Source: Candidatus Heimdallarchaeota archaeon
GTDB lineage: Archaea > Asgardarchaeota > Heimdallarchaeia > JABLTI01
Direction of reading: 5' to 3'
Length of the DNA: 64,000 bases
Assembly (NCBI GenBank): GCA_019058275.1
Contig: JAHLVW010000047.1
Coordinates: forward strand, 31,996 to 95,995
The notes under the pieces are model-generated. The model saw nothing but the letters and a program-made list of their open reading frames with translations, was not told the origin of the DNA and did no database searches. The position numbers were made by a program, and so were the translations under genes. Positions 1 through 64,000 of the stretch are shown here, one piece after another (position 1 is the first letter of the stretch; each line of letters opens with the position of its first letter).

Positions 1-1
1 A

Positions 2-496
2 AAAATCAGTACAGATAAAGGTTCAACAAATGTTCGAGTTGCTGTTAGTTCAAATGATCCTAGTTTAGCAAATATATTACAGTTCAAAGGAGATGTTGCT
101 ATTCTTTTTGGTAGAGAGGATTATGGATTAACAAATGAGGAAATAGAGTTTTGTGATATGTCCATTCATATACCAACCTCTGGCGATTATAAAGCTCTGA
201 ATCTAGCTCAATCTGTAGCAATTATTATCTATTCATTACATGTTTTAAAAGAGAGAATTGTTGACACTCATTATCGGGAAGCCAAAAAAGAAGAGAAGGA
301 TCTACTCATTGAATGGTTTGAAAAAGCTGTAAGTGTACTTGGGTATCATGAAAGGAAAAGCGAATTCTTGGTACGACGTTTCCGAAATATTATGGGAAGA
401 TCATTTGTTTCAGGAAAAGAAGCTGTTTCGTTAGTTGGCGTTTTCAGTCGATCTTACAAACGAATAAAGAAATGTGATGAAATGCATTCGAAGTAA
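2..496 (+). CDS. trmJ: SPOUT-family tRNA/rRNA methyltransferase (TrmJ/TrmH type), 5'-truncated by window edge
   Basis: Frame 2 is open from base 2 and reads VAILFGREDYGLTNEEIEFCD..IHIPT...ALNLAQSVAI, the TrmJ/SpoU signature motifs. Confidence 0.85.
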   Translation, partial: KISTDKGSTNVRVAVSSNDPSLANILQFKGDVAILFGREDYGLTNEEIEFCDMSIHIPTSGDYKALNLAQSVAIIIYSLHVLKERIVDTHYREAKKEEKDLLIEWFEKAVSVLGYHERKSEFLVRRFRNIMGRSFVSGKEAVSLVGVFSRSYKRIKKCDEMHSK

Positions 497-642
497 ACCA
501 AAAGCGATGAACTATTTACATTTGTTCTTTTTATTTGAGTAAGATTATTAACTCATTCAGAAGATAGTAATTCGATAATTATGACTTTCTTTTTGGTTTA
601 GTTTATCGTTTTATGCTAAAAACAAACGAAGAATGATGACTA

Positions 643-1962
643 ATGACTGTAGAAATAAGATCTTCACCAATGCCTATTTCAGAATATAAGCTTGGAATAG
701 TCTTTCGTTATTCACGAGCCAATATCTTTTCATATCATTCGTTAATTGGTGCTTTGGAAATTAATCCTCATCTTTCAGATATTCATGTTTTCATACCAAA
801 ACCAGAGGAGTTTCTACAGGAGATAAATCGTCTTTTAGATATTGAACAATTTAATAATTTGATTATTGGAATATCAGTTCACAGTTTTCAAATGAGTGAC
901 ATTCATCAATTACTTACCATACTAAATTCTCATCCAAAAAGAAACAGACTATTTATTATTGCTGGTGGTCCTCATCCATCTGCTCTTCCTGGTGAGCTTT
1001 TGAATAATGGTTGTGATGCAGTTGTTATAGGAGAGGGAGAGAAAACTTTTCCTGAATTAGTTTTAGCATTAAGAAACCATGATTTGATTACACGGCTTAA
1101 AGGAATTGCTTTTCTAAATAATGAAAGGGAAGTCGTTATACGACCAAAAAATAAACCTATTATTTTGGATGAGTATCCTCCTTTTGCACCAAATCATGAA
1201 CTTTATTCTGCTCTCGAGATAACTCGAGGTTGCAAATTTGATTGCACTTATTGTCAAGTACCTTCTCTATTTGGTAAGACAATACGTTATAGAAGCCCAG
1301 AAAATGCAATCAAATGGGGAAAATATCTCCTTAGTAAAAGAGAAACCTGGGACTTTCGATTTATTACACCAAATGCTTTTGGTTATGGTTCTAAAAAATC
1401 CTCCGAACCAAATGTTAGCTATATCAAAAAATTGCTTTCTGGTTTGAAGAAACTTGAAGCGAAAAAAAGACGTAGAATATATTTTGGAACATTTCCCTCA
1501 GAAGTTCGTCCTGAATCTGTAACAGAGGATACTTTGAATCTTACCAAGGAATACTGTGATAATGATAATTTAACTATGGGTGCACAATCTGGTAGTCCAA
1601 AAATTTTGAAGAAAATTAAAAGAGGGCACACAGTTGAGCAAGCTATCAATGCTGTAGATTTAGCAAATGATTTCGGTTTCGTTATGAACGTTGACTTTAT
1701 CTTAGGATTCCCAGAAGAGACTATTGAAGAACAATACGAAACAATAGATCTTTGCAAGCAACTTATTGCTAAAAATTGCAGAATTCACATGCATTATCTT
1801 ATACCATTACCCGGAACGAAATATTTCAATTCAAAACCAACATCAATAGCTCTGGAAATTTTGAAGACTATTAGAAAGTGGTCAAATGATGGAGTTATTT
1901 TTGGTTCATGGCAGCATCAATATGATCTTATAAGAAATAATACAAATGATAGTAAAAATTAG
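643..1962 (+). CDS. B12-binding domain / radical SAM protein (TIGR04013-like)
   Basis: IAGGPHPS and VVIGEGE B12-binding motifs; EITRGCKFDCTYC CxxxCxxC; FGTFPSEVRPE; GAQSGS. Confidence 0.85.
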   Translation: MTVEIRSSPMPISEYKLGIVFRYSRANIFSYHSLIGALEINPHLSDIHVFIPKPEEFLQEINRLLDIEQFNNLIIGISVHSFQMSDIHQLLTILNSHPKRNRLFIIAGGPHPSALPGELLNNGCDAVVIGEGEKTFPELVLALRNHDLITRLKGIAFLNNEREVVIRPKNKPIILDEYPPFAPNHELYSALEITRGCKFDCTYCQVPSLFGKTIRYRSPENAIKWGKYLLSKRETWDFRFITPNAFGYGSKKSSEPNVSYIKKLLSGLKKLEAKKRRRIYFGTFPSEVRPESVTEDTLNLTKEYCDNDNLTMGAQSGSPKILKKIKRGHTVEQAINAVDLANDFGFVMNVDFILGFPEETIEEQYETIDLCKQLIAKNCRIHMHYLIPLPGTKYFNSKPTSIALEILKTIRKWSNDGVIFGSWQHQYDLIRNNTNDSKN

Positions 1963-1973
1963 AATTCTATTTG

Positions 1974-2339
1974 TTATTTTTCATTTTCGTCTGAGGAATC
2001 ATCATCATCAATGATTATTAACCTAGTGTTTTCAGTATTTTCTTCTTCTTGCCACATGCTCTTCATTCTGCGCTCATATTCTTTCTTCCGATATTTTTTG
2101 TCTCTTAACAATTGAATATAAACTTCTCTTCCTTCTCCAGAAAGAGAGTACATCACACCAGCATGACAAGTAATGATTTTATAATTTCTAAACTCTCTCA
2201 AAATAGAATTAATTGTTAATGGGCTTAGATCTGTCAGTTCAACTATCTCAAACTTGTTTATAATATCATTATCCCCTATTGCTCTGAGAACATCGCGACG
2301 AGCTTGAGAGCGTATTGGATCTCTTTTATAGTCAGTCAT
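1974..2339 (-). CDS. winged-helix DNA-binding protein
   Basis: EIVELTDLSPLTINSILREF...YSLSGEGREV wHTH pattern; acidic tail. Confidence 0.6.
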   Translation of the reverse strand: MTDYKRDPIRSQARRDVLRAIGDNDIINKFEIVELTDLSPLTINSILREFRNYKIITCHAGVMYSLSGEGREVYIQLLRDKKYRKKEYERRMKSMWQEEENTENTRLIIIDDDDSSDENEK

Positions 2340-2452
2340 TTTTCAACAAGATCCCTGAGTAGAGAATTATATAATCCTCTACAGCAATTTTATTTAAACT
2401 TCAACTTTCATGCAATTTACTAATTATCTCTTCTTTATAGCTCTTCTTGTTT

Positions 2453-4768
2453 TTAATTTTTCTTAATAATGAATTCAGATTCGTGCTTCTTTGGACATGC
2501 TGCGAAAATTATGAGATTCTCCTTGGTAAACAAATCAATTTTTGTTGGAACAAGGGTTTCTGAACCACACTTTGAACATTTGATTTCCAAAACATCTTCT
2601 TCCTCTTCTTCATCACCGAAACCGATGATAGTATCTTCGTGACCTTTTTCACATCTAACTTTAAGAACATCTAACCCAAGCATTTCATTATATTCTCCTT
2701 GTTGCCAAACGATTTTGCTACTACACTTCTTGCAAACCAATTCTGACTCTTCCTTTCCTTTCTGTTCTATTACTGACTCTAAGGAAATGTTGCTTATTAA
2801 TTCATCATGTTTCAAACCAAAATTAGCTAGCTCCATGCCTTCACCTATGTGAACTTTATTCATATCTTTCATTATAAGCGTTAAATCGTTGGAATGTTCT
2901 GCGAGAATTCCATCAAGCAATTTGGAGTATTCCTTAATAGCTTGTTCTAATCTTGTTATTATCTCTGTTAGTGTTATTTTGCTACTAATTGCATCCTTAC
3001 TTATAGATTTCAGAAGCTTCTGTAAAGCAGTTAATGCTTCTGATTTTACTGAGAATTTTTTCAAATCCTTGACATATTCATTTATAGCTATTCCAGTGTC
3101 TTTAGCTAAGTTAATTGCGAATTTCTCTAAATCATTCATTGCTTTATTTGCTTGTTTTACAGTAGGTTTGTAAGAAGGTCTAATGTATCTAGCAATTTTA
3201 CCTTCTAGATTGGGGTTAATACTAACGCCAAGTCCTTCTGAAAATTTATCTTCAAATTCAGAAATTGCTTTTGCTGCTTGAGCTAAACTTCCCTTAAGTA
3301 TCCCTTCTACAGTTTTTAGAGGTCCAAAATCATCAAGATTAACTGAACTTATTTTTACTAATGAATCATCAGATGGAATATCTATAGTATCAGTTTGTCC
3401 TAATATCTTGTTGATATTCTTGATTTTCTTAACAAATTTTTCTTGGGTTGTTACAATATCAGTGGCAATTTCCTTGAGAAGCAAATCGATATTCTTTCTA
3501 TAATCAAGTAGTCCTGGAAAAGCATCAACAATATCAACAAGGCTATTTGGATCTAAACAATTCCCCTTTGTTTCAGCAATCTCATCAAGGATTTTCTTTG
3601 TACTCTTACTTGGGGGAACTTGTTTTATAAACTCGTTTAATTTCTCTTCAATACTACCGTAAGTACCCTCAAAAGCTGATGTAGCCATTGCTGTTGCTTC
3701 TCGTATAATTTTCTCATCATTGACAAGCTTCTCATGTGGATCTTCTGCAACGACATCCACAGTTCTAACAAGAAACTTAGCTGCAGAAATAACCTTTTCA
3801 GAAGATTCTTTCATTTTTGAAAAACTAGTAGAGTTCATATGTATCTCTAGTTTGTACAATTTCTCGATATTCGTGATTAATTCACTAATATCTTTATCTA
3901 ATTCGGATTTTATCTGTTGGATATATGTTTGTCTGGTATCACTAAGTCTATCGTCAATTTTTCGAATAAATTTCAATGCTTTTGTGAATGCTTTGAAACC
4001 ATCTTTAAGCCAATTATCTATTGTTTCATTGACTTTTGAACAGTTTTCTTTTATGAAATCATCAAAGGCAGGACTAGCACGATAATTATTTAGCTTAGTT
4101 TGGAAACGATCATAAACATCTTCAAAAGCTTTAGAATGTGTTTTGAACCCTCGAGTAATGTAGTTTTCAGCTTTTTCAATAATTTCATGATATTTCTCAC
4201 GATATGCTTGTGTATAAACAACTTGTTCATCTCTACTAACTAAACCTTTCTTTGTTTTGGAATGGGTTCTAATTTCTTCCTCTAAAAGATCTATTTGATG
4301 TTTAATGTCAAGAATTTCCTTTTCAAACTTCACAATCGGAAAACCCAATTTAAGCTTCATATCTATAAGCATAGCTTCAACAGAACCATTTATTGTTCGT
4401 AAAATAATAGGTACATCATTAAGTGTAAGAAGAGCATTTTTTCCAATTTGATCAGTGTTTTTTGGTAAAACACCAATAAAAGATCTATCAATTCTTTTTC
4501 CTTGCATTTTTATTTGCTGAGTTTCTTCAAGAAACTTCAAATTTTCTTTAGCAGACTGTGCAAAATTCTCTATCTTTTCCCAAGATTGACTTTTCTTCTC
4601 TTTTTTTAGTTCCCCGATGAAATGGATTAAAGCAGGAAAGTCTTCTCCTTCAAAAGCAGACTTATCACCCATCGCCATAGAAGCTAATCGATCAATTTCA
4701 CGCACAATTTCATCGAGTTCGCCTAAAATAGTATTCCAATCATCTTTTTCAATAGTTGATTCTGACAT
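2453..4768 (-). CDS. large helical/coiled-coil protein with two C-terminal CxxC...CxxxH zinc ribbons
   Basis: 771-aa ORF of amphipathic helices; CKKC...CEKGH and CSKC...CPKKH at the C-terminus. Confidence 0.65.
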   Translation of the reverse strand: MSESTIEKDDWNTILGELDEIVREIDRLASMAMGDKSAFEGEDFPALIHFIGELKKEKKSQSWEKIENFAQSAKENLKFLEETQQIKMQGKRIDRSFIGVLPKNTDQIGKNALLTLNDVPIILRTINGSVEAMLIDMKLKLGFPIVKFEKEILDIKHQIDLLEEEIRTHSKTKKGLVSRDEQVVYTQAYREKYHEIIEKAENYITRGFKTHSKAFEDVYDRFQTKLNNYRASPAFDDFIKENCSKVNETIDNWLKDGFKAFTKALKFIRKIDDRLSDTRQTYIQQIKSELDKDISELITNIEKLYKLEIHMNSTSFSKMKESSEKVISAAKFLVRTVDVVAEDPHEKLVNDEKIIREATAMATSAFEGTYGSIEEKLNEFIKQVPPSKSTKKILDEIAETKGNCLDPNSLVDIVDAFPGLLDYRKNIDLLLKEIATDIVTTQEKFVKKIKNINKILGQTDTIDIPSDDSLVKISSVNLDDFGPLKTVEGILKGSLAQAAKAISEFEDKFSEGLGVSINPNLEGKIARYIRPSYKPTVKQANKAMNDLEKFAINLAKDTGIAINEYVKDLKKFSVKSEALTALQKLLKSISKDAISSKITLTEIITRLEQAIKEYSKLLDGILAEHSNDLTLIMKDMNKVHIGEGMELANFGLKHDELISNISLESVIEQKGKEESELVCKKCSSKIVWQQGEYNEMLGLDVLKVRCEKGHEDTIIGFGDEEEEEDVLEIKCSKCGSETLVPTKIDLFTKENLIIFAACPKKHESEFIIKKN

Positions 4769-4935
4769 TTTTCTAACCCTTTTTATTGTAAAATTTATCC
4801 CTATTATTCTATTATCTAAAGTAATGGAAAATAGCTATTGTTTTATTAATTATTTGGAAAAGGTATTAATATTTTAGTTGTTATCATTAATTAACTACCC
4901 GCAGATTTTATAATGGGTGACGGGGGTATATTTTA

Positions 4936-7314
4936 TTGTCTACAGATGAACAAATTAAATGTCAATCATGTGGAGCTATGGTGGCTAAAGGTCGTTTTTG
5001 TCCAAAGTGCGGTGCTATTCTTGGTGCTACGGAACTAGATGAAGTCAAAGATCAACTCGATAGACTAAATGAAATCAAGGATTTAACTAGCCAATTAAGA
5101 GCTAAAGTCCTTGATAAATTATCAATTGACTCCGAAAAACTTCTTCTTGCTTTTAGAGAAGAATTTTCTATTTTACATAGTCGCTTTGAAACTAAACACA
5201 AACAATTGTCAAAGAAATCATCAAAAAAGACCGCTAAGACGGAAACTACAGAAGGAGACAGAATAAATTGCAGAAGTTGTGGAGCGTCAGTTCCCAATAT
5301 TCGTTTCTGCAAAGAATGTGGCTCACAACTTCATGCAACACCACTTGATGAACTTAATGATTTAGCTAATAAACTAAATAATTTGGCTTTAATTTTCAGT
5401 AATTTCAAAGATTCCATTCAAAAGGATTTAGCTGATGATGAATTGGAACTTGCAAACAATATAGTTGTTCTTTTGAACCATTTCATTAACAGAATTAATG
5501 CAAAACGAAATGCTTTAGCAAAAACATTAGATGTACCAGTACCTGCTAGAAGACCAAAGGAGGTAAAAGTTGCTCCTGTTGGAGAACCTGGGGCTGAAGC
5601 AATGTTAGTAGAACCAGGTATAAAACAGCCAACTATTTGGTCAAATATTGAGAAGAATCTCTTAAATTATTGGTTCTTTTATCTAGCAATTATTCTCTTT
5701 AGCATCGGTGTCACACTTACAATCTACTTTGTAGTAGTTACATTAGATTCCAAAGTTTACCAGCTAGTTGTCATTTATGTAATAGGGTTCGTAATTATAC
5801 TTATAGGTCAGTTGATAACCTCAGGATTACGATGGCGTGCAAAGAAGAAACTTGCTGTGAAAAAGCAAGAAGTTGATTACAAACCAGGAGATACCATTGA
5901 AAGTGGAAAAGATAATAGAGTTACTGAAGAAAGAAGATTGCCTGTTCCTCAAATAACATCAGTAATCATCTTTATCGGATTTATTGTATTATTTGTTGGA
6001 GGCTTTGTAGGTTTAGCAGCCTATCAAAGTTTACTCATTCCAAAATTTCTTTTCTTATTAATTAGCTACGGAATATGTTTAGCTTCTATTGGACTTGGTG
6101 TATTAAACAATTCAGAAATGTTAATGCTGACAGGATTTATTCCTGCAATAATATTTACAGCGATTGATATTCTCTGGGAAATTGGTGGATCAGGTACTTC
6201 AAGCCTTGGAAGTGTTGGCAGCTTATTTGGATTTACACTACCAATAGTCTTTGCAGCTTTAGTTGCAATTTTCTTCAGTAAATGGTGGGGATCAGTTGTA
6301 ACAATGTCAGTTACACCGTTCCTACTAATGATACCCAAAATAAGTTCGCAAGTTGGATTGGAATTTATACCATTAATGCTTATACCAATAATGGTTGTAT
6401 TTGTAGTTCGATTTAGCAAAGATAAGATTCCTCTCCCAATAAGAAGGTCCTTAACAATTATGTCCATGCTCTTTCCATCTATTGTCTTATTTGTGTTAGC
6501 ATATCCATATGCAATTTATCAAACAGAACCAGCTTGGTCTAGAATCTATCCGTTTGAAATCTTCATAAGTTGTCTTGCAATCTTAGGAGTTTCATTTTAC
6601 TATAGATTTATTCAAGAAGAGTATCTTGAGATCAAGTCTGATCAACATTATATATGGATAGTCGGACAGATATTTGTCGGAGCAATATCTGTCTTCGCAA
6701 TAGCTGTCAATGATACACCTGTAACTACAGCACTATTCTTTGCTTCATATTTCATATTTGGAATACTTAGTGTACTGAAAATTATGAAAAAACATTTCAA
6801 TATTGCAAGTGCAATTGTATCATTTATCTTCGCAGAACTTCAAGCAATTCTATTATTAACTTTGAATAATCCTACAAGTATAGCACAAGATGTATTGTAC
6901 TATATTCTAGGAATATCATTCCTCCTATTAACAATAGTAAGTATTTTCATATCAAAAGTATTCATAGAATCTACAGCTCTATATACAATATGGTCAATTG
7001 TTTCAGGAGTAAATATAATTCTCCTAGGTTTACTTGGAACATTAAATGCTTTGTACGCTTTCTCAGGAATAATTTTGCTTCTAGTAACATCTCTGATAGT
7101 AAACTTACCTATAATAATTCCTCACATTAAAGAATGGAGGATGTACTCTATTGTCTCGTTGATTGTCAATGCAATAGTAATCAGCATCTTTCTACTGACT
7201 GGCAGCCTCAATTTGTTTGCTTATGAATCTCTAATTATTTTTGTGATCTTCATAGTAATCAACGTCTCAGCGTTTTTCGATTGGAAAGTAAAGGAGGTTA
7301 AAGTACTTGAATAA
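4936..7314 (+). CDS. polytopic membrane protein with two N-terminal double zinc ribbons (DUF2339-like membrane region)
   Basis: CQSCG..FCPKCG and CRSCG..FCKECG; many hydrophobic segments after about aa 240; TTG start. Confidence 0.65.
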   Translation: MSTDEQIKCQSCGAMVAKGRFCPKCGAILGATELDEVKDQLDRLNEIKDLTSQLRAKVLDKLSIDSEKLLLAFREEFSILHSRFETKHKQLSKKSSKKTAKTETTEGDRINCRSCGASVPNIRFCKECGSQLHATPLDELNDLANKLNNLALIFSNFKDSIQKDLADDELELANNIVVLLNHFINRINAKRNALAKTLDVPVPARRPKEVKVAPVGEPGAEAMLVEPGIKQPTIWSNIEKNLLNYWFFYLAIILFSIGVTLTIYFVVVTLDSKVYQLVVIYVIGFVIILIGQLITSGLRWRAKKKLAVKKQEVDYKPGDTIESGKDNRVTEERRLPVPQITSVIIFIGFIVLFVGGFVGLAAYQSLLIPKFLFLLISYGICLASIGLGVLNNSEMLMLTGFIPAIIFTAIDILWEIGGSGTSSLGSVGSLFGFTLPIVFAALVAIFFSKWWGSVVTMSVTPFLLMIPKISSQVGLEFIPLMLIPIMVVFVVRFSKDKIPLPIRRSLTIMSMLFPSIVLFVLAYPYAIYQTEPAWSRIYPFEIFISCLAILGVSFYYRFIQEEYLEIKSDQHYIWIVGQIFVGAISVFAIAVNDTPVTTALFFASYFIFGILSVLKIMKKHFNIASAIVSFIFAELQAILLLTLNNPTSIAQDVLYYILGISFLLLTIVSIFISKVFIESTALYTIWSIVSGVNIILLGLLGTLNALYAFSGIILLLVTSLIVNLPIIIPHIKEWRMYSIVSLIVNAIVISIFLLTGSLNLFAYESLIIFVIFIVINVSAFFDWKVKEVKVLE

Positions 7315-8947
7315 AGCTAAAAACGTTTCAGTAAAAGAGGAACAAAGATCACAATTTGAAGAAGCAGAAAAACAAGGTAAATTAGTTGTCCACAAAATTA
7401 CTCACCAAGTTATTGCATTAACAATTATTCATTTACTATACATTGTATTTGAAGCCTATAATGCATTTAATGAATCTTGGGTATCAGCTATAATCTATGG
7501 AGTAATTGCACTTGGTACAGTCGGATTTATTTGGTTGCAAAAAGATAATGCCAAATATCTAATACCAATTCCATTCATATCGCTATGTGTTATTGGAGGT
7601 ATTTTAGAAAATACTATTGTGATAACTACTATTTTCGGTGCTTATTGTATATTCTTCTATACCTTATTATTCTTTGAAAGAAAAACAACAGAGACTCTAG
7701 TTACAAACCTGTTTTCAGCTTTAACATTGCTTATCCTAACATCATTTATGTTATTTGATCAAGGATTTGTAAAAGTAGATTACATTGTTAATGTTGTTTC
7801 AGGAATTTGGCTCTTATGGGGCATAATCGTTTCAGCAGTTACTATTAGACACAAAGATAATTTTGGAATTCGTCTAGGTTATAGCATTGTTTTAACTTTG
7901 CTATGCTCAGTAGGACCATTTATCAAACCCGAAGGTATGCCTAACTCTAACCTATTTACATTAACTTGTGGCATTTTGTTTCTAATGGTTGCTATAATAT
8001 CAGTTGTACTCTTCTTTACAGAAGAATTCAATATGGGTAAATTCTTTGGAGTTATTGCTCCAATACTTGCCAGTATTGTGATATTCTCTTATTCATTTGC
8101 TTACAATTTCACATGGATTTCATCAATTCTAAATAAAGCATTTATTGTTGACTATGCACTTTTCATACCATTAGCACTATTTACTATGATCATTATTATA
8201 ATGAGATTCTACGAGAAACCAGATACTGAAGAACTTAGAACACTATCTGATGAAAGACGGAAGAAGAAGATCAATAATGATATGATTCTTTTTGGTATTT
8301 TTATTGGATTTATTATTGCCTCTATGGTAATGCTAGCTACTAATTGGAAATTTAATTGTATTAAAGGACTAGTAGTTTCTATTGCTTTCTTAGGCGCGAC
8401 AATTCCACTAAACATTCGTGTGACAACAACAAGCTCGCTTGTATCAACATTTCTATTCTTAGGATTAGTCCTCTCCAATGTTGAAAAATTACAGACAAAA
8501 TACATTTATATAATTCTATTAGCCATTTCTTCCACAATTCTACTATTTGCTATTGTTAATGAGTTGTTCCTACTTGGTGAACCATTAACAACGACTTTGT
8601 CAATTGTTTCAGCACTTGTTGGAATGGTTACAAGTATTTTATACTTCTATTCTGAAGATGTGCCTTTTAAGGTGATATGGACTAGCATTTCTTGGGCAAT
8701 TATTGGTATCATTTTGTTCGCTTATGGAATCATATTTAACAAAATATTTCTAAGAAGAAGTGGTTTAGCAATAATATTGTTTGATATTGTCTATTCTATA
8801 ATCACTATCAGTATAACATATCGTGGTTGGCAAATGGGTGTAGCCTTCATAATCCTAGCAATGGTATTAATGGGATGTATCTACTTATTCCGTTGGTCAG
8901 AAAAGAAAACCTCTACAGAAGAAGAACAAGAAACAATACTAGAATAA
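7307..8947 (+). CDS. polytopic membrane protein (DUF2339-like C-terminus), coupled to upstream gene
   Basis: Overlaps upstream stop by 8 nt; TSISWAIIGIILFAYG...LRRSGLAI C-terminal pattern; many TM segments. Confidence 0.6.
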   Translation: MNKAKNVSVKEEQRSQFEEAEKQGKLVVHKITHQVIALTIIHLLYIVFEAYNAFNESWVSAIIYGVIALGTVGFIWLQKDNAKYLIPIPFISLCVIGGILENTIVITTIFGAYCIFFYTLLFFERKTTETLVTNLFSALTLLILTSFMLFDQGFVKVDYIVNVVSGIWLLWGIIVSAVTIRHKDNFGIRLGYSIVLTLLCSVGPFIKPEGMPNSNLFTLTCGILFLMVAIISVVLFFTEEFNMGKFFGVIAPILASIVIFSYSFAYNFTWISSILNKAFIVDYALFIPLALFTMIIIIMRFYEKPDTEELRTLSDERRKKKINNDMILFGIFIGFIIASMVMLATNWKFNCIKGLVVSIAFLGATIPLNIRVTTTSSLVSTFLFLGLVLSNVEKLQTKYIYIILLAISSTILLFAIVNELFLLGEPLTTTLSIVSALVGMVTSILYFYSEDVPFKVIWTSISWAIIGIILFAYGIIFNKIFLRRSGLAIILFDIVYSIITISITYRGWQMGVAFIILAMVLMGCIYLFRWSEKKTSTEEEQETILE

Positions 8948-9084
8948 TTTTCTTTAAAGAATGTTGGGTAATACTTTTTTACCCTTTTTTTTATTTTCTA
9001 ATCATCATTTCTCTTTGTTCATAGAGAAAGAAACTATTAAAAACCAAGAGAAAAAGGAACACTAGAAAAAATTATATAGCTTTC

Positions 9085-11304
9085 ATGAACCATAACATTA
9101 AGCAAAATGTAATTATTCATGGATTAAGCAGGTCGATTCAATTGTCACAAGTAAAAGCATTTTTCAGCAGAACGTGGGATGCCATTGATTCAAGGATCAG
9201 TAAACCACAAGTGAAGCGAGAACACATCCTTCTATACCTAAGTTTAACACTTATAGTTTTAGGAGCATTCTTGCTCAGACTCTTACCAGTATTCTCAACA
9301 GACATCCTATTGAAAGGGTTAGACCCTTGGGTTCAATACAGATGTGCAGAATATCTTAATGAGCATGGTCTTAAAGCATTCTTGAATTGGTACGATCAAA
9401 GCACATGGTATCCTTATGGACGAAATATGGGCAAATCAATGTATATAGTTATACCATTAATTGCAGTGATCTTTTACAAAATTGCAATCTTCATAGGATT
9501 TAACACAACAATGCTAACAGTCACCTATTTTGTACCTGCTTTCTTTGGTGCTGCAACTGTATTTGTTATCTACAAATTGGGTTCAGCTCTCCATAGTAAG
9601 AGGACTGGCTTATTTGCAGCCTTCTTCCTATCAATGGCAACTGGTTTTCTAAGCAGAACTATTGTTGGATTCTTTGATAATGAATGTGTTGGAATATTCT
9701 TTATGTTCTTAACATTCTATTTCTTTATCAAAGGCTTAACAAACGATAGCATGATGAATAGTATTTTCGCTGGTTTATGTTTAGGCGGTCTAAGTCTTAC
9801 TTGGGGTGCCTACAGGTATGCCTATGATTTACTAGCTTTATACGCTCTACTCATGATTTTACTAAAGAAATTTTCAAGAAGACTATTCTCAAGTTTCTCA
9901 ATCACAATTATACTTGGAATTCTGTTAGGAACTTTAATTCCAAGAAATGGATTGGATTTTGCAGTTTCAACAGAACAACTTATTCCTCTAATTATGATTA
10001 TTGCAATGGCAATAATCATAGTTTATCAAGAACTTCAGAAAAACATCGAAACTGAAAAACTGAAGAAAATAACACAAATATCAATTTTAGTAATCATTGG
10101 TACAGGTATAATTGTTACAATAGTTCTTTATGCATTAAAAGTAATTGATCCAATTGCTAACAAGTTCATTAGAACTCTCTTCCCAACTTTAGCTGAATCG
10201 TTACCTTTAATTGAATCAGTAGCAGAGAATCTTACTTCTTCATGGGCAACGCTTTTCTACAATATATACATCATGGTCTTTCTACTACCACTTGGTTTCT
10301 ATTTCTGTATAAAGAAACCAAACGAGAAGACCATTTTCCTATTGTTAATGGGATTGACTGGAGTATACTTTGGTGGATCTATGGTAAGACTTGCTCTTAT
10401 TATCACTCCTGCAGCAGCAGTTGTTGCTGGTTATACTCTCGATGAAGTAATCAGACCTTTTGCATTGATAAGTCAAGAACGGTTTACGATTTCAAGAAGA
10501 AAACGAAGAGCTGCAAAACAAATAGGTCGAGAACTTATTTCTGTAGCATATGTGTTTGTTGCCATTACTTTAATGCTCACTGCTATATTTGGAGTTAACA
10601 TGGCTTATAGACAATACTATTTCAACCATGAATTAACACCTCAACTAAAGCGAAATGAAGAAATATTCCTAGCTCACGACTACCAAGAAACGTTTGAATT
10701 CATGCGATTAAATATTGCCCCTTATTCTTTAGGTGAAAAACCACCACTAATAATGAGTTGGTGGGATTATGGTTACCAAATTAGGATATTAGGTAACTGT
10801 ACGACGTTAGTAGATAACGCCACAATCAATAACACGCAAATCGGTGTTATTGGGGCAATGTTGATACATAATGAAACATCATCAATAAAGATCATGAAGA
10901 AATATGGTGTAGATTATGTATTAGTCTTGAGCCCTGGAATTATCGGATCAGGTATTAATGACATGTCCAAATCACATTGGATGATGAAAATCTCAGCAGA
11001 ATATGCTAGCGATGGACTTGATGAGTTAGCTATAAAAACAAAAGACTATTACATCGAAGATCCAGAAGAAGACGAAACTCCTGGTTTCACAGATCTATTC
11101 TGGGATTCAGTCATTTACAAACTCTGTGCTTATCATTTGAACTCTGATTTTAATTATGCCGGTGGACAACCAAGCGGAATTGGTAACTGGCGTGGTGGAT
11201 ATTTGAGCGAAGCACCTGATGTTGGTGATTCTGATTTACATCACTTCCGTTTGTACTTCCAATCTAAATATGTTCTTCTGAGAATATACGAAGTAATTTA
11301 TTGA
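9085..11304 (+). CDS. aglB: oligosaccharyltransferase AglB/STT3
   Basis: LDPW, WYPYGR, GFFDNE, SVAE, WWDYG, DNATINNT and DMSKSHWM motifs. Confidence 0.95.
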   Translation: MNHNIKQNVIIHGLSRSIQLSQVKAFFSRTWDAIDSRISKPQVKREHILLYLSLTLIVLGAFLLRLLPVFSTDILLKGLDPWVQYRCAEYLNEHGLKAFLNWYDQSTWYPYGRNMGKSMYIVIPLIAVIFYKIAIFIGFNTTMLTVTYFVPAFFGAATVFVIYKLGSALHSKRTGLFAAFFLSMATGFLSRTIVGFFDNECVGIFFMFLTFYFFIKGLTNDSMMNSIFAGLCLGGLSLTWGAYRYAYDLLALYALLMILLKKFSRRLFSSFSITIILGILLGTLIPRNGLDFAVSTEQLIPLIMIIAMAIIIVYQELQKNIETEKLKKITQISILVIIGTGIIVTIVLYALKVIDPIANKFIRTLFPTLAESLPLIESVAENLTSSWATLFYNIYIMVFLLPLGFYFCIKKPNEKTIFLLLMGLTGVYFGGSMVRLALIITPAAAVVAGYTLDEVIRPFALISQERFTISRRKRRAAKQIGRELISVAYVFVAITLMLTAIFGVNMAYRQYYFNHELTPQLKRNEEIFLAHDYQETFEFMRLNIAPYSLGEKPPLIMSWWDYGYQIRILGNCTTLVDNATINNTQIGVIGAMLIHNETSSIKIMKKYGVDYVLVLSPGIIGSGINDMSKSHWMMKISAEYASDGLDELAIKTKDYYIEDPEEDETPGFTDLFWDSVIYKLCAYHLNSDFNYAGGQPSGIGNWRGGYLSEAPDVGDSDLHHFRLYFQSKYVLLRIYEVIY

Positions 11305-11416
11305 AATTAAAATAAGAGTAAAGGCTTCCAACCTTTATTCAACATTTTTTCTTTTTGCTACTCTTCTTAGCTTTTTTATACTTGAATTATATTCCTTAAT
11401 ATCTGGAGATTGACTT

Positions 11417-12355
11417 ATGCCAAATTCCAAATGCTTAGGTTGCTTAAACGAAATAACTGAACGTGTAATTAATTTATCTACAACAGATAAGGACCTCCAA
11501 AGGAAATTGTTAAGTGAGTTAAAAGAACACACAAAAAGGAATTTCGACACATTAAAGCTCCCAGATTTTTCAACAGAGATCTTTCAAATAATAGAGGAGA
11601 AAACAGGAACAGAAGATCCTTTCTTACAAATCAAAATAGATAGCAATAATTACTTTCTAGAACTAATACCAAAAATTCGTGAATCCTTAATTGGTTTATC
11701 AATTAATGAGAAATTAAGGATATTGATTCAATATTCAATTGCTGCGAATATGGTTGATTTTAGTACTGGTGGGTATACAGTGGATTTGGCAGAAACTGCA
11801 CGAAACTTGACTGATTTTCCAAAAGAAGGTTTGACAATTGATGATTTTGATAATTTGGTATCAACAATTGAAAAATCATCGACTATCATTTATCTTTCTG
11901 ATAATTGTGGAGAAGTAGTAGTAGATAATCTCGTAGTAGAATTCCTTGTTAAGGAAATGAAAAAGGAAGTTTATTTTGGTTTGAAGGGTTCACCTGTTTC
12001 AAATGATTGCACTCTTGAAGATTTCAAAAGAGATGGATTAACTGAATATGCAACTGAAACATTCATTGTTAGTTCTTCATTTGGTTGGAATTTACATCAA
12101 ACATCAGAGCAATTTAATGAATTAATTCGAAAAGCAGATCTTCTTATTGTTAAAGGTCAGTCAAATTATGAGACTACATTAAATAATTTAATGAGATATC
12201 CTACGTTTAAATTTCCACCCATTTTCAGTATCTTAAGAACAAAATGTGAAGTAATAACTGCTAATCTAGGAGTTACATTAAGTTCCAATGTTGTCAAACA
12301 AATGTACCCAATGTCAGAAGAACAGAGAAAATCTCTTAAGGAAATAGTTGATTAG
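11417..12355 (+). CDS. DUF89/ARMT1-like damage-control phosphatase
   Basis: N-terminal CxxC, EDPF..K, ANMVDF, DNCGE, ND, KGQSNYE, KC motifs. Confidence 0.9.
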   Translation: MPNSKCLGCLNEITERVINLSTTDKDLQRKLLSELKEHTKRNFDTLKLPDFSTEIFQIIEEKTGTEDPFLQIKIDSNNYFLELIPKIRESLIGLSINEKLRILIQYSIAANMVDFSTGGYTVDLAETARNLTDFPKEGLTIDDFDNLVSTIEKSSTIIYLSDNCGEVVVDNLVVEFLVKEMKKEVYFGLKGSPVSNDCTLEDFKRDGLTEYATETFIVSSSFGWNLHQTSEQFNELIRKADLLIVKGQSNYETTLNNLMRYPTFKFPPIFSILRTKCEVITANLGVTLSSNVVKQMYPMSEEQRKSLKEIVD

Positions 12356-12376
12356 TAACTATTGAGGGAGATTTCA

Positions 12377-13014
12377 CTGGCAGAACATTTTGTAAGGCAT
12401 GGAGATTTTACAAAATTCTCTAAAATCTGTTATTTCATTGGTTTATTCGGTTCTGTAATATTCTTTGTATTGTTATATTATCACAAGTCTTTGCAATCAG
12501 AAATGGTTATGATTATAATGTTTGGGAAATAAGTGATTTAGTTGTTTGGGGAGAAGAAAGCAAATGGTTATTCATTTCATGTATGATTATTTTAGGAATA
12601 TCACTTCTACTTCCTATTATTCCAATAGCATTCTACTTCACTAATAAAACTAAACGAATTTTAGTACTAATTTCTGTTATAATAATTTGTGTTACATTGA
12701 TTGGTATAGGTACAGTTTCCAAATATGAATATTTTAAACTACAATGGTCAATAGTGGCAATCTTCTTTATTGCATCAATGGTAGTCACTCTATTCATGTC
12801 AACTCATATACTAATTAACGATTCTTCAATATCACTTTTCTATGCAATGTTTGGCTACTTCACTTTTTTAACCCAAACTTTTCATTGCACAAAAAAATGG
12901 TTTTTTGGAAAAGCTTATTCTCAACGCATTGCTACATTGTTTACTATTTTGTTCATGCTGTTAATTAGTGGGAGAATAATCTTAGATAAAAAAATAAAGA
13001 AATTAAAATTTTAA
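12377..13014 (+). pseudogene. membrane protein interrupted by a single-base frameshift near 12465
   Basis: CTG start after GAGGGAG reads MAEHFVRHGDF...GSVIFF in frame 2. The hydrophobic sequence continues in frame 1 (CIVILSQVFAIRNG...) into ORF 12583-13014. One added T in ttctttgt joins the frames. Confidence 0.5.
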
Positions 13015-13089
13015 ATTCTCAAAATGATTTAACATCATTAGAGAAATGAGAAATTTTGGAGAATAGTTTAGTTTTATTCCCCACAAAAA

Positions 13090-13299
13090 CTAATTTTCCT
13101 TCTTCCTTGGATATTCAAATTGAAGGAATTCATCTATTAAATCACAATGGGTAATTAACATTCGACGACAGCAGAATTTGTCTAACCCAAGATCATCTAG
13201 TACTTGTCCAGGATCTTCTCCGGCAGATGTTCTGCGTTCGAATTCCTCCCATTTATCTCCAACTACTTTACCACAACTTAAACATCTAACTGGAATCAT
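13090..13299 (-). CDS. rpoN: RNA polymerase subunit N (Rpo10)
   Basis: [14 protein letters not shown]...LDDLGL..FCCRRML. Confidence 0.97.
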
Positions 13300-13573
13300 T
13301 TTTCTGATTTGACTCCTACATTCGAGTATTATATATTAGTAATTATTTACTAATCTTTTGTCAATACATTTGCTTTTAGAGTCTTTCTATTATTATTAAA
13401 AGAAATAGCATGTCAGGTTTCAATTTGATTTATTTTATATAAAAAATAAAAATGGAAAAATAAAGGCAGAACTATGATTAAAAATCAAAAGAAATAACAG
13501 CTGAAATAAGAGAAATAACCAAAGATGGCATTTCAAAAGTGATAGTGATTAGATGATTAACTCATCTAATTTT

Positions 13574-14875
13574 TTAAGGTTTTACTCGAGTCATTGTTCT
13601 TGGGAAAGCAATAACATCTTTAATTGTATCAAAGCCACAAATCCACATAATAATCCTAGCAACACCCATTCCAAATCCTGAATGTTGAACAGAACCATAC
13701 CTTCTAGTATCTAAATAGAAATCAACCTCTTCTGGAGGTATTCCCTCGTGTTTAAGGCTCTCTATTATCTTATTCAAGTCTGATTCACGTTCAGAACCAT
13801 CAATAACTTCACCAACTTCTGGGAGAAGTAAGTTGGCATTTAGACATACTTTTGGATTTTCAGGATCAACTTTCTTATAAAACGCCATAATTTCACGCGG
13901 ATATCTTGTTACAATAACTGGTTTGTCAAAGTATTTGCCAATTGCTCTTTCTTCTCGAGAGCCAAGATCTGATCCATATGGTATTTCGATTTCTTGTTTC
14001 TTCAACATCTCTAATGCTTCAGAATAAGTGATTCGTGGAAATGGTGGTTTTATTTTAAGTAGATCTTTAGGATTTCTACCTATAGCTTTAAGCTCATGAG
14101 TGTTCTTCTTAGCAACATTTTTACAAATTGCTGTAACAAGGTTCTCCATTAACTCTTGCAGACCTTCAAAATCCATCCACGTTGCTTCAACTTCTGCATG
14201 CCAGTATTCAGTAACATGACGTGCAGTTTTAGATTTTTCAGCTCGAAAAGATGGTGCAATAGTGTAAGCTTTCTCAAGAGCGTAAATAAAGTTCTCAGCA
14301 TAAAACTGCCAACTTTGGCTTAAGAATACCTTCTTATCAAAATACTTGAGTTCAAATAAAGTAGAGCCACCTTCAGATCCTGCAGTGGTGAACATCGGAG
14401 GTTGTACTTCAGTATAACCTTCCTTGCGTAAATATGTATGAATTGCTTCAAAAACCGAAGAACGGATTTTAAGCATTGCAGTTAATCTTTGTGACCTTAA
14501 TGCTAAATGTCTAACATCTAAGAGAAATTCTTGGCTTTGGTCTTTGGAAATTGGAAAGTTCTCAGAAGGACCAATAACTTCGATCTTTTCTGCTTTAATT
14601 TCATATCCTCCGGGAGCTCGATCATCCTTTGCTAGGATGCCTTCAATAAGAACTGCAGATTCGTAACCAATGCCATCTGCGATATTGTAATTTTCCTCAT
14701 TTTTTTTGCGATTTATTGAAACTTGGATTCTATCTGTGGAATCTCGGATAGTAAGAAAAGCCATTTTTTTGCTACTTCTTTTTCTGGCTACCCATCCACG
14801 TAAAGCTACTTTCTTACCAGCTTGTTTACCAGTAAGTAATTCACGTATTTGAGGAAATTTCATAATAATCACCAA
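13574..14875 (-). CDS. asnS: asparagine--tRNA ligase
   Basis: OB-fold N-terminus (LRGWV), EGGSTLF, FRAEKSKTARHVTEYWHAE, GSERE, RRYGSVQHSGFGMG. Confidence 0.9.
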   Translation of the reverse strand: MVIIMKFPQIRELLTGKQAGKKVALRGWVARKRSSKKMAFLTIRDSTDRIQVSINRKKNEENYNIADGIGYESAVLIEGILAKDDRAPGGYEIKAEKIEVIGPSENFPISKDQSQEFLLDVRHLALRSQRLTAMLKIRSSVFEAIHTYLRKEGYTEVQPPMFTTAGSEGGSTLFELKYFDKKVFLSQSWQFYAENFIYALEKAYTIAPSFRAEKSKTARHVTEYWHAEVEATWMDFEGLQELMENLVTAICKNVAKKNTHELKAIGRNPKDLLKIKPPFPRITYSEALEMLKKQEIEIPYGSDLGSREERAIGKYFDKPVIVTRYPREIMAFYKKVDPENPKVCLNANLLLPEVGEVIDGSERESDLNKIIESLKHEGIPPEEVDFYLDTRRYGSVQHSGFGMGVARIIMWICGFDTIKDVIAFPRTMTRVKP

Positions 14876-14976
14876 TAATACTTTGAGACGAACATAACGC
14901 TCTTAAAATTTTTTGCTAAGAATGAATTGTTTAGTAAAAGAAATAGTAAAAACTATGGAAATAACAGATAAAGAAA

Positions 14977-15282
14977 TTAGTCATTTAATCTTCGATAACA
15001 AACATCTCTTAATGCAACCATTTCGCCAAAAACTGCTAATTGTTTTTCAGTTGGAACGTTTCCATTTTCTTCTTTCTTTAGAATCTCACTAGCTATCTTT
15101 GTCAGCTCTTTAAACCTGTTAACAAAAGTGCTTGTTCTACCTTTGCTATCTTGATTAATAATATCCTCGAAATCCTTTTTCACTTTTTGATATGCTTTTT
15201 CCAATTCCTTAAAAGAACCTGCTTGCGTGACTTGAAGCAAGAAGTCACTTAATCCTTTATTTTCATTGGTTTCAATTGTCAT
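14977..15282 (-). CDS. small helical hypothetical protein
   Basis: 101-aa ORF with normal composition; no motif recognised with certainty. Confidence 0.6.
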   Translation of the reverse strand: MTIETNENKGLSDFLLQVTQAGSFKELEKAYQKVKKDFEDIINQDSKGRTSTFVNRFKELTKIASEILKKEENGNVPTEKQLAVFGEMVALRDVCYRRLND

Positions 15283-15314
15283 ATCTTCTCACTATTTGCT
15301 CAGATATTTTTATT

Positions 15315-15404
15315 AAAAAAGCTCTAAATGATGACTTTTTGAGCATACTCTAGGACGCCTCCTTGAGCATGCTCTTTAAATCAATGTTAGCTGGGTATCT
15401 CCTG
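15315..15404 (-). ncRNA. candidate structured leader / small RNA ending in U6
   Basis: Minus-strand TTTATATG TATA-like box at about 15428-15435; long hairpin with core GAGCAUGCUC/GAGUAUGCUC (15341-15374) plus outer stems; followed by T6. Confidence 0.4.
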
Positions 15405-15466
15405 TTACATTATTATACATACTTTAACATATAAAAGCATTTCTTTATAGATCAAATTTTAGATAG

Positions 15467-16015
15467 TTATGGGTTCCTTCCACAGACAATACCAATATCT
15501 TCTACATCATCTGTCCATTCAGAATATATTTCCAAGTTACTCTCTTCTGCAACTTGTTTCAGCTTCTCTTTCGTCCAAGTTTTTCTAAGTATAGAAACAG
15601 CAAAAATAGCATCTTCAGTAGAGATTCTGGACATTTCTTCTATAGTTTGTTTTGGTTCAGGTAAATTTTGTAGATGTGTTACTGATAAAACTCGATCAAA
15701 AAGGCCTTCTTTAATAGGTAGATTGTCTGAATCAGCTACGATAAAATCAATATCGGGATGTTTACTATGTGCAATTTTTATCATCTCATGAGATAAATCA
15801 ATACCAACAAAAGACCTACCATTATCTGATATGGATTGGATTAGTCCAAGAAAACTTCCAGTACCACAACCAATATCAATGATTTCTTTCGAGTTTTGGA
15901 AATCGACTCGAGAGAAGATTTCTATGTATTTATGAATTTGAATATCCTTGTATCTACTATCGTAAATTTCAGCAGAAGAATCATATCTTCTAGCAATTTC
16001 CTTTTTATTAGCCAC
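15467..16015 (-). CDS. class I SAM-dependent methyltransferase
   Basis: IIDIGCGTG, VGIDLS, FIVADSDNLP. Confidence 0.9.
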   Translation of the reverse strand: MANKKEIARRYDSSAEIYDSRYKDIQIHKYIEIFSRVDFQNSKEIIDIGCGTGSFLGLIQSISDNGRSFVGIDLSHEMIKIAHSKHPDIDFIVADSDNLPIKEGLFDRVLSVTHLQNLPEPKQTIEEMSRISTEDAIFAVSILRKTWTKEKLKQVAEESNLEIYSEWTDDVEDIGIVCGRNP

Positions 16016-16130
16016 TATGTTATACTGTCCTTTAAGATCAAATTTAAGGTAAAAATAGCATTTCGTTTAATCTACTAGTTTACGAATGGTTTCTGAATTA
16101 ACTTATCTTAAAAAATGAACGGTATATTTG

Positions 16131-16838
16131 TTAATGTTCAGTTAGGATGATTCTTGCGTCTACAGTTAAAATTTCATTCTCATATGCGAATATTGGGTTA
16201 AGGTCAATTTCCAATATATCATCAATGTAATCAATAGATAGCTGAGATATTTTTAGCAGGGCATCAATGATATTTTCTAATTTAACATTGGGTCCACCTC
16301 TAAAACCTTGAAGCATTGGAAGAGCTTTAATTTCATGAATCATTTCTTTAGCATCTTTCTTCTTAATTGGCGCAATTCTAAATGAGACATCCTTTAACAG
16401 CTCCACAAAAATACCCCCAAGACCAAACATTATTGCAGGACCAAAAGTTGGATCTCGAGTAACACCTATTATGATTTCAGTTGAGGGTTTAACCATCTTC
16501 TCGATTAAAACTCCCCTAACATCTGCTTTTGAATCATACTTTTTAGCATTAGCTACAATTTCATTAAATGCCAATTCAGCTTCTTCTTCAGAATTAATAT
16601 TTAGTTTGACTCCACCTGCATCAGTCTTATGTATAATTTGAGGAGATAATATCTTCATAACAATTGGGAAACCAATTTCTTTGGAAATCTTCTTCGCTTC
16701 ATAAATATCATCAGCAACTTTGAAATCAGTAGTAGTAATTCCAATTTCCTTCATTAGTTGTTTTGATTCAGGTTCTAACAAAAATGTTCTTTTCTCTTTT
16801 CTTGCAGTGCTTATTATATCCTTAATTTTCTGTGACAT
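16131..16838 (-). CDS. acdB: acetate--CoA ligase (ADP-forming) beta subunit, ATP-grasp
   Basis: GFPIVMKILSPQIIHKTDAGGV, DPTFGPAIMFGLGGIFVE, EIDLNP, VDARI. Confidence 0.9.
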   Translation of the reverse strand: MSQKIKDIISTARKEKRTFLLEPESKQLMKEIGITTTDFKVADDIYEAKKISKEIGFPIVMKILSPQIIHKTDAGGVKLNINSEEEAELAFNEIVANAKKYDSKADVRGVLIEKMVKPSTEIIIGVTRDPTFGPAIMFGLGGIFVELLKDVSFRIAPIKKKDAKEMIHEIKALPMLQGFRGGPNVKLENIIDALLKISQLSIDYIDDILEIDLNPIFAYENEILTVDARIILTEH

Positions 16839-17137
16839 TATTCCCTCAAACCTTTTGTCTATTACATTTCCTTGAATTAATATTTCTTTAAAAAAATTTA
16901 GTAAGAATTTTTTATTAATGAAAATCAGAAATTCTTTCTACTTTTTTTAATTCAATCGTTAAGAAATGAAGAAATAAAAATTAATGCTATAAATAAACGA
17001 TTATTGATGAGTGATTCAAAGATTTATAATATTTAGTTTCTTATAAAAAATCACCATTTTTCACATTTTATAAGAGATATTGTTTAATTTTCCTTGAATG
17101 AATGTTTCTTTGATATCATTATTTATTGGTGTTAGTA

Positions 17138-17592
17138 ATGACAAAAGATGAACTATCTGAAGAAGAAAAAACACACAAAAATTTGCTGTCATTCTATTTA
17201 ATCATACTTGGGATTTATTAGACAAAAAGGAACGTACAGTAGAAGATGAAATGATTCATTCTCCTCATACCTCAAGATATCATTGGGGACAAATTGGCAA
17301 ACCAATTCACTTCGAACGTGGAGAATGGCAAATATCAAGAGTGTATTCTGTTCTGTATAAAGCTGAACCAGCCTTACATCATGCAAAAAGATGTTTAGAT
17401 ATTTGCACAAAAAATGATATTGGCGATTTTGACATTGCATTTACCTATGAAGCTATGGCAAGAGCTCATTCCGTTGTGGGAAACAAAGATAAAGTAACAA
17501 AGTATCTTGAGCTTGCTAAAGAAGCAGGTGTGAAGATAGAGAAAGAGGATGACAAGAAATATTTCATGAGTGAATTAGAATCTATAAAGTAA
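17138..17592 (+). pseudogene. conserved helical (TPR-like) hypothetical protein with frameshift near 17180
   Basis: ATG 17138 (MTKDELSEEEKTHK) shifts in an A-run to frame 1 (KFAVILFNHTWDLLDKKER..EMIH..SRYHW..RGEWQISRVY), which is continuous with ORF 17251-17592. Confidence 0.65.
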
Positions 17593-17687
17593 ATTCTATT
17601 TCACTTCTCTTTTTACAAATTAATGAATAAAATTGATAAAGTAGTATGTTCACTATGTTTCACTAATCACTACAACTATTACTAACT

Positions 17688-18593
17688 ATGGAGAGTTTTG
17701 AAATGAGAAAAGTAGCAATAGTCACAGATGGAAGCTCAGATCTTCCTAAGGAAATGGTTGAAAAATATAACATTCACATAGCTCCATTTCAAGTTATTTT
17801 TGGAGATAAAGTCTTCAAGATGATGGGGAATTATGGTGATTTAACACCAGATGAATTTTACAATAAACTAGCAAATGCTAAGGATTATCCCACAACAAGT
17901 GTACCTACACCAAAAGCATTTGTTACTGCTTTTGAGGATGCTGCAAAAGAAGCAAAAGATGTGATTGGAATTTTCATCTCTAAAGAATTGTCTGGAACCT
18001 ATCAAAGTGCACTTAGAGTTGTACCTATGATTGATGACGCAGAAATAACAATTGTAGATTCACAAGTTGCTGCCTCAACACTTGGTGCTATTGTGCTTGA
18101 AGCTGCAAAAATGGCGAAAGATGGTGCTTCAAAAGAAGCAATTATGGAGAGACTCAATGATATTATTCCAAGAGCCAAACTAGTAAGTGTTCAAGATAAC
18201 GTTGATGCTGTATATCGAAGTGGTCGAGTAGGTTGGTCTAAAAGATTCTTAGTTAATACATTTAAGATTAAACCAATAATTGAATTTAACGAAGGAAAAT
18301 TGGTTTCTGGTGGTACTATCAGAGGTCGAGAAGAAGCAGATGCTGCACTTAAATATGCTGCTCCGTTAATAGTGAAAAATGCATATACGGATATAATTTT
18401 TGTTTGGCATTGCAGAACTCTTGAATTTGCTAATGAACTTAAAGAAATCATGGAAAAGAACAACCCCGAAGGGAAGGAAATTATTGTAATTGAAGCAGGA
18501 CCTGTTGTTGGTTCACATGTCGGACCTGGTGCATTAGCATTCATGTATATTGGTGACTATAATAACGATTGGCTTTTAAAACAAAAGGAATAA
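17688..18593 (+). CDS. DegV family fatty-acid-binding protein
   Basis: VAIVTDGSSDLP, PTTSVP, ISKELSGTYQSA, SGR, GPVVGSHVGPG. Confidence 0.93.
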   Translation: MESFEMRKVAIVTDGSSDLPKEMVEKYNIHIAPFQVIFGDKVFKMMGNYGDLTPDEFYNKLANAKDYPTTSVPTPKAFVTAFEDAAKEAKDVIGIFISKELSGTYQSALRVVPMIDDAEITIVDSQVAASTLGAIVLEAAKMAKDGASKEAIMERLNDIIPRAKLVSVQDNVDAVYRSGRVGWSKRFLVNTFKIKPIIEFNEGKLVSGGTIRGREEADAALKYAAPLIVKNAYTDIIFVWHCRTLEFANELKEIMEKNNPEGKEIIVIEAGPVVGSHVGPGALAFMYIGDYNNDWLLKQKE

Positions 18594-18608
18594 AAGCTCA
18601 TTCGTAAC

Positions 18609-18629
18609 TTCCTTGCTTTTAGCAAGGAA
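18609..18629 (+). terminator. 9-bp hairpin after the DegV gene
   Basis: TTCCTTGCT-ttt-AGCAAGGAA perfect inverted repeat, T-run shortly downstream. Confidence 0.4.
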
Positions 18630-18719
18630 CACTATTTTTTCTATGTTCAAAGAAGATTTAGGTAGGTTAAAAAAGAATTACTTTTATTAAGCTATTATAT
18701 CTTAAGGTGACACTATAAT

Positions 18720-20180
18720 TTGCCACTAAACAAAGCTAAAAACAAGAATTTTGCTAGAACAAAAATCGTTTGTACATTAGGACCAAGTAATGAATCGTCT
18801 GAAGTCTTAGTAAAAATGATTGAAGCAGGAATGGATGTTGTTAGACTTAACTTTTCACATAATTCACATGAATGGCATAAAGAGATGTTCATTAGGGTTA
18901 GAAATATCTCTGATGAAATTACTGTTCTATTTGATTTACAAGGTCCAAAGATTCGTATTGGTGAGTTAGAAAAGCCATATGCTATCTATAGAGGTGATGA
19001 TTTCATCTTAACAACTGAAGAAATAATAGGTGATAACAAAAGAGTAAGTGTTTCTTTAGAATCATTACCAAATTCAGTTAAGAAAAATGATTTGATATAT
19101 ATCAATGATGGGATTATCGGTTTACGTGTTAAAAAAATTGAAGGAAATGATATTTACTGTAAGGTATTATCAAACGGAGAAATACGTAGCCAAAAAGGAG
19201 TAAATATTCCTAATGTCAAGTTGGATGTTCCTTGTTTGACACCAAAAGATTTGAAAGATTTGGAATTTGCACTGACATTAGAACCAGATTATATTGCATT
19301 ATCATTTGTTCATTCCCCTGATGATGTTATTAGCTTACGAAAAGTGATTAGCAATGCTAACCTCGAAATACCAATTGTAAGCAAAATCGAACATGCTTTT
19401 GCTATCAAGAATTTTGATAAAATACTAGCAAAATCTGATGCAATAATGGTAGCAAGGGGGGATCTTGGTATTGAAACTTCAGTTACAAAATTACCATTAG
19501 TACAAAAGGAAATAATCAGCAAGTGTAATCGACAAGGGAAACCAGTTATAACCGCAACACAGATGCTTGAATCAATGATTAATAACCCTCGTCCAACTAG
19601 AGCTGAAGTCAGTGATATAGCAAATGCTATTTTTGATGGTACAGATGCTGTTATGCTTAGTGCAGAAACAGCTGTCGGTAAATATCCTACTGAAGCTATT
19701 AGTATGATGAACAAAATAGCATTGAATGTTGAGAAAGAATTACATTGGTTAGAATTCAGAGATGAAAAATCCTCTGAAAGAGATTTAATAGCTGAAACAT
19801 TAGCAACTGCTGCTGGAATGTTGGTAGATAAAATGCCTATTAAAGCAATCATAGCTTTTACAGAGGGTGGCTTCAGTGCAAAACTTATAGCAAAACATAG
19901 ACCAAAAGCGAGAATCTTTGTTGCAACACCCAGCATTAAAATTATACGCCAACTTGGATTGATATGGGGTTGTTATCCTTTACAAGTGAAAGAATACCAG
20001 AATCATGATCAAATGGTTGTTGAAACTGTAGACTTAGCAAAGAAAATGGGCTACTTGAATGATAAAGATGTCATAGCTGTTATATCAGGATCAATTCTTT
20101 GCCCCGGTAAAACAAACTTGCTTAGAGCTTACAAAGTAGCTGATTTGCCTAGTCCAAATGAATTCAATGCAATACATTGA
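18720..20180 (+). CDS. pyk: pyruvate kinase
   Basis: TKIVCTLGP, RLNFSH, DLQGPKIR, SKIE, MVARGDLG, ATQMLESM, DAVMLSAETA. Confidence 0.97.
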   Translation: MPLNKAKNKNFARTKIVCTLGPSNESSEVLVKMIEAGMDVVRLNFSHNSHEWHKEMFIRVRNISDEITVLFDLQGPKIRIGELEKPYAIYRGDDFILTTEEIIGDNKRVSVSLESLPNSVKKNDLIYINDGIIGLRVKKIEGNDIYCKVLSNGEIRSQKGVNIPNVKLDVPCLTPKDLKDLEFALTLEPDYIALSFVHSPDDVISLRKVISNANLEIPIVSKIEHAFAIKNFDKILAKSDAIMVARGDLGIETSVTKLPLVQKEIISKCNRQGKPVITATQMLESMINNPRPTRAEVSDIANAIFDGTDAVMLSAETAVGKYPTEAISMMNKIALNVEKELHWLEFRDEKSSERDLIAETLATAAGMLVDKMPIKAIIAFTEGGFSAKLIAKHRPKARIFVATPSIKIIRQLGLIWGCYPLQVKEYQNHDQMVVETVDLAKKMGYLNDKDVIAVISGSILCPGKTNLLRAYKVADLPSPNEFNAIH

Positions 20181-20191
20181 TTGTTGCAAAA

Positions 20192-21280
20192 TCATTCACT
20201 TAATTTTACCAACAAACTCTCTATACTTTTTTGTTTTTCAGTATCTTTTAGTGTTGAAAAGTAGATATTCAAATCACGTAAGAATATTCTAGCTTGGAGA
20301 TTATAGTTTAATAGAGACATAATTTTTGCATGGTCGATGAGATTTGTGTTTAGATCATACTCAAACTTTGAAGGATTTTCCTTAGATAAGTATGCATTTA
20401 ATTCAGTACCAAAGAATTTCAAAGGTATTTTGCCCGGTGTAATTAATCGTTTGACATTCTCATCATAGATTGATCTTTGTAGTTTGATAAGAAGATCTTG
20501 TTTTAGTGCCTTGTTTAAATCTCCCTTAATATTATCCAATGATTTATCTTTAAGGTAAGGTGCAACATAAAAATTAATGTGCAAATCAATTGCAAGAAAT
20601 ACATTTCCCTCTTTTGTTTTTGATGATAATTGCTTTTCTTCACAAGGTATATTTATTTCAATAATTCTATCCAACGAGCTTTTAGTAGTAATTAATGCCC
20701 CTAATGTTTGAGATTTTTCTTTATTAAAAATGATTTTATCCCAAAGAACATCTATACCTTCAAACAATGATTTTTTAAGTTTAGTTTGTTTTTTCAAAAC
20801 TTCTTTATCAGTTTCAAACTCCATTGTATGAATAAAACTCAAAAGATTTTCAGGCATTAATTTTTCTGTCTTTGCTGTAATTTTGACCAGTTTTTCCTTG
20901 GAAATTTGATAATAATCTATCGTTTCTTTCTGTACATTCACTAGAAGTAAAACACTCTTCAAATCAGTAATCTTCTCTGCAAGTGATTTCAAAGTAAAAG
21001 TAGTAATTTCTGTTTCACAATAAAATACTAAACCAATGATTTCCAAATTGTATGGAACCATTATTTTTAGAGCTTTTAATTGGTTGATATCATCTTCATC
21101 CAACGTTATTGCAGTTATTTTGGTATCTTTTTGCTCTGGGAAATGAACTACAGAAATGGCATGTATTTCATTTTTCTTTATATCAATAGTTCCAAGTAAA
21201 GCAGAAAATTTAATTTTTTCAGATAATTGACAAATGTTTGAAAATTGGTTGACAATTTCATTATTGATTATAAGTGCCAT
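20192..21280 (-). CDS. ODR-4-like protein (non-catalytic MPN-like N-terminus)
   Basis: Collinear resemblance to eukaryotic ODR4: ALLG, LDEDD..LKIMVPYNLEIIGLV, GNVFL, ALKQDLL..LQR, TPGKIPL..GTELNAY; judged by eye only. Confidence 0.55.
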   Translation of the reverse strand: MALIINNEIVNQFSNICQLSEKIKFSALLGTIDIKKNEIHAISVVHFPEQKDTKITAITLDEDDINQLKALKIMVPYNLEIIGLVFYCETEITTFTLKSLAEKITDLKSVLLLVNVQKETIDYYQISKEKLVKITAKTEKLMPENLLSFIHTMEFETDKEVLKKQTKLKKSLFEGIDVLWDKIIFNKEKSQTLGALITTKSSLDRIIEINIPCEEKQLSSKTKEGNVFLAIDLHINFYVAPYLKDKSLDNIKGDLNKALKQDLLIKLQRSIYDENVKRLITPGKIPLKFFGTELNAYLSKENPSKFEYDLNTNLIDHAKIMSLLNYNLQARIFLRDLNIYFSTLKDTEKQKSIESLLVKLSE

Positions 21281-21445
21281 GTTTAATTACCTATGTGAGA
21301 AATACCTATTAGACTTTTTTAAAATTACTCTCAATAAGAAATAATACATCCTTTTTCCCTAAAAGTTTTATAAAATCTAAACATAACACTTTTTTATCCA
21401 AAAGAATAACAAAACGATATACTCCGGAAAAGAAGGTTGACTTAA

Positions 21446-22390
21446 ATGAAAAGAGTTCTCGTAATTGGCTCTGGTGGGCAAATTGGTAGTGAGCTTGTTC
21501 CATACCTCCGTAAGAAGTATGGTAAAGAAAACGTAATAGCAACTGGAAGAAGAACAAAACTTACAGATGTAGTACTCGAAGGTGGTCCTTGCATTTATCT
21601 TGATGCTCTAAATCAAGAATCTCTGAAGAAGGTCATCTATGAAAATCAAATAGAACATGTTTATCATATGGCTTCCATTCTATCAGCAACTGGGGAAAAG
21701 ATGCCTCAAACAGCATGGGATATCAACATGAATGGACTCATTAATGTTCTTGAAGTATCAAGAAGATATGGTGTAGAGAGAGTCATTTGGCCTAGCTCAA
21801 TAGCTGCTTTTGGACCAACAACTCCTCAGGAAAATGCTCCAAACGAAACGATTCTACAACCAACAACTATGTACGGTATCACAAAAGTTGCTGGTGAATT
21901 ATTAGCTGAATACTACTACAAGAAATATGGTTTACTTACTTTATCGATGAGATTGCCAGGAATTATCAGTAGCGAAACACAACCTGGTGGAGGAACAACT
22001 GATTACGCAGTAGAAATCTTTTATGAAGCAATTAAAAATAAAAAATACACTTGTTTCTTAAAAGAAGATACAAAGCTTCCTATGATGTATCAACCTGACT
22101 GCTTGAAATGTCATATTGATTTAGCTGAAAAAGATGAATCAAAATTCAAGAGACACGTATACAATGTTACAGGAATGTCCTTTACTGCAGGTGAATTAGC
22201 TGCAGAGATCAAGAAACATATCCCTGAATTTACAATCGGTTATAAACCAGATTTCAGACAGGAAATTGCAGATTCATGGCCAAAATCACTTGATGATTCA
22301 TTAGCAAGAAAAGAATGGGGATGGAATCCTAAATACGATCTTGCTGCAATGACCAAGGATATGTTGGACAAACTCAGTAAACGTTTGTAA
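21446..22390 (+). CDS. tdh: L-threonine 3-dehydrogenase (extended SDR type)
   Basis: GSGGQIG, LSATGE, PSSIAAFGP, MYGITK, PGGGTTDYA, RQEIADSWP; kbl nearby. Confidence 0.92.
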   Translation: MKRVLVIGSGGQIGSELVPYLRKKYGKENVIATGRRTKLTDVVLEGGPCIYLDALNQESLKKVIYENQIEHVYHMASILSATGEKMPQTAWDINMNGLINVLEVSRRYGVERVIWPSSIAAFGPTTPQENAPNETILQPTTMYGITKVAGELLAEYYYKKYGLLTLSMRLPGIISSETQPGGGTTDYAVEIFYEAIKNKKYTCFLKEDTKLPMMYQPDCLKCHIDLAEKDESKFKRHVYNVTGMSFTAGELAAEIKKHIPEFTIGYKPDFRQEIADSWPKSLDDSLARKEWGWNPKYDLAAMTKDMLDKLSKRL

Positions 22391-22401
22391 TAATTTTTTT
22401 T

Positions 22402-22421
22402 GAAGAAGCATTAGCTTCTTC
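22402..22421 (+). terminator. hairpin after tdh
   Basis: GAAGAAGC-atta-GCTTCTTC, preceded by a T8 run. Confidence 0.4.
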
Positions 22422-22457
22422 TCTAACTTTAATTTTTATTAAATTTGTGTGATTGCA

Positions 22458-23069
22458 ATGGATAAAAAGAAAATTGTTCGAGAAGGTTATAATAAAGCTG
22501 CTCAAGCGTATCTAGATAAAAGGCATAAAGATCTAGAAGAAATGAACTTCTTACCAGAATTTTCTTCATATATTCAAAAAGGCGGAAAAGTACTAGATGC
22601 TGGTTGTGGAGGAGGATTACCTTTCACAAAATATCTAAGCGAACGATTTGATGTCATTGGAATAGATATCTCTGAAAAGCAAATTGAACTTGCAAAGAAA
22701 AATGTTCCGAAAGCACAATTTATCAGAAAAGATATGACAAATCTTGATTTTCCAAATGCATTTTTTGATGGAATACTTGCTTATTATTCAATTATTCATG
22801 TTCCTCGAGAAGAACAATTTGATTTATTTGCTAATTTTTATAGAATGCTAAAAGCAAATGGTGTTGCTTTTTTCAGTTTGCATAGTACAGATGATCCAGA
22901 ATCAGTTTTTGATGATTTTTTTGATACCAAAATGTTTTGGAGTGGTTTTGATAAAGAAACAAATATTAAAATGTTGAAGGATATCGGCTTTAAGATCCTC
23001 TGGTCAAAATTAGTAAATGATAGTTTAGGTGATTACCAGCATCTTTTTGTATTAATTAGAAAATCTTGA
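22458..23069 (+). CDS. class I SAM-dependent methyltransferase
   Basis: VLDAGCGGG, GIDISEKQI, FDGILAYYSIIHVP. Confidence 0.9.
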   Translation: MDKKKIVREGYNKAAQAYLDKRHKDLEEMNFLPEFSSYIQKGGKVLDAGCGGGLPFTKYLSERFDVIGIDISEKQIELAKKNVPKAQFIRKDMTNLDFPNAFFDGILAYYSIIHVPREEQFDLFANFYRMLKANGVAFFSLHSTDDPESVFDDFFDTKMFWSGFDKETNIKMLKDIGFKILWSKLVNDSLGDYQHLFVLIRKS

Positions 23070-23242
23070 AAGGTATGCAATATTTTTATCGAAATATTTA
23101 ACTCGAGATTTTTTATCACTATCACTATTCTTTTTAGTGAGTGTGTAAATATGTAGTTATAGCGCTTATATTATAGTGTCTTTTATAGTCGGATTATTTA
23201 GAGCGTTAAAAACTAAAATAGCAAGAGTGAAGGGTGAGTAGA

Positions 23243-25063
23243 ATGGCAGAAAGTTTAGGTGCTGATTTCTTTCTTACATTTGTATTAATACTCTTCCAGT
23301 TAATCTCACTTGGTATTTTCATTACACTCTATATTAGAAAAAGACAAGCTACTTTTCAAGCTTTGATTTTTTCCATAATATTTTTTATAGCAAGTAATAC
23401 AATGACTCTAATATTTATTAATAGAGCACCAACAGACTATCCTTTGGTTCTCTTTCAAGGATTATTAGCTACTGCTGGCTTAATTCCAATTGTTATTTTT
23501 CTTGAAATATTTGAAAGTGGTACGTCATTTACACCTAGAAGCTCAGGATCCATTATTTTTATCATGGTTGTAGGGCTTATTAAGAGTGCAAATTTTGCTT
23601 TTAATCCAGATATTGGTAACTTCATTGGTTTTATGGCACCAATAATGTTTATCTTAGTCGGAGCATTTTATCTTAATACTATTAAGAAAATGAAGTATAG
23701 AATTCGTTTTGAGAATCAAAAGAAAAAGCTAAGAAAAATACGCACTGGCATATATCTTACATTTATTATTCCCAAATTTATTATTGGATCTATCTTTACT
23801 GTAACAGTTTTACCTGTTCTAATCAAATTCTTCGTTGAAAATCCTGAGTTTTTAGAAAATTACAACATTGAATTCCTACAAGAGGCTCAAGCAATCCATA
23901 TTTTTGATATGATACTAAATACATTACAAACTATTGGATTAGTTATTATGAGCTTGCCAATAATCTATAGTCGATCAGTATTCTTTATGCAATCTCGACA
24001 TGTCTCAAAGCTTATTGTAATTAGTAAAGATGGAACTCCAGTTTTTGAATTTCCATTTGAATTAGATGATGAATTATGTGATGAGGTTTTACTAGATGAA
24101 GCATATATGGCTATAAGCACAATCATGAATAAAGGGGGAATTTCATGTGAGCAATTAAAAACGATGAATTTTGGCAATCTCGAGATAATGACCGAAATCA
24201 GAGATGAATTTGCTGCATTGCTCTTAGTAGATCGCCCCACAAAATTCTTGAAAGATTCCTTAGACTTTTTTGCTAATGATTTCCAACAAATATATCCAAA
24301 AAATGTAAGATTAGGTGAACTAAGAACTCAAAAACTCAAATATACTGCAGAGAAAATAATTCAGAAAAGCTTTGACCTTGAGCAAGAGGAATTTGAGCAA
24401 ATTAGAATTATAGTTAGTGAAGGCTATGATCGAGTTGCAGATGAATATCTTAAAACAAGATCTGAAAAGGATGAAGAAGTAAAATTATTGCCTGATTTCA
24501 TGAAAAGGTTGCCAGTAGGAGCAAGAGTTTTAGATGCAGGATGTGGTGCAGGAGAACCCATAACAAGAATTCTCAGTGAAAAATTCAAAGTTACTGGTGT
24601 AGACATCTCAAAAAAGCAAATAGAGAAAGCAAGAGAAACATTACCATTCTGTGAATTTATCTGGCAAGATATGACAACATTAACATTTCCAGATGAATAC
24701 TTTGATGGAATTATATCTTACTATGCTATACCTCATATACCAAGGGAAGAGCATAAAGAGTTACTAGAGAATTTCTTTAGAATGTTGAAGAACAATGGTA
24801 TTGCACTTCTCTGTTTTGGTACTAGTGATGATCCTGGCACTGTAGTAGATGATTTCTTCGGAGTAAAGATGTACTGGAGTAGTTTTGATGTGGGTACCAA
24901 TTTAGAAATGCTCAAAGAAGTAGGCTACCATGTTCTTTGGTTGAGGTTAATCTTCGATGATGTAACAGAAGAACAACACATCTTTGTATTAGCACAAAAA
25001 TTAGATAGAGAATTTCTAGAAGAAATAAAAGAAAATGGTGAGGAAGAAACTCCTCAAGATTAA
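23243..25063 (+). CDS. fusion of 7TM membrane domain, longin-like domain and class I SAM methyltransferase
   Basis: Seven hydrophobic segments; KLIVISKDGTPVF...DEVLL...ISTIM...LKTMNFGNLEI longin-like pattern; C-terminal VLDAGCGAG domain paralogous to the upstream gene; GGGTGA SD before ATG 23243. Confidence 0.75.
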   Translation: MAESLGADFFLTFVLILFQLISLGIFITLYIRKRQATFQALIFSIIFFIASNTMTLIFINRAPTDYPLVLFQGLLATAGLIPIVIFLEIFESGTSFTPRSSGSIIFIMVVGLIKSANFAFNPDIGNFIGFMAPIMFILVGAFYLNTIKKMKYRIRFENQKKKLRKIRTGIYLTFIIPKFIIGSIFTVTVLPVLIKFFVENPEFLENYNIEFLQEAQAIHIFDMILNTLQTIGLVIMSLPIIYSRSVFFMQSRHVSKLIVISKDGTPVFEFPFELDDELCDEVLLDEAYMAISTIMNKGGISCEQLKTMNFGNLEIMTEIRDEFAALLLVDRPTKFLKDSLDFFANDFQQIYPKNVRLGELRTQKLKYTAEKIIQKSFDLEQEEFEQIRIIVSEGYDRVADEYLKTRSEKDEEVKLLPDFMKRLPVGARVLDAGCGAGEPITRILSEKFKVTGVDISKKQIEKARETLPFCEFIWQDMTTLTFPDEYFDGIISYYAIPHIPREEHKELLENFFRMLKNNGIALLCFGTSDDPGTVVDDFFGVKMYWSSFDVGTNLEMLKEVGYHVLWLRLIFDDVTEEQHIFVLAQKLDREFLEEIKENGEEETPQD

Positions 25064-26298
25064 AGAATTTCTAATTCTTTTCCAATCTTTTCAAAAGCTG
25101 CTAATGAAGTATCTAGGTGACCCTTAGTTAAACCAGTGGTCATCATAACTCTTATACGAGCAGTACCTCTTGGAACCATTGGGAAAACAATTGGTAAGGC
25201 GAAAACACCTTCTTCATATAGACGATTACTCATTGCTTTTGCTTTATCATTCTCACCACAGATAATTGGAGTGATAGCTGCAAAAGATTTAGTAGCAGCT
25301 TCAGTAATAGCATGATTGAAGCCTAAATTAACAATGGCTTTTTTGAAGTAGTCACAGTTATCTAACAGTTTAGCTACAACATTGTCAAATTTACCATCTT
25401 TGTTTTCTAAAACCTCAATTGAACCTAGTGATGCTCCAGCAACAGCAGGAGGATGAGAACCACTTAATAGGTAAGTTCTAGTTTTATTACGACAGAAATT
25501 GACTAAATCTTGTGAGCCAGTAATAGCTCCACCTATAGTTCCCATTGCTTTGCTAAAGGTATTCATTTCAACTTGAACTTTACCTTGAAGACCAAAATGA
25601 TCAACAATTCCTTTACCTTTCTTATTGCGACCCAAAACACCATCACCGTGTGCATCATCAACGTAAATCATGGCTCCATACTGTTCAGAAAGTTTTTGGA
25701 TTTCATCTAGCTTAGCAACATCTCCGTCCATTGAGAATACTCCATCTGTAATTACTAGAATCCTTCTAGCATTTGCTTTGTCAGCATTTTGTAAGCATTG
25801 CTCAAGACCACCCATGTCTGAATGTTTATAGATGAAATCTTTTCCTCTCTGGGCTTTTGATAATCTAACACCATCAATAATTGAACCATGATTTAATTCA
25901 TCTGAGATGATCACATCTTCAGTGCTAGTCACAAGTTGAGGAATTACTCCAGCATTTGCAGCATAACCAGATTGGGTTATCATAACTGCTTTTTGCTCTT
26001 TGAATTCTGCTAGCTTTCTCTCTAGCTCCTCATGCAACCACATGTTTCCTGCTAATGCACGAACTGAACCTGAGCCAGCTCCATATTTTTCAACTGCTTC
26101 AAGGGCTTTCTTCACAACATGTGGATGTGTACTTAAATTTAAGTAGTTATTAGAACACATCATGATTACTTTTTTACCCTCAATCACACACTCTGGGTCA
26201 GAACGACTTTCAAGCGTTTTATGCTTCCAATCAAGAGCTTTATCAACTAAATCTTGATATTCAGTTTTCAAAAATCCTACTGGATCTCTTTGTATCAT
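25060..26298 (-). CDS. kbl: glycine C-acetyltransferase (2-amino-3-ketobutyrate CoA ligase)
   Basis: CSNNYLNL, SDELNHGSIIDG, TDGVFSMDGD, VDDAHG, TFSKAMG, VPRGTARIR; tdh nearby. Confidence 0.88.
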   Translation of the reverse strand: MIQRDPVGFLKTEYQDLVDKALDWKHKTLESRSDPECVIEGKKVIMMCSNNYLNLSTHPHVVKKALEAVEKYGAGSGSVRALAGNMWLHEELERKLAEFKEQKAVMITQSGYAANAGVIPQLVTSTEDVIISDELNHGSIIDGVRLSKAQRGKDFIYKHSDMGGLEQCLQNADKANARRILVITDGVFSMDGDVAKLDEIQKLSEQYGAMIYVDDAHGDGVLGRNKKGKGIVDHFGLQGKVQVEMNTFSKAMGTIGGAITGSQDLVNFCRNKTRTYLLSGSHPPAVAGASLGSIEVLENKDGKFDNVVAKLLDNCDYFKKAIVNLGFNHAITEAATKSFAAITPIICGENDKAKAMSNRLYEEGVFALPIVFPMVPRGTARIRVMMTTGLTKGHLDTSLAAFEKIGKELEIL

Positions 26299-26541
26299 GT
26301 AATTTTAACTCCGAAAACTATAATTTTTCTTTTACTCATTATGAAATTTCATTACAATTTAAACTTTTTTTCTAAGTAATATTAATTACCACTTTAAATT
26401 TCGAATTTCTAATGAAAATTTCCATTAATTCATTTGTATTTATTGAGTAATTACTTTTATTAATGAGAAGCTGTAGCAATCTGATAGAAGATTTTTTAAT
26501 TTAACCTATTTTGAATTAAATTAAGGAAGTGAAACTACTAG

Positions 26542-27402
26542 ATGTCTAGAAGAGGAGAACCAAAAAAAAGCAGACTTGAAGATGATTTGTTTGATCCAGA
26601 CAAAGATATGGAAAAAGAAATCGAAGGTCTCCCTAGTCGTAATGAATTAGTTGTTGCAACAGTACGAGATGTTACAGGTCATGGAGCTTATGTATCACTT
26701 GATGAGTTTGATGATCGACGTGCTTATGTTCACATCTCAGAATTATCTAGAACTTGGGTAAAGAACATTAGAGTACATGTTCGTGAAGGACAAAGAATTG
26801 TTGCCAAAGTTCTTCGTGTTGATATTCGCAAAAACCAAATTGACTTGAGTATTAAACGTGTCCCCGAACAAATGAAGAAGCTAAAATTATTAGAATCTAA
26901 ACGAGCTCAGACAGCAAATACGCTTTTCAAAATGATTGTAGACAAAATGCCTGCAGAAGAACGCAAGAATGCTGTTGAGATTAGAGATATACTCGTTACT
27001 CACCATGATTTGCTGTATTACGGATTGGAATTTGCTTCACAAGCATCTCAAAAAGATTTAACTAATATAGGTATAGATGAAAAATGGGCTAAGGTCATTC
27101 GTAAAATAGCTCATGATAATATAATTCCTGCAACTGTTGAGATTAAAGGGACTGTTGAAATTACCATACCAGGAGGAAATGGTGTTCATATTCTGAAAGA
27201 AGCTCTAATACTTGGAAGGGATAATATTAAGGAGAAAAATACTGAGATTAAAATCTACACTGAAGGTAGTCCTCGATATGCTATTGAAGTTACATCTGAG
27301 GATTACAAGCTTGCAGAAAAAGCTCTTGAGAATGCCTTGGAACGTATAGAAGATATTGTAGAAGATAACCAAGGATCTTTCTCATTCACCAGGAAGAAAT
27401 AA
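26542..27402 (+). CDS. eif2a: translation initiation factor 2 alpha subunit
   Basis: S1 domain GAYVSLDEF..HISELSRTWVKNIR..KVLRVD..QIDLS; GSPRY..DYKLAEK; followed by nop10. Confidence 0.95.
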   Translation: MSRRGEPKKSRLEDDLFDPDKDMEKEIEGLPSRNELVVATVRDVTGHGAYVSLDEFDDRRAYVHISELSRTWVKNIRVHVREGQRIVAKVLRVDIRKNQIDLSIKRVPEQMKKLKLLESKRAQTANTLFKMIVDKMPAEERKNAVEIRDILVTHHDLLYYGLEFASQASQKDLTNIGIDEKWAKVIRKIAHDNIIPATVEIKGTVEITIPGGNGVHILKEALILGRDNIKEKNTEIKIYTEGSPRYAIEVTSEDYKLAEKALENALERIEDIVEDNQGSFSFTRKK

Positions 27403-27442
27403 TAATCAACAAAATCAAACAATTCAAGGATGGTTAACACAA

Positions 27443-27622
27443 ATGTCATTACACAAATGTCAAAAATGTGGAACATACACAATGAAGGATTTTTGTTCAA
27501 AGTGTAATGAAGAAGCAAGATCCCCTGCTCCAGCAAAGTTCTCTATTGAACATGCCAAAAAATACGGAAAATACAGACGAGAATTAATAAGGCGAGCTAA
27601 AGAAGAACAGAAGAAAAAATAG
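27443..27622 (+). CDS. nop10: H/ACA RNP protein Nop10 (59 aa, below ORF-track cutoff)
   Basis: Translated by hand: MSLHKCQKCGTYTMKDFCSKCNEEARSPAPAKFSIEHAKKYGKYRRE; canonical position after aIF2 alpha. Confidence 0.93.
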   Translation: MSLHKCQKCGTYTMKDFCSKCNEEARSPAPAKFSIEHAKKYGKYRRELIRRAKEEQKKK

Positions 27623-27645
27623 TGACCATCTTTTCTTTTTGGATT

Positions 27646-27686
27646 TGGAACACTTTCTGGAATTTAACGACAAACGAGGTCGACTC
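27646..27686 (-). repeat. degenerate direct copy of the tRNA-Gly 3' half (possible eroded att site)
   Basis: tggaacactttctggaattt-aac vs tRNA tggtgcacctcccgggatttgaac (17/24), then gac..ggtcgactc vs gac..ggtcgagtc. Confidence 0.4.
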
Positions 27687-27839
27687 AATTATTAATTTTC
27701 TATTTTCTATCAAAACCAGACATGCACAACTGACAGATTTTAATCATTAAAAAGATTAAAAAGATGTGTTAGAGTTTATTGACTTTGTATATAATTGATG
27801 GGTTTTCAAAATATGAATCTAACTTAGGTTGTATTAAAA

Positions 27840-29486
27840 ATGGATTTGGAAACTGATATCCTTATTATTGGTGGTGGTAGTGCAGGATGTATGGCTGCAA
27901 TTGTAGCTAAAGAACAAAATCCTAATGTTGATGTTTTAATTATTGAAAAGGGTGAAATTCATAGAAGCGGCTCAATAGCTATGGGAATGGATGCATTAAA
28001 TATAGTAGTTCAACCTGGGAAAGCTTCTTCAGAAACATATGTCGAATCTGCTCGTATTGCAGCAGGTGGTATTTTAGACCCAAAACTAAGTTATGTTCTA
28101 GCAGAGAATAGTTTCTCAATGTTAAAACGTCTGGAAGATTGGGGAGTTCGATTCCCTCGAAATGATGATGGTGAATATATAACATTGCAAGTTCATGCAA
28201 AAGGAGCATTTATGGTGGAAATGGATGCTCCAGACCTTAAAGTTATTCTTGCGCAAAAAGTTGAGGAAGTAGGCGTACGAGTAATTAACCGTGTAATAAT
28301 TACCAACCTTCTTGTTTCTAAAAGACGAGTAACTGGTGCTATAGGATTCAACTATCGAACTGGTGAATTTACTGTCTGCTCTGCTAAAGCTACTATTCTT
28401 GCAAATGGAGGTTGTGCTCGATTTTCTCTTCCAAACTCCGGTTACTTATATGGTATATTTGATTATCCAGGGAATGCTGGTGATGGTTATTCAATGGCTT
28501 TTCGAGCTGGTGCCAAACTCACTGGGTTTGAGTGTCCCCAAAGCTCTCCACTTATCAAAGACTTTAATTGTCCACTACTCTATATAACACTCACTCGGGG
28601 GGCAGAAGTAATCAATGCATTTGGTGATAAGATTGTTCTCGAATACTTATCCACTCAAACTATGCTGAAAGAACTACATGAAGGAAGAGGACCAATATTC
28701 ATCAAAATGAACCATCTGCCGGAGGAGAAGATTCAAGATATTGAACGGATTCTTTTCACAACTGAACGACCTACTCAGAAAAAATTCTGGGAAGGACGAG
28801 GTATAGATTTTAGAGAAGGAATGATTGAATTAGGAGAAACAGAATTTCAACTCTGTGGGGGACATGGAATTACTGGAATTCTTGTGAATGAGAAAGCGGA
28901 AACTTCACTTAAGAATCTTTACGCTGTTGGGGATGTAGCAAGTGTACCAATGCAACATTTATCTGGAGCTTTTGTTTTTGGGGAAATTGCTGGAAAGAAT
29001 GCTGCTACATTAGTTAGAAAAACTCAAAGACAAGAGTTGGATAAATCATTCATTAAAGCTGAAGAAAAACGAATATTCAAAATGTTTGATGAAAAAGGTG
29101 AAGGAACAGATATTACTCCAACTGAACTTGAATATAAGGTTCGACGTATGATAAGTGACTATGTTGTTCCTCCGAAAAATGAACGCAAATTACAAGAAGC
29201 CTTATGGTGGATCCAAAGATTTCGTAATGATTTGAAAACTATAAAAGCAAAGGACTATCATGAGTTAAGCCGATTAGAAGAAGTACGGTTTATTCTTGAT
29301 TGTGCAGAACTTTCAACAACAGCTTCATTAGAACGAAAAGAGAGTCGTTGGGGTTGGTTCCATTATCGAACTGATTATCCAGAACAAGATGATAAGAATT
29401 GGTTATCCCGAATTATACTCGAGAAAGATGGAGAGTCAGGAGAGATAAAAGTAGCCTTACAACCAGTAGATAATAGAGGATTGTAA
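27840..29486 (+). CDS. FAD-dependent oxidoreductase, SdhA/AprA superfamily (AsfA/AprA-like)
   Basis: IIGGGSAG FAD motif, SGSIAMGMDALN, NAGDGYSMAFRAGA, LYAVGD, RKESRWG..HYRTDYP. Confidence 0.85.
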   Translation: MDLETDILIIGGGSAGCMAAIVAKEQNPNVDVLIIEKGEIHRSGSIAMGMDALNIVVQPGKASSETYVESARIAAGGILDPKLSYVLAENSFSMLKRLEDWGVRFPRNDDGEYITLQVHAKGAFMVEMDAPDLKVILAQKVEEVGVRVINRVIITNLLVSKRRVTGAIGFNYRTGEFTVCSAKATILANGGCARFSLPNSGYLYGIFDYPGNAGDGYSMAFRAGAKLTGFECPQSSPLIKDFNCPLLYITLTRGAEVINAFGDKIVLEYLSTQTMLKELHEGRGPIFIKMNHLPEEKIQDIERILFTTERPTQKKFWEGRGIDFREGMIELGETEFQLCGGHGITGILVNEKAETSLKNLYAVGDVASVPMQHLSGAFVFGEIAGKNAATLVRKTQRQELDKSFIKAEEKRIFKMFDEKGEGTDITPTELEYKVRRMISDYVVPPKNERKLQEALWWIQRFRNDLKTIKAKDYHELSRLEEVRFILDCAELSTTASLERKESRWGWFHYRTDYPEQDDKNWLSRIILEKDGESGEIKVALQPVDNRGL

Positions 29487-29487
29487 A

Positions 29488-29682
29488 ATGCCATTAAAAA
29501 TAGACATTAAACGTTGCACTAGCTGTGGAATTTGTATGGATCGCTGCCCTATGGATATTATAAGATTGAATGAAGAAGGAATACCATTTCAACTGTATGA
29601 TGAATGTTGGTCTTGTGGAGTTTGTGAAGAGGATTGCCCTGAAAAAGCATTAACATTAATATTACCATATTTAGTGAGATGA
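29488..29682 (+). CDS. 2x[4Fe-4S] ferredoxin (AprB/AsfB-like)
   Basis: CTSCGICMDRCP and ECWSCGVCEEDCP; LPYL C-terminus; 1 nt after the flavoprotein gene. Confidence 0.9.
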   Translation: MPLKIDIKRCTSCGICMDRCPMDIIRLNEEGIPFQLYDECWSCGVCEEDCPEKALTLILPYLVR

Positions 29683-29695
29683 ATTGCCTAAAAAG

Positions 29696-29771
29696 TGGTG
29701 CACCTCCCGGGATTTGAACCCGGGTTCCGACCTTGGGAGGGTCGAGTCTTACCAGGCTGGACCAGAGGTGC
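29696..29771 (-). tRNA. tRNA-Gly(CCC), intronless, CCA encoded
   Basis: GCACCUC/GAGGUGC acceptor stem, CGACC-CUCCCAA-GGUCG anticodon arm, CCGGG-UUCAAAU-CCCGG T arm, ACCA end. Confidence 0.97.
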
Positions 29772-29927
29772 AAATAATATACGCGAACTTTCTACTCAAA
29801 ATCTTCATCATGTTTTTCAGAAGGGCCAGAGCGATCATCGTTCGCGTAATAAAGAATTCGTTTTCTATAGCAAAAAAAGTTTTCGAGAAGTACGTATAGT
29901 AAATAAATTAATAGTATTATTTCTTCT

Positions 29928-30629
29928 TTAATTCCTTTCTTTCAACCTTTTTTGAACTACCTCACTTGTTAATTCTCTTATTGCGTCTGAAGCTATCCAT
30001 TTGGCACTTTTGGATTCAAAAACATTGATTTCATATGCTGTTTTTAGAACCTTCTCGTTCAAGTATAGATTTCGTTTGCCAATTTGACGTAAAGCCCAAT
30101 TTACTGCTTTCTTAACCATATTCCTTTCATCATTTGCTTCCCTTTTGATTATTTGTAAGAATTTAATCAATTCATCTTCGTCAGCGTTTTTATCAAATGC
30201 TGTTATAAAAGCCATGATAGCAAATCCTGCTCGTTTTACATACTCCTCTTCCCTTTTAGTCCAATCATAACATTTCTGATAAGCAAATTGTGTTTTTCTA
30301 AATAGGTTCATACAACATTGATCACAAATCTCCCAATAATCAAATTCCTTTACCCATACTTCCATTTGTTCTTCAGTAATTAGTTTTGGGTCCTCAATCA
30401 TACAAGCTAAAATCCTTGTCTCTCGAGTATCATTTTTCCATAATTTTTTTGCTAATTTAGAATTATATCCTGCTTCTTTAGCTATAGAACGTAGTACAGG
30501 GATTTTCACACCATAGTCTCTATCTGGAGTAATTCCAACTTTAGCCATTCCAGAAATAGCTGAAACATCAGCATTTTCTTTCAATTTCTGGATTATATCA
30601 TTATATGTTAAGATTCTTTTTTCTTTCAT
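29928..30629 (-). CDS. DNA alkylation repair protein (AlkD-like HEAT glycosylase family)
   Basis: GVKIPVLR, LW..RETRILA, WEICDQCC, DERNMVKKAVNWALRQIGK; start placed at MKEKRIL because the longer ORF overlaps ssb. Confidence 0.88.
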   Translation of the reverse strand: MKEKRILTYNDIIQKLKENADVSAISGMAKVGITPDRDYGVKIPVLRSIAKEAGYNSKLAKKLWKNDTRETRILACMIEDPKLITEEQMEVWVKEFDYWEICDQCCMNLFRKTQFAYQKCYDWTKREEEYVKRAGFAIMAFITAFDKNADEDELIKFLQIIKREANDERNMVKKAVNWALRQIGKRNLYLNEKVLKTAYEINVFESKSAKWIASDAIRELTSEVVQKRLKERN

Positions 30630-30690
30630 AAAATCCCCAGGAAAAAATCTTGGTAAAATAGTAATAAAAGGAAAATTAAAAGAAAAAAAA

Positions 30691-31056
30691 TTAATCTTCC
30701 TCTGCGCTTTCTTCAATAAATTTATTCAAAATTGTTTGAGCATCAGGAAAAGATTCATCTTCAATTTTTTCCATCGTTCCTGCTCTCCCTATTGATAGTT
30801 GCGGTTTTCCTTGCCAAACGTTACAATAACCTTCTTGAATCTCAAGCAAATCACCAAAGCTAGCATCATTGATTTTGCTGCCCCAAAGACTTAGTGTAAC
30901 TGTGCCTGTTTCATCGCCAACTTTGAAATCACAAACACGTGAACGACCATATTTGGTATTAACTGATCTGGGTTCGTTCTTTGCTATAACTCTAACTCTG
31001 ATATTAATACCTGGTTGCTTCACAGCTTGGAGATCCTTTACTTTTATGAATGTCAT
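30691..31056 (-). CDS. ssb: single OB-fold ssDNA-binding protein (SSB/RPA type)
   Basis: KVKDL, V.TKYG..RV, VGDETGTVTLSLW, GY...WQGKPQLSIGRAG. Confidence 0.85.
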   Translation of the reverse strand: MTFIKVKDLQAVKQPGINIRVRVIAKNEPRSVNTKYGRSRVCDFKVGDETGTVTLSLWGSKINDASFGDLLEIQEGYCNVWQGKPQLSIGRAGTMEKIEDESFPDAQTILNKFIEESAEED

Positions 31057-31247
31057 TTATAGACCTCTTAGATTATTATTATTACATTGAGATACTTTAT
31101 TCGTAGACTTTCTTTTATTAGTATATTTCTGAAAAAAAAGTCTTTTTTGAGTATTTTTTAATAAACTAAGTTAAGGTTATAACTTGGAAAGTAAGCATTA
31201 GTTTTTTAAGAAACAAGTTATCTAATATCTAGAGGAGTTTACTAAAA

Positions 31248-31763
31248 ATGACTAAAAAACACCCATCAATTGAACATGAGTTTTCAGCTATTTGGATGGA
31301 TGATTTTGCTGATATAATTAAAGATGCAGTGGATTTCAAAAAACAAGCTCAAGTAAATGGTTTCGATTTATCTATAAAAGAAATATTCTCTTTCAAAGGT
31401 GAAGGAGCAATAGATTTTGATAACTCAAAAAGAGTCTTACCTGAGTACGAACCTCTTGAATTGGTTGATAGAGAATACTGGCAACTAGAACCTGGTTCTT
31501 ATGTTATTCGGTACAATGAAATTGTTAGTGTGCCACTGAATGCTGTTGGTATAATTCAGTCGCGAAGCACAATGCTAAGAATGGGTGCAATGATGGTTGG
31601 AGCTTGGTGGGATTCAGGATATTCCGGACGAGGACAAGGACTCCTTATTGCAAATAGACCAATTAAGGTTTATAAGAATGCAAGAGTAGCTCAAATTGTT
31701 TTTATTCTAACCAAAAAAGCAGATAAAGGTTATGAGGGCAAATACCAAAACGAGGCCAAATGA
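31248..31763 (+). CDS. dut: archaeal dUTPase (dCTP deaminase/dUTPase family)
   Basis: QVNGFDLS, RSTMLRMG, WDSGYSG, ARVAQIVF, YEGKYQ. Confidence 0.8.
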   Translation: MTKKHPSIEHEFSAIWMDDFADIIKDAVDFKKQAQVNGFDLSIKEIFSFKGEGAIDFDNSKRVLPEYEPLELVDREYWQLEPGSYVIRYNEIVSVPLNAVGIIQSRSTMLRMGAMMVGAWWDSGYSGRGQGLLIANRPIKVYKNARVAQIVFILTKKADKGYEGKYQNEAK

Positions 31764-31836
31764 CCTTTTTTTTGTTTTTTATATTTTTTTTACAGTTTGA
31801 CAAGCTTTAAATACTACTTAATATCATAATGGGTTG

Positions 31837-31867
31837 GAGGTCTGACTTCAGTTAGAGGTCTTACCTC
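31837..31867 (+). promoter_or_regulatory. tandem palindromic operator-like sites GAGGT-N3-ACYTC downstream of a TATA box
   Basis: gaggtctgacttc (31837-31849) and gaggtcttacctc (31855-31867); TTTAAATA at about 31806. Confidence 0.45.
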
Positions 31868-31962
31868 AATATATTCTAAAATTTCTACCTTTGATTTGAA
31901 TTATAGTTATTGTAACAGACAGGAGAAAAGGCAATGTTACAATTTAAAGGTTGAAATACTAA

Positions 31963-34900
31963 ATGTTTTGCAAATGGAAAGATCGCAAAAAAGGCGATAA
32001 AGAAAAACAATCGAAAGATACAGAAAAAAATTCACCAAAAAGCAATAAACGAAGAATGGATGCATTTTTCATTTGGTTAGGGAAGTTTGTAACAAAAAAT
32101 TACAAAATTATACTCATTGTTGGTGCACTTTCAGCTGCAGCTGCAATTTATCCTGCTATATTATTGCAAGGTGAATTAAAGTACAATGACCAAGATTTCA
32201 TTCCTCAAAATCTGGAGAGTGATATTAGTAAGTCTCTATTAGATGAGCAATTTCCATCTAATATCTCGCGTTCTTCGACGATTATTGTTTTAGATTCAGA
32301 TGAAGAAATTACTTCAAGTGCAAATTTAAATTTCATTAATAACTTAACTGAGCGTATTGAACAGTCACGTTACAGAACATTTGCTACCAATGTTGAAAGC
32401 ATTGTATCAGTTTATGATTTTTATATAAATTCATATTGGGATGGCATGAATGAAACATCTGATTTAATTTATGACATAATATTAGAGAATGTTACTTATG
32501 CAAATGCTACATTACAAGGAGGTGTATTGAATTAGAGACATTATTAGAACAGATATCTGGATTATATATGATGAGCTGGTTCAATTTTTCACGAACATAC
32601 TTCTATGATAATTATGATGCTAATCTTTTTACCTATGGACCAATGAATACTACAGTTATTCAAACAATACAAACGGATACAGACTTTACAGCTGGATTTG
32701 CTATCACACCGGAATAGATCCAGTTAGTATATTAAACAATCAAGAATGGTTTACCACATTATAGTTATGTGAATGACGCAATAATTAACAGCTTAACATT
32801 AGATTTTGTTAATACGACTCTCTATACAGCACTTAACTATACAATTGAAGAATATAATCAACTAGTTTATCCCTATGTCCAGTTATACAACGAAAATTGG
32901 TTTACATATTTTGAAATACAAATTACCCAGCTAGGTGATAGTATAATAAATGGTACTCATCTCTTGAATAATAATTATGAGAATTCAAGTATTATTGATG
33001 CTTACACAAGTCAAGGACTAGTTTTGAATCAACTGGGATTAATTAATGCAACTGTTTGGAACAACATTAGTATCAAGGATTTGATTCTTTCACAAGCAGA
33101 CTAATTTTTCAGTTTTGAAGGAACAGGCTTTGAGGATTTTATAGATCCTGCATTGATACCGATATTGTTAGAACAAATATATGATCTTGGTCCAAATCCG
33201 GAACAATACTATTTGGATTTATTATCTGTTAGCATAACAAACATGATAATGAAAAAAATAATTTCTAATTCTCCACCTTCCACATCAAATCAAGATTTTT
33301 GTAATGATCAGCAGTTTAGCATAATTGTCATGTGACTTCTTAGCAAAGATGGAAAAACAGCAATAATACAAATAACATATGATACAGCACTTTACAATAA
33401 CTCAGATAATCTTCATAAAGCACTAGTTGAAACTGATGCTTGGATTGGTGAAGTTGCACATAGTCTCATAATTGATTTAAATCTCACACAATCACGAGTA
33501 TATCACACAGGTGATATTTATCTACTTGAGAGTATAGTAACATACTCTGAAGAAGGAGCAAGTAATATCGATATTATTGTTGCTATATTGGTTTTTATTG
33601 TACTGATTTTAATCTTTACAAGTTTAGTTGCACCAATAGTACCACTGATTATAATAGGTATCTCTATTGCAGTATCATTTGCATTTCTATATTGGATTGC
33701 CCAAATAATGAATATACATTATCTGAGCACCTTGCTTTTAACTATTGTTTCAATGGGTGCTGGAGTTGATTACTCTATATTCATTTATTCCAGATATCTC
33801 GAGGAGTTGAAGAAAGGTAAATCCAAAGAAGAAGCGGTTCAAAAAGCAGTCCTATTTGCAGGTGAGTCTGTATTTCATTCAGGTTTGACAGTATTAGTTG
33901 GATTTGGAGCACTAATCATTCCTAATTTCCCAATTTTAAGATGTCTAGGTATTGCTATGATGATTGGCATTTCGTTTTCAATAATGTCAGCATTATTGAT
34001 TGTACCATCAATGTTAATGCTCTTAGGAAATGCTGTTTTTTGGCCTAAAGGATTAAACAGAATATTACGAACACAAAAATGGTTTAAGAAATCACAAACG
34101 AAAACTGATGAAATACCAAACATGGATTCAAAAGATGTTCCAGATGGGACAACGAAAAGTAGGAAGCGAATTAAGAAAGAGCGAAAGAAGTAAATTAATG
34201 AAAAGAAAGAATCATTTACTCTTCGATTTGGTAGATTTGTAACTAAAAATGGTTCAATGTTCTTTATCATTTCACTTGTAGCTTTTACACCATTCGTATA
34301 TTTTGCAGTAACAATGGAAACAAGTACTGACTTCATGAATATGTTACCTTCCGATTTTGAAGGTAATACTGCAAGAAATATACTAAGTAATAAAATGGCT
34401 TTTGGCAATCCATTCTCTACAACAATATTATTCCATGATTTACCAGATGATCCTGCATCTATGAAAAGTCTCTATGATACAGATCGATTATGTAATCGAA
34501 TTCTCACAATGGATCATGTAAAAACAATTAGAACTACTGTAAGACCATTAGGAGGATTTGCAGCTATACCGTATACAAATCCGAATGCATTAGAATTTTA
34601 CACTGATTTAATTCAACAATTCATTGGTGAAGATGGACGTACATTTTACATGGAGGTCTATCTTGATGTTGATGCATATTCTCGAGAAGCATACGAATTT
34701 GTTCGAGATTTAAACCAAAATCTAGATGCAATAATCAATGATAACGATATTGAGACTTTCATAAACTGTGAACTATATGTCATCTGTGTTGCTCGTGTTT
34801 ACTTAGAGATGCAACAAGTTACTAACAACTCATATCCAATTATTGTTCCAGTTGTTATTGTAGGTGTTTTCCTAATATTGTTCTTCTTATTCGGATCTTA

Positions 34901-35597
34901 TTTTACACCTGTTAGATTGATTATAACGATAGGCATGAGTATATTGTTTACTCTAGCAATGGTCAATTTGGTGTATTTCTTCGGATTTGGAGCTCCGATA
35001 TTATGGTTACTTCCAATCATGATGTTTTCAATTTTGATGGGCTTGGGACTTGATTATGATATCTTCCTTGTCTCGAGAGTCAAAGAATATTGTGAAGCTG
35101 GAATGACCGACAATGATGCTATAGCTCATTCGCTTGAACACATTAGTACTATAATTACATCCTGTGGAATAGTAATGGCTGCAGCATTTAGTTCACTTAT
35201 GTTTTCAAATCTTTGGCATATCAACGAATTGGGATTCGCATTTACATTCTCAATAATATTGGATGCTATATTTATTTGGTTAGTGTTAGTACCATCAATA
35301 ATGGTCCTACTAGAGAAATTAAACTGGAAAGGACCTAAAAGATTGCAAAAAATACATCGAGATCCAATAGTTCAAGCTACTATGAAAACATTGGGTGATA
35401 ATATCGGGATAGAAATATACAGTAGAGAATTAAAGGAAACATTAGAAGAATACGTAAAGAATTCTTCACAGCAAACAAATCCGTCTGTGTTAATTGACGA
35501 AATGATTCCTATCATAGAAGAATCCATTGAAACAAATAAAGTCACAGATGAGATTAAAATAGCAATGATTACCTCAATTGAAGCTGTGGATAATTAA
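31963..35597 (+). pseudogene. MMPL/RND family transporter, disrupted
   Basis: MGAGVDYSIF..SRYLEE, GLGLDYDIFLVSRVKE and LSKDGKTA motifs; one frameshift near 32534, then in-frame stops at 32715, 32733, 33102, 33333 and 34191. Confidence 0.88.
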
Positions 35598-35672
35598 TCA
35601 ACTAAATAGTTACTTCTCAGGATGAGAAGTACATTTTCTATTTTTTATCAGCATTTTGCTGGTCTTTTCTTC

Positions 35673-36074
35673 TCAAAAAAAAATTGCGAAAAGGTCTTCT
35701 ATCTGCTCTAAAGCTCTTTTGGCTGGTAGTACTGCTAAACCTGATCTCCTAGCTTTTTGACCTTTAAATTTAATACCCATAGTAAAATTAGCAGATCTAG
35801 CTATTAGAAGACTGCCTTGTTCAGTTCTTATATTCATGTGTCTAAATTTATCTTCAGAATTTATACTTTGCAATGCTAACAAGGAACTAATGCTTTTTAT
35901 AGTATCAACAAGCAGCGCTGCTGTGCCTTCCACATTAATTGATCCTTTATGTTCATGTACACTGCAACATGGTAATCCTTCTTCTGTTGTAAGTACAATA
36001 TCAGAAGCACATGCTCTTTCCATCAAAGCACGTAGGATTTTCTCAGCAGTTTCATTTATTGACTCATCTTCCAT
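35673..36074 (-). CDS. roadblock/LC7 (MglB-like) domain protein
   Basis: IVLTTEEGLP, EGTAALL, FRHMNIRTEQGSLLI, GLA...KRALEQI pattern. Confidence 0.8.
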   Translation of the reverse strand: MEDESINETAEKILRALMERACASDIVLTTEEGLPCCSVHEHKGSINVEGTAALLVDTIKSISSLLALQSINSEDKFRHMNIRTEQGSLLIARSANFTMGIKFKGQKARRSGLAVLPAKRALEQIEDLFAIFF

Positions 36075-36241
36075 AAATAAACCTCAATTTAAAGGATCAA
36101 TCTAAGTCTTTCATTATCTCTTAAATAATTTTCAATGGTTACATTTAGAAAGAACACAATATCCTATAAAGACTTAATGTTATAACCATTCTTCTCTTCG
36201 ATAAAATTTAAGTCACATTTAATCTGAATTGCAATTGCTAA

Positions 36242-36997
36242 TTAAAATAACAAGGGATATGCGAGCTCATGAAGGATTTCGTATTTCTTTCTTTCAAAAT
36301 CTGCTTCATCCAACAATTCGTTAAGGAATGTAAATTCATATTCATTTAACGCTACAGGGAAAACCTTCTTATCGATTTCTTCTGTCTTTACTTCCAAGAA
36401 TTTCAGAATCAATGGACCAAGATAACCAGTTTCTGCATATATTTGAACAATCCAATGGAAGAAATTCATTAGTTCACTTATTGTTTCATTTGGGATAGCA
36501 TCAACGATAATGTTGTAGGATGTCATTAATGCTGCTCTTCTTGTAAGATAATCTTTAGTGTCACCTATTTCGATTAAAGGTGGTAACAGATCAATGTTTG
36601 CCCAACTAGATAATGCCATAATTATAGCGTATTGCAAATCTTCCTTGCTTTTCTTCATAATATCTAACAAAACTGGTAGAGAATCATCATGTCCGATTTT
36701 ACCAAGTGCTTCTATAATAGCAAGTCGTTGAGCCAATGAAGCTTCATTTAATTCGAGGTGCAATTGTCGTACGATATCTTTGTTTGGCTTCTTTTCATAA
36801 ACTCTTGCAATAGCCATTGAACATGCATTTCTTACATTCCAAGATGGATCTTCTAATCTATCAATGAGCTTGTCAATGGATTCTAAACCACCGACATCAA
36901 GAAGTGTTAAAGCTCCTTTAACTCTATCAATTTCTTTCTCTGAAAGAAGACGTCTTCTTGCTCTTCCTCTTTGAAATGCTCTTCTAATAAACGCCAT
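36242..36997 (-). CDS. HEAT-repeat protein
   Basis: LIDRLEDPSWNVRNAC..AI, QRLAIIEALGKIG..SLPVLL, TRRAAL repeats; ATG after GAAGGTG SD. Confidence 0.85.
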   Translation of the reverse strand: MAFIRRAFQRGRARRRLLSEKEIDRVKGALTLLDVGGLESIDKLIDRLEDPSWNVRNACSMAIARVYEKKPNKDIVRQLHLELNEASLAQRLAIIEALGKIGHDDSLPVLLDIMKKSKEDLQYAIIMALSSWANIDLLPPLIEIGDTKDYLTRRAALMTSYNIIVDAIPNETISELMNFFHWIVQIYAETGYLGPLILKFLEVKTEEIDKKVFPVALNEYEFTFLNELLDEADFERKKYEILHELAYPLLF

Positions 36998-36998
36998 T

Positions 36999-38588
36999 TT
37001 ATGCACCTTCTTGTTGACTTACAACCTCATCAATCAACACTCTTACAGAAGCTAATTTTGATTGACTCATCTTTTTCAGATGACTGTAATCTACTTTCTT
37101 TCTTGTTTTAGCAGTACCATAGATTGCCTCTGATGTTCTACCAGTATCTTCTTCATCTTCAGTTTCTTGTTTTTTAATGAAATCTAATAGTTCTTTTGAA
37201 ATGTCAATTGCACGAGTATATATTGGTATGTCCCATGGTGAAAGAGGGTTTTCGTCTAATTTTCCTACTGAAAGGAGTGTTCCAACAACCATTCTATCCA
37301 TTTTCTTAAACATTATAATATCTGGAAAACCTGGAGTTGGCATTTTGAAATCCTCACGATAAAGGAGACTATGATTATGTAATATGAGTAATTGTTCCAA
37401 GCTAATAGATTCATCATCTATCTCAAAAACATAAATAGGTTTAGCATCTACTTTGACATAACCATAGAATTGAAAAGCTGAGCTTCCAGCAAACCATAGA
37501 CCGACATTGATACATTGATTTTTGTTAATATATTTAATATAATCATCTAATTGATCCCAAATATTTTCATAAATATTCCAAGTCTTGCGCCAATAACCAC
37601 TAGTATCAGAATGCCAATAAACATTTCTTGATTGTAAATTTTCTCGAAGTTCCTTAAGAATTTTGCGAACTTCTGGTCCTCCTCCAGCTTTGTTTATCAA
37701 ATCTAAGTCACTTTGCATCTCGAGAGCTTGTTTAATCACTTCTTTAGGTTGATCAATAATCTCTTCAAAACCCATCTCTAGAAGTTTTCTTGACAGATTA
37801 TTAACTGGCGGTCCATAAAGTGGTTTCAGCAATTTGGGTATAGTGCTAAATGGATATTCACCTTTTTCGAGTATCTTTTCTGCAATATTTTTGTGAATAT
37901 AATTTGCAAAAGCTTCAGTTAGAAATCCTGTGAGATTTTTCTTCTTAAGCAAATCAGATCTTTTGTTAATATAGCTAATAATTTCTAACAAGAAATTTTG
38001 AAATAATGTAACCTTCCTGGATGATTCAGGTGGAATATAGAATTCTTGAACACCAAATGTTGATAGTAATCTAATTACAGCTACCATATCTTGGAAATAT
38101 GGTAAACCCCACGTAATTTGCTTGTCTTCCTTTAATCCATAAGCATTGTTCATGATCAGTTCTTTTATAATCATGTCCATTCGGTAGATTTCAGTTCGTG
38201 TTTCACTATCATTTGATGCACTTTTATCAGCAAAATAAGCATGAGCAAATGCATGAATAAGCATAACTCTTAACGTGAAATCTCTTTCTGGATTATCCTC
38301 TAATTCGAAGGGTAAACTCATGTAAATCATTGTTGGCTTGCTAGGAAAAATCGATATACATTCATCAGGTAGGAAATCTCTTGATCTAGATTTTCTTAAA
38401 CTTTCAATCATCTCTTGTGAAAGTACAGCATGTGGACTACCACCTAATTCCATTATTTGATAAAGACTTGAATGTAATTCGGGGTCGATGAAAACCAGTA
38501 CTTTGTAATCTTCTGGTACTTCACCAACGAAATCTTCGAAATCTTTTCTAGCTTGATTATAAATTTCAACTAATCGTGGATTGTCCAA
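36999..38588 (-). CDS. hypothetical protein with degenerate zincin-like motif (HAxxH...E)
   Basis: VMLIHAFAHAYF and downstream LTEAFANY; overlaps the vWA gene and abuts the HEAT gene. Confidence 0.55.
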   Translation of the reverse strand: MDNPRLVEIYNQARKDFEDFVGEVPEDYKVLVFIDPELHSSLYQIMELGGSPHAVLSQEMIESLRKSRSRDFLPDECISIFPSKPTMIYMSLPFELEDNPERDFTLRVMLIHAFAHAYFADKSASNDSETRTEIYRMDMIIKELIMNNAYGLKEDKQITWGLPYFQDMVAVIRLLSTFGVQEFYIPPESSRKVTLFQNFLLEIISYINKRSDLLKKKNLTGFLTEAFANYIHKNIAEKILEKGEYPFSTIPKLLKPLYGPPVNNLSRKLLEMGFEEIIDQPKEVIKQALEMQSDLDLINKAGGGPEVRKILKELRENLQSRNVYWHSDTSGYWRKTWNIYENIWDQLDDYIKYINKNQCINVGLWFAGSSAFQFYGYVKVDAKPIYVFEIDDESISLEQLLILHNHSLLYREDFKMPTPGFPDIIMFKKMDRMVVGTLLSVGKLDENPLSPWDIPIYTRAIDISKELLDFIKKQETEDEEDTGRTSEAIYGTAKTRKKVDYSHLKKMSQSKLASVRVLIDEVVSQQEGA

Positions 38589-39963
38589 GTCTCATACTCT
38601 CCGTTACAATAGTCTTTGCTAGTACATCCATCCTTGATGGATTTATAACAATTGGATAAGTAATACCTCGTAATGCTCTTCTAGTATCTTGCCAGATATC
38701 AGTTAATTTCATTCTTTCAGAACCAATGAGAAAATACGATACTTTCCATGTTCTACTTTGATCTCTAGTTACATCTCTCAGCAAGCTGTTTAATTCCATA
38801 TAACAATTTCTTGTTACAGGATCAATACTATCTCTTTCTTCCTCAAAATAGCTGAGCAAGCTTCTAGATGGGGTGGGGTCATAACCAGGAATCAATTCAT
38901 TTGGTCTGCCATCTGTTACTATAATGAAGTGAATATCTCTATTTTGTGTGTTCTTTTTCACTTTAGCATGATTAATTGCTGATTTTATTGAAGCACTCAT
39001 GGGAGTTCTTCCTTTGGCTGTAGCTGTAAGTAGAAACCGTTCCAATTCATATTCAGTGCTAACAACTCTTCTACTCTTAGAAATAGGAACTACCGCAGTT
39101 CGGAATGCCTTTTGATTTGTTCTTCTTGATCTGCCTTGAGACTTAAAGTAATAGAAAATCGCTAAAGAAGTTAACAATGCACCCTCAAGTCTTGAGAAGT
39201 GAGACCCTTCAACAACATTTCTCATAGATTGAGAAGTATCAACAATAAGGTAAATTTGAGCATTGCGATCTTTTTTCATAACAACAATATCATCAATATC
39301 AATTGATTTTGGTGGCACGGTTTGTGATGTTAACATTGAATGTTCAAATGTTTTCTTCTTGTGGATTTTACCTCTTGGACGGACAATTGTATCAGTTGTT
39401 GGTTTTGCAGGCATTTGCCTTGCTAACCAATTACCCAATTGATTTCCTAAAAAGTCCATAACTTCTTCTCTTTTAATTCGCATTTTGTGACCAAAACGAT
39501 CTGTAATTTCAATGTCAGTTAATTCTTCCAAAGTTCTAAGTGATTCACTGAGTTGTTTTTTGTATTCAGCTGTTCCCTCAAAACCCTTAAGATGCTTTTG
39601 AATGAAATCCTCAATTTCCTCTTTAGTCTGCAATTCACCCATGTTAACTTTCAATAAAGCATCAGGTAAAGTATTGTTTCCAAGATACTCAAGTATTTCA
39701 AGATTGCGAATTAGATCCTCTTCTTCCAATGGTTCCAATGGTGTAACAATTAATTTTCTGCGAATATTATTTACAGCAATTGCATTTTCCAAGGACATAC
39801 CAAGAACTAATGCTTCTCTTGAACTCTGTCCTTTTCGAGGATCTCGCCATTTTTGTAAAACACTTGCAGCATCGGCAAAATCAAATATAAAATCAGGATC
39901 GCGCCAAATCATCAGAGGGTCTGAAAATCTTTCACGACTGATCATGTGTATTCTATGAGGCAT
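38566..39963 (-). CDS. von Willebrand factor A (vWA) domain protein
   Basis: MIDAS motif LIVDTSQSM, G.TPM, IIVTDGRPN; GKIH.KKT linker typical of AAA-associated vWA proteins. Confidence 0.88.
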   Translation of the reverse strand: MPHRIHMISRERFSDPLMIWRDPDFIFDFADAASVLQKWRDPRKGQSSREALVLGMSLENAIAVNNIRRKLIVTPLEPLEEEDLIRNLEILEYLGNNTLPDALLKVNMGELQTKEEIEDFIQKHLKGFEGTAEYKKQLSESLRTLEELTDIEITDRFGHKMRIKREEVMDFLGNQLGNWLARQMPAKPTTDTIVRPRGKIHKKKTFEHSMLTSQTVPPKSIDIDDIVVMKKDRNAQIYLIVDTSQSMRNVVEGSHFSRLEGALLTSLAIFYYFKSQGRSRRTNQKAFRTAVVPISKSRRVVSTEYELERFLLTATAKGRTPMSASIKSAINHAKVKKNTQNRDIHFIIVTDGRPNELIPGYDPTPSRSLLSYFEEERDSIDPVTRNCYMELNSLLRDVTRDQSRTWKVSYFLIGSERMKLTDIWQDTRRALRGITYPIVINPSRMDVLAKTIVTESMRLGQSTIS

Positions 39964-40022
39964 CTTTTGTGCTCTCCTTTATCCATTAAAGCTTGTAGTA
40001 ATTGAAGTAGTTGCACTTTGGA

Positions 40023-41600
40023 TTATATGTGATCAACTAGCAACAATTGCTCATAACTTGTTTTTAATTGCTCAATGACTGTTTCTTGGATTTTCTTTGA
40101 TTGTTTATCAATTCCTTCGTATCTTGTGATGATTTGTATTAACTCCTCATCAGTTAATGCTCTCATCTTATCGATGTCTTCTGAGATCGAATCAACAGTT
40201 GTCAATTCACCTTCAGATTTAATCTCTCTTCTAAGCATTGTTTTAACTTCTTGAATGGCATCATTGATTAGATTTCTTGGGATATCAAATAACTCAACAA
40301 TGTGTTTTGCGTCATCAAGAGTTAGCATTGCTACATCATCAGTGATATAGAATTCATCTTTTCTAAGGACCGTTTCACCAATTAAGCTGTATAAGGTTCG
40401 TAAATCAACATGAGGAGTTCTTTCAGGATCATGGATATCAATCAAGGATTTAAAGAACATATCTCGAGTAATTTTCTTTCTTGCATAAGCTTCAGTTTCA
40501 CCAGATTTTAAAGCACCAGGAATGGATAAATCAGCCATTAAACCAATAAACTGAATAGCTAATTTGCTCACACTTTTCTTTCCAAATGACTTTACTTTCT
40601 CCAATAGCTGAACCAATGCTGGGTTTGCTGTCATTGAATTAAGACATAGGGTGAGATGCTCTTTGAACATATCTTCAACGATATTAATTCGCTCTAATTT
40701 TGTTCTTGCTGGCCATAGAACTTCAGGGATACGATTAATGATTGGCTGAGCTTCTTCACCAAAAACGCTAAGAGGAGCGTTAGAAGTGAAGATCATTGCA
40801 CCATCAACAAAAGCTGGACGACCTTGAATACTATATTTGATTCCACTTGGATCTTCTAGAAAGCCCATTAAAGCTTCTAGAAAGTTCAATGGTAACCTTT
40901 GAATTTCGTTTACAACAACAAATCCTTGTGAGAGAACACCTACTTTGTGAGCCATTGGTGAGAAAGTTGTAGCTGTCTCACCGCCAAATAATTGTTCCAA
41001 GTTCTCTACACCAGCTAAAAGCATATATAATCCTTCAGGATCATTACGAGGATCAATTTGAGCAACATTAACTACTGTTTTCTCAGCTTTAACAGCTTTT
41101 AAAGCTTTAAGAATCAAATCAGCTTCAATTGCTACAACATCAGATGTTCGATCTAAGTTAACATCAGTAGATGCTACTTTCTTTATTGAGTTCATAATAT
41201 TCTTTTTACAGAAGGGACAAAGACTTTTCAAAACTTCAGCAGATGCTTCTGGATCTTGCTTGAATGTTTCTGCTACATGAATTAAATAACCTGCATCTTC
41301 ATTGAAAGGACATCCTTCAATATGCCATTTCTTTTCATTAATCGCTTTGGTTAAGTGTTTTAACAAGGTTCTTGCAAATAGCGTTTTAGCTTCACCAGTA
41401 GGACCAATTAAAAGTACCTTTCCTGATACTGCGACTTTATCCATAACAATTCCTTTTGAATGTTCGTTACCACGAACTGCTGGATCTTCATTTATTTGCT
41501 TTCGTAATTCGGGTTCATTCAAAAGTCTTCTAACAGAACATCCTTTATATCCTTTCTTTGCTAAAGATGCTATTGTTTGTACCATTTTTCTTTCTTCCAT
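40023..41600 (-). CDS. AAA+ ATPase, MoxR/Mg-chelatase-related (Rv0958-like) family
   Basis: Walker A LLIGPTGEAKT, GCPFNED, Walker B VVNEIQRL, IQG...MIFTSN, PIINR Arg finger. Confidence 0.8.
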   Translation of the reverse strand: MEERKMVQTIASLAKKGYKGCSVRRLLNEPELRKQINEDPAVRGNEHSKGIVMDKVAVSGKVLLIGPTGEAKTLFARTLLKHLTKAINEKKWHIEGCPFNEDAGYLIHVAETFKQDPEASAEVLKSLCPFCKKNIMNSIKKVASTDVNLDRTSDVVAIEADLILKALKAVKAEKTVVNVAQIDPRNDPEGLYMLLAGVENLEQLFGGETATTFSPMAHKVGVLSQGFVVVNEIQRLPLNFLEALMGFLEDPSGIKYSIQGRPAFVDGAMIFTSNAPLSVFGEEAQPIINRIPEVLWPARTKLERINIVEDMFKEHLTLCLNSMTANPALVQLLEKVKSFGKKSVSKLAIQFIGLMADLSIPGALKSGETEAYARKKITRDMFFKSLIDIHDPERTPHVDLRTLYSLIGETVLRKDEFYITDDVAMLTLDDAKHIVELFDIPRNLINDAIQEVKTMLRREIKSEGELTTVDSISEDIDKMRALTDEELIQIITRYEGIDKQSKKIQETVIEQLKTSYEQLLLVDHI

Positions 41601-41609
41601 TAATTTTTT

Positions 41610-42158
41610 TTATTTTTTCTTTTCTGTTTTTTTAGTTTTTGTAGAAGATGATTTCTTTTTAAGCACTTTTGGTTTTATTCCCAAAACCTCAATATACTCA
41701 TCTAACCAATTGAAACAGGCTAGTATATCTTCCTTTTTATTCTCATGAATTTCCATAACATTCCATAACCTATCAGTTAATCTGATTAATGAAAATGCTT
41801 CAATAATTTCTGAAGATGTTAAGGCTATAGCTTTTTCTGCATTATAACTAGCAATTAAAGCTGGAATGTTAACCGATCCATTATTCCATACAAACATTTC
41901 CCAGAGGTATTCTTTAATTTTGGACAATTCATCCATTTTAGAAGAATTGACTAAGAAAATTGTTCCATCAGTTTTTCTTAGCAATGCATCGCGTAATTCT
42001 TGGTCGAAAACTGGTTCTTCAGTGCTAAAAGTATACAATGGAGTCTTTTCTTTAGGATCTAATGCATTTTCTTTGATAACATCGATTATGTAATCTCTTG
42101 TTTCTGTTTTCTCTCCAATAAAGAGAATATGTTTTGGTGGTTTTTGCTTTTTGAACAT
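41610..42158 (-). CDS. Arf/Sar-like small GTPase fold with lost G-boxes (pseudo-GTPase), polybasic tail
   Basis: QELRD.LL.KTDGTIFLVNSS, IPALI, ALTSSEI..AFSL..LTDRLWNV and ACFNWL match the Arf C-terminal half; G1 reads GEKTETRD; no DxxG or NKxD. Confidence 0.7.
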   Translation of the reverse strand: MFKKQKPPKHILFIGEKTETRDYIIDVIKENALDPKEKTPLYTFSTEEPVFDQELRDALLRKTDGTIFLVNSSKMDELSKIKEYLWEMFVWNNGSVNIPALIASYNAEKAIALTSSEIIEAFSLIRLTDRLWNVMEIHENKKEDILACFNWLDEYIEVLGIKPKVLKKKSSSTKTKKTEKKK

Positions 42159-42420
42159 CTGTATTCCACCTACTCTGGAATAATCAATTTCTCAGTGATT
42201 ACTACTTTTGAGGAATAGTAGTTCAATGAAATTTGAGTTATTGTTTTGAGAGTGGTTTATGCTAATAAATTATTTTGTCATTCTCTTTTTTATAAGATTA
42301 TACCTTTTTAGTGTTTGTATTTTTTTAGAAAAAGATAATTTATCTTGAAAACTAAAATAACGTTCAAATAGTTAGTAGTGTAATTTCTTCAATGCGAAAG
42401 CTAACAAAGAGCTGATACTA

Positions 42421-43065
42421 TTGAGTCAAGAGCAAGAAAATAACACTATGTCAGCAGATATTGAAGATGATGAACCAGTTCAATTACGCAGAGATTTTTC
42501 AATACCAAAAAACATCAAATTAACAAAAATTATCATTGCAATTGTTATAAATTTTCTAATTGGTGGGGCAATGTTTGCACTATCAATTGTTTATTATATA
42601 ATACATCCAGTGGAATCAGTTTATCTAATGGTATTTGCTCTTTTTATGACGATAATAGGTGGAGCATTACTGATACAATTTCCATTTGCTTTTTCGAAAG
42701 CACTAAACAGTCAACTAATTCTTGGTGAAAAATCTGTAAAGTTCCGAAACACTTTTTCATGGACTAGAATACCCTGGATAGATGTTGAAGAAGTACTCAT
42801 AACAGAGAAGCTAACAAAAGAGTTAGATTCAAATGAAATAATAGCTGTGGATTTAATTCGATTTAGAACCATATCTAAGGGACACTATTTTATGGGAGAA
42901 TCGTATCCAATAGAAGAAGCTATTCAAATTAAGGAATCAATATTAGAAACCTTTCAAATTGCTTTAGAAGGAACAGATTATATGGTCAAAGAAAAACAAG
43001 AACGACCATCAATAAGATCTCGAATGATTTTCTATGATAAAGTAATTCGAGATAAGATAACATAA
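42421..43065 (+). CDS. 2-TM membrane protein with bacterial PH-like domain
   Basis: Two TM helices, then LILGEKSVKFRNTFSWTRIPWIDVEEV (bPH-type pattern). Confidence 0.6.
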   Translation: MSQEQENNTMSADIEDDEPVQLRRDFSIPKNIKLTKIIIAIVINFLIGGAMFALSIVYYIIHPVESVYLMVFALFMTIIGGALLIQFPFAFSKALNSQLILGEKSVKFRNTFSWTRIPWIDVEEVLITEKLTKELDSNEIIAVDLIRFRTISKGHYFMGESYPIEEAIQIKESILETFQIALEGTDYMVKEKQERPSIRSRMIFYDKVIRDKIT

Positions 43066-43130
43066 AAAGAAAAGGATTGTGAAGTATTGAGTAAAAATAA
43101 ATGCTTCAGTATTTCTATTTAATCTACTTT

Positions 43131-44189
43131 CTATTTGGTTTCAGCTTTCATTCTAGATTGTGCAATCAATTCAAATCCCATTGCATTACACATTACTGGA
43201 TTATCTGGAACAACAACTTCCTCTGGTGATTTGACGATGTTTTCTTTCCACATCATTTCCTTAAGTACATCTCCAAAAACATATGAACCACCACCAGTTA
43301 GGATTACTCGTTCTATCCAAGCATCGGGTGGAAGAGTTCCAAGTAATCTTGAAGTTTCATCAATTACTATTTCTGCAATATTTTGTATATAGTACTCTTT
43401 TACTTCAGAAACATCATATTGTTGTCCACCAATCATAACTGCTGATAAGTTCTTCTCAATAGTTTTCATTAAGTCAAATGGTCTGATAATTTTGCTGGTT
43501 TGTTCTTGTAAAGTTCTAGCCATTCTCGCTGTCAAAGTATCTACTGCTTCTTCTAAACTTCCACTAGCAGTTCTCATTAATCTTCCTTGATAAACAGTTA
43601 AGATATCAGTTGAACCATGACCAATGTCAACTATGATTGCGTCAACAGCTCGACTCTCACCTGATGTTTTTAATATCTGATAGTATGAACCATATGGTTC
43701 AGGTAGTACCAAACACTTTTTAACATTAATATTATAACTATGGGTTTCTCCTGTTGCATCGTTTCTAACATTAATTTCCATTTCTTCAGAGAGTCCTTTT
43801 GATAAGGTAGACATTTCATCTTGAGATGTTGCTACAGGCACACCGGTGGCAATGAGCACTTCCTCTCCATCTTTCTTTATGAACAAAGATAATGCAGCTT
43901 TAATTGCCAAGATAGCATCCTTTATACTTTTCATTTTTCCTTCAGATGCAAGTGCTCTTTTAATTTCACTCTGCAACCGAGCTAACTCGCCAATAAAGAA
44001 AGTTTGTCCGCCTTCTTCTAGCACCAAATTATTTTCCAATGACTTATCTAAAGTCATCCCTGTCCAACCGGGATTTGGATCACCTATGATTGAGGGAATC
44101 CTTACTAAAGATTTCCCACCATTTGATGATATTTTAATGGTGCTAGTACCAAGGTCAATTCCGACACTTCTTAAGACTTTTTTAGACAC
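43131..44189 (-). CDS. actin-fold ATPase (ParM/StbA-like, actin superfamily)
   Basis: Phosphate-1 GIDLGTSTIK, PSIIG, TGVP, connect-1 LPEPYG, phosphate-2 VDIGHGSTD, adenosine LTGGGS, NAMG. Confidence 0.9.
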   Translation of the reverse strand: MSKKVLRSVGIDLGTSTIKISSNGGKSLVRIPSIIGDPNPGWTGMTLDKSLENNLVLEEGGQTFFIGELARLQSEIKRALASEGKMKSIKDAILAIKAALSLFIKKDGEEVLIATGVPVATSQDEMSTLSKGLSEEMEINVRNDATGETHSYNINVKKCLVLPEPYGSYYQILKTSGESRAVDAIIVDIGHGSTDILTVYQGRLMRTASGSLEEAVDTLTARMARTLQEQTSKIIRPFDLMKTIEKNLSAVMIGGQQYDVSEVKEYYIQNIAEIVIDETSRLLGTLPPDAWIERVILTGGGSYVFGDVLKEMMWKENIVKSPEEVVVPDNPVMCNAMGFELIAQSRMKAETK

Positions 44190-44475
44190 TGTAAGTACCT
44201 TCTGAATATCCTAAAAATCAATTATTGATAGCAAATAAAAACTTCTCGCTTTAAACATTAGTTAAAAGTTTCTATTTTTTTACATTACAATCGATAATAT
44301 AAGCATTTCATATATAAGTATATAAAAAAAATTATCCAAAAACAAGTAATTTTACTTCTTATAAGCATACTATTGCCGAATGAGAAATCTATTTAATGAA
44401 ATTTCATAAGATACTCTTATACAAACTGAACTGAAATTACAAGCTGTAATCTAACCATACTGAAAGTGAGAATAT

Positions 44476-45441
44476 TTGACAAAAGAAATCTTTGAACATT
44501 TAGCAATCCTCTCAGCTCATATAGCTCAGCAAATTGTAGAAAGTGAAGGAATTGAAACATTTTGCAAATCTCCTTGTGATTTAGCTATAATTTGCTACAA
44601 TAAGCGCTATGTACATAAAGAGCTCATTGGTAAAATGTTAATTCACTTATCAGAATTTGACTTTCTGGAAAGAAGGGGTGAGGTTTTTGTTCTTGAGGAT
44701 AAATGGAGGAGAGTATTGCCAGCTAAAATGACTTCAAGAACAGCTTTGCGAGAAGTAGCAAATCAAATATATTTATTCCAAGAGCACATTGCCAAGAATT
44801 TTCTAGAAATTGTTAGGAATGAAACTCAGAAAATCGAACTCTCTAAGTTGATTTATTTTCTTGATACAATAGATGGCTCTAAAGCTTTACATAATCTAAG
44901 ATCAGAAGCAATCTCTCAAGCTGAATATACTGGTTCACCTAAGAAAATTCTGGATATCAATTATGGTCTAGGATATAGTGCTATTCAATTAGCAAGTGTT
45001 TTTTTAAAGGCACAGATATATTCAATGCAACTAAATTCATCATTGAAAGAAGCTTATGAATATACAATCCAAAGAAATAACAAACAAAATCTCGAGACTA
45101 GTACAAACTATCCATCTGAAATGTCTCGCAACCTTATCAAAGAAAAAGTTGACTTCATCTTCTCTTTTAATCCATTAGGTTTTGAATATCCTCAGTTAGA
45201 TCGAATACTAAATATTGCTAGTCAAGTTGCTCATGATGGGACAAAACTTCTAATCTATGTGCCATATCATGACCAACCAAAAAACACTCTCATTCCAGAA
45301 TGGTTAGGTCTATGCCTGGAAAATATTAGTGAGTATGCTGATTATGATAAATATAAAGCAGCTCTAACAAAGTATGAATTTGAAATCGATCGCAAGAAAA
45401 TAGATTCAAGATTTATCATCGCTTATTATTCTCCTACATAA
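44476..45441 (+). CDS. wHTH plus degenerate class I methyltransferase-fold protein
   Basis: N-terminal LIGKML..LSEFDFLER wHTH-like segment; KILDINYGLGYSAIQLA motif I variant. Confidence 0.55.
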   Translation: MTKEIFEHLAILSAHIAQQIVESEGIETFCKSPCDLAIICYNKRYVHKELIGKMLIHLSEFDFLERRGEVFVLEDKWRRVLPAKMTSRTALREVANQIYLFQEHIAKNFLEIVRNETQKIELSKLIYFLDTIDGSKALHNLRSEAISQAEYTGSPKKILDINYGLGYSAIQLASVFLKAQIYSMQLNSSLKEAYEYTIQRNNKQNLETSTNYPSEMSRNLIKEKVDFIFSFNPLGFEYPQLDRILNIASQVAHDGTKLLIYVPYHDQPKNTLIPEWLGLCLENISEYADYDKYKAALTKYEFEIDRKKIDSRFIIAYYSPT

Positions 45442-45523
45442 TAAGTTATTTCTTACATTATTACACAAATTTAAGAACCAATATCAATCCATTTTCTATA
45501 TAACATAGATTAAGGAAAAGAAA

Positions 45524-48139
45524 ATGTCAGGTAAGGTCTTTCAGTATTATGTGTTTCTTATGGATTTTAATAATGAAACACATCAAATGAAAATGCTGAT
45601 TCTACCAGCGAAGTCAAAATCAACTCGAGTAAAACCAATCGAGAGAGCAAAATTACAATTTGTAATTGAAAACAGTAGATTGAGACCTTACAAATATCAT
45701 GTTTTAGATAAAACTGCAAGTGAGTATAAACAGCCAAACGAGATAACTAAAGTATTCAAAAAAGCTAAGGGTATAATTATTCCGCTAGATAATCAACCAG
45801 ATCAATATGATTTGTTTTTAGAATACTTTAAAACATTCAACATAAATGAGCCAAAAATCCGTAGAATTTGCAGATTATGTATGATTGATCAGAAGAAAGT
45901 AACCATTTTACTCGAAGATAGAGAATATTCAGTTTGTGGAAGAAAAGCTTGTTCTCAATGTGCTCGAGATGAATTGGATAGAGAATTAACCTCTCGAGAG
46001 ATAAATTTGACTTCAGGTGGAAAAAGACATTTCTATCGAATTCTAAGTAAAATTCATAGTGTGGATCAAGTTCTGGAAGCATTTGATCTTGACTTTCGTC
46101 CCACAAGAAATCCTGAATTAACTCTATTTGATACAATAGGTGATATTGATGATCTCTCAGCATCAGTATTTGTAGATCATTTGCCTATTCCAGGGAATAT
46201 GAAAAAAATACTCAATAAAAATGGAATTAAAAAACTACTGCCAATACAAGTAAAAGCAATTCAAGCTGGTTTAATGAGAAACAAAGATATGTTAATTGTT
46301 GCTGGAACCAGCAGTGGAAAAACCTTAATTGGTGAAATAGCTGGGATAACAAAAGCATTGCAAGGACAAAGGATGATTTACCTTAGTCCACTTGTTGCTT
46401 TAACAAATCAGAAATATGAAGATTTCAAATCAAAATATGCAAAAGAAGGACTCAAGGTAGCTATTCGAGTTGGAATGAGTAAAATAGATGTTGGAAAAGA
46501 AGAACGATATATAATTGACACCGATTATCGAAATGCTGACATAATAACTGCAACTTATGAAGCGTTTGATCTACTTCTCAGAAATGGAAAATCAGATGTT
46601 CTAAGAAATGTTGGAACAATAATTGTTGATGAAATACAATTATTAAGTGATAAAAGTCGAGGACCAGAAGTTGATGGTATAATTGCTCGTATTAAAGCTC
46701 TATTCCCAAAGGCTCAAATTCTTGGTTTATCAGCAACAATAGGAAATCCAGAGGAACTCGCTAACGATTTAGATTTGAATTTACTTGTTCATGAAGCAAG
46801 ACCTATACCCTTAGAGAGACATGTAGTTTTTGCTAGGGATCAGGATGAAAAAGAGCTTTATATGCGTGATTTAGTAAGAGCTGAATATAACAAGAAATCA
46901 ACATATGGTTATTTTGGGCAAACGATTATCTTCACAAATTCAAGAAGACATTGTTATGAACTTGCCATGAAGTTAAACAAGAGTGGATTAAAATCAGTAG
47001 TTTATCATTCAGGTTTAACATATCGGGAAAGAAAAAGAGCAGAAGATGGTTTTGCAAAGGGAAAATACGCTGCTATTATTACAACTGCAGCATTAAGAGC
47101 TGGAGTTGATTTTCCTGCTAGTCAAGTTATCTTTGAAACATTAGCAATGGGAATTGAATGGATTTCTGTAGCTGAATTCTATCAAATGACTGGAAGAGCA
47201 GGACGTCTAGGGTATCATGATAAAGGTAAAGTTGTGATGCTTGTTCAGCCAAATAGAAAATATCATAGTTCAATGGATACCACAGAAGATTCAATCGCTT
47301 TTGAGCTACTATCAGAACCAATTGAACCTGTAGAACCATTAATGGAAGGTGAAAATCAATTAGAACAAGTGCTTAGCAGTATTGTTGCTCTGAAAGAACC
47401 TTCACTAAAAGAACTGGTACACCTATTTTCAAATCTTTTAGGTCCTGCGGAAACTCTTAAGGAAACTTTAAGCAATTTGCAAGAATTAGATATGATTAAT
47501 GTCTACGAAGAAGGACCTCGAGCAACAAGGTTAGGAAAAGCAACTTCAAGAACATTTTTATCACCTTCAGAGGCAGGTGAGATTAAGAAAAGGTTAGAGT
47601 TATTGAGCCCACTTGAAATTGCTATAGGAATTGAACCATTTACCTCTGTCTTTTTGAATGCTAAAATGCAAGCAGAAATAGAGAAAACTCTGAAAAGCGG
47701 CTACATAGGTACAAACCTTTTTTCAGGTTCACTTCTCGAATATATGGAAAGCTCATTAGATAAACGAAGCAACTTACCAAGATTAATTATCAATACTTTT
47801 GCTAAATGGAATATGGACATTTTTGATTGCAAATGTACAGATAATCCATGGTGTGGGTGTGGAGAAAAAGCAATTTCAAGGATTATTGTAGAATTAAGAT
47901 TAGAAAACAAAGATCTCAGGAAAATTACAACTGATTTAACAGCAAGATACAATCTCTATGCTTATCCTGGAGATGTCTATCGATGGTTTGATACATTAAT
48001 TCATCATCTGAGAGCAGTAGCAAAACTAGCTTTAGTCTTTGATGAAAGAAGAACAATGAAACTAGCACTAAACACAATCAAAATGATAGAGAGACCTTGG
48101 ATTTTAAAGAAGATAAATGCAAAATCAAACAAAAAGTAA
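45524..48139 (+). CDS. archaeal Ski2-like DEAD/DEAH helicase (ASH-Ski2, DUF5814 C-terminus)
   Basis: LLPIQ, AGTSSGKT, SPLVALTNQK, DEIQ, SAT, FTNSRR, QMTGRAGR; N-terminal CxxC..CxxC; C-terminal CKC.DNPWCGC, YAYPGD. Confidence 0.92.
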   Translation: MSGKVFQYYVFLMDFNNETHQMKMLILPAKSKSTRVKPIERAKLQFVIENSRLRPYKYHVLDKTASEYKQPNEITKVFKKAKGIIIPLDNQPDQYDLFLEYFKTFNINEPKIRRICRLCMIDQKKVTILLEDREYSVCGRKACSQCARDELDRELTSREINLTSGGKRHFYRILSKIHSVDQVLEAFDLDFRPTRNPELTLFDTIGDIDDLSASVFVDHLPIPGNMKKILNKNGIKKLLPIQVKAIQAGLMRNKDMLIVAGTSSGKTLIGEIAGITKALQGQRMIYLSPLVALTNQKYEDFKSKYAKEGLKVAIRVGMSKIDVGKEERYIIDTDYRNADIITATYEAFDLLLRNGKSDVLRNVGTIIVDEIQLLSDKSRGPEVDGIIARIKALFPKAQILGLSATIGNPEELANDLDLNLLVHEARPIPLERHVVFARDQDEKELYMRDLVRAEYNKKSTYGYFGQTIIFTNSRRHCYELAMKLNKSGLKSVVYHSGLTYRERKRAEDGFAKGKYAAIITTAALRAGVDFPASQVIFETLAMGIEWISVAEFYQMTGRAGRLGYHDKGKVVMLVQPNRKYHSSMDTTEDSIAFELLSEPIEPVEPLMEGENQLEQVLSSIVALKEPSLKELVHLFSNLLGPAETLKETLSNLQELDMINVYEEGPRATRLGKATSRTFLSPSEAGEIKKRLELLSPLEIAIGIEPFTSVFLNAKMQAEIEKTLKSGYIGTNLFSGSLLEYMESSLDKRSNLPRLIINTFAKWNMDIFDCKCTDNPWCGCGEKAISRIIVELRLENKDLRKITTDLTARYNLYAYPGDVYRWFDTLIHHLRAVAKLALVFDERRTMKLALNTIKMIERPWILKKINAKSNKK

Positions 48140-48222
48140 TAGGAACATAGATTTTTATATTGTTTATAAGGAAAATCAATTAAGTGTCGGTAAAAATTTA
48201 AGAACACTTTGAGTTAATATAA

Positions 48223-48663
48223 TTGAGGAAGATTTTCTTGGCCATTCTGGAAGCAGGAGTAATGTTTGGTGGAATACCAGTAGTGAAAATTAACTACTAC
48301 AATGAAAGCACAACTGACTCTATGTTAACTGCTGGATTATTAGAAGCAATACAAGCATTTGCAGTAGAAATATTCAATGATGAAACTGAAATATTCAAAA
48401 TGAAAAAATATTCAATATTTTTACACAAGATGAAGTTAAAGAATAAACAAGAAGTTACTTTGTACTCAATCTGTGATAGCGTTGATAGACCAAGAACTGT
48501 TAAGGATAATATGAGAACACTAGCAGAGAAATTCTATAAACAATTTGAACAAGTCGACTTGGGATTATTAGCTCATTATGAATCATTTAAAGAAACGATG
48601 ACGAAAAGCTTGGGTGACCTTATATATCGACCTGAAGATAGACTCAAAAAAGTATTTTTGTGA
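48223..48663 (+). CDS. stand-alone longin-like domain protein
   Basis: GGIPVV, DSMLTAGLLEAIQAFAVEIF, F...F..VD....YESF Asgard-type longin pattern. Confidence 0.65.
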   Translation: MRKIFLAILEAGVMFGGIPVVKINYYNESTTDSMLTAGLLEAIQAFAVEIFNDETEIFKMKKYSIFLHKMKLKNKQEVTLYSICDSVDRPRTVKDNMRTLAEKFYKQFEQVDLGLLAHYESFKETMTKSLGDLIYRPEDRLKKVFL

Positions 48664-48774
48664 AAAGGAAAAATAAAGACTATTTTAAATATAAAGGTTA
48701 TTTTTCCAAGCAATTAGAGGGATATATAGAAAAAAATTAAAGTAGATGATAGTCCGAAACGAGTGTGGAAGAAA

Positions 48775-49140
48775 ATGGATAAAATAGTAGAATTACCAGG
48801 TCCAATCATAAAAATGAAACTTGCTTCAATGGACAACTTAGTAAGAATGGCTTTTTTCAGTATAGCAAGAAATAGTGGGTTAAATTTCTTACTCTATAAT
48901 GATAAGAGAACCAAGAAATGGCATATTGGTTTTCTAACTGGTGTAGCAGGATATTTCAGCTTAAGGGGATTACCAATGTACTTTTATGTTGAATTAGATG
49001 AAAAACCAGAAAAGCTGACATTTATCAAATATAGTTCAATAGATGGAGAAAAATGGTCCTATTGTGATTCAACAACAACAACAACAAAATGGTCCTTTTT
49101 GCCTATAATTGAATTAGCAGAAAAACCATCATTCTTTTAG
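48775..49140 (+). CDS. conserved archaeal hypothetical protein
   Basis: IKMKLASMDNLVR...FYVELDEKP..FIKY...LPIIEL..P.F resembles a small conserved archaeal family. Confidence 0.55.
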   Translation: MDKIVELPGPIIKMKLASMDNLVRMAFFSIARNSGLNFLLYNDKRTKKWHIGFLTGVAGYFSLRGLPMYFYVELDEKPEKLTFIKYSSIDGEKWSYCDSTTTTTKWSFLPIIELAEKPSFF

Positions 49141-49221
49141 AAAAAAGAATCGTAATAAATAGATGGAAATTTTGAAAAATAAAGTAGTTGTAATAAACAA
49201 GCACAAAGCTGAGGATACCTA

Positions 49222-50550
49222 ATGTTAGAAAACAATATCCTAACAAGTATAGCTATTATTGGGCATGTGGACCACGGAAAGTCAACTTTAATGGGTCACT
49301 TTCTATATGATATTGGAGCAGTTGATCCCAGAGTTATGAAGAAACATGAAACTGATGCTGAAGGTCTAGGTATGTCTTCTTGGAAATGGGCTTATGTTCT
49401 AGATGCTTTTCAAGAAGAAAAAGAAAAAGGAAAAACTATGGATATTGCTTTTAGACGATTTGAGATTAATGATAGAAATTTCGTTTTAATCGATAATCCT
49501 GGGCATAGAGATTTTACTAAACATACAATTGCAGGTTTAAGTACTGCTGATGCTTGCATTTTGGCTATAAGTGCTGGAAGAGGGGAACTAGAATCAGGTC
49601 TTGAACCAGGAGATGAACAAACTCCATCAGGTCAAACTCTTGAACATACATTAATTGCTTCTGTTTTAGGCATAAAGGATGTAATAGTTGCTGTAAACAA
49701 GATGGATGTTGCCAAATATTCTGAAGATAGATACAATGAGTGCAAACAAATTCTCATTGATTTCTTGAATCAAATTCAGAGTCCATGGATAAAAATGATA
49801 GATGAAATACCATTTATTCCAATTAGTGGTTTAAATGGAGATAATCTAATTGACTCAAGTGATAAGATGTCTTGGTATAAGGGTCCTACATTAAAAGAAG
49901 CAATTGAGAAAATTAGCATCCCAGAGGATTTATCTAATAAAACATTAAGGCTTGTTATGTATGATGCATATCAGGAACCTGGTATTGGTTTAGTTGGTTA
50001 TGGTCGAATAATTAGTGGGAAAATAAAGCTTAATGATAAGATAATTGTTTCACCCGGTAAAAGAACAGCTATAGTGAAAACAATTTGGGATGAAGAAGAG
50101 GAAATTAAAGAAGCATGTTCTGGAATGGACATTAATTTCTTATTAAAAGGAGAAGGTGAGGAAGACCTTAGGAGAGGAGCAGTCATCGGTCTAGCAAAAC
50201 AAGAACCACCTTCCAAACCAAAAATCCAGGCAAGACTTCTTTACCTTGGAACCCAACCATTAGTACTAGGAAATATCTCAATTCTGCATGCAGGATCAGA
50301 TCATGTAGAAGCAGAATTAGAATCAATTGTAAAAGTTCATAGAAAAAATAGTAAGTTCAAAAACACTCCCCGAGAGATTGATGGTAAAGCAATAATGATT
50401 TTCAATGAGGAAGTAGCAAGTGTGGTGCTACAAGTTAAAAGTCCTATTGTCACTGAAAAACAATCTGAAATACCAAAATTAGGAAGAATAATTCTTAGAA
50501 AGAAAGGTAGGGTCATAGGAGCAGCAATAGTTGAAGATATTTTAGATTAA
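49222..50550 (+). CDS. EF1A-family translational GTPase paralogue (eRF3/HBS1-like features)
   Basis: GHVDHGKST, EEKEKGKTMD, DNPGHRDF, NKMD, PISGLNGDN, LGRIILR; divergent domains II/III; no rpsJ neighbour. Confidence 0.8.
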   Translation: MLENNILTSIAIIGHVDHGKSTLMGHFLYDIGAVDPRVMKKHETDAEGLGMSSWKWAYVLDAFQEEKEKGKTMDIAFRRFEINDRNFVLIDNPGHRDFTKHTIAGLSTADACILAISAGRGELESGLEPGDEQTPSGQTLEHTLIASVLGIKDVIVAVNKMDVAKYSEDRYNECKQILIDFLNQIQSPWIKMIDEIPFIPISGLNGDNLIDSSDKMSWYKGPTLKEAIEKISIPEDLSNKTLRLVMYDAYQEPGIGLVGYGRIISGKIKLNDKIIVSPGKRTAIVKTIWDEEEEIKEACSGMDINFLLKGEGEEDLRRGAVIGLAKQEPPSKPKIQARLLYLGTQPLVLGNISILHAGSDHVEAELESIVKVHRKNSKFKNTPREIDGKAIMIFNEEVASVVLQVKSPIVTEKQSEIPKLGRIILRKKGRVIGAAIVEDILD

Positions 50551-50562
50551 GACATCTAAAGG

Positions 50563-51444
50563 ATGAGTTACATAGAAATGCTAGCTAAAAACTCTACAAA
50601 AGAACAAAAGGAATCTAATGTGGATTTACACATACACACAAAAGCATCAGATGGTACATTTTCTCCATCACAAGTTGTTAAAATTTCAGTGGAATTAAAA
50701 TTAAATGCTATAGCTATAACTGATCATGATACTATTAATGGTGTTTCTGAAGCATTAGAAGCAGCAGATGGTGAGGAGATAGAGGTTATTCCAGGTATAG
50801 AATTTAGCTCAGAAATTAATTTTAAAAGCATCCATATTGTTGGTCTCTATGTAAATCATCACAACAAAGAATTACTAGAATTAACTGATGAAATACAGAA
50901 TGCAAGAGAGAAACGTGCCAAGAAAATAATAGAAAAAGTCAACTCACTGAAAGTTGGTCCTAAAATATCCCTAGACGAAGTGAAAGAAATAGCAGATGGT
51001 CTAATAGGTAGACCTCATATTGGGGAAATTATGATTCAAAAAGGCTATGCAGAATCTATGAATGAGGTTTTTGAAAAATTCATTAAACGTGGAGCACCTT
51101 GCTATGTTCCAAGATTTAAATTTACACCATTTGAAGCAACAAAGTTCTTGAAAAGAATAAAAGCGATTCCAATCTTGGCTCATCCAGGATACATTTCTGA
51201 TAAAATAGATTTGAACGACTTCATTAAGAAATTAAAGAAAGTTGGTCTAGCAAGTATTGAAGTATACTACCCTTCGCATTCAGATAATCAAATAACCAAG
51301 TTTAAGAAACTAGCTAAGAAATATAAACTCCTTGAAAGTGGTGGTAGTGATTGCCATGGGAAAATAAATGAAGGTCCATTTATTGGTAGTTTAAAAATAC
51401 CATATTCTGTTTTACAAAAGATAAAGAAGAAATATAAAAAATAA
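50563..51444 (+). CDS. PHP domain phosphoesterase (TrpH/YciV, RNase AM-like)
   Basis: DLHIHTKASDG, ITDHD, GIEFS, GRPH, LAHPG, GGSDCHG. Confidence 0.92.
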   Translation: MSYIEMLAKNSTKEQKESNVDLHIHTKASDGTFSPSQVVKISVELKLNAIAITDHDTINGVSEALEAADGEEIEVIPGIEFSSEINFKSIHIVGLYVNHHNKELLELTDEIQNAREKRAKKIIEKVNSLKVGPKISLDEVKEIADGLIGRPHIGEIMIQKGYAESMNEVFEKFIKRGAPCYVPRFKFTPFEATKFLKRIKAIPILAHPGYISDKIDLNDFIKKLKKVGLASIEVYYPSHSDNQITKFKKLAKKYKLLESGGSDCHGKINEGPFIGSLKIPYSVLQKIKKKYKK

Positions 51445-51449
51445 TAATT

Positions 51450-52298
51450 CTAGACTAATCGTTTTCTTATTATAAATAGAATTTCATTGCCAGCATCAAT
51501 TACTCCAGGTTCATTTGATATACGTTTTTCTATTTGTAACAAATTTGACCAAGCTTCTTCATTCTCTTGGATTTCAAGTAAAAATTTAGAATTTGCTTGG
51601 GAAATACTATTTAGAGCCCTCATTTCAAGAAGTTCACAATTATGCTTACTTACAAATTCATCTAATTCCATACTTGTGAAAGCATAATAAGCTGGTTCAT
51701 TAGGATATTCCTCGAATTGTTTGTAATTTGTGTCTAAAAACTCCCAAATACCTGCTTCTGTTGCATTCACAAGATTATCAATATTATTTTTCTGATAAAG
51801 GGATTTTAGAAAATGTGTTTTATTCTTCACAGTGAAAATTATTGGAGCACCAACTTTTGTAACCCTAATAATTTCGCTAAATAATCTATTTCTATATTCA
51901 CAAGCAAAAGATAATGTTCCATGTATACAAATGGTAAGATCGAATGTATTATGATCAAATTGATCCAATTTTGTAATTTCATCTATCAAAGCATACTGAT
52001 CAATTTGCGCTGTTAGATTTAATTTTTCAAAACGTTCTCGAGTAAACTTCATTTGCTCTTCGGAAATACTGCCAATAATCACTCTTCTATTTAGTCGAGC
52101 AATCTTTTCTGAAAAAATTCCTGAGTCAATTCCAACATCTAATGTGAGACTATCTTCTGGAGGTAGGAAACTTAGAATATAACTCATAATAATCTCATTA
52201 TAAAGAATCCCAGCAGGGCTATTACCAAAATTATTGTGCCATCCTTCATCAATTCTTCTTTCCAGAAATTTTTTTAGTAAGTCTTTATTAAAAGCCAT
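51450..52298 (-). CDS. class I methyltransferase-fold protein with variant motif I
   Basis: TLDVGIDSG, ISEEQM, FDLTIC..GTLSF, EIIRVTK.GA; start placed at MAFNKD. Confidence 0.65.
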   Translation of the reverse strand: MAFNKDLLKKFLERRIDEGWHNNFGNSPAGILYNEIIMSYILSFLPPEDSLTLDVGIDSGIFSEKIARLNRRVIIGSISEEQMKFTRERFEKLNLTAQIDQYALIDEITKLDQFDHNTFDLTICIHGTLSFACEYRNRLFSEIIRVTKVGAPIIFTVKNKTHFLKSLYQKNNIDNLVNATEAGIWEFLDTNYKQFEEYPNEPAYYAFTSMELDEFVSKHNCELLEMRALNSISQANSKFLLEIQENEEAWSNLLQIEKRISNEPGVIDAGNEILFIIRKRLV

Positions 52299-52385
52299 TT
52301 TACATCCCAAGAAGAATCTTATATAACAATATACCATTACACTTAAAATTAGTTTGCTAACAGTATTAAAAAAGAGGTAAGCATT

Positions 52386-52916
52386 TTGGTTAAAAAAACA
52401 AAAAAAACTGTGAGAGCAAGACCATCAGTTGATGAATATTTTACAGCAATGGCGGAACTAGTATCCACTCGATCAACATGTATAAGAAGGCAGTTTGGAT
52501 CGGTAATAGTCCAAAACAATCATGTTATTTCTACAGGTTACAATGGTGCTCCAAAAGATATGCCTCACTGCATTGAGATAGGTTGTTTAAGAGATGAATT
52601 AAGAATTCCAAGTGGAACAAAACATGAAATCTGTCGAGGGGTTCATAGTGAACAGAATGCTATAATTCAATGTGCAATCCATGGAGAATCTACTCTTGGT
52701 GGAACCTTATATGTAACAGGCTATCCTTGCAAGATATGTGCTAAAATGATTATTAATGCCATGATAAAGAGAGTTGTCGTTTCAGGTCAATATTCTGACA
52801 CAGAAGGAATCGATTTGCTTAAGGAAGCAGGAATCGAAGTTTACGAGATGAAGAAACAAGCTAAAGATTTACTTGATGATGTTATTGATCTAAAAGAGTC
52901 ATGGCAAAGAGAGTAA
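52386..52916 (+). CDS. dCMP deaminase (ComEB family)
   Basis: RSTC.RR..G, ISTGYNGAP, HSEQNA, PCKIC. Confidence 0.93.
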   Translation: MVKKTKKTVRARPSVDEYFTAMAELVSTRSTCIRRQFGSVIVQNNHVISTGYNGAPKDMPHCIEIGCLRDELRIPSGTKHEICRGVHSEQNAIIQCAIHGESTLGGTLYVTGYPCKICAKMIINAMIKRVVVSGQYSDTEGIDLLKEAGIEVYEMKKQAKDLLDDVIDLKESWQRE

Positions 52917-52925
52917 TGTTAGTAA

Positions 52926-53330
52926 TTATCTAGGTAAAACCCCCTCAAGTTCCAAATGTTTCTTAGAGCGAACAAAAATAGTAGGAAGATTATGCTCTCT
53001 TAAAATTATTCTTAAACCAATATCGTTAGTTACTACAACACATTTATCCTTGTTTTCTATTGCATACTGGATAATTTTGTCATCTGTGTTTTTGATATCT
53101 TTTGGGTTATAAAAAACTAGATTTAGTGTTTCTATAAGTTTTTTAGCGAATAGTATTTGACGAGCTAAATTTGGTCTATTACTAAGCAACTCTAGCTCAT
53201 CTAAGCAAGCAGACAAAACAACAATTTCATGCTTTTGAGGAACAATACGCTCTATTTCAGATGAGAGATTAAATTTACTATCAGTTGCTAAAAGTAAAAT
53301 GTTAGTATCTAGTACAACTTCTAATGACAA
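52926..53330 (-). CDS. PIN domain protein (Fcf1/Utp24-like)
   Basis: VVLDTNIL, LDEL, TDDKII, VVTND..LR; conserved position after aIF2 gamma. Confidence 0.88.
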   Translation of the reverse strand: MSLEVVLDTNILLLATDSKFNLSSEIERIVPQKHEIVVLSACLDELELLSNRPNLARQILFAKKLIETLNLVFYNPKDIKNTDDKIIQYAIENKDKCVVVTNDIGLRIILREHNLPTIFVRSKKHLELEGVLPR

Positions 53331-53354
53331 AGATTTCCCTCTTGTGATTGATTT

Positions 53355-54740
53355 TCATTGAATTATACCAAAACCAATCAATCTAAATCTATTTGCAATT
53401 CTTCTGGATACTGCTACTCGAGTATCTTTTTCAGTTGATACATATCGTGTAAGTTTAACTGTAATGACATTGCCTTTTACTACACTTGTTATAACACCTA
53501 ATGTAATGGCAGTCCAGACATTCAACATTAACTGTTCACCAATAGCTAATTTGCTGACTTTCATCCTCTCTTCAACCCCTACAACAAAATCCATGAGGTT
53601 AACTTTTAACTTTAATTCTTCTAAAACTGAAGGTAATTTATCTGGTTTTCCTATAATATTACCAACAAGATTATCTGATCGTGTATAGGCTGGGTCAATG
53701 AATGTCCTTATAGACATCAATCCACCAGGTTTAGCTTCTTTCACTCTACCTAAAGTACCTGCATGAATACTAGAAATGGTGGTTTTAATTGGCTCATAGA
53801 GCTTATCTTTTCGTATACCAGGAACAATTTCAATTTCTTCTCCTTCTTTGAGAACACCTTGAATGATTGATCCTCCTAGAACTCCACCAAGTAGTTCTTC
53901 AGGGATTGTTCCAGGTTTATTTACTTCAAAAGATCGAGCTACGAACATACGAGGTTCTACTTTTTCATCTCTTTTTGGTGTTTTAATAACATCCTCTATA
54001 GTTTTGACTAAATAGTCAAGGTTTACTCCGTGAACAGCACTCATTGGGATTATTGGTGCACCCTCTGCAACAGTTCCTTTAACGAATATCTTAATATCAT
54101 TATAGCTTTTGATTGCTTCTTCTTCAGAAACAAGTTCAATCTTATTTTGAACAATTATGATATTCTTAATACCTACTGCATCCATAGCAGCAAGATGCTC
54201 TCGAGTTTGTGCTTGTGGACATTTTTCATTAGCAGCAATTACTAGAATAGCACCATCAAAAATAGCTGCGCCAGTAAGTAAAGTTGCCATTAACACTTCA
54301 TGGCCAGGAGCATCAACAAAAGAAATTCTTCGTTTAATTTTTGTCTCTTTACCACAAACAGGACATATTGCTTGTGTTGTCCATTTCTTGTCTTCAGGAC
54401 ATTTGGGGCAGTAAAGAATATCTGTATCTGCATAACCTAACCTAATTGTAATACCACGTTTCAATTCTTCAGAATGAGTATCTGGAAAAGTACCAGTAAG
54501 GGCTTTTACTAGGGTAGACTTTCCGTGATCGACGTGCCCAATTGTTCCAATATTAACTTCAGCTTGCTTACCTTCTGAATATTCAGAAGTTTCTTCTACC
54601 ACTTCCTTCTTTGCAGCTTTAGCTTTTGTGCTACTTTTAGCAGTGGTTTTCTTGCTAGCAGCACTACTGCTTGCTTCTGTTTTTTCTTGAGTTTTTGATT
54701 TGGAAATGGTTTCTTTGCTCAAAACTTTTCTATTCTCCAA
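53355..54740 (-). CDS. eif2g: translation initiation factor 2 gamma subunit
   Basis: QAEVNIGTIGHVDHGKST, EELKRGITIRLGYAD, Zn knuckle, DAPGHE, QNKIE, RFRLIGFG. Confidence 0.97.
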   Translation of the reverse strand: MENRKVLSKETISKSKTQEKTEASSSAASKKTTAKSSTKAKAAKKEVVEETSEYSEGKQAEVNIGTIGHVDHGKSTLVKALTGTFPDTHSEELKRGITIRLGYADTDILYCPKCPEDKKWTTQAICPVCGKETKIKRRISFVDAPGHEVLMATLLTGAAIFDGAILVIAANEKCPQAQTREHLAAMDAVGIKNIIIVQNKIELVSEEEAIKSYNDIKIFVKGTVAEGAPIIPMSAVHGVNLDYLVKTIEDVIKTPKRDEKVEPRMFVARSFEVNKPGTIPEELLGGVLGGSIIQGVLKEGEEIEIVPGIRKDKLYEPIKTTISSIHAGTLGRVKEAKPGGLMSIRTFIDPAYTRSDNLVGNIIGKPDKLPSVLEELKLKVNLMDFVVGVEERMKVSKLAIGEQLMLNVWTAITLGVITSVVKGNVITVKLTRYVSTEKDTRVAVSRRIANRFRLIGFGIIQ

Positions 54741-55113
54741 TAATTAATTCTTCTAGTTTCTTCTTTCCCATTTCGACGATTCGTATATTAATTTGATAGA
54801 TATCGTCGCTTATAGTATTTCCTCTAACTAGTTTTCTCTTCTTTAATCCTTTTTCTTTAATTCTGAATCCTTGTCCGCCAGTTGTTAATATTCTTTTTCT
54901 AATAGGACCTTCGAGATTACTTCTCATTGGAAAGCCATCTTTGTCACTTCCACCTGTAATCTTAAAGATGTATCCTGGAAAACCAATAGGACCACCCTCT
55001 ACTTCTTCACTAATTCTTTTACCAATTAGTAGTTTGGCTTTTGCTCCTTCGACTATTGTCTTATAGCTTTTGCCAGATTCTGGGTTTCCTATGTTTAGTT
55101 GGAATTTTGCCAA
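54730..55113 (-). CDS. rps6e: 30S ribosomal protein S6e
   Basis: LIGKRI, KITGGSDKDGFPM, RKLVRGN. Confidence 0.97.
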   Translation of the reverse strand: MAKFQLNIGNPESGKSYKTIVEGAKAKLLIGKRISEEVEGGPIGFPGYIFKITGGSDKDGFPMRSNLEGPIRKRILTTGGQGFRIKEKGLKKRKLVRGNTISDDIYQINIRIVEMGKKKLEELIIGE

Positions 55114-55260
55114 TTATGATTTCTCCTTGTGCTAATTTTTCGAGATGTTCAGTTTTTCTTACATCTTCTCTTATCACATGCTCGAAACGGTTAAAAAGGA
55201 TTTATATTTTTATTGATGGTTCTTTTTCAAGTTTTTTTCTTATAAAAATTTCGTTTACCA

Positions 55261-56205
55261 TTATTTTTTGTTATTTCCATTATTTGTGACTATTTTATCA
55301 ATTATTTTTGCATAATCGAAACTTTCACCAACGATTTCATTGATCTCTTTGTAATATTTCATAAGAACAATTGGTATAGCTTTTGTTGAAAATAATTCTT
55401 TTATAGCATTTATTCTATCTCTTAAAGCAGCAGCTCCCTCGTAATTTTCGTTATTTGTTTCCTCATTCATCATCATCTCAAGTTTTTTGATGACTCCATT
55501 TCCTTTATTTTCCAATTCAAAAATGAATTCTTTTACAAAGTGATTGTATTGCTTTTTATCCCATTTACTATTTTTACATGGAGCTATACATCGATTTATT
55601 TGATGTTTAAAACAAGATTGAGGATATCTTCCACCCGGTTTGATTGTATTTGGAGCATTACAAATAGGTATGATTAATAGAAATCCTTCCATAGCTAAAT
55701 CAATATCTGAAGCAATATTAAATGGTCCAAAAATAAAACTATCTGGTAAGAGAGCTTGGTAACTTGTTAAAATTCTAGGTACTTCTTCACCAAGCGTTAT
55801 TTCAATTAGTGGATACTTCCAATGTTGTTTGTTTACAATTGGTCTAAAAACAGAAATTAAGCATCCTTCAAGAGTTAATGCTTCATCCTCATTATCAGTT
55901 ATGATAAATTTAATTTCCTTAGTTTTACTTACAATTTTATTCTTCTTCTTTAGTTCTTGATTATAGATCAATGATGGTACAACTTCAAGATATCTTTCTG
56001 TGTAATCCCAAACGCCCATAGGTGCTTTCTTCAAACCATTCTCAAAAACAACTTTTTTGAAAACTTGATCCTTACCATCTCTAAAATGACTTGTAACCCT
56101 TTTCTTAAGATTAACTGATTTACCTATGTAGATGATTTCTTTTTTTTGATTTATAAAGAAATAAACTCCTGGTTCTTCAAGAATCCCATTTATCACATCT
56201 TTCAT
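55261..56205 (-). CDS. UvrC/Cho-like GIY-YIG nuclease with UVR domain
   Basis: PGVYFF..IIYIGKSVNLKKRV.SHF, EALTLE..LI..P..N, FGPF, C..PC, YEGAAALRD; lacks the RNase H and HhH domains. Confidence 0.85.
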   Translation of the reverse strand: MKDVINGILEEPGVYFFINQKKEIIYIGKSVNLKKRVTSHFRDGKDQVFKKVVFENGLKKAPMGVWDYTERYLEVVPSLIYNQELKKKNKIVSKTKEIKFIITDNEDEALTLEGCLISVFRPIVNKQHWKYPLIEITLGEEVPRILTSYQALLPDSFIFGPFNIASDIDLAMEGFLLIIPICNAPNTIKPGGRYPQSCFKHQINRCIAPCKNSKWDKKQYNHFVKEFIFELENKGNGVIKKLEMMMNEETNNENYEGAAALRDRINAIKELFSTKAIPIVLMKYYKEINEIVGESFDYAKIIDKIVTNNGNNKK

Positions 56206-56350
56206 TTAGGATTACACCATACGCATTAAACATCTGTTTTATTTTTATTATAAAAAGCTAATTAATATGAAACAAATAAAATTTTATTAGATGAAAAGAG
56301 CCTTTTATTTGGAAGCTATCTTTGAATGAATAACGTATTCTAAAAGAAAG

Positions 56351-57322
56351 GTGATAAAGCTGAACAAATACAAACCAGTTGATCCTCTAAAGTCTCCCAG
56401 ATTCTCTGGAGTTAAAACATTTATGCGATTACCTCATGAACAAATTTTAGAGAATATTGATTTTGCTATAATTGGAGTGCCTTCTGATGCAGGAGCTTCA
56501 TTTAGAACAGGACAAAGGGAAGGACCTGCAGCTATTAGAAAAGTATCAGCTTTACTACGTCACCATAATCCGATTCTAAACATCAACCCGTTCGATTATC
56601 TATCAGGTGTTGACTTTGGTGATTTACCAGTAGTTCCAGGTTATATTGAAGATACCTATAAACGAATCGAGGAAAGTCTTTTTCCAATAATTGATGCTGG
56701 AATTATTCCGATTTTATTGGGTGGTGATCACGCAATAACTTTACCAGAACTTAGAGCGTTAACTAAGAAACATGGACCAGTCGCTCTTATCCACTTTGAT
56801 GCGCATAGTGATACATCGGATGAATATTTTGGTCGTCCATTTAATCATGGAACACCTTTTGCGAGAGCTATTGAAGAGAAATTACTTCTTGTTGATCAAT
56901 CAATACAAGTTGGTTTGCGTGGGTCTATTTTTTCAAAAAATCACCTAGAAATCCCAAAAGCCATGGGATTTGATGTTGTGACAATGGAAGAAATGAACAA
57001 AATTGGAATAGATAAATTGATTCAACGAATAATTAGAAGAGTAGGCGATACCAAAGTTTTCCTTTCATTTGATATTGATTTTATTGATCCGGCTTTCGCA
57101 CCAGGAACAGGAACACCTGAAGTTGGTGGAGTAACAAGTAAAGAAACAATGAAACTAATTAGAGGGTTAAAAGATCTTAATTACATCGGATTTGATGTTG
57201 TAGAGGTTTTACCAGCATTTGATCCCTCAGAAATAACAGCTTTATTAGCAGCTAATATTGTATTTGAATTTATATCTATAATAGCATATAATAGAAGTAA
57301 TCAAAGCAAAGAGGAAAAATAG
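56351..57322 (+). CDS. speB: agmatinase / ureohydrolase
   Basis: GGDHAIT, HFDAHSD, HGTPF, SFDIDFIDP..APGTGTPEVGG, DVVEV. Confidence 0.9.
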   Translation: MIKLNKYKPVDPLKSPRFSGVKTFMRLPHEQILENIDFAIIGVPSDAGASFRTGQREGPAAIRKVSALLRHHNPILNINPFDYLSGVDFGDLPVVPGYIEDTYKRIEESLFPIIDAGIIPILLGGDHAITLPELRALTKKHGPVALIHFDAHSDTSDEYFGRPFNHGTPFARAIEEKLLLVDQSIQVGLRGSIFSKNHLEIPKAMGFDVVTMEEMNKIGIDKLIQRIIRRVGDTKVFLSFDIDFIDPAFAPGTGTPEVGGVTSKETMKLIRGLKDLNYIGFDVVEVLPAFDPSEITALLAANIVFEFISIIAYNRSNQSKEEK

Positions 57323-57406
57323 TATTTATTGCATTAGTAAATCAACTTCTCCAACAATTTTATTAAGAAGAGTTAACAATAAGTAGTATATAGGATGGGT
57401 TAACAA

Positions 57407-58858
57407 ATGGTTAGTAACTTGTATGAACATCCAATGATAAAGTCCTATTTCAACAAGTATCCTAGACGAAGGAATAAGATAACTTCAGACCTAAGGATAT
57501 ATTGTAAAGAAAGGGGAATAACTGTTGATGAATTACTAGAACTAGGAGCGACTGAACATCAAAGATTCATTGACTATATACTCAATGCTAAGAATAACCG
57601 TGATGTCAACACTCGTAGGATACGGGTATCACAAATTAAACACTTCTTAAGGTTTCACGGTATTAATATTCCTAAATACACTCGAGTAAAACCGAAAAAG
57701 AAATCATACTATGATGGTGATGAAATACTTGAGCGGTATCTCTATTATGGTAGTTCATCTTATAGTGCTAGTTATCGCAAGAAATTATCCCTAACAACGT
57801 ATTGTAAATTTAGGAATATGACTCCTCAGGAAATATATCAAGAAGGATTGGATAAATCAGAAGAGGAACTACATTATCAAATAATGCTCTATTACAGAAA
57901 CGTGATAGAACCAAAAGGGAACAAGTCTGGATGGAAATCCTATATTACTCCTTTAATCCACTTCTATCTTAAAATGTGTAAGAAAAGTTGTGAATTCAAT
58001 TCTGGTGAACGCCCTCAAGGTGGAAAGCGATTAAGGGATAATGTAACTGTGAATAAGGATATTGTCAGGCAGTTATTAGAAGGAGCGGATGAACGCGATA
58101 GAATGGTCATACTTGCTCTATGGGATTCGGGTATGAATTCTGTTGACTTAGCAAATCTAACATATGGTATGCTAAAGAACTATCTTAATCTGGATAACCC
58201 TGAATTTATCAACGAAATTGCGGTCATAAAATATATCCGTCAGAAAACCAATAATGAATATTATATTGTATTTGGTAAACAATCATTAAGAGCAATGAGT
58301 GTATGGCTAAAAATGCGTAGGGATGGGAATTTATGGGAAAAAGAATCAATTGACGATTCTACTGTGATAATAACTCGTAAAACTTATCCGTTTGTCAAAT
58401 TACAATCCTTTTCATTCACCTATATCATAAAAACAAGGTCAAGGTTATGTGGATTTGATAAATATTACACTCCCGCTAATTTCAGAAACTCATTCAACAC
58501 TAGATTACAACGAGCAGGGGTATCCTATGTGGATAAAGAAATGTTAATGGGACATTCTATAGGATTAGATCATCATTACTTGGAAACAACTCCATCTTAC
58601 TACAGGGAACTCATAGAGGATATTTATGATGAGTATTTCAATCTTGATACTCTTGATTTACAGGATAAAACATTACGTCAAGACTTGATGGAAAAGGATA
58701 AATTGATTTCCCAACTTGCTACGGATAAGGAAAATCTCAGCGAAAAGGTTGAGGGTTTAGAATCAAAATTCAACTCTATGATAAAATTATTGAAATCTGG
58801 AAAAGGTGGAATCCTGTTAGAATATTCAGATACTTACGAGTCTGATGTAGAGGAATAA
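57407..58858 (+). CDS. tyrosine recombinase/integrase, non-canonical active site
   Basis: LWDSGMNSVDL..L.YG, RQKT, TPANFRNSF, LMGH, HY; duplicated N-terminal YC....T..E domains; C-terminal coiled coil. Confidence 0.85.
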   Translation: MVSNLYEHPMIKSYFNKYPRRRNKITSDLRIYCKERGITVDELLELGATEHQRFIDYILNAKNNRDVNTRRIRVSQIKHFLRFHGINIPKYTRVKPKKKSYYDGDEILERYLYYGSSSYSASYRKKLSLTTYCKFRNMTPQEIYQEGLDKSEEELHYQIMLYYRNVIEPKGNKSGWKSYITPLIHFYLKMCKKSCEFNSGERPQGGKRLRDNVTVNKDIVRQLLEGADERDRMVILALWDSGMNSVDLANLTYGMLKNYLNLDNPEFINEIAVIKYIRQKTNNEYYIVFGKQSLRAMSVWLKMRRDGNLWEKESIDDSTVIITRKTYPFVKLQSFSFTYIIKTRSRLCGFDKYYTPANFRNSFNTRLQRAGVSYVDKEMLMGHSIGLDHHYLETTPSYYRELIEDIYDEYFNLDTLDLQDKTLRQDLMEKDKLISQLATDKENLSEKVEGLESKFNSMIKLLKSGKGGILLEYSDTYESDVEE

Positions 58859-58869
58859 CCGCTCACTAG

Positions 58870-58883
58870 ACACTTATAAGTGT
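58870..58883. repeat. 14-bp perfect palindrome between integrase and Rep genes
   Basis: ACACTTATAAGTGT. Confidence 0.6.
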
Positions 58884-59035
58884 TATATGCTGTGAACACC
58901 CCGACAATCATTGAAAATACCTATTTAAATACAGAAACTCATAGTGTATATAGTTTTTATTTTATCAGAAATCAAAATTATTGTTCTATCTAATCTCCCG
59001 AGGGTTAGTGTAGACTAAAAGAAAGGTGATAAAAT

Positions 59036-60796
59036 ATGTCAATGAAATTAATACAATCAAAATTAACACCAAAAGAGTATATATTGAAAATCTCAGTTCA
59101 ACTCATTATCGGTCCTCCTGGTTCAGGAAAATCAAAATGGTATAAAGAAAATGAAATGTCTGGTGATGAAAAATCTATATTATTCGGTCATTCTCACGAT
59201 TTTATTGATGAACAAAAAGAATGGTTAGATGACTATATTCATCTTGAAGGATTTGATAGATTGTGTTTATGTATCCATGAAAAAAATCCATCTCTACCCG
59301 ATTTAATTATTAGAGCATATCATAATGCTAAATTCTCAAACAAAATAAAATGTGGAATATGTAGAGAAATAAACAAAGAAAAATATAATGATTGTCCTTT
59401 TCATAGGCGGTCTAAAAAGAAATCAAATAACATCCTTGCTCCATTTTCATACATTCCCACGAAAACTCTTAAGGACGGAATTTTTGATAATGTTATTATC
59501 GACGATTGTCCCGATAAATGCTTCCCACAACCACATATAGATGTTTTACAAAAGAAATTAGACGTGTTCCTAGATTTCACACCTAAAATGACTGTTAAGG
59601 AATTTATTGAAAGAGAAGATTTTGATGACCTCATCGAATGTTATCAACAAAATCATAGAAGTCGTTTAAGAGAACTAAGAGGATGTCTAGATCCTGACAT
59701 CATTACAAGCCATTCAGAAAGGTATGTATTACATATCAACTTTGATAAATTCCATGAATTCAAAACAAATGTGAATGAATATGGTTATCAAGAACAATAT
59801 TCACATCATGCCTACCTCAAATTATTTGATTATAAAAAGAATAATCCTGATACTGAAATAATAATTGTTGATGCCAATCCAAGTCAAATCATTCTCGATT
59901 TATTAAAAGAACGATTCTATTGTGATACAGGAGTTAAAGTCAATCTCAAAAGAAAATTAATGAAGTTTCTATCTGAACCTACTCCTACTATAATAACTAG
60001 ATTAGGAACAAGAAACGCATGTTATCCTTGCGGATCAATAGGCAAAAAACAACAATTGATGATGAAACTTATAGTTCAACATATCTTAGATTCACGTCAT
60101 AATGGTGGGTTTGATGAAAATGGAAATCCTCTAAAAATTGGAGTGCTTATTCGGATGTCTGACAATCTTTCCGATTATTTCTTCATGGAAACGGGGTTAG
60201 ATATTATTCAACCTTATCTCCATTTTGGTAATGTTAAATCCTCTAATAAATATCAGAATGTCAACCTCTATTTCATATTTGGGATGTATACAATTCCTTG
60301 GAAATCAATGGAAAAAAAATTCACTCTCATGTTTCATAAACAACCGAAATCTACGAAATCCATAAAGAAGGGAGATTATTACAATTATACTGAGGATGAA
60401 GAGTTAGACGCTTTTAGGGAATCGTATGTAGAATATGAACATTATCAACAAATAATGCGAGCTAGACCGTTTACAAATCCATGTCATATCTACAGTTTTG
60501 GTCCTATTCCTATGTCATACATTCCTAATCATATGGTTGTTGAGGAATTGGATATGTCTCCTTATGGTTGCCTTAAACGTGAAATATGGTTTGAAGGATT
60601 TATTAAAAATGAAGGTAAGGATCTTTCATTTGAGGAGATATGTAATGTAGTTGGAGAAGAATATCCAACAATGAAATCCATTAGAACACGAACGGATGCT
60701 ATCCGTAAATGGGTTAATAATAATCCTGACCTTGAGTTTGTTCACGATTCTTCTGATAGATATTATAAAATTCTAGGAGTGATACCAGTAAGATAA
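59036..60796 (+). CDS. SF2-like helicase / putative replication protein with Cys cluster and C-terminal wHTH
   Basis: Walker A IIGPPGSGKS, C.C..CGIC..CPFH, Walker B VIIDD, HFGNVKSSN, motif VI-like EHYQQIMRARP. Confidence 0.65.
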   Translation: MSMKLIQSKLTPKEYILKISVQLIIGPPGSGKSKWYKENEMSGDEKSILFGHSHDFIDEQKEWLDDYIHLEGFDRLCLCIHEKNPSLPDLIIRAYHNAKFSNKIKCGICREINKEKYNDCPFHRRSKKKSNNILAPFSYIPTKTLKDGIFDNVIIDDCPDKCFPQPHIDVLQKKLDVFLDFTPKMTVKEFIEREDFDDLIECYQQNHRSRLRELRGCLDPDIITSHSERYVLHINFDKFHEFKTNVNEYGYQEQYSHHAYLKLFDYKKNNPDTEIIIVDANPSQIILDLLKERFYCDTGVKVNLKRKLMKFLSEPTPTIITRLGTRNACYPCGSIGKKQQLMMKLIVQHILDSRHNGGFDENGNPLKIGVLIRMSDNLSDYFFMETGLDIIQPYLHFGNVKSSNKYQNVNLYFIFGMYTIPWKSMEKKFTLMFHKQPKSTKSIKKGDYYNYTEDEELDAFRESYVEYEHYQQIMRARPFTNPCHIYSFGPIPMSYIPNHMVVEELDMSPYGCLKREIWFEGFIKNEGKDLSFEEICNVVGEEYPTMKSIRTRTDAIRKWVNNNPDLEFVHDSSDRYYKILGVIPVR

Positions 60797-60804
60797 AATA
60801 ACAA

Positions 60805-60911
60805 TTTAATTAGTTAAATAGACATTAGTCATAAACGTAAATTCCTTTAATATAATACCGTTTATATATATATATCTACGTTTATGACTAATAGATATTT
60901 AATCAATTAAA
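60805..60911. repeat. large inverted repeat around a (TA)n core, candidate replication origin
   Basis: ATTAGTCATAAACGTA (60824-60839) / TACGTTTATGACTAAT (60877-60892) perfect 16 bp; outer arms 60805-60820 / 60896-60911 match 14/16. Confidence 0.75.
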
Positions 60912-60927
60912 CTGCTATTTAAGTAAA

Positions 60928-61085
60928 GACACTGTCCAAAAAGGTAGAGGTTAATTTAATCTCGGGATTTCTATTTTATCACCTTCTTAACTTTCTACTT
61001 TGGATAAAAGTGTTTATTAAAACATTTCCGACTGTTCTAGAGCCTCCTTTTACTAAAACGAGCCCTCTGGAACCTCGCTTTTGTT
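60928..61085 (+). ncRNA. candidate structured RNA (two G-U-containing hairpins, U-rich end) with loop antisense to the Rep RBS
   Basis: Stem 60928-60954/60987-61014; stem 61034-61073; loop TATTTTATCACCTT (60972-60985) is the exact reverse complement of 59023-59036. Confidence 0.45.
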
Positions 61086-61518
61086 GTTTATTAGATGTTT
61101 AGACATATGTCTCAATATTGTTTAACACTCACAATCACTGAAAATAAGTTTAAATTTGTAGAATACCTCTATCAAATAGTTTAGAAGTATTGAAAAGTCC
61201 AATCTTAAGAATTGAAGAGGTCTTATTCCTTCTTGATATTCTCTTCATTTCAGATAGTGGATATAGAATCTAAAAGAAAAAGAATTAATGATAAACCGAG
61301 TTTTAAGTGATTCTTTATTTTACCTTAAAGCCATTTAGAAGTTAGGATTCGGCTCTTGACTGTGACCGTTCTTAGTTCTATCTCACAAGGAAAGGCGATC
61401 GTGTAAGATTGTCAATTATGAATAATATAAAAATCAGACATAATATTGATTGTTCTGGTTGTCGGGGAAGAGGTTGATAAAATCGCTTCCTCTAAACCTA
61501 AAAGGAAGAATAAGAAAT

Positions 61519-61722
61519 ATGGAATCTGTAGAAGTTAATAAATCGGAGTTAATCACTCATGACAATTTGTTGTTCTGTTCAGCAAAATGTTATGAAAAGT
61601 GGTTAAATAAAGAGTTGAAAAAGTATAGACCAAAGAGAGTAAAAAGAAGAAGGGAAAATATACTCATCACTATTATTGGATTATCACTTGTGATTCTAAT
61701 ATTCTTACTTATGTATTTCTGA
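61519..61722 (+). CDS. small membrane-anchored protein with FCS..C half-finger (possibly 3' part of a frameshifted gene starting at 61418)
   Basis: LLFCSAKC, basic stretch, C-terminal TM helix. Confidence 0.5.
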   Translation: MESVEVNKSELITHDNLLFCSAKCYEKWLNKELKKYRPKRVKRRRENILITIIGLSLVILIFLLMYF

Positions 61723-61734
61723 AGACTTGATGAA

Positions 61735-61929
61735 ATGAGCAAATTTATAACCTTCATCATGAAAGTCATAGAAATTATTAGGGAATTCCTATCCGTTGTT
61801 AATCCAAGAGATGCAGCTATAAAGATGATTGTAATATTTTTATCTCTTTTGTTAGCAGTATCATTATTGCTTATAATCCTCAAGTTATTGGAAAAATGGA
61901 TAAAATCTATTATAGAAAAAAGGAGGTGA
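61735..61929 (+). CDS. small single-TM protein
   Basis: 64 aa with long hydrophobic helix; co-oriented in operon. Confidence 0.55.
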   Translation: MSKFITFIMKVIEIIREFLSVVNPRDAAIKMIVIFLSLLLAVSLLLIILKLLEKWIKSIIEKRR

Positions 61930-61933
61930 ATCT

Positions 61934-62122
61934 ATGGTCGATCAAGGAGTAAGTAGAACTGTCACAACGAGTGAATATATAACATATGCTATGATTATTC
62001 TTGGAGATGGAGAATACACAAAATTGACTCCAGAGAAAATCAAGTCGATAATAAAACACGTCAAGGATAAAACATTACTCATTGAAAACTTACAAATGAT
62101 CATAAAGGAACTCAGAAAATAG
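61934..62122 (+). CDS. small hypothetical protein
   Basis: Strong AGGAGGTGA SD upstream; overlaps next gene. Confidence 0.6.
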   Translation: MVDQGVSRTVTTSEYITYAMIILGDGEYTKLTPEKIKSIIKHVKDKTLLIENLQMIIKELRK

Positions 62123-62616
62123 TGGAGTCTGCTATAATTCGGACATGTCCAGTCTGTGGTTCACCACTAGGATATTGGCAAAATAAATACTGCTCTGTCC
62201 AATGTTGTGGATATGCAAAACGGAAGAGTCCTAAAAAGGAAGTTCCTAAAAAGATTCCTAAAAGGAAGGAGAAACTCGTATATTGTGATTACGCAAAAAT
62301 ATGTTTAGTTTGTGGAATTCCTTTATCTCATCTAAAAACTAAATCTAAATACTGTTCCCGTAAATGTCTTGGAATCTCAAGATGGAAAGATCCTAGAGGA
62401 ACTCAGAAGGAACTTAATAAACAGAATCCTAAACAGTGGACTGGGTATATGATTATAAAGAAGAATAAGGATAAAATCATCGACATCTTGGATAAAAATA
62501 AAGCCAATATAATGTTTCAATGTAAAAATTGTGGAATTGAATCAAGGAAAATATATTATAATCAAGAATTCTGTCATAGAGAATGTTATCAAGAATATAA
62601 GGAATCAATAAAATGA
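62122..62616 (+). CDS. multi zinc-finger protein (three CxxC..[YF]C[SH]xxC repeats)
   Basis: CPVCG..KYCSVQC, CLVCG..KYCSRKC, CKNCG..EFCHREC. Confidence 0.75.
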   Translation: MESAIIRTCPVCGSPLGYWQNKYCSVQCCGYAKRKSPKKEVPKKIPKRKEKLVYCDYAKICLVCGIPLSHLKTKSKYCSRKCLGISRWKDPRGTQKELNKQNPKQWTGYMIIKKNKDKIIDILDKNKANIMFQCKNCGIESRKIYYNQEFCHRECYQEYKESIK

Positions 62617-62798
62617 AAAAGAAACGGAAATATCTAGTTAAGAAATGTCTTCATTGTGGATGTAGATTTTATGACGATGTTTGCCCTAGATGCTCATCTA
62701 TACCTCGGGACAAGGAAGAGGTGGTATTGATTCCGATTGATGTTGATGATTATATAGTTGATGAGAAGGAAAAGAGAACCTTGGAGGTTATTGTTTAA
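62613..62798 (+). CDS. small zinc-ribbon protein
   Basis: CLHCG..CPRC; ATG overlaps upstream stop. Confidence 0.65.
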   Translation: MKKKRKYLVKKCLHCGCRFYDDVCPRCSSIPRDKEEVVLIPIDVDDYIVDEKEKRTLEVIV

Positions 62799-63046
62799 TG
62801 ATTTGTAATTATTCGAAATGTGATTTGCCTATAAGTCGTCATGGGACTAAATATTGTTCTTGTCACCATGCCGCTCTCGCGAGATGGGAAGATCCTTTGT
62901 ATAAGGATAAAATCCATACTCTTGAAAAACAAAAGAAAATGAGAAAAGGACATAAAAGATATTATGTTGAAAAGAGTCTGAAAAAGGAAGACAAATTGAT
63001 CAAGAAAGTTCAGAAAGAGGTTAGAAAGGGAATTACTGCTCATTAA
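62798..63046 (+). CDS. small zinc-finger, basic protein
   Basis: C...KC...KYCS.HH..ARW.DP, similar to repeat 2 of ORF 62122; TAATG coupling, GGAGG SD. Confidence 0.65.
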   Translation: MICNYSKCDLPISRHGTKYCSCHHAALARWEDPLYKDKIHTLEKQKKMRKGHKRYYVEKSLKKEDKLIKKVQKEVRKGITAH

Positions 63047-63117
63047 TACCATTTGTATCTCAATGAGACTGTGAAAAGAGTTATGACCTTCACAGTATTT
63101 TCATAAAAATTTTACCT

Positions 63118-63145
63118 ACTCTCCAACCTATGCTGGGGAGTTTTT
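63118..63145 (+). terminator. hairpin plus T-run after the small-ORF operon
   Basis: ACTCTCCA..TGGGGAGT followed by TTTT; second IR ACTGTGAA/TTCACAGT at 63068-63096. Confidence 0.45.
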
Positions 63146-63238
63146 CGGTTACAAAAACAAGGTCTAGCGGAGGCTAAAATGAATAGGAGTGAATAATATG
63201 AATAAAAAAAAAAAAGAATAAGAAAAAGGTGAAGAATA

Positions 63239-64000
63239 ATGAATTTTAATGAAATGAACAAGTTAACAGAAGAATGTGAGAATATTAGACTAAAAACTAG
63301 AGTGAAGAGTTTGGAACAAGAAGTGGAACGACTTCGTGAGAAGAAAACTACTACAAAGAAACGGAGATTCGGTAAACCATCTACAACAGGAATTGTCGCT
63401 TCATTCATAATTATTTTATTCATGGTTACGTCATTACCATATAATTATGAAGTGAATTCTGTTACAAGTCCTACATGGAGTGTTTCAAATACTGCACCTG
63501 CAAATAATGGAATTTGTTTAAATGCAGATGAAGTTGATCCCACATTCTCTGGAAAAGCGACAGTGAAGAATAATGATGCTGGGACAGCCACTTTTCAAGC
63601 AAATTGGAAATTATATGTTGATACAGTTCAAAAAGATAGTGGTTCTAAAACAAAAGTCATTGCTAGTGGAGTTACGGATGATATTACTTTCTGGACTACT
63701 TATGATGTCTACAGTGACGGTTTTGGTGAGCATACTTACTATTTTGGGGTGAATCTTAAATGTATTTTACCATGTAGTGACGATTTTGGCTCAAAAAGTG
63801 CTAGTTCGAGAACTATGTATGCAGTAGATTGGGTCTCTCACCATGTGAAAGCGGATGTTTATACACCCATGGATGAGTTCAGTTTTCCATACTTTACTAC
63901 GATCGAAACGTTTGGATATGACTGTTCTTTAAGTATTATTACTGGATCTTCTTACCAAATGGCAATAAATGCTCGTCTTTATGTTGATGATGTGTACAAG
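63239..64000 (+). CDS. type II membrane protein: coiled coil, TM, then extracellular Ig/CARDB-like beta domains (3'-truncated; absent from ORF track)
   Basis: Translated by hand, open to window end: MNFNEMNKL..RVKSLEQEVERLRE..GIVASFIIILFMV..ATVKNNDAG..WKLYVD..GEHTYYF..ARLYVDDVYK; AGGTGA SD at 63227. Confidence 0.75.
   Translation, partial: MNFNEMNKLTEECENIRLKTRVKSLEQEVERLREKKTTTKKRRFGKPSTTGIVASFIIILFMVTSLPYNYEVNSVTSPTWSVSNTAPANNGICLNADEVDPTFSGKATVKNNDAGTATFQANWKLYVDTVQKDSGSKTKVIASGVTDDITFWTTYDVYSDGFGEHTYYFGVNLKCILPCSDDFGSKSASSRTMYAVDWVSHHVKADVYTPMDEFSFPYFTTIETFGYDCSLSIITGSSYQMAINARLYVDDVYK

Follow-up and report, generated by a model that had tools for sequence, protein, structure and literature searches.

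Five genes encoding an Arf-fold pseudo-GTPase (pseudo-Arf), an AAA+ ATPase, a vWA protein, a SpoVR-like protein and a HEAT-repeat protein form the core of a vertically inherited operon specific to Heimdallarchaeia. We analysed it in a 64,000-nt stretch from Candidatus Heimdallarchaeota archaeon (GCA_019058275.1, contig JAHLVW010000047.1, positions 31,996–95,995), referred to below as the window; the operon proteins are labelled 'hypothetical protein' in all annotations. The operon seems to be an unannotated relative of the PrkA-YeaH-SpoVR stress module of bacteria, and we favour, with moderate confidence, the view that it encodes a counterpart of that module, an archaeal remodelling machine with AAA+, vWA, SpoVR-like, HEAT and pseudo-Arf subunits.

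All genes lie on the minus strand. The first, for the 182-aa pseudo-Arf with its polybasic C-terminal tail (41610..42158), is followed after 9 nt by that for the 525-aa AAA+ ATPase of the MoxR/ChlI/MCM clade (40023..41600) and, 59 nt further, by the gene for the 465-aa vWA protein with a complete MIDAS (38566..39963). The latter overlaps by 23 nt the gene of the 529-aa SpoVR-like pseudo-zincin (36999..38588), and 1 nt separates this from the HEAT-repeat gene (36242..36997, 251 aa), if counted from the ATG at 36997, a start backed by orthologues (the longest ORF, 36242–37006, has 254 aa). An A+T-rich spacer of 167 nt (36075..36241) with TATA-like words and GAGGT ahead of the ATG leads to a family-specific accessory gene for a divergent roadblock/LC7-like protein of 133 aa (35673..36074). 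The preliminary description had reported six co-oriented minus-strand genes with this spacing, and the ORF listing gives an identical layout.

Gene order and strand are repeated in 20 loci of relatives and in 54 loci from species-representative genomes, an arrangement far beyond chance. Wherever the contig is long enough, the order AAA-vWA-529 aa-HEAT is kept in all of the 54 loci, all of them in Heimdallarchaeia, and the HEAT gene follows the SpoVR-like gene in each of the 43 loci that reach that far. Of 51 loci, 42 have the pseudo-Arf gene immediately ahead of the AAA+ gene; in the other nine it is dispensable or replaceable, because it is not adjacent there. Median gaps in the species-representative loci are +18.5 nt (Arf-AAA), +33 (AAA-vWA), –8 (vWA-529 aa), –4 (529 aa-HEAT) and +162 (HEAT-roadblock), and the SpoVR-like and HEAT genes, with their median overlap of 4 nt, are translationally coupled. 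The AAA+ and 529-aa genes occur at fixed spacing in 9/11 genomes of the window's own family (f1), 17/18 of family f2, 5/5 of f4 and the single genomes of f5 and f6 (1/1 each), while no copy of the operon was found in f3, a large group, or among the remaining Asgard classes. The operon is single-copy in each genome and fixed in architecture, sequence identity among its relatives declines with taxonomic distance, and outside f1 it is flanked by housekeeping genes (NUDIX, OTCase, UvrB, UvrC) that vary by family. Across most Heimdallarchaeia families sampled it is a five-gene unit that is conserved. The preliminary description had named as a refuting outcome that only AAA and vWA stay linked in relatives; this is not the case, since the 529-aa and HEAT genes always accompany the pair and never part from it. 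It should be noted that AAA+ proteins of 41–42% identity in MAGs labelled Hodarchaeota and Promethearchaeota have no vWA, SpoVR-like or HEAT genes alongside, therefore the ATPase can act in another context.

Domain search assigned no family to the 529-aa protein, and Pfam SpoVR (PF04293/PF24755) matches none of nine members of its family at E up to 10. Its N-terminal half appears zincin-like, with H112-A-F-A-H116 and E225 (EAFANY) separated by a long helical insertion, and its C-terminal part is an alpha/beta domain. The best match in predicted fold is SpoVR: in the ESM Atlas structural search the first three places go to SpoVR clusters, and the leading cluster has a TM of 0.57 (query) and 0.62 (target) for 386 aligned residues spanning 1–517, predicted models being compared on both sides. 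The predicted architecture is similar and the motifs seem to stand in the same order; in a sub-significant hhalign alignment of the 529-aa family with SpoVR (185 columns, E 0.0027, probability 11%) three elements line up, namely the S.P.IYL strand and the HA..H and (N)EGFA.Y.H helices. That the protein is a degenerate zincin, as had been proposed, agrees with the apparently zincin-like N-terminal fold in which H[A/S]xxH replaces HExxH. The Glu of HExxH is absent from 44/44 full-length members, where A, S, T or L takes the second position; H[A/S]xxH...E is retained in 34 of the 44, and in the other 10 at least one of the three putative ligands is gone with the operon still intact. Judged by these motifs the protein cannot be a peptidase, since the Glu is missing in every member and some have no metal ligands at all.

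The HEAT protein (HEAT_2, 4.9e-18 in the domain search) also gives weak PBS-lyase HEAT matches, far under the family cut-offs. The preliminary description had suggested modelling the vWA, zincin and HEAT proteins together, and the predicted complex of the latter two supports their binding: the median score is 0.70 (runs 0.71, 0.00 and 0.70; between-run agreement reported as at least 0%) versus 0.00 for the best control, with partner pLDDT of at least 79. The mark of 0.70 is reached by 58 of 80 solved complexes and by 2 of 110 mismatched pairs. On the HEAT side the predicted interface is formed by residues 213–254, a conserved C-terminal tail, with P217, E222, L231 and P251 invariant; its invariant residues on the SpoVR-like side are F183/Y184/P186/P187, N405/H406, F414, P419 and S450/P451.

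The AAA+ protein gives weak AAA_5/AAA_22 matches in the domain search, with Pfam scores under the family cut-offs. By fold it belongs to the clade containing MoxR, ChlI, MCM and NtrC, with RavA, ChlI and MCM as best solved folds, so the earlier assignment to the MoxR/chelatase type is upheld. It departs from the canonical GxxxxGK[ST] and hhhhDE forms alike: Walker A is GPTGEAKT (Ala before Lys) and Walker B is VVNEIQ (hhhhNE, Asn for Asp), both conserved in 21/21 sequences, and the Lys, the Thr, the catalytic Glu, the sensor-1-like Asn274 and Arg290 are invariant. A Cys-bearing helical insertion lies between Walker A and B, and the C-terminal region is long and helical. The Asn-Glu of Walker B suggests slow or switch-like hydrolysis, and the motor may even barely hydrolyse ATP. 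In the vWA protein a region of ~230 aa of unknown fold precedes the vWA domain, whose MIDAS, also predicted earlier, is complete: D242, S244, S246, T320 and D351 are invariant among nine diverse members, and D-x-S-Q-S is found in 20/20 loci. Weak VWA_2/VWA_CoxE matches come from the domain search, NCBIfam matches are a putative cobaltochelatase vWA (7.7e-6) and BchD-ChlD (0.0059), and the nearest Atlas clusters are archaeal VWA_2 + Rv0959_3rd proteins.

The trio of PrkA (YeaG), YeaH/YhbH (DUF444) and SpoVR (YcgB) is widespread in bacteria, occurs in some archaea and is tied to starvation, stress and sporulation. It has the same order of AAA+, MIDAS-vWA and SpoVR-type genes; protein sizes are similar, and the last two genes overlap both in the Heimdall trio and in a canonical PrkA-DUF444-SpoVR locus (L097, by 4 nt). 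The preliminary description knew of no account of the combination. This stands in so far as our literature search found no paper describing the gene cluster, but the combination is not wholly unprecedented, because the third protein has a SpoVR-like predicted fold and the genes follow the PrkA-YeaH-SpoVR order. Unlike the bacterial module, the Heimdall operon has two further dedicated genes (pseudo-Arf and HEAT), and its ATPase has a MoxR/ChlI-like fold, no PrkA C-terminal domain and Asn-Glu in Walker B. A search of the window's genome did not reveal the canonical trio, and among 301 Asgard genomes canonical SpoVR was found in just one, a contaminated MAG, where it sits on short contigs.

The likeness might have arisen by non-orthologous replacement, in which a SpoVR-type pseudo-zincin came to be driven by an unrelated MoxR/ChlI-type AAA+/MIDAS pair and acquired HEAT and nucleotide-free Arf-fold proteins as obligate partners; we put this forward tentatively. 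It is rather unlikely that the core genes are instead extremely diverged true orthologues of PrkA, YeaH/DUF444 and SpoVR, that is, an ancient module minus the PrkA kinase-like domain. Gene order and coupling and the SpoVR-like third gene fit such an origin, as does the AAA+/PrkA hhalign alignment, which continues past the P-loop to include a Y-x-I-x-G-[CS]-P motif common to both; however, a comparable G-C-P motif follows Walker A in BchI. Neither AAA_PrkA (PF08298) nor PrkA (PF06798) matches any of nine AAA+ members at E up to 10, and DUF444 (PF04285) matches none of nine vWA members, whereas at the same limit Sigma54_activat, AAA_5 and Mg_chelatase match the former and VWA_2 and VWA_CoxE the latter. 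The hhalign alignment with one PrkA covers only 47 columns around Walker A, with a score (32.0) equivalent to those for a genomic MoxR (32.9) and a ChlI-like paralogue (39.1), and that of the vWA protein with one DUF444 is confined to the vWA core (E 0.0015, probability 17%). The solved PrkA structure 9xip was not retrieved with the AAA+ protein by profile search of PDB sequences; it is also absent from the solved-fold lists headed by RavA, ChlI and MCM, an absence that the April 2026 end date of the fold library may explain. A common origin of the whole trio is thus unproven, since the AAA+ and vWA proteins carry no specific PrkA or DUF444 signal.

An AAA+ of this clade with an adjacent MIDAS-vWA is also the arrangement of RavA-ViaA, NorQ-NorD, CbbQ-CbbO, CoxD-CoxE and ChlI-ChlD/BchI-BchD. 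In contrast to these pairs, the Heimdall ATPase has 525 aa with the Cys-bearing insertion and the long helical C-terminal region, Asn in place of the Walker B Asp in all members, and three extra fixed subunits beside it and its vWA partner; no client gene (oxidase, Rubisco, CODH or ChlH) was found near the operon. It seems improbable that the operon serves a class-I-chelatase-like insertion of metal or tetrapyrrole, with the HxxxH...E protein and a CpcE/NblB-like HEAT protein in place of ChlH/CobN. Such a role would agree with the superposition of the AAA+ protein on ChlI/BchI across ~245 residues, with the weak matches of the vWA protein to cobaltochelatase and BchD vWA regions and of the HEAT protein to PBS-lyase families, and with the three potential metal ligands retained in most SpoVR-like proteins. 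Metal insertion by MoxR-vWA pairs such as NorQ-NorD has also been described (PMC13036017, PMC9976466). However, the HEAT matches fall far short of the cut-offs, the operon persists where ligands are lost, and the window's genome, 92.8% complete, yielded neither ALAD (HemB; PF00490) nor CobN/ChlH (PF02514).

The pseudo-Arf matches Pfam Arf (1.8e-7, 31.2 bits versus a cut-off of 22.3) at model positions 79–174 only, the C-terminal half. GxxxxGK[ST], DxxG and NKxD are all absent from the window protein and from 14 orthologues that represent every lineage carrying it, which bears out the claim of a pseudo-Arf: the P-loop is missing in every lineage examined. Its tail is basic in f1 only and acidic in f2. 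The roadblock-like protein scores below the cut-off for Robl_LC7 (0.0049, 17 bits versus 23) while covering nearly all of the model (positions 3–87), and profile matches in the PDB, both nearly full length, are 7f8f, a Robl_LC7 protein (E 0.03, residues 13–100), and dynein roadblock (E 0.45). Its gene is present in 9 of 11 f1 genomes, always directly after the HEAT gene, with members 74–85% identical, and in 0 of 49 genomes of other families; we therefore do not retain it in the conserved unit, where it had been placed. The spacer before it ranges from 133 to 397 nt across seven f1 loci, and to judge from its sequence the gene probably has its own promoter. An Arf/Ras-fold and a roadblock-like protein in one cluster recall MglA-MglB and Rag-Ragulator in f1 only, but the roadblock score stays under the threshold, the other operon-bearing families lack the gene, and the pseudo-Arf, having no nucleotide-binding motifs, would offer a GAP or GEF no GTPase cycle as a target.

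In the window an actin-like gene lies 1 kb from the operon. A second cluster in the same genome, of MoxR/DUF58-vWA type, likewise ends with an actin-like gene. We give very little credence to the idea that the operon, together with the roadblock, PH-like membrane and actin-fold genes, specifies a cytoskeletal or membrane-associated assembly. The polybasic tail, the constant position and high conservation of the roadblock gene in f1 and the actin-like genes of both clusters speak for it. Against it, the PH-membrane and actin genes adjoin the operon in four same-genus loci only, the roadblock gene was not found outside f1, the tail is acidic in f2, and the five-gene core occurs without any of these genes; since neither the PH-membrane nor the actin gene keeps its place beyond the genus, the idea is left without comparative support. 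Calling the parts 'eukaryote-like' was likewise an overstatement, given that the HEAT protein is built of generic PBS-lyase-type repeats and that no copy of the cluster was found in f3.

VMAP and iSTAND ternary conflict systems combine a MoxR-type AAA+, a vWA protein and a third component (Kaur et al. 2020, PMC7159879). A defence system of this kind, with the pseudo-peptidase as sensor or effector, is highly improbable here: the layout, the inactive enzyme domains serving as scaffolds and the frequency of peptidase-like domains in such systems recall it, but the Heimdall operon has no VMAP-C, iSTAND component, mobility or variable effector domains fused to the vWA or third protein, PADLOC matches are trivial (E above 5e-4), the peptidase is predicted to be inactive in every member, and the single copy, fixed architecture, taxonomy-following divergence and housekeeping flanks do not fit. 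We read the operon as a vertically inherited remodelling machine rather than a defence system.

All five proteins would build one ATP-driven remodelling machine. Its motor would be a hexamer of the MoxR/ChlI-clade AAA+ acting via the vWA partner, whose MIDAS site may grip an acidic residue of a partner or client; this motor-adaptor pair of MoxR/ChlI-ChlD type would stand where PrkA and DUF444 do in bacteria. The SpoVR-like/HEAT heterodimer might be a dedicated adaptor or client platform, and the pseudo-Arf, as an Arf-fold subunit that works independently of nucleotide, might regulate or localise the machine. In f1 the roadblock-like protein, its gene added behind the core, may partner the polybasic-tailed pseudo-Arf. 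A housekeeping or stress role for the machine seems plausible.

A second, independently wired trio with the same order and a SpoVR-like subunit, but a different motor and fixed extras, would offer a comparative handle on the role of SpoVR, which the comparison suggests to be that of a non-catalytic platform docking an alpha-solenoid partner. If the replacement reading is true, SpoVR proteins generally would be adaptor or client platforms of AAA+/MIDAS motors, and the operon would encode an undescribed multi-subunit Heimdall machine where an Arf-like GTP cycle has given way to ATP hydrolysis by the AAA+. For Asgard biology, it would be a lineage-specific multi-protein machine present in most Heimdallarchaeia families sampled, and its conserved Arf-derived pseudo-GTPase would represent an unusual fate for a family that is expanded in Asgard archaea.

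The six genes lie on the minus strand in the order pseudo-Arf (41610-42158, 182 aa), AAA+ (40023-41600, 525 aa), vWA (38566-39963, 465 aa), SpoVR-like (36999-38588, 529 aa), HEAT (36242-37006, longest ORF 254 aa) and roadblock-like (35673-36074, 133 aa). The ORF listing confirms the coordinates and all five spacings of the tight, co-oriented arrangement reported in the preliminary description (9 nt, 59 nt, 23-nt overlap, 1 nt and 167 nt), the 1-nt gap being counted from the ATG at 36997 that orthologues indicate as the HEAT start. Pfam recognises the pseudo-Arf protein in its C-terminal half only (Arf, 31.2 bits, above cut-off) and the HEAT protein, which has a conserved C-terminal tail, clearly (HEAT_2, 4.9e-18); matches of the AAA+ (AAA_5/AAA_22) and vWA (VWA_2) proteins are weak, that of the roadblock-like protein is below cut-off (Robl_LC7, 17 bits), and the SpoVR-like protein has no Pfam family. 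Public records annotate the operon proteins as hypothetical, and no description of the gene cluster was found in the published literature. The genome itself is a 4.1-Mb MAG of 118 contigs, 92.8% complete, with 40 Arf-family matches.

The conserved unit consists of five genes, pseudo-Arf, AAA+, vWA, SpoVR-like and HEAT. When the whole genomes of 60 relatives were searched, the AAA+ and SpoVR-like genes turned up in the same families and a fixed distance apart: in the window's own family f1 (9/11), in the neighbouring family f2 (17/18), and in f4 (5/5), f5 (1/1) and f6 (1/1); neither gene was found in f3 (0/22) or f7 (0/2). Among loci taken from these relatives, order and strand of AAA+, vWA, SpoVR-like and HEAT as located by tblastn are identical in 20/20, with f2 identities to the window of ~52%, ~43%, ~37% and ~31%, respectively. 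A scan of species-representative genomes gave 54 loci, all from MAGs of Heimdallarchaeia, two of them under other labels. Counted there with HMMs of the six families, and only where a locus continues far enough, vWA follows AAA+ in 53/53 loci, SpoVR-like follows vWA in 47/47, and HEAT comes next in 43/43. Pseudo-Arf stands immediately upstream of AAA+ in 42/51 loci; the other nine (among them f4 genus g5 and f5) carry a different gene in this position, and in one of them pseudo-Arf is found 1.8 kb off on the opposite strand. Median gaps are +18.5 nt (Arf-AAA), +33 nt (AAA-vWA), -8 nt (vWA-SpoVR-like) and -4 nt (SpoVR-like-HEAT), and because of the last two values we regard the vWA, SpoVR-like and HEAT genes as translationally coupled. 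In another Asgard contig (JAEOTI010000439; locus L094, 407-6840) a TnpB-type gene (Cas12f1-like_TNB) lies between AAA+ and divergent vWA and SpoVR-like genes, and the operon appears to be broken there by a transposon-associated insertion.

Across 301 Asgard genomes sampled from the whole phylum, the SpoVR-like family is present in f1 (8/10), f2 (28/29), f4 (9/11), f5 (1/1) and f6 (3/3), with none outside Heimdallarchaeia and, inside the class, none in f3 (0/21). Family f2 includes Ca. Heimdallarchaeum endolithica and aukensis. HMMER over 1.84 billion cluster representatives returned 21 members. Three weak partial matches of the profile in another Asgard family (E ~1e-5, positions 251-358, 583-aa proteins) were taken as coiled-coil noise.

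The six-gene module proposed in the preliminary description thus holds across families for its five-gene core, while the roadblock gene was added at family level: 9/11 f1 genomes have it, in each case 133-397 nt after HEAT, against 0/49 genomes of other families. Within f1 its product is the most conserved of the six (74-85% identity), and it matches both Robl_LC7 and a solved protein of that family below threshold yet over nearly the full length. Of the roadblock genes in the window's genome, at least seven of them clear, the operon-linked one is the most divergent. The PH-like membrane gene and the actin-fold gene, which had been suggested to join a membrane or cytoskeletal complex, are, like the remaining flanks, common to four same-genus loci only and fall outside the conserved unit; in f2 the operon is flanked by NUDIX, ornithine carbamoyltransferase, PLP enzyme, UvrB and UvrC genes. 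A second MoxR-vWA cluster exists in the same genome (G000:C107:12001-20000; ORFs 2725-3732, 3782-5179, 5166-6545 and 6613-7662), where a canonical MoxR (AAA_3, 9e-66) and a DUF58/vWA protein are followed by a 459-aa protein of no family and an ALP/ParM-like actin-fold gene, which shares its Pfam families with the actin-fold gene at 43131-44189, 1 kb from the operon.

The pseudo-Arf sequences of every lineage lack the P-loop (this region reads ...FIGEKTETRD... in the window and ...MGNDTPAARN... in f2), and both switch II DxxG and NKxD are absent. Conservation is strong in the C-terminal half (FWE..W, LSLIRLTDR). Charge of the tail differs by family, as seen when the C-terminus of the window's pseudo-Arf (41610-41680) is compared with loci L009, L014, L024 and L025: f1, the family with the roadblock gene, has a polybasic tail, and f2, which lacks that gene, an acidic one. 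The joint appearance of basic tail and roadblock gene suggests a local elaboration in f1, possibly for membrane recruitment. In f4 genus g5 the pseudo-Arf slot is occupied by a conserved ~193-aa protein (L018 6795-7379, L019 6911-7492 and L027 2454-3257, each locus turned to put the operon on the plus strand); its N-terminus is zinc-ribbon-like (CxxC...CxxC), its C-terminal half is helical, and it may replace pseudo-Arf as a subunit.

All 21 AAA+ sequences share GPTGEAKT as Walker A and hhhhNE as Walker B, and K72, E232, N274 and R290 stay invariant with relatives of 35-42% identity included. Most members match Sigma54_activat, AAA_5, AAA_22 and Mg_chelatase in Pfam, and none matches AAA_PrkA; by protein language model, the nearest neighbours are AAA_5/Mg_chelatase proteins from archaea, 480-545 aa long. 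Against PDB sequences, profile searches match at the level of Walker A only. HslU took the top Foldseek rank, but with poor TM (0.17-0.25), probably reflecting an insertion between Walker A and B, and was not used for classification. In the vWA protein the full MIDAS (D242, S244, S246, T320, D351) is invariant; it weakly matches VWA_2, VWA_CoxE and, in their vWA parts, cobaltochelatase and BchD, and the Atlas clusters closest to it consist of archaeal proteins of equal length with VWA_2 + Rv0959_3rd. We treat the motor-adaptor pair as MoxR/ChlI-ChlD-like. A class-I-chelatase-like function of the whole operon is weakened by the fact that neither ALAD nor CobN/ChlH was found in the window's genome.

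Related AAA+ proteins also occur in other surroundings. Two of 41-42% identity, in MAGs labelled Promethearchaeota and Hodarchaeota (L093 7365-9551, L095 5835-7990), adjoin no vWA, SpoVR-like or HEAT gene; upstream of them is a conserved 192-aa protein, from its sequence apparently a winged-helix DNA-binding protein, and the flanks are SRP54, RIO1 and a KH protein. On contig C2 of the window's genome (L104, 6307-7917) a 536-aa ChlI/Sigma54-type AAA+ with a ~200-aa insertion between Walker A and B adjoins a Toprim-domain gene and has no vWA partner.

The third subunit is where similarity to SpoVR was found. The best three ESM Atlas matches of the 529-aa protein are all SpoVR clusters, the top one with TM 0.57 (query) and 0.62 (target) over 386 aligned residues spanning the whole protein. 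Foldseek against PDB gave nothing at E <=0.001, and the PDB-sequence profile search of the family had no match. Profile-profile comparison with 28 canonical SpoVR sequences (E 0.0027, probability 11%) is not significant alone; it aligns, in order, a strand (S.P.IYL/SNPCIAYL) and two helices (HAFAHAY/AHA.FGHN and EGFA.YI/NEGCATY.HY). H-[A/S]-x-x-H and a downstream Glu are kept in 34/44 full-length members. As HExxH is absent from all 44, the protein would be, on its motifs, zincin-derived and unable to act as a conventional peptidase; and since at least one of the H/H/Glu residues is lost in 10/44, f4 members among them, its conserved function should be independent of the metal site.

Complex prediction for the SpoVR-like and HEAT proteins (nine-row alignment for each, three runs, three controls) scored a median of 0.70 (runs 0.71, 0.00 and 0.70) versus 0.00 for the best control; the 0.70 mark is reached by 58/80 solved complexes and 2/110 mismatched pairs. 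Agreement between runs was at least 0% and partner pLDDT at least 79. The model thus supports, rather than shows, binding of the two proteins. Its interface joins HEAT 213-254 to SpoVR-like 184-197, 381-383, 405-421 and 441-454 and takes in cross-family invariant residues on both sides.

In a canonical bacterial locus PrkA (AAA_PrkA + PrkA, 640 aa), DUF444 (428 aa) and SpoVR (504 aa) stand in the same order and have sizes similar to those in the window, the last two genes overlapping by 4 nt. In contrast, the Pfam families PrkA, DUF444 and SpoVR match none of the archaeal proteins, and the archaeal operon has two new fixed partners, pseudo-Arf and HEAT. No PrkA-specific relationship of the AAA+ emerged: hhalign gave equivalent scores to single PrkA, genomic MoxR and ChlI-like paralogue sequences, and absence of solved PrkA (9xip) from both VIA fold lists is uninformative, as the fold library ends April 2026. 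The link to the bacterial trio therefore rests on the SpoVR-like third gene and gene order, and we describe the operon as arranged like the PrkA trio, with an AAA+-vWA pair of MoxR/ChlI type and, as third subunit, a SpoVR-like protein. No canonical copy of PrkA, DUF444 or SpoVR was found in the window's genome. Canonical SpoVR was detected in 1/301 Asgard genomes, on two ~4-kb contigs of a 6%-contaminated MAG (L087 823-3111, L091 1257-2792), and is likely bacterial contamination; one copy is 762 aa long, with a match gap between model positions 44 and 43, as for an intein-like insertion.

The preliminary hint at a conflict system finds no support, as the defining traits of vWA-MoxR ternary conflict systems are effectors that vary, a VMAP or iSTAND partner and a sporadic occurrence (PMC7159879), the operon has none of these traits, and PADLOC gave no meaningful match there.

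The earlier interpretation as a remodelling module is partly supported. In the best-supported picture the operon proteins would form one ATP-driven remodelling machine: an AAA+ ring whose unusual Asn-Glu Walker B suggests slow or switch-like hydrolysis, vWA as its MIDAS adaptor, SpoVR-like and HEAT proteins as a putative non-catalytic platform, and pseudo-Arf as a presumably nucleotide-blind Arf-fold subunit. The operon is real, conserved, lineage-specific and unannotated. It is inherited vertically, present in a single copy and set among housekeeping genes, which points, by analogy with the bacterial trio, to a role in cellular maintenance or stress rather than defence in Heimdallarchaeia.

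Follow-up and report, generated by a model that had tools for sequence, protein, structure and literature searches.

A hairpin encoded on the + strand beyond the helicase gene of an integrated archaeal element carries, wholly within its apical loop, a perfect 14-nt complement to the ribosome-binding site of that gene. This anatomy is real and statistically unusual. It is plausible that an RNA bearing the loop, either as the 3' UTR of the helicase mRNA or as a separate sRNA, occludes the helicase ribosome-binding site, a reading that we put forward tentatively. If correct, it would give Asgard elements their first candidate circuit of RNA-based control and would match, in an archaeon, the immunity RNAs that phages P1 and P4 encode on the strand of their target genes; it would be a variation on a familiar form of control in a little-studied host group. 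To our knowledge, almost nothing is known about how Asgard archaeal mobile elements control their replication or remain quiescent when integrated, and no RNA regulators of such elements are described in the literature searched. The present example is a single unconserved case, and its value lies in offering a concrete, cheaply testable hypothesis.

The integrated element and its helicase gene

The host assembly consists of 118 contigs (4.12 Mb, 32.5% GC), and the window, meaning the whole stretch of DNA that was analysed, is the final 64 kb of one contig. The host 16S gene scores 1326 bits against the archaeal model and 993 against the bacterial one, and AAAG-TTTAAAA-type BRE/TATA boxes are found upstream of the host tRNA genes. 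The integrated element spans from approximately 57,350 to the contig end. Its features that bear on the helicase gene are as follows.

57407-58858, tyrosine integrase gene (PF00589), directly upstream of the helicase gene
58904-58931, + strand, P1: 16-nt motif ACAATCATTGAAAATA, then the TATA-like TTTAAATA (58924-58931)
58958-58967, + strand, S1: TATTTTATCA, in the predicted 5' leader; complementary to 59027-59036 and the same 10-mer as in the hairpin-1 loop
58985-59014, + strand, leader hairpin: apical CCCGA, with UCCCGAG (58996-59002) at the tip
59023-59036, + strand, proposed target AAGGTGATAAAATA: SD GGTGAT (59025-59030), spacer and the A of the ATG (59036)
59036-60796, + strand, helicase gene (586 aa), initially annotated as Rep
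60796-60920, both strands, large inverted repeat: 125 nt, 47-nt arms, (TA)n centre, beginning at the helicase stop codon
60927-61015, + strand, hairpin 1: 13-bp and 12-bp stems, 32-nt apical loop (60955-60986)
61034-61092, + strand, hairpin 2 and T-rich tract: candidate transcript end; the tract (61079-61092) reads T4-G-TT-G-TTT-A-TT
61131-61156, + strand, P2: ACAATCACTGAAAATA, then TTTAAATT, upstream of a small-ORF cluster
61468-61483, + strand, site C: AAGAGGTTGATAAAAT, 14/16 complementary to the hairpin-1 loop, 37 nt before ATG 61520

The inverted repeat and both hairpins lie in a non-coding stretch of about 720-724 bp 3' of the helicase gene (60797-61520 as queried). This stretch is neither a dispersed repeat nor a MITE, as blastn against the whole genome returns only chance matches of 19 nt or less. 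Beyond it comes a run of small Zn-finger and membrane ORFs, with the Zn-finger proteins encoded at 62122-63046; the ORF starting at ATG 61520 encodes a 67-residue protein that has a CxxC pair and, at its C terminus, a membrane helix.

The 586-aa protein has no match in Pfam or PHROG and belongs to a family that has no model in either. Its AlphaFold (AF2) model has a pLDDT of 83, and because Foldseek identifies XPD and DinG helicases as the best matches of the model (E 6e-9), we assign the protein to the XPD/DinG-like SF2 helicases; the prediction is of such a helicase with a Cys cluster. The name Rep had been given by inference and is not borne out by this fold, although a role for the helicase in replication of the element is plausible. 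A word-based protein search matches the helicase only to itself, and an exhaustive HMMER search identifies about 80 distant homologues, all at 30% identity or less. These relatives share the Walker A, DD and Q..R.RP motifs. Four invariant or near-invariant cysteines across the family (C77, C106, C109 and C120) fall between Walker A and Walker B, where the FeS domain of XPD and DinG also sits. A homologue of the helicase is present in 2 of 400 genomes of the same phylum, and the family is nearly absent from binned Asgard genomes. The element itself has no close relatives among 12 genomes of the same order and the 400 of the same phylum, which yield one distant match, and neither the metagenome contigs nor the genome contigs searched contain an exact 25-mer taken from the loop and the 3' arm of hairpin 1.

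Hairpin 1 and its complement to the helicase start

The host 16S 3' end reads ...ATCACCTCC, and since GGTGAT matches it, GGTGAT is a true SD. The reverse complement of AAGGTGATAAAATA is located at 60972-60985, 1,935 nt downstream on the same (+) strand, and the 14-mer pair is unique, with only these two copies in the 4.12-Mb genome. The initial annotation had reported this perfect complement and its continuation past a one-base bulge, and both are present; in alignment the match grows to 18/19 with a one-base gap, and the extended segment covers 60969-60989. A second complement that it had described, between CUCGGGA in the loop (60961-60967) and UCCCGAG in the leader, is likewise found, and the two complements are not collinear.

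Hairpin 1, the strongest local hairpin, folds as RNA to -21.4 kcal/mol on the + strand with four G-U pairs (z -2.5), as compared with -15.8 on the - strand (z -1.5), and the 14-mer is contained entirely in its apical loop. Hairpin 2 (61034-61073) is also present and is followed by the T-rich tract. Its energies are practically the same on the two strands (-14.1 on + vs -13.9 on -, with one G-U pair; RNA z -3.2 and -1.7, respectively). Thus the earlier statement that both hairpins rely on G-U pairs that work only on the + strand holds for hairpin 1 and fails for hairpin 2. Moreover, the inverted repeat at 60796-60920 is more stable when its minus strand is folded (-44.8 vs -34.1, five G-U pairs), and because this adjacent structure shows the opposite bias, G-U asymmetry is weak evidence for a + strand RNA. 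With the bias inconsistent among neighbouring structures, we dropped it as an indicator of strand. As single-stranded DNA hairpin 1 is weak (z -1.35), and a 32-nt spacer is poor for cruciform formation; hence, if the stem-loop matters at all, RNA is its likelier form. Rfam models identify only tRNA in the whole window at the gathering threshold, with no match to RF01695 or any other family, and in the region 58800-61600 at E up to 1 they return only a chance snoR14 match inside an ORF. By eye, the RNA is neither H/ACA-like nor C/D-like.

The loop segment that would have to pair is accessible. Opening the anti-RBS segment of the loop costs +2.0 kcal/mol and opening the ribosome-binding site +5.5, while the loop-RBS duplex is worth -15.4 kcal/mol for the 14-mer and -20.3 for the extended match. 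RNAcofold forms this duplex in the minimum-energy dimer of the hairpin region and the leader, which is more stable by about 6 kcal/mol than the two folded apart. The loop thus presents an accessible single-stranded segment complementary to both the SD and the start codon, which is the arrangement expected of RBS masking. The leader hairpin is weak (-9 kcal/mol, z -0.5).

P1 is the predicted promoter of the helicase gene, and a TSS is likewise predicted from it. P1 and P2 form a direct repeat with 15/16 identity of the motif plus the TATA-like box in a + strand alignment, and this duplication suggests two co-regulated promoters with a shared operator. In its wider form (58895-58931 and 61124-61156) the repeat consists of AACAC, a few bases, ACAATCAYTGAAAATA, 2-4 bases and a TTTAAAT box. 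A promoter PWM built from 24 tRNA upstream regions and dominated by the A-rich BRE flagged neither P1 nor P2. Hairpin 2 and the T-tract are positioned about 35 nt upstream of P2, which would suit a transcript end, and they may serve as a terminator. One would expect a + strand transcript that starts at P1 to stop there, in which case hairpin 1 would belong to the helicase 3' UTR. The helicase transcript might, however, already end at the inverted repeat of the stop codon, before hairpin 1 is reached. A TATA-like CTATTTAAGTA at 60915-60925 resembles the P1 box and could instead provide the start of a separate short RNA.

From these elements we infer transcription of the + strand, pairing in the cell and repression of translation. 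Hairpin 1 would be produced from the + strand either as the 3' tail of the helicase mRNA or as a short RNA whose 3' end is at hairpin 2 and the T-tract. Its 32-nt loop would pair with the helicase start on the same element, from the SD across the spacer to the start codon, and the duplex would block ribosome entry, holding down helicase synthesis. The GC-rich stretch of 7 nt through which the loop could meet the tip of the leader hairpin may represent a first kissing contact, and S1, the shorter anti-RBS copy in the leader, could mask the ribosome-binding site in cis. The accessible loop and the favourable duplex speak for RBS occlusion, as originally proposed for this segment; the ranking of genomic targets and the homologue loci, both considered below, speak against it.

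Site C could form a duplex of -16.0 kcal/mol with the hairpin-1 loop. A local hairpin of the small-ORF leader (61464-61492; GGGGAAG.GGUU ... AAUC.CUUCCUC) buries it.

Chance, DNA-level and other explanations

Pure coincidence is a minority view, doubtful in our estimation but deserving serious attention. It holds that hairpin 1 is a genuine but imperfect inverted repeat, lying in non-coding DNA that is rich in AT and in repeats and may be part of a replication origin, and that the hairpin-1 loop matches the helicase start by chance. To gauge this, the RBS region (-20..+6) of each of 2,115 crude SD-led genes was compared with the gene's own 400-nt 3' region. A reverse-complement match of at least 14 nt occurs in one gene of the 2,115, the helicase gene. 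Shuffled pairings of genes with 3' regions produce 3 such matches in 21,150, or about 1.4e-4 per gene (~1/7,000). The same rate amounts to about 0.3 matches of at least 14 nt per genome, and the case was selected from a very large scan, both of which favor coincidence. Matches of 12 nt between 3' regions and ribosome-binding sites are in slight excess in the genome (6 vs ~1.6 expected). None of those in the other six genes with such matches lies in a comparable hairpin, and for this reason we see no general 3'-region-to-RBS mechanism in this genome.

The figures are less striking when the search extends beyond the ribosome-binding site. When the 277-nt leader region is aligned openly with the intergenic region of 723 nt, an equal score is obtained in 22 of 300 shuffles (P ~0.07), and the intergenic query (724 nt) has many exact matches of 14-18 nt across the genome. 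Words of the GATAAAAT type are also locally abundant. On the other side, the match does not fall just anywhere; it strikes the ribosome-binding site of the neighbouring gene and does so from within an accessible loop. The 18/19 extension agrees with it, as do the additional 7-nt complement (P ~0.09) and the copy in the leader, for internal leader complements of at least 10 nt, such as S1, are present in only 9 of 2,142 genes (P ~0.004). Furthermore, although the 10-mer core TATTTTATCA has 112 genomic copies, only here do three of them (leader, ribosome-binding site and loop) cluster within 2.1 kb.

The helicase start had been expected to rank at or near the top of all start regions in the genome. 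RNAduplex against 7,204 candidate start regions places it near the top, though not first, 29th when the whole 32-nt loop is the query and 6th when the query is the 21-nt core. Other start regions pair with the hairpin-1 loop as well or better, which is a further point for coincidence, and only perfect Watson-Crick pairing singles out the helicase start. The helicase start is not a unique target in the broader sense because the loop resembles the anti-SD and G-U pairs help other SD-led genes.

Conservation likewise gives no help to RBS occlusion. Compensatory changes in related elements had been suggested as a check, and no compensatory or analogous pairing is found at six distant homologue loci (L005/L006, L011, L012, L013, L014 and G042), where complements reach 6-9 nt and the energies of downstream-RBS duplexes are no better than those of shuffles. 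The missing pairing is what coincidence would predict, but with these loci at 30% protein identity or less it constitutes weak negative evidence.

An unlikely alternative, though one with several observations to its credit, is that the shared word acts at the level of DNA. Its core TGATAAAAT, in extended form AAGA..GGTGATAAAATA, would be a binding site for a regulator or initiator encoded by the element, shared between the helicase gene and the origin-like region in the manner of iteron plasmids, or else the remnant of a duplicated promoter-leader segment; the candidate protein-binding word is TGATAAAATA with its flanks. The local frequencies are suggestive. GATAAAAT occurs nine times in the element (57350-64000) vs 1.4 expected from the genome-wide rate, and TGATAAAAT four times in 58859-61519 vs 0.22 expected. 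Five of the GATAAAAT copies are non-coding or at gene edges (58959 on -, 59028 on +, 60792 on +, 60973 on - and 61476 on +). Copies are found in both orientations, one of them near the predicted TSS (58958), and a third extended copy stands in direct orientation at 61468-61483. P1 and P2 are clearly duplicated, the region past the helicase gene looks origin-like, with a (TA)n inverted repeat both here and in the Asgard genome G042 (where direct repeats are added), and the downstream genes encode small Zn-finger proteins. Several GATAAAAT copies, however, merely correspond to Asp-Lys-Ile or Ile-Lys codons in ORFs, and the extended copies differ by internal 1-nt indels, which fit RNA bulges better than a rigid protein site. 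In addition, the best pair includes the SD itself, which there is no reason to expect as part of an operator, and the binding protein is only putative.

An invertible cassette is very improbable. The 14-bp (18/19) sequences at 59023-59036 and 60972-60985 are inverted repeats that flank the helicase gene together with its own inverted repeat, and there is a very slim chance that they are crossover sites of a tyrosine recombinase. Inversion would then swap promoters in a replication cassette and switch the DNA between silent and replicating states. A flip would keep the SD and ATG and place the gene under a minus-strand promoter from the P2 side. The repeats bracket the gene exactly from the SD onward, the inverted sequence can be read directly as SD, spacer and ATG, the TATA-like box of P2 is nearly palindromic, and a tyrosine integrase gene stands immediately upstream, so that both the repeats and the recombinase of an inverton are in place. 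Nevertheless, the assembly holds a single orientation, the repeats lack an internal dyad of the recombinase type, a spacing of 1.9 kb and a cargo the size of a gene would be atypical among known invertons, and no homologue locus has the flanking repeats.

Finally, the idea that the loop is the ribosome-binding site of a decayed minus-strand gene can be set aside as highly unlikely, for although the minus strand of the loop reads AAGAAGGTGATAAAATA, a good SD with spacer, ATAG stands where ATG would be expected, the longest minus-strand frame is open for 3-7 codons with no minus-strand ORF of at least 20 aa starting there, and the hairpin arms bracket the site symmetrically next to a conserved inverted repeat.

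Known regulatory RNAs and the inverted repeat of the helicase family

The closest functional parallels to an RBS-occluding hairpin 1 include bacteriophage RNAs. The c4 RNA of P1 and P7 and the CI RNA of P4 (Rfam C4, RF01695) are immunity RNAs whose genes share a strand with their targets and are set apart from them. Short exposed segments of these RNAs pair with two segments of a mobile-element mRNA, one of which covers the ribosome-binding site. Hairpin 1 is similarly a candidate same-strand RNA with two complementary segments, one over the ribosome-binding site. Unlike c4 and CI, it lies 3' of its target, belongs to an archaeal element and has no RF01695 match, and its target encodes a helicase, where theirs is an antirepressor or a replication operon.

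Two plasmid paradigms also invite comparison. In the hok mRNA of plasmid R1 (fbi/tac), the 3' end pairs with the very 5' end of the message, not with the SD, and the gene encodes a small toxin. A hok-type fold-back is rejected here, where the pairing would involve the SD and AUG, the 5'-proximal S1 is identical rather than complementary to the loop, and the gene encodes a 586-aa helicase. CopA/CopT, RNAI and RNAII of pMV158 are stem-loop countertranscripts whose loops initiate pairing with the rep leader and lower its translation. Such RNAs are transcribed from the opposite strand of the leader and are fully complementary to it. A cis-encoded countertranscript is likewise rejected, as the complement is 1,935 nt downstream on the same (+) strand and extends over 14-18 nt only.

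Archaeal precedents for the separate components exist. In Methanosarcina mazei, sRNA162 uses a single-stranded region to base-pair with an mRNA, and so masks a ribosome-binding site predicted there (PMC3510493). Hairpin 1 shares with it the candidate masking of a ribosome-binding site by an archaeal RNA. The two differ in that sRNA162 is experimentally shown, chromosomal and directed at an internal cistron, whereas hairpin 1 is known from sequence, would pair through a hairpin loop and resides in an integrated element. In Haloferax and Halobacterium, 5' and 3' UTRs are needed together in translational control (PMC2636863). The haloarchaeal study showed no direct base-pairing between the UTRs (PMC2636863), as opposed to the candidate pairing over the SD and AUG across 1.9 kb described here. 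If hairpin 1 is part of the helicase 3' UTR, it would resemble both the haloarchaeal UTRs and the hok fold-back in that translation of a message is set by its 3' portion acting on the 5' portion.

A side result may prove more solid than the pairing itself, namely that an inverted repeat recurs in this orphan helicase family, placed at the stop codon or shortly beyond it. The inverted repeat in the window (60796-60920) is pronounced as DNA, with z ~-6.4 on both strands. Inverted repeats with 40-48-nt arms begin at the helicase stop at three homologue loci (L013:5733-5826, L014:2869-2965 and L005:7808-7903), and a short one is located 17 nt past the stop at a fourth (L011:2015-2077). At the G042 locus (L009, reverse strand), a (TA)n-centred inverted repeat is found about 60-120 nt past the stop. 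It and the inverted repeat in the window have a similar ACGTAAA..CCTTTA core in addition to the (TA)n centre, and in G042 it is followed by two tandem 18-nt direct repeats (17/18 identical). The helicase gene and the inverted repeat appear to be the conserved module of the family, and the repeat looks like an origin (or a terminator). Hairpins 1 and 2 are specific to the element in the window.

In G042, the 780-aa helicase homologue is encoded at two loci on a single contig, L009 and L010 (G042:C26:3149-6925 and 22993-26769). The loci are 19,844 bp apart and identical at 3,777/3,777 bases, which is consistent with a circular element of ~19.8 kb whose assembly ran through more than one turn, or with duplication in tandem.
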